From positions 1 through 7,230 of the forward strand of contig CAZECW010000050.1 of NCBI GenBank assembly GCA_964510585.1: 7,230 bases of DNA, read 5' to 3'. The stretch is from an uncultured archaeon. Its GTDB lineage: Archaea > Asgardarchaeota > Jordiarchaeia > Jordiarchaeales > Jordiarchaeaceae. Shown piece by piece: positions 1 to 7,230 of the stretch; the stretch's first letter is position 1, and each line of letters starts with the position of its first letter. The notes beneath the pieces are model-generated. The model saw nothing but the letters and a program-made list of their open reading frames with translations, ran no database searches and was not told the origin of the DNA. The position numbers were made by a program, and so were the translations under genes.

Positions 1-222
1 TCGATTTAAGGAGTGCGGTGGCAAAAACGTATACTTCCCGTTTACGGCAAAAATATAAAGACAGTTAACAATTCGAAGGTACTGCACCGGCACCCAGAAC
101 ACCTTAAGGGGTTAGGAGAAAAGAAAAGCTTTTTCATAGCAAACATTCATACGCTTAAAGCGTCTTAGACAAATTATGAAAAATGTTTTTCGTGGGAAAT
201 AAAGCTAAGATACAGTTTTGCA

Positions 223-1239
223 TTATTGCCATTCCAGTGTCTCCAATCTTTTAAACTCTTTTATACTATCTCTAAGTGGAAGTATTAGACCTAGTTTATA
301 CATATCTTTATCATTTAACTTCCTAGTCTTTTGTATTTTTTTCCTTTTTTCCAAATTTTTTGGGAGCTGTTTTAAAAAATATATATTTGCATATAATAAA
401 ATATAAAAAATTAAATTTTTTTTGATTATAAATGAGAATATTCTTATGAAATCAAAAATTAGTGAAATAGCAAATCCTTTTATAACATTTATAAGTTCAA
501 AATTTTTTATAATATTTGCTAATCTATTCTTTTGGGTGAAAAAAATTCGGAATGGGGAACTTCGCTTACCCCATGAACCACCGTATTTGTGATAAGCAAT
601 GGAAGTAGGAACATAAATTGTCTTATATCCCCTCAGCCACGCTCTCCAGCACAGGTCTACATCCTCTAAATAAGCAAAGTAATCTTTATCAAATCCTCCC
701 AGCTCCTCAAAAATATTTTTTCTGATAAGCATGGCTGCTCCGCATACAAACCCTGCATACTTTTGTCCTTCGCTATAAGAAGACTCTTTTAAACCAAATC
801 CAATATCTAACCCTGCTCCTATTGGGGTTTTCTTACCACCTGCATGTGCTATTACATTTGGTTTATCATAAAATAGGATTTTACTACCTACCGCTACTAT
901 ATTTTTATCAACCTTAACAGCTTTAACCAATTCCTCTAACCATTTAGGGTCAACCTTTGTGTCGTCATTAAGAAATCCAACATAATCAGCATTTATCTTT
1001 TTAACAGCGTAATTGTAACCTTCAGCAAATCCATAATTTCTCTTTAATCGAATTATTTTTACCCAAGGGAAATTCTCTTTAACGTATTCGGCAGAACCAT
1101 CTGTAGATGCGTTGTCAAGTAAATAACAATCAAAATTTTTATAAGTTTGATTTGTGAGAGATTCAAAACATTCTTTTAAGTGATGCTTACCATTATGAGT
1201 GATAACAATTATCGCAACCCCATTTTTCTCTCCACTCAT
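223..1239 (-). CDS. Glycosyltransferase family 2, COG1216 / WbbL-like (rhamnosyltransferase-type GT-A fold)
   Basis: Motifs: AIIVITHNG, LDNASTDGS, NYGFAEGYN, FLNDDT (DxD-type), GAAMLIR..FEELGGFDKDYFAYLEDVDLCWRAW and YVPTSIAYH. The ORF track starts at ATG 1269. ATG 1239 (MSGEK) is preferred because GGTGTGA lies 4 nt upstream and the GT2 domain starts immediately after it. Confidence 0.92.
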   Translation of the reverse strand: MSGEKNGVAIIVITHNGKHHLKECFESLTNQTYKNFDCYLLDNASTDGSAEYVKENFPWVKIIRLKRNYGFAEGYNYAVKKINADYVGFLNDDTKVDPKWLEELVKAVKVDKNIVAVGSKILFYDKPNVIAHAGGKKTPIGAGLDIGFGLKESSYSEGQKYAGFVCGAAMLIRKNIFEELGGFDKDYFAYLEDVDLCWRAWLRGYKTIYVPTSIAYHKYGGSWGKRSSPFRIFFTQKNRLANIIKNFELINVIKGFAISLIFDFIRIFSFIIKKNLIFYILLYANIYFLKQLPKNLEKRKKIQKTRKLNDKDMYKLGLILPLRDSIKEFKRLETLEWQ

Positions 1240-1310
1240 AATCTCACACCGTCCATTTATCCAATTCATTAATGTTAAACTGTTTTAGACATAATAAGAT
1301 TTTGGGCGTT

Positions 1311-1574
1311 CTAGCCCCTGTATCTCTGAGGCGGAAGGGGGTTGAGCGGCGGCTCAAATAGTTGCTTCACATTTTTCCATAAGCTTGATGAGGTTGGAAA
1401 CTGTTCACCGAGGGCGGGTGCAGTTAAGAGAGGGGAAACTTTCTACCAGAATCGTTTTCAGGAGATTAGCTGGAGGATGATAACGGTGCTGGAGTATGTT
1501 AGGGGGATGATTACTGCCTTCTGCCATCGTAAGCAGAAGAGAAAGTATTTTGTCCATCCAAGTATCCTCCACAT
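1311..1574 (-). pseudogene. Degraded small hydrophobic ORF, possibly a DMT/EamA-like transporter remnant
   Basis: ATG 1574 has GAGGAG 4 nt upstream. The frame reads MWRILGWTKYFLFCLRWQKAVIIPLTYSSTVIILQLIS*KRFW*KVSPLLTAPALGEQF..., with internal stops at 1460-1458 and 1445-1443 and a final stop at 1313-1311. The resemblance to EamA helices is loose and judged by eye. Confidence 0.25.
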
Positions 1575-1627
1575 GGAACTCCTCTAATTACGCTAAACCG
1601 AAAAATGTTACTAAGCTCCTTGTAGAA

Positions 1628-2341
1628 TTATCTTCGCTTTTTAGCAAAAACAAGGATATACATATCATAAATTGAAAGTTTTGCACATAACCGTTCAAGT
1701 AAAATGTAGAATGTAAATAACATTTTATTAAACTTTAGATAATGTGGATTTTGGGCGGTTGTTATTGTTTTTTCGAATTTAGTTGCTTCTAGCATTTTAT
1801 TTAATATCATAGGAGAATTGCATTTAAATTTTGGCAAGAAAATGTCTTTTTCTTTAATTTCGATAAGCCTATGAAGTTTCTGGGATAAATTAAAGGGTAA
1901 TAGTCTGCTTCCTAAAAACACTAACGGATTTAAAATATTGGGAGTTGAGATAAAAAGAAAATAATTCGTTTTTAGAACCCTTCGAATCTCCCTTAAAACT
2001 TCGATCGGCTTCTCAAGATGTTCAATAACCCATTCAAGTGTAACTAAATCAAAGACAGCATTTTTAAAGGGCAGTGAGTTAAGATCTCCGATGACTTTGG
2101 CACTTACAATTTCATTATTTTTTAACTCACTTGTCAATATATCTAGTCCAACTATTGTACTTCCATTTTTCGAAAGGTGTTTACATAACTGTGAATGCAG
2201 TCCCTTTCCAGCCCCTGCATCAAGAACCAAACTGATTTTTGAAAATTTCTGGCTGATTTCTTTAATTTTCGTTTTTAAATCCTTGTAATAGGGATTATAT
2301 CTTCGGATAAATTCTTGTAATACTTCCTCACTCAAGTCCAC
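1628..2341 (-). CDS. Class I SAM-dependent methyltransferase (Methyltransf_11 type)
   Basis: GTG start. Motif I VLDAGAGKG, acidic GLDI, GDLNSLPFKNAVFDLVT, EWVIEHL and LREIRRVLK..LFISTPN. This is typical of glycan-cluster methyltransferases. Confidence 0.92.
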   Translation of the reverse strand: MDLSEEVLQEFIRRYNPYYKDLKTKIKEISQKFSKISLVLDAGAGKGLHSQLCKHLSKNGSTIVGLDILTSELKNNEIVSAKVIGDLNSLPFKNAVFDLVTLEWVIEHLEKPIEVLREIRRVLKTNYFLFISTPNILNPLVFLGSRLLPFNLSQKLHRLIEIKEKDIFLPKFKCNSPMILNKMLEATKFEKTITTAQNPHYLKFNKMLFTFYILLERLCAKLSIYDMYILVFAKKRR

Positions 2342-2390
2342 TCACTCTTTTTTAGTGCTATTAAACCATCGGCAAGTCAGTACAATTATC

Positions 2391-2396
2391 TATAAA
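2391..2396 (-). promoter_or_regulatory. Possible archaeal TATA box (TTTATA) for the methyltransferase gene
   Basis: TTTATA on the minus strand about 50 nt upstream of GTG 2341, in a 78-nt AT-rich gap. There is no clear BRE, so it could be chance. Confidence 0.2.
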
Positions 2397-2419
2397 TAAT
2401 TAAAGTGTATACCTCCTTT

Positions 2420-3865
2420 TCATCTCCTGAAGATATATTTTATGAACATTTTGCCTGAATAAAATAATCTTTTTGCTTCTTCTAAACTATGCCTCCTCGT
2501 TATTTGTTTTAGTGCTACCGGAATATATTTTAGGGAGAAATAGTACTCTTTTAAAATCTTGTCCACTCTATTAACGATTTCCTCGGAGGAAAGCCAAGGA
2601 TACGAGACTATACTTTTCTGATGTCCTTGCGCATCTAGATATTCATTTGGATCGTCTGTAACTAAATAACCCTTTTCTTTAGCCCATTCGTAAAATTCCG
2701 TTCCTGGAAAGGGAGATGCAACTGAAACTTGTAGCTGTTCAGGTTTTATCTCTTTAATAAATTTGATAGTTCTTTCTACTGTCCTTTTATTTTCACCGGG
2801 TAATCCTATTATGAAATCGGCATGTAAAAGCAATCCAGCCTTTTTTACATTTTTTACAAAGTCTTTAGCTATTTCAATATTAAATCCTTTTTTTATATTT
2901 TTCAATATTTCATTGTTTGCAGACTCGAATCCAACTATCAAAAATCTGCAATTAGCTTTTCTCATTTCTTCCATTGTTTCTAAATCAAGCGTGTCAACTC
3001 TTGCGTTACATGACCAAGTTATATCTAACTTTCTTTTGATATACTCTTTGCAGAATTCTAAAACTCTTCTTTTATTAACAGTAAAAGTATCATCTTCCAA
3101 GAAGACTTCCTTTATTTCAGGTAAATGTCCTTCGATCCACTCAAACTCATCTAAAATATTTTTAATGCTTCTAACTCTGTACTTTCTACCCATGAAGGTC
3201 TGAGGCCATGAGCAAAACGTACACTGGTACGGGCACCCTCTACCAGTGAAAATCTGAACCATTGGATAAAGAGAATAGTTAAGAAAATAGTCGTAAATGT
3301 TCAGGTGTTTTCTATAGACTTCGGATACAAATGGTAATTCATCTAGCTGCTTTGAAGTGGACAAAGGCCTATCTGGATTATGGATAATTCTATTGTCTTT
3401 TTTAAATGATATTCCTAAAACATTTTGAACGCCCTTCTTTTTTTCTATATTTTTTACTAGTTCGGCTAAGGTAAAATCATACTCATATCTTGCCACAATA
3501 TCTACGATGTTAAGCATTTTTTCTGAAAATTGAGAAGTAGGCGGTCCCACTATTGTAATCGGAGTATTAAACTCGCTTTTGATAGTGGCTGAGATGTTAA
3601 GATCATTGTTTAGACTGGTAAAGCTAGTCTCAAGAACTACCATATCTGGATCGAACTTTTTCAAATCCTTCAGAACATTGTTAACATCCCAGTTCCATGC
3701 TGGCGCATCGACAAGCCTAACATCATGACCATTGCATTCGAGAACACCAGTTGCATATGATAACCAAATTGGATAATAGAGTGTCCCGCCTCTCCCTGTA
3801 TCCTGCCACCTCATCTCTCTGCCGAAGCGTGGAAAATAAGGGGGATTGAGCAAATAGACCTTCAT
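2420..3865 (-). CDS. Cobalamin (B12)-binding radical SAM enzyme, HpnJ-like
   Basis: C211-x3-C215-x2-C218 lies within TGRGCPYQCTFCSWPQT. The N-terminal B12-binding-type domain has LLNPP, YPIWL and DAPA. Core motifs DELPFV, EDDTFT, TWSCNAR, VGFESA..ILKNIKKG, FIIGLPGE and QVSVASPFPGTEFY follow the HpnJ (TIGR03471) pattern as recalled from memory. Confidence 0.93.
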   Translation of the reverse strand: MKVYLLNPPYFPRFGREMRWQDTGRGGTLYYPIWLSYATGVLECNGHDVRLVDAPAWNWDVNNVLKDLKKFDPDMVVLETSFTSLNNDLNISATIKSEFNTPITIVGPPTSQFSEKMLNIVDIVARYEYDFTLAELVKNIEKKKGVQNVLGISFKKDNRIIHNPDRPLSTSKQLDELPFVSEVYRKHLNIYDYFLNYSLYPMVQIFTGRGCPYQCTFCSWPQTFMGRKYRVRSIKNILDEFEWIEGHLPEIKEVFLEDDTFTVNKRRVLEFCKEYIKRKLDITWSCNARVDTLDLETMEEMRKANCRFLIVGFESANNEILKNIKKGFNIEIAKDFVKNVKKAGLLLHADFIIGLPGENKRTVERTIKFIKEIKPEQLQVSVASPFPGTEFYEWAKEKGYLVTDDPNEYLDAQGHQKSIVSYPWLSSEEIVNRVDKILKEYYFSLKYIPVALKQITRRHSLEEAKRLFYSGKMFIKYIFRR

Positions 3866-4818
3866 TTGAAAACACCTCTAAGAAATCCAAGACCCCAGAG
3901 CAAACACCACGTCGTAATTAAGCCGTATATTGTAAGGAAGTTATTTCTTTTGTATTTTATACTAATATATGCGCTCATAAGGGCTATGCTAGTGCCTGCG
4001 GCAACCAAGGTATAGAAAGCAATCCAGAGAAATAGCCTATTAAAATAGGATAGACTGGTAAGAAAGAGAGTCAGAATTATAACAGAGGATGGGAGGAAGT
4101 GGAACCATTTCCCCATTTCTCTGTGTATTTTTATTGCTTGCATCCTTCCTAGTCCATAATTCCAAGCCATCTTCATAAATTTTTTCCAACTTGGTCTTCT
4201 GTAGTGATAAACTAATGCGGAAGGTGTGTACAGGATTTTATAACCTTTCTTTCTAATCCTATAATCAAGTTCTTCGTCGTCAGCTGTTATAAGTTTGGGA
4301 TTAAACCCACCTATCTCTTCTAGAACATTCTTTCTGTACATTACGTTACAAGTAGGATTGTGGTTCACTTCCCTAACCTTTCCTCCGCTTATTCCATATC
4401 TTGCTCCTACTTTGCTTAGGAGAGACAGGACTATACCTATACTTCTTCCAAAGTCTGTATCGTCTTCCGGCGTTATGTTTGGGCCACCAACTGAGGCAAT
4501 TCTCTCATCTTTAAAATGCTTTATAAGCTCTTTAATCCAATTTTTATCAACTATACAATCGGCGTCTGTAAATGCTACGAACTCGCCTCTAGCCTTTTTT
4601 TGACCGATATTTCTTGCGTAACTTATAGTGTTCCCATTTTCGAAAAAAAGTCTACACCCATATTTATTTGCTATTTTAACAGTTCCATCTACCGAATACC
4701 CATCAATTACTATTATCTCCAATTCGTCTTCTGGATAATCCAAACTACGTATAGAGTCCAAGCATTTTTCAAGTGTATCAGCATTATTTTTAGTTGGTAT
4801 AACTATCGAAACTTTCAT
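3862..4818 (-). CDS. Glycosyltransferase family 2 with C-terminal transmembrane helices (ExoA-like)
   Basis: Motifs: VSIVIPTKN, IDGYSVDGT, ARNIG, AFTDADC (DxD), GGFNPKLITADDEELDYRI and YTPSALVYHYRR. Two to three hydrophobic segments follow residue ~240. Confidence 0.93.
   Translation of the reverse strand: MKVSIVIPTKNNADTLEKCLDSIRSLDYPEDELEIIVIDGYSVDGTVKIANKYGCRLFFENGNTISYARNIGQKKARGEFVAFTDADCIVDKNWIKELIKHFKDERIASVGGPNITPEDDTDFGRSIGIVLSLLSKVGARYGISGGKVREVNHNPTCNVMYRKNVLEEIGGFNPKLITADDEELDYRIRKKGYKILYTPSALVYHYRRPSWKKFMKMAWNYGLGRMQAIKIHREMGKWFHFLPSSVIILTLFLTSLSYFNRLFLWIAFYTLVAAGTSIALMSAYISIKYKRNNFLTIYGLITTWCLLWGLGFLRGVFK
3873..3878 (-). promoter_or_regulatory. Ribosome-binding site (GAGGTG) of the radical SAM gene
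   Basis: GAGGTG lies 7 nt upstream of ATG 3865, inside the 3' end of the upstream GT2. The GT2 stop and this start overlap as ATGA (3865-3862). Confidence 0.6.
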
Positions 4819-4854
4819 TTCGCGACTAATCCCCTCTTTAGTTTACTTATAAGT

Positions 4855-5655
4855 TCATTTTTCATTTTTGCAAAAACGTAACTTTATCATAAGTTTTAGG
4901 TGTCTGTATCCGTCTTTTATTGGATTCAGTTTGGAGTTTGTGCCTCTTCTTGGGTGGTATGTTATTGGTGTTTCCACAATTTTTAAACGTTTTTTTGCTG
5001 CTTTAATTATCATTTCTGATGCGAATTCCATTCCTGTTGATGTTGCTTTTATTTTTTCCCATGCCTTTTTTGTTATTGCTCTCATTCCGCAGTGCATATC
5101 TGATATTCTTGTTCCGAATAGTATGTTTGCAATGAGGGTGAGGAGGGGGTTGCCAACGTATCTGTGTAGTTTTGGCATGGCTCCGGGGAGAATTTTGCCT
5201 TTGAGTCTGGTTCCCATCACAATGTCTGTGTTGCCGTTTTTTATTATCTTTATGAGTTTGGATGTTTCTTCTAGGTCGTATGTACCGTCTGCATCAGCCA
5301 TAACTATGATTTTTCCTCTGGCTTCTTTTATTCCGGATAGGTATGCATTGCCGTAGCCTTTTTTGGAGGGATTTACTATTTTTGCTCCGAGGCCTTTTGC
5401 AATTATGGGAGAGCAGTCGGTGGAGTTGTCTGCAACTATTATTTCGCCCTGTATTCTTAGTTTTTTGAATACGTTTTTGATTTTGGTGATGCATTCTCCT
5501 ATTGTTGGCTCTTCATTTAGGCAGGGTAGCACTACTGAAACGTCAATTTCTGTTTTTTCTATTTCGTTTAGTATGGTGATAGGTGTGTAATAGGGATTGG
5601 TCGTGGTGCACTGCTTGTTAGGGATTTGGATTCCTTGAAATTTATGTGCCTCCAA
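4855..5655 (-). CDS. Glycosyltransferase family 2, DPM1-like (polyprenol/dolichol-phosphate hexosyltransferase type)
   Basis: Motifs: VSVVLPCLNEE, ADNSTD, GYGNAY, MADADGTYD, VMGTR, YVGNPLL, SDMHCGMRA, GMEFASEM, ETPITYHPR and SKLNPIKDG. The TTG start has GGAGAG upstream. The exact start is uncertain because about 35 aa precede the domain. Confidence 0.92.
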   Translation of the reverse strand: MEAHKFQGIQIPNKQCTTTNPYYTPITILNEIEKTEIDVSVVLPCLNEEPTIGECITKIKNVFKKLRIQGEIIVADNSTDCSPIIAKGLGAKIVNPSKKGYGNAYLSGIKEARGKIIVMADADGTYDLEETSKLIKIIKNGNTDIVMGTRLKGKILPGAMPKLHRYVGNPLLTLIANILFGTRISDMHCGMRAITKKAWEKIKATSTGMEFASEMIIKAAKKRLKIVETPITYHPRRGTNSKLNPIKDGYRHLKLMIKLRFCKNEK

Positions 5656-5678
5656 TTAAGGCCACTCTCCAACTTGGG

Positions 5679-5915
5679 TTACGCTAATACTTTAGGGGTT
5701 GATTCTGCGTAGCTGCCTGAGCCTACCTTTATGTTCTCGTCGGGTTGGGGTATATCCAGCTCTTTTATGAATACCTTTGACATGTTTGTGTCGTAGTGTT
5801 GGCCGGAGTGTATGAAGGCGAGGTCTACATCAGAATACCTTTGAAGGGCTTTTATTACGGGCGCCATTTTTATGATTTCGGGTCTTGTTCCCGCAACACA
5901 GAGGACGCTTACCAC
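5679..5915 (-). pseudogene. wecB: 3'-truncated UDP-N-acetylglucosamine 2-epimerase (non-hydrolysing), N-terminal ~78 aa only
   Basis: GTRPEIIKMAPVIKAL, HSGQHYD..M..FIKEL.IPQPDEN and VGSGSYAEST are the hallmark WecB N-terminus. GTG 5915 has GGGGGT 4 nt upstream. TAA comes after 78 codons versus about 360-380 aa expected, and none of the three frames continues recognisably. Confidence 0.88.
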
Positions 5916-6278
5916 GTTTACCCCCTTCCAGTCACGTTTTCCCCTATTTCTTAGGGAGGCTTTTTTTCGCTCCATTTTTTGGGGCTTTTTCCCCTTTTCT
6001 TTATGTCTGTTGGCAGGCTGGGTGTTTCTTTTCGGGTTTGGATTGGTTTCCTCAGCTTTTGCGCTTCCAGATTTTGGTGCTGTTTTGGGTGCCTTTTAGT
6101 TTCTTTTTGTTTGTCTGAATATTTATGTTTTTGGATTTGCGACATTTTGGCTCTTTTTGTTTTTTTGTTTCTTGTTTTTGGAACCATGTTTGGTTTGTGT
6201 GGCTTCTTTTTTCTATAATTTTTTGGTGGTTGGTGGAGTATTTTCGTATGGGTTGCTGAAAAATTGTTTTTTTGGTTT

Positions 6279-6869
6279 TTAGAGGTATCCTTGTTGTTTT
6301 AGGTGGTTTTCTAGTATTTTTGTTATGGTTGTTTCTATGGTTTTGTGGTTTTTGTTTGGGTTTGTTTTTGACTGGTATTTTTGGAGTGCTTGGATTATTT
6401 TGTTTGGGAGGACTAGTTGGATGCGGTTTTTTGTTTCTGTTTTTGTTAGGTTTAGGGCTTGTTGTGGGGTTATTTTGTTTCCTTGTTTGTGTTGTGTTCT
6501 TAGGGTTTTGCATAGTTTTGTTGTGGGGATGTTGTTTTGGGTGATGGTTTTTAGGATTTCTGTTTCTATTTGTTGTTGGTTTTGGTTTGTGGCTATTTCT
6601 CTTGCTGTGGCTTGGATTTGTATGGTTGTGTTTCTGGTTAGTTTTTTGGGGTTTATGTCCAATTCTTGGACGTCGCGTTGGTGGCGTGTTAGGAAGTCTT
6701 GGTGTGCTATGTAGGATGCTACTGCTTTTCTTTTGCTTTCTGGGTTTTTTCCTCCTATTCCGGAGGTTTCGCCGATTTTTTGGTATGTCCAGTCGGGGTG
6801 GCGCTGCTTGACCCGCCAGAGGAACTGGGATATTTCGGTATCAGACAGATTTTTTCTGTTATAGTTTTC
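6279..6869 (-). CDS. C-terminal two-thirds of a ParB-family protein, in the -1 frame (ENxxR motif, HTH, RHH-like C-terminus)
   Basis: The track ORF 6279..6662 extends stop-free upstream to a TGA at 6911-6909. From 6869 it reads ENYNRKNLSDTEISQFLWRVKQRHPDWTYQKIGETSGIGGKNPESKRKAVASYI...LDINPKK. The frame has no ATG/GTG/TTG between 6908 and 6663. Confidence 0.75.
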   Translation of the reverse strand, partial: ENYNRKNLSDTEISQFLWRVKQRHPDWTYQKIGETSGIGGKNPESKRKAVASYIAHQDFLTRHQRDVQELDINPKKLTRNTTIQIQATAREIATNQNQQQIETEILKTITQNNIPTTKLCKTLRTQHKQGNKITPQQALNLTKTETKNRIQLVLPNKIIQALQKYQSKTNPNKNHKTIETTITKILENHLKQQGYL

Positions 6870-7204
6870 TTTAAAACTAGTACTTCTGCTTCTTCGGGCG
6901 TGAGATCCTCAGTATAGTCTACGTCGATGTATTCTTGCTTGTTTAGCACTGCGGCTCTGATTCTTCTCCATCCCTGCACCGCAAAAATTTCATCGCCGCC
7001 ATCACCGCTGTCTGTGAACTTTTTGAAGGAGCAGACTAGTGGGGTGTGGATTATGCCGTCTCTTTTTATGCTTTCGGTAAGTTCTTCAACGTCTGCCCAC
7101 CCGGATTTTCTGCCCTCGCTCTTCGTCCAGTCAAGCTCGCCTCGGGGAGTGGAGAACGTTTCATAATCATGCTCCCCAAGTTTTATGTGGAAACGCCTGA
7201 CCAT
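6755..7204 (-). CDS. ParB/RepB/Spo0J-family N-terminal (ParBc, CTP-binding) domain; 5' part of a frameshifted gene
   Basis: EELTESIKRDGIIHTPLV, the Arg patch AVQGWRRIRAA (GxRRxRA) and LTPEEAEVLVL match ParB. Similarity stops at 6869 and the zero-frame tail is Ser/Gly-rich. The frame is also open from 7204 to the window edge (RRIKIDPK), so the true start may lie further upstream. Confidence 0.85.
   Translation of the reverse strand: MVRRFHIKLGEHDYETFSTPRGELDWTKSEGRKSGWADVEELTESIKRDGIIHTPLVCSFKKFTDSGDGGDEIFAVQGWRRIRAAVLNKQEYIDVDYTEDLTPEEAEVLVLKKTITEKICLIPKYPSSSGGSSSATPTGHTKKSAKPPE
6869..6875 (-). other. Frameshift site: in-phase slippery heptamer T TTA AAG (or a 1-nt deletion)
   Basis: The zero frame reads GTT TTA AAG AAA. 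A -1 shift gives V-L-K-E-N-Y-N-R-K-N-L and restores the ParB ENxxRxxL motif. Confidence 0.6.
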
Positions 7205-7230
7205 TTTGGGGTCAATTTTTATTCTTCTCC

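Follow-up and report, generated by a model that had tools for sequence, protein, structure and literature searches.

The DNA analysed here, called the window throughout, is a stretch of 7,230 nt from the metagenome-assembled genome (MAG) of a hot-spring Asgard archaeon, which is 96% complete. Its features, all on the minus strand, are given from right to left:

4855–5655, minus strand: GT2 glycosyltransferase resembling AglJ and dolichyl-phosphate-hexose synthases (TIGR04182 AglJ, 151.6 bits; NF041391 Dol-P hexose transferase, 122.5 bits; both scores under the cut-off)
3862–4818, minus strand: predicted membrane GT2 glycosyltransferase P0001, 318 amino acids (Pfam, NCBIfam, AlphaFold model)
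3862–3878, minus strand: coupling signals, read from the sequence (ATGA at 3865–3862 and GAGGTG at 3878–3873)
2420–3865, minus strand: HpnJ-like class B radical SAM enzyme with a B12-binding domain, P0002, 481 amino acids, predicted soluble (Pfam, NCBIfam, tree)
1628–2341, minus strand: class I SAM-dependent methyltransferase (Methyltransf_11, 58.9 bits), 78 nt downstream of the radical SAM gene
223–1269, minus strand: second GT2 of the same broad type, which clusters with P0001-type GT2s (Glycos_transf_2, 107.5 bits)

Scanning the window for Rfam families and tRNAs returned no matches, and a scan for sigma-70 promoters stayed at chance level, the sigma-70 model not being meaningful for an archaeon. 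The TGA stop codon of the P0001 gene (3864–3862) overlaps the ATG of the P0002 gene (3865–3863), forming the ATGA from which a sequence-only reading had argued for translational coupling. The internal ribosome-binding site proposed in that reading is also found, as a Shine-Dalgarno-like GAGGTG located 7 nt upstream of the radical SAM ATG, a hexamer with two occurrences on the minus strand in all 7,230 nt. Of 26 loci of the radical SAM family, 18 have a P0001-type GT2 immediately upstream in the same orientation; 11 of these 18 same-order loci retain the 4-nt ATGA overlap, and in 16 of them the gap is no larger than 20 nt. Because order and overlap recur across the family, the ATGA is not a product of chance, and the proposed coupling of the two genes stands. 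Loci whose GT2 is closer to that of the window also tend to have a closer radical SAM (rho 0.94 between the two identities, n = 17; descriptive only, as the loci are related), and the two families occur in the same taxa, with contigs in common. The GT2 and the radical SAM gene are a real, co-inherited unit that is often translationally coupled.

P0001 matches the Pfam families Glycos_transf_2 (109.5 bits) and Glyco_tranf_2_3 (67.8 bits). Transmembrane segments are predicted between residues 238 and 313, corresponding to about three C-terminal helices, and the AlphaFold model (pLDDT 92.7) places its helices, including an interface helix, within residues 211–317. A Foldseek search with the model returned the archaeal mannosyltransferase PcManGT (PDB code 6yv7) as the top hit, with BcsA and hyaluronan synthase ranking next. 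Across 48 homologues, neither the DxD motif (D85/D87) nor D181 varies. Judged by sequence and model, P0001 is a membrane GT2 with a minimal, PcManGT-like version of the cellulose-synthase fold. The expectation of an HpnI-like GT2 was not borne out, since P0001 reaches only 23.4 bits against the HpnI model (TIGR03472; cut-off 310). The top NCBIfam match is the MftF-like model TIGR03965; a role as the mycofactocin glycosyltransferase MftF was nevertheless rejected, as the score of 151.5 bits falls below the cut-off of 280 and neither the window nor the related loci contain mft genes. An arsenosugar function was likewise set aside because of a score below the cut-off and missing partner genes. 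Four cysteines are invariant within the close P0001 subfamily, but the idea of a metal site at these positions was dropped, as the distant partner GT2s carry Arg or Ser there.

In P0002, Pfam identifies a Radical_SAM domain (PF04055, 94.8 bits) and a B12-binding domain (PF02310) whose score of 33.7 bits is marginal over the 32.1 cut-off. The CxxxCxxC motif spans residues 211–218 (C211, C215, C218), and the structure model (pLDDT 86.9) has AprD4, OxsB, TsrM, MgmA and TokK as its nearest folds. Domains, motif and modelled fold together assign P0002 to the class B radical SAM enzymes, with cobalamin binding predicted. Residues 1–479 align with positions 1–468 of the 472 in the HpnJ model TIGR03471 (452.6 bits, E = 8.6e-136). 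The resemblance to HpnJ along the whole length, noted earlier, is thus real, but it does not extend to membership: the score lies below the equivalog cut-off of 577.6 bits, and true HpnJ representatives reach 740–818 bits. The second-best named family is BchE with 171 bits, and the remaining NCBIfam models score lower still (PhpK 152, AprD4 112.5, MJ_0865/MgmA 111 and HpnR 105 bits). HpnJ, rather than any named class B methylase model, is therefore the closest characterised relative (452.6 versus at most 171 bits), in line with the initial assignment. In our trees, which do not include the Cds, MoeK5, Fom3 and PtmC sequences, the P0002 family forms a separate clade with 100% support beside true HpnJ, and a FastTree tree agrees on this placement. 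The two lie inside an HpnJ-like group supported at 99%, in which the P0002 clade is one of four subclades, true HpnJ included, that make up an unresolved group (SH-aLRT 85). The phylogeny thus confirms the position next to HpnJ while giving P0002 a clade of its own, and by these sequence comparisons P0002 belongs to an uncharacterised family set apart from true HpnJ. All 82 family-invariant residues are found in P0002, which shows at least 50% full-length identity to the family and has a P0001-type GT2 directly upstream. A prediction of a GT2–radical SAM complex (alignments A1 and A2) gave a score of 0.00, which speaks neither for nor against a complex.

The pair sits in a variable part of its genome. 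In same-genus genomes, the DNA of the window is matched at 74–84% identity from about position 4873 rightwards but has no counterpart to the left of it. The AglJ-like gene, which is not part of the acquired cassette, serves as the conserved anchor of the locus; same-genus genomes keep it and fill the cassette slot with a GDP-mannose dehydratase, epimerases and other glycosyltransferases. The cassette is missing from five same-genus genomes and from all but one of 300 genomes of the phylum. The contig ends 220 nt past the last gene, and its GC content of 37%, compared to 41.7% for the genome, falls in the 1.4th percentile. Contamination or a chimera was considered and rejected: the contig has a typical tetranucleotide profile, same-genus genomes share its right third, and genus-specific repeats flank the cassette. 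In addition, a contig from another study spans positions 4820–5119 with zero differences, and since this independent contig bridges the cassette boundary, the junction did not arise through misassembly. We consider it probable that the cassette was gained by horizontal transfer and occupies the variable section of a surface-glycan locus, probably one for N-glycans; the genome encodes one AglB.

Homologues of P0002 with 50–85% identity occur in many archaeal phyla and in a few bacteria. The distribution is sporadic, with the module present in 19 of 401 genomes of one archaeal phylum and in 1 of 300 of another, and the carriers include a named species, Methanothermobacter tenebrarum, with a near-complete genome. 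A GT4 gene follows the radical SAM gene directly in 11 of the 26 loci, DUF2206 lies downstream in 9, and an AglJ-like GT2 precedes the P0001-type GT2 in about 10. Four loci carry a Polysacc_synt flippase (L030, L031, L033 and L051), one of them also AglB/STT3 (L031), and methyltransferase genes are found close by in L030, L037 and L042. Fusions within the HpnJ-like clade join the same activities in single proteins, namely radical SAM with GT2 (P0138), GT4 with radical SAM (P0156) and radical SAM with Methyltransf_11 (P0127). In the window, the second GT2 occupies the slot that GT4 has in most related loci; the GT4 and DUF2206 genes of these loci are both missing from the window, and DUF2206 is absent from the whole genome, so the local pathway may differ. 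Literature searches (DUF2206; HpnJ with polysaccharide; B12 radical SAM enzymes in archaeal N-glycosylation) turned up no account of a GT2–radical SAM module.

We favour the view that the pair is a horizontally acquired, co-inherited module that tailors a sugar on a lipid-linked glycan, a reading we hold as likely on balance, with an acceptor and a reaction that we infer. The membrane GT2 would add a sugar, at the cytoplasmic face, to a lipid-linked intermediate, most likely a dolichyl-phosphate-linked sugar supplied by the neighbouring AglJ-like enzyme. The soluble radical SAM enzyme with its B12-binding domain would then abstract a hydrogen from the newly added sugar and remodel it, and the methyltransferase and the second GT2 (GT4 in most relatives) may finish and extend the product. 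Dolichyl phosphate would be the most likely acceptor; another lipid or a soluble glycoside is possible.

As to the chemistry, an HpnJ-type contraction of a pyranose to a cyclopentitol may be what P0002 catalyses, a tentative proposal drawn by analogy with HpnJ and nothing else. The function of HpnJ itself is known from a knockout alone (PMC13459092, PMC9092360). At a stringent similarity-network threshold, HpnJ groups with the methylases Fom3 and MoeK5 (PMC9204698), and homology therefore does not fix the chemistry. C-methylation by P0002 is a serious competitor, if a somewhat unlikely one, and dehydration, epimerisation and other radical chemistry make up the remainder.

In its fuller form, the competing proposal makes P0002 a cobalamin-dependent C-methyltransferase that places a methyl branch on the sugar just attached by the GT2 to the lipid-linked intermediate, which we regard as a doubtful but substantial alternative. 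Methylases form the majority of the characterised class B enzymes. MoeK5 and GenK are C-methylation enzymes, and MoeK5 is proposed to methylate the first lipid-linked sugar of moenomycin. The modelled fold of P0002 is about equally close to non-methylases and to the methylases TsrM, MgmA, CysS and TokK, and the network grouping of HpnJ points the same way. Against this, the PhpK, MJ_0865/MgmA and HpnR models score far below HpnJ, and both trees, which contain neither MoeK5 nor Fom3, place the P0002 clade beside HpnJ.

A different target is assumed if the pair builds a calditol-like cyclitol head group directly on archaeol or GDGT membrane lipids. Calditol synthase (Cds) is saci_1489 of Sulfolobus acidocaldarius (PMC13459092), and the published calditol model runs from a glycosyltransferase through radical SAM ring contraction to a second glycosyltransferase (PMC9385802). 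The usual order GT2–radical SAM–GT4 fits this model, and P0001 is predicted to be embedded in the membrane. However, the glycan locus that holds the cassette varies between strains, none of the five same-genus genomes has the cassette, the module is rare in both phyla surveyed, and flippase, DUF2206 and AglB genes adjoin it in relatives. Cds is also not a close relative: with the comparison made through the HpnJ model over the S. acidocaldarius genes rather than with the Cds sequence itself, the best match lies between E = 1e-40 and 1e-80, compared to 8.6e-136 for P0002. On this evidence from sequence scores, close kinship of Cds and P0002 is excluded, and Cds would be a distant relative at most. 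As no S. acidocaldarius gene does better than 1e-80, the parallel drawn earlier with Cds holds as an analogy of pathway logic and fails as one of close homology. A head group on membrane lipids is thus improbable, and the surface-glycan context of the locus favours a lipid-linked glycan instead. Where a lipid or a glycan had been proposed as the substrate, the AglJ-like GT2 in the window and the GT4, flippase, DUF2206 and AglB genes of relatives argue for the glycan setting, and a core-lipid head group is disfavoured.

More improbable still is a non-methylating, non-contracting sugar enzyme, such as a radical dehydratase of the AprD4 type that deoxygenates or epimerises its substrate. By sequence (E = 7.5e-27) and by fold (TM 0.69–0.73) alike, P0002 finds its best PDB match in AprD4, whose substrate is the sugar paromamine, and the marginal B12-binding score would suit such an enzyme, but the AprD4 model falls far short of HpnJ in score and no partner reductase resembling AprD3 is seen in the conserved neighbourhood. 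Finally, a genuine HpnI/HpnJ hopanoid cyclitol-ether pair, which is supported solely by the domain architecture and by the resemblance to HpnJ over the full length, is refuted by the sub-equivalog score of P0002, the negligible HpnI score of P0001, a true HpnJ locus of different composition (a GT21-type GT2, LPG_synthase_TM and YdjC), and a genome that has no match to squalene-hopene cyclase (TIGR01507) and no YdjC/HpnK deacetylase. As had been remarked of the window, it contains neither hopanoid genes nor HpnK, and the rest of the 96% complete genome is no different. The host is not a bacterium with a full hpn pathway, which the sequence-only reading had named as one finding that would overturn it, but an archaeon with GGGP synthase and AglB. 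With the hopanoid pathway absent, the HpnJ-like enzyme has a non-hopanoid use.

The broadest version of our proposal is speculative and probably too generous: that many anaerobic and thermophilic archaea, this Asgard strain among them, make an ether-linked cyclopentitol from a lipid-linked hexose in a surface or N-linked glycan by HpnJ-type contraction. If true, this would be the first known carbasugar in an archaeal glycan, and the family would offer tractable soluble enzymes with which the reaction of HpnJ and Cds type could be established in vitro. To our knowledge, ring contraction by HpnJ has never been reconstituted, and its wider family is essentially unannotated. The P0002 family is large, highly conserved, predicted to be soluble and tied to one membrane glycosyltransferase, and M. 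tenebrarum carries it, so that radical chemistry on lipid-linked sugars can be tested directly. The locus also suggests that surface-glycan cassettes are exchanged horizontally in an Asgard archaeon, in the manner of bacterial O-antigen loci.

Among known systems, PcManGT of Pyrobaculum calidifontis, annotated in the PDB as a mannosyltransferase and implicated in N-glycan assembly, is the best match for P0001 both in structure and among PDB sequences. It shares the GT-A domain and the few C-terminal transmembrane helices, although its identity to P0001 is only about 20%, and we know of no radical SAM partner. The bacterial HpnJ combines a B12-binding and a radical SAM domain in about 480 amino acids, aligns with P0002 over the full length at 31–38% identity and is likewise encoded with a membrane GT2, the source of its sugar substrate. 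The Asgard pair differs in its archaeal host, its variable surface-glycan locus without a deacetylase, and its GT2, which belongs to an MftF/EpsD/PcManGT-like subfamily whereas HpnI is a GT21 enzyme. OxsB, a ring-contracting enzyme, and the diol dehydratase AprD4 match the P0002 fold with TM values of 0.65–0.73, yet kinship in sequence to the class B enzymes of the PDB is distant (at most 97 bits to any chain). Like P0002 in our proposal, OxsB, AprD4, MoeK5 and GenK perform radical chemistry on carbohydrate-like substrates, and we know of none that has a membrane GT2 as its partner in a glycan locus. Cds homologues are tied to acidic habitats and core lipids, in contrast to the sporadic P0002 family of glycan loci. 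In both systems, however, the radical SAM enzyme is proposed to modify a hexose already attached to a lipid, after one glycosyltransfer step and before another (PMC9385802, PMC13459092), and the glycosyltransferase–radical SAM–glycosyltransferase order seen in the relatives of the window mirrors the calditol model.

The window is the whole of contig C50 (7230 bp) from a MAG of 3.78 Mb that is 96% complete, and hot-spring metagenomes contain the same stretch. Every gene lies on the minus strand:

6755-7204, minus strand: ORF of 149 aa without Pfam or NCBIfam match
5976-6750, minus strand: low-complexity stretch
5679-5975, minus strand: WecB N-terminal fragment, a 98-aa ORF (TIGR00236 positions 1-75 of 366, 69 bits)
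4855-5655, minus strand: AglJ/Dol-P-hexose-synthase-like GT2
3862-4818, minus strand: GT2 P0001
2420-3865, minus strand: B12-domain radical SAM protein P0002
1628-2341, minus strand: class I methyltransferase
223-1269, minus strand: second GT2

Only the first ~75 residues of WecB (UDP-GlcNAc 2-epimerase) are present, and the remainder has no space before the adjoining gene; the fragment region is retained in same-genus genomes at 73-79% DNA identity. The plus strand of 5976-6750 is strongly T/G-rich (AT skew as low as -0.70, GC skew +0.52), and its minus strand carries K/N/P/T/Q-rich low-complexity ORFs in several frames downstream of the 6755-7204 ORF. This region shows 84% identity in one same-genus genome.

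P0001 and P0002 form a unit. The coupling signals described in the sequence-only reading are present, as the TGA of P0001 and the ATG of P0002 share ATGA (3865-3862) and GAGGTG lies 7 nt 5' of the ATG. We compared 26 loci: the window, seven loci in public assemblies, and 18 obtained by sampling 401 genomes of the Archaeoglobaceae-containing phylum. In 18 of the 26, a P0001-type GT2 immediately precedes the radical SAM gene on its strand, and in 21 it is no more than three genes away; the 18 include 11 with the ATGA overlap and 16 with a gap of at most 20 nt. Identities of GT2 and radical SAM protein to the window pair co-vary (rho 0.94, of descriptive value only since the loci are related), and the two families share contigs and have the same taxonomic range. 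Elsewhere in the HpnJ-like clade, fusions occur with GT2 (P0138), GT4 (P0156) and a Methyltransf_11 domain (P0127), and another member has a 4-nt overlap with a downstream GT2.

P0001 has about three C-terminal transmembrane helices. Its best named relatives by profile score are MftF-like and EpsD-like enzymes, while the HpnI profile yields only 23 bits. The structure closest to its model (pLDDT 92.7) is PcManGT, a membrane mannosyltransferase of Pyrobaculum calidifontis, followed by cellulose and hyaluronan synthases. Cys19, Cys55, Cys88 and Cys157 are invariant among 48 close GT2 homologues; less closely related GT2s paired with this radical SAM family have Arg or Ser there.

The proposed resemblance of P0002 to HpnJ along its whole length holds as an end-to-end match to TIGR03471 (452.6 bits), but the score lies under the equivalog cut-off of 577.6. 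The second-best family is BchE (171 bits), and identity to true HpnJ is 31-38%. A word-indexed search returned hundreds of full-length homologues with 63-85% identity, their sources including Altiarchaeales, Methanosarcinales/ANME-2, Methanophagales, Bathyarchaeia, Thermoproteota, Nitrososphaeria, Brockarchaeota, Hodarchaeota, Archaeoglobaceae and Methanothermobacter tenebrarum, together with a few bacteria (from WOR-3 and Petrotogales). When 1.84 billion representatives were searched exhaustively with HMMER, 7176 proteins were found at E<=1e-30, and trees were built on the best representatives (FastTree, 115 rows; IQ-TREE, 66 rows). Both place P0002 in its own clade with 100% support, outside true HpnJ (P0141, P0145, P0168; 740-818 bits to the HpnJ model). 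The two are among four subclades without resolved branching order (group SH-aLRT 85), and the HpnJ-like clade that encloses them (support 99) as a whole reaches 285-470 bits to the same model. Three HpnJ-like relatives (P0126, P0131, P0135) are interrupted by inteins that contain LAGLIDADG domains; the insertions separate the B12 domain from the radical SAM core. The MAG encodes six more B12-domain radical SAM paralogues (188-231 bits to the HpnJ model) on contigs C106, C109, C94 and C93, two each on C106 and C109.

A non-hopanoid setting, as first proposed, is borne out: neither squalene-hopene cyclase nor YdjC, the HpnK family, was found in the MAG. A true HpnJ locus has a GT21-type GT2, LPG_synthase_TM and YdjC, none of which occurs at the P0002 locus. 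Close kinship with calditol synthase is excluded. Searched with the HpnJ model, the control genome of Sulfolobus acidocaldarius gives a match at E<=1e-40 and none at E<=1e-80, so its genes, Cds (saci_1489) included, fall outside the close P0002 clade.

The P0002 model (pLDDT 86.9) folds as a class B enzyme. Among solved structures, the closest to it are AprD4, OxsB, TsrM, MgmA, CysS and TokK, a set that mixes methylases with non-methylases, so the fold does not discriminate between chemistries. Homology points to ring contraction of the HpnJ type. The function of HpnJ was itself assigned from a knockout alone (PMC13459092, PMC9092360), and a published similarity network groups HpnJ with the methylases Fom3 and MoeK5 (PMC9204698). 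We therefore divide the odds, holding ring contraction to be less likely than not and C-methylation somewhat less probable again, and leaving the rest to other radical sugar chemistry.

The pair belongs to a swappable cassette within a hypervariable surface-glycan locus. At E<=1e-100 the radical SAM protein was absent from all 40 relatives' genomes searched, five same-genus genomes among them, and at E<=1e-120 it occurs in one of 300 other same-phylum genomes; that lone copy is 59% identical to P0002, below copies from other phyla. The Archaeoglobaceae-containing phylum has it in 19 of 401 genomes. From the AglJ-like gene onward (~4873-7228), same-genus genomes show 74-84% DNA identity, while the DNA of 1-4870 was not found in them; downstream of the common AglJ-like gene, the place of the cassette is taken in them by GDP-mannose 4,6-dehydratase, by epimerases and by different GTs. 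The cassette has 35.5% GC versus 41.7% for the genome, a typical tetranucleotide profile, and genus-specific repeats at its flanks. The junction is real, since a contig assembled in another study spans 4820-5119 with zero differences.

An ~80-bp repeat at 120-203 has 27 matches on 19 contigs of the MAG, part of them in tandem, and same-genus genomes contain dozens more. Contigs from three metagenome runs break or diverge there, with loose ends at 149-203, and the repeat probably accounts for the contig end. An intergenic element (1474-1605) that separates the methyltransferase from the second GT2 recurs on five other MAG contigs (78% over 133 nt) and in same-genus genomes (66-72%); Rfam and tRNA scans of it gave no match.

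In relatives, GT4 directly follows the pair in 11 of 26 loci and lies within five genes in ~19, an AglJ-like GT2 is upstream in ~10, and DUF2206, a large membrane protein, is downstream in nine. Methyltransferases are also nearby, as are a Polysacc_synt flippase in four loci (L030, L031, L033, L051) and AglB/STT3 in L031. The MAG itself has GGGP synthase and AglB, in keeping with an archaeal host.

Our literature search found no paper on a module of GT2 and HpnJ-like radical SAM protein. The analysis adds the archaeal core order of AglJ-like GT2, GT2, radical SAM and GT4 (plus DUF2206), rules out a close Cds link, and contributes the fusions and the history of cassette swapping within an Asgard genus. 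The most economical reading is a three-step scheme in which the AglJ-like enzyme would load a hexose onto dolichyl phosphate, P0001 would add or place a sugar that P0002 would then remodel, and the methyltransferase and a further GT would carry the chain on. The same logic is found in the published calditol model, where a glycosyltransferase is followed by a radical SAM enzyme and a second glycosyltransferase (PMC9385802), and the HpnI/HpnK/HpnJ pathway is alike in that the sugar remodelled by the radical SAM enzyme comes from a glycosyltransferase (PMC13459092).

Follow-up and report, generated by a model that had tools for sequence, protein, structure and literature searches.

The archaeal gene closest in organization to the one described here is fucA1, encoding an alpha-L-fucosidase in Saccharolobus (Sulfolobus) solfataricus P2, where -1 frameshifting takes place at the heptamer A_AAA_AAT (PMC1616953, PMC8211752). 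There, a 0-frame ORF and a -1-frame ORF overlap at a canonical heptamer, the split is specific to the strain and full-length genes occur elsewhere, and the full-length product has been shown both in vivo and in vitro at a level of 5-10%. Beyond the archaea, the 'corrective' frameshifting of problem indels is a recognised class (Atkins et al. 2016, PMC5009743), with cases in essential genes of mitochondria and endosymbionts or under drug selection. Split genes may also be the plain outcome of an indel, as in the Pyrococcus furiosus chitinase PF1233/PF1234 (PMC3575233), which a single base separates into two ORFs relative to close relatives.

The gene analysed here, from an uncultured Asgard archaeon, encodes a ParB-like protein and resembles each of these systems in part. 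It shares with fucA1 the two archaeal ORFs overlapping at a canonical heptamer, and a split that is confined to certain strains. It differs in that the split is known from sequence alone, in that the lesion lies outside the heptamer, and in that other alleles carry unrelated lesions, including a stop codon. Like the corrective cases, it has lost one base, and within 3 nt comes a sequence at which a -1 slip would restore the frame; unlike them, the gene is accessory. The likeness to the Pyrococcus chitinase lies in the one-base indel relative to close relatives, whereas here several independent lesions and an intact allele are found side by side in populations.

One ParB-like gene in two reading frames

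The window, the whole stretch of DNA that was analysed, is the entire 7,230-nt contig C50 of a 3.78-Mb MAG in 217 contigs. The names of its homologues and the hot-spring origin of the metagenomes that contain the stretch assign it to the Asgard class Jordarchaeia/Freyarchaeia. On its minus strand, the N-terminal reading frame (6755..7230) covers the ParB/Srx-type N domain as far as the GWRRIRA box, is open at the contig end, and closes with an out-of-frame tail and a stop at 6757-6755. The C-terminal reading frame (6279..6872, minus strand) contains the ENYNR box, the helix-turn-helix region and a helical tail, and terminates with TAA at 6281-6279. A preliminary description had taken the two ORFs for one ParB-type gene broken beside its EN box and continued by a long open -1 frame, and this much was borne out. 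Intact relatives run as a single ORF across the junction, the family alignment and the profile match place the split just before the ParB ENxxR box, and the -1 frame is open for 196-197 codons from 6872/6869 to 6279, a region in which the continued 0 frame has about 20 stops.

The proposed start at ATG 7204, with products of 149 aa and about 308 aa, did not survive. The 0 frame from this ATG does stop at 6755 to give 149 aa on translation of the ORF, but the frame remains open upstream. The end of the contig, at 7205-7230, falls inside the gene. The JGI contig L015 (3300017449), 100% identical over window 5255-7230 (1,976 nt), continues upstream in its positions 1-739 and supplies 36 codons and the upstream gene. 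The 36 N-terminal codons, absent from the window, are also present in P0018 and P0024-P0031. Adding these codons brings the 0-frame product to 185 aa and the joined protein to 344 aa. The break of the contig coincides with strain heterogeneity, visible as a two-path bubble in one of the metagenome runs described below (X1).

The codons at the junction of the window read GTA CTA GTT TTA AAG AAA ACT. By alignment, the ancestral junction was GTA CTA AGT TTT AAA GAA AAC, encoding V L S F K E N. The missing base, placed by alignment with the intact alleles and homologues, is one A of CTAAGT, which is now CTAGT, at about 6878 (deletion site 6877..6879, minus strand). In the DNA alignments, the intact CTA AGT TTT AAA GAA (L S F K E) stands against CT-AGT in the window. 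The deletion is about 3 nt to two codons upstream of the heptamer and outside the A-run. The one-A deletion that the preliminary description had offered as an alternative was thus of the right kind, but its site is CTAAGT and not TTAAAAGAA, and the sequencing error suggested as one possible origin is ruled out by independent assemblies. The predicted 185-aa product ends in the tail ...KICLIPKYPSSSGG..., while a -1 shift at the heptamer would, as read from the sequence, give ...VLVLK-ENYNRKNLSDTEI. The predicted junction peptide of the slip product spans ...EAEVLVLKENYNRK... and would have Val-Leu instead of Ser-Phe.

Other explanations of the split were examined and rejected. An independent start for the C-terminal half is not apparent, as the C-terminal frame has no ATG and its first TTG (6662) leaves only 127 aa. 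A mini-intron of the tRNA type (bulge-helix-bulge) is excluded by the collinearity with the intact alleles and paralogues, with no extra sequence. The homopolymer runs are too short for transcriptional slippage as the cause (T4 and A3, with A6 or A5 at the other site).

Queried with the intact paralogue, a collection of 5.8 billion proteins yielded only 21 relatives of about 350 aa, all of them single ORFs. These are named Candidatus Jordarchaeum, Freyarchaeota or Jordarchaeaceae, and several are called ParB/RepB/Spo0J family by NCBI. The paralogue (C60), from the same genome as the window, is intact and 49% identical, and a single 320-aa HSP extends over the junction, where it reads ...AEILSFKENYNREQLS.... 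An orthologue from the same genus consists of one intact 347-aa ORF whose C-terminal part is 84% identical. In the closed genome G005, also of the same genus, this query detected no member of the family. F-K-E-N..R is invariant in all 21 family members. As to whether homologues retain the split and the heptamer, all are intact, and the codons at the site vary at synonymous positions: AGC TTC AAA in the orthologue, AGT TTT AAG in L003 and TTT AAA in others. Hence neither the split nor the slippery site is conserved across the orthologue, the paralogues and the 21 family members.

The assignment to the ParB type comes from profile and fold matches. Pfam ParB_N (PF02195) matched the halves of the window, the orthologue and the paralogue at 13-18 bits (E 0.003-0.09), below the gathering cut-off of 26.3 bits. 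A family profile searched against the PDB matched Thermus Spo0J (1vz0, E 7.3e-5), Helicobacter ParB (4umk, 8e-4) and Bacillus Noc (7ol9, 6e-3). The match spans both boxes, with GWRRIRAA placed on GERRYRAA and FKENYNREQLS on LVENLQREDLS. An AlphaFold model of the orthologue has a pLDDT of 70, with an N domain of low confidence (pLDDT 40-55). The top 31 Foldseek matches to this model are all ParB-type, namely Noc, ParB (ParB-CDP), KorB and Spo0J, followed weakly by pNOB8-like ParB-N and PadC, with target-normalised TM-scores up to 0.65. Taken together, these matches identify a two-domain ParB-type protein, with an N domain and a helix-turn-helix.

The bacterial ParB/Spo0J, Noc and KorB proteins, which are CTP-dependent DNA clamps, likewise have an N-terminal ParB/Srx domain and then a helix-turn-helix, and their arginine box and ENxxR box are also found in the Jordarchaeia family. 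However, G-W-R-R-x-R is invariant in 21/21 members, so that GWRRxRA (window 6934-6957, minus strand) stands where ParB has GERRxRA, and Trp takes the place of the catalytic Glu. The Glu of the ParB GERR box is used in CTP hydrolysis. The PDB entry 7o0n, among the fold matches, is an E93A mutant. The family further differs from the bacterial clamps in its ParB_N score below the cut-off, in its restriction to Jordarchaeia/Freyarchaeia, and in a lineage-specific C-terminal helical tail with no match. It also differs in genomic context, as the genes called on either side of 12 loci include none of ParA type. These flanks instead contain LicD, pyruvyl transferase, glycosyltransferase and epimerase genes, and the paralogue lies beside a crotonase and a nitronate-monooxygenase-like gene. 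The locus thereby introduces a small, Jordarchaeia-only ParB-like family with GWRR for GERR and no ParA neighbour.

A piece of 30-35 nt at window 6605-6639, inside the conserved LTRNTTIQIQATA, recurs in unrelated-looking contigs of the metagenome runs X1 and X3, loose-ended on either side, and probably occurs in paralogues or other strains as well.

Alleles in hot-spring populations

We compared the region with assembled Logan contigs from four hot-spring metagenome runs (X1-X4), and obtained 12 further contigs through protein and contig look-ups (ENA, JGI, Logan). An intact allele at low frequency in X1-X3 could be hidden in such assembled contigs. The sequences fall into four alleles, all 95-99% identical to the window. 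Allele (a), with the A lost from CTAAGT at about 6878, is that of the window, the major path of X1 (depth 52), X3, L010, L011, L013, L014 and L015. Allele (b) has the A at 6878, and its A6 run (6850..6855, minus strand) is shortened to A5, which places a frameshift 27 nt downstream and yields a product ...SFKENYNRKICLIQKY...; it is found in the minor path of X1 (depth 32), X2, L012, L016 and L017, and its proteins include P0025, P0029 and P0030. In allele (c), GAA at codon 334 (6309..6311, minus strand) is changed to TAA in L009 and L020 (proteins P0018 and P0036), removing the last 10 residues, ENHLKQQGYL, which include the conserved end of the family, LKQ(E/Q)GY(L/I/F). Allele (d) has no lesion and encodes an intact 343 aa in X4, L018 and L019. 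The base missing from the window is visible as an extra T after 6877 in the Logan contigs of X1 (minor allele), X2 and X4.

The markers GRKSGW and DSGDGGDE are common to alleles (a) and (b) and distinguish them from (c) and (d), and no intact allele on the (a)/(b) sequence background was present in a collection of 15 billion proteins. Each of the two also contains a derived, non-conservative substitution at a conserved site. Ser has replaced Tyr at a Tyr/Phe/Leu site in all (a) contigs, and in (b) a Ser/Thr site has changed from Thr to Met.

The deletion of the window is present in 5-6 ENA/JGI contigs as well as the Logan contigs of X1 and X3, and the contigs that have it come from different assemblers (SPAdes-style NODE, MEGAHIT-style k141, JGI and Logan). 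In X1, alleles (a) and (b) co-occur as a clean two-path bubble, at depths of 52 and 32. Since independent assemblies from several samples carry the deletion, it is real. The frame-breaking lesion is absent from the orthologues and other alleles contain independent lesions, which is the pattern of a polymorphic pseudogene.

Measured against the orthologue, dN/dS amounts to 0.14 in the part upstream of the break and to 0.11 between the break and the tail, values that mostly predate the lesion. The frame was thus long under purifying selection, indicating that the lesion is recent. Downstream of the break, the nine broken sequences have 3 synonymous and 5 non-synonymous sites, too few to test, and no second lesion. 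Across 13 alleles, including intact ones, the polymorphic sites from the junction to codon 245 are 7 synonymous and 2 non-synonymous. This 7:2 ratio, together with the unbroken C-terminal frame in 9/9 frameshifted sequences, would also agree with continued translation of this frame. As the broken alleles diverge by about 1% or less, a second lesion is not yet expected, and the counts do not separate a young pseudogene from a frame still being read.

The heptamer and the readings of the split

The canonical heptamer noted in the preliminary description, T TTA AAG, is present at 6869..6875 (6875-6869, minus strand), where its X XXY YYZ phase matches that of the N-terminal frame and it falls inside the overlap of the frames. 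It is in this phase only because of the upstream deletion. Intact alleles have these letters as (AG)T TTT AAA G(AA), that is, the Phe-Lys-Glu codons of the invariant FKENYNR motif, which the displaced frame reads one base out of register. The 950-nt gene contains 12 XXXYYYN heptamers, so that chance alone should put about 0.6 of them in phase in the 51-codon overlap, and one in-phase heptamer is not above that expectation. Judged from the sequence, T_TTA_AAG beside the break looks accidental.

The two stems proposed downstream (6789..6859, minus strand) are both there at the spacing claimed, but they are no better than shuffled sequences and are not conserved. The hairpin ACAGA-N5-TCTGT (6859-6845) has 5 bp, is A/U-rich and begins 9 nt past the heptamer, and the two-part stem CCAGUU/UGGCG...CGCCA/GACUGG (6828-6789) begins 40 nt past it. 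The local hairpin folds at -3.9 kcal/mol at 37 °C (z = -1.6). A 99-nt fold that includes the GC-rich stem has z = -1.56, with 13/200 shuffles equal or better, and across the folds 13-16/200 shuffles were equal or better. The homologues have no consensus structure, the alignment fold being -3.6 kcal/mol without compensatory or covarying pairs. We found no structure 5-9 nt downstream that is steadier than chance, and the larger stem is wrongly spaced. No Shine-Dalgarno-like string was seen upstream of the heptamer on reading the sequence.

We consider this most probably a polymorphic, decaying accessory gene, broken in the window by an ordinary one-base deletion and lost in several ways in the populations of the species. 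With the A of CTAAGT lost, the ribosome would go out of frame two codons ahead of the invariant FKENYNR box and stop 37 codons past the heptamer. The outcome would be a 185-aa N-domain fragment lacking the ENxxR box and the DNA-binding half. The heptamer itself would be a by-product, as a one-base displacement of the frame turns TTT AAA GAA into (G)TT TTA AAG. The allele of the window would then be a natural loss-of-function, or strongly hypomorphic, form of an accessory Jordarchaeia-specific ParB-like gene. We infer a loss of function in its product and relaxed selection on this copy. A strain-variable glycosylation island surrounds the gene, and the same genome has a second, intact paralogue; an accessory gene with such a paralogue would be under no pressure to keep the ParB-like copy readable. 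The epimerase remnant next door (see below) and the failure to find the family in G005 provide a context of decay.

The preliminary description proposed an evolved, programmed -1 frameshift that could determine how much full-length ParB-like protein is made relative to an N-domain-only product, pointing to the in-phase heptamer, the hairpin 9 nt downstream and the long open -1 frame. The split and the in-phase heptamer are, however, confined to one allele lineage of one species, and the orthologue, the paralogues and near-identical sister alleles are intact. The heptamer is not kept, differing at synonymous sites, and the structures are non-significant, unconserved and, for the larger stem, wrongly spaced, so that no stimulator stands out. 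Such programming is already largely refuted by the intact close homologues, and we regard it as highly improbable. A sequencing or assembly error in the MAG has in its favor that artefacts often take the form of single-base indels, and that the contig is short and breaks off within the gene. Such an error is scarcely credible given that the same deletion recurs in independently assembled contigs from several samples and assemblers, and that X1 holds both alleles as a clean bubble (depth 52 versus 32).

An unlikely candidate, though one with more in its favor, is compensatory ('leaky') frameshifting, in which a few ribosomes slip -1 on U_UUA_AAG and so turn the window's form into a low-dosage allele by adventitious rescue. 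The canonical heptamer lies in phase directly past the lesion, and none of the 9 frameshifted sequences, taken from at least 9 samples over years, has a broken C-terminal frame. Alleles (a) and (b) are both one-base deletions, 27 nt apart and each correctable by a -1 slip, and no intact allele was found on their background. In allele (b), the A5 lies on an A_AAA_A string where, on reading the sequence, a P-site -1 slip restores exactly R-K-N-L. The fucA1 gene of S. solfataricus P2 is an archaeal precedent (PMC1616953, PMC8211752), and in the 'corrective' class a nearby frameshift mutation is compensated at (G_UU)A_AAG (PMC5009743). Against this, E. coli heptamers that lack a stimulator exceed a background of about 0.05% by a factor of only 2-10 (PMC4066793), the present site has no visible stimulator, and a G in the Z position is disfavoured by the X XXY YYZ rule (review PMC8211752). 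Beside the ENxxR box, the slip product would have an invariant Phe replaced by Leu and a nearly invariant Ser replaced by Val. That sister strains have a nonsense allele also speaks for a dispensable gene. More doubtful again is the wider proposition that neither (a) nor (b) is dead, both being low-dosage forms kept in Jordarchaeia populations by a -1 slip on U_UUA_AAG or A_AAA_A. If leaky rescue were true, it would be the second archaeal case of compensatory -1 frameshifting of the fucA1 type and the first in an Asgard archaeon.

Under the favored reading of a decaying accessory gene, the locus would matter little as a recoding candidate, being an ordinary frameshift mutation in a dispensable gene copy. 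It is instead a worked example of how an in-phase canonical heptamer beside a split is to be expected by chance in A-rich genes, and of how comparison with alleles and an orthologue quickly settles such split-gene cases. It would also show, at the level of populations, how an uncultured Asgard archaeon is losing one accessory gene by three independent routes.

Composition and neighbourhood of the locus

The next gene (window 5679-5975, minus strand) is a 98-aa remnant of a UDP-GlcNAc 2-epimerase-type gene, covering Pfam positions 1-56 of 347. The epimerase is full-length (387-445 aa) in L010, L011 and L013, and homology to these contigs ends at window 5691. The end of the remnant is a rearrangement junction in the strain-variable glycosylation island. 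In a strain with the nonsense allele, the upstream island includes an adjacent nucleotidyltransferase-HEPN pair, toxin-antitoxin-like (L009 341-1347), that is absent from the window. The MAG is rated 96% complete and has only 7 tRNA matches (Rfam RF00005), or 5-6 by aragorn; its tRNA genes are either largely unassembled or too interrupted for recognition.

The tail of the ParB-like gene (6279..6602, minus strand) is rich in A and C (A.56, C.30, G.06, T.09). The last 108 codons and the 300-nt spacer together (5976-6602, minus strand) are 86% A+C on the coding strand, as is also seen in L002 613-940. This tail composition is common to the same-genus orthologue; that of the paralogue is normal. 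The tail has a dS of 0.14, compared with 0.5-0.6 for the head of the gene, and a dN/dS of 0.94. The tail belongs to a strand-skew domain that reaches into the spacer down to about 5976. Genome-wide, keto skew in 400-nt windows has a standard deviation of 0.13, and the stretch analysed here holds the most extreme positive value. The skew has rewritten the amino-acid make-up of the tail to K/N/T/Q/P/H.
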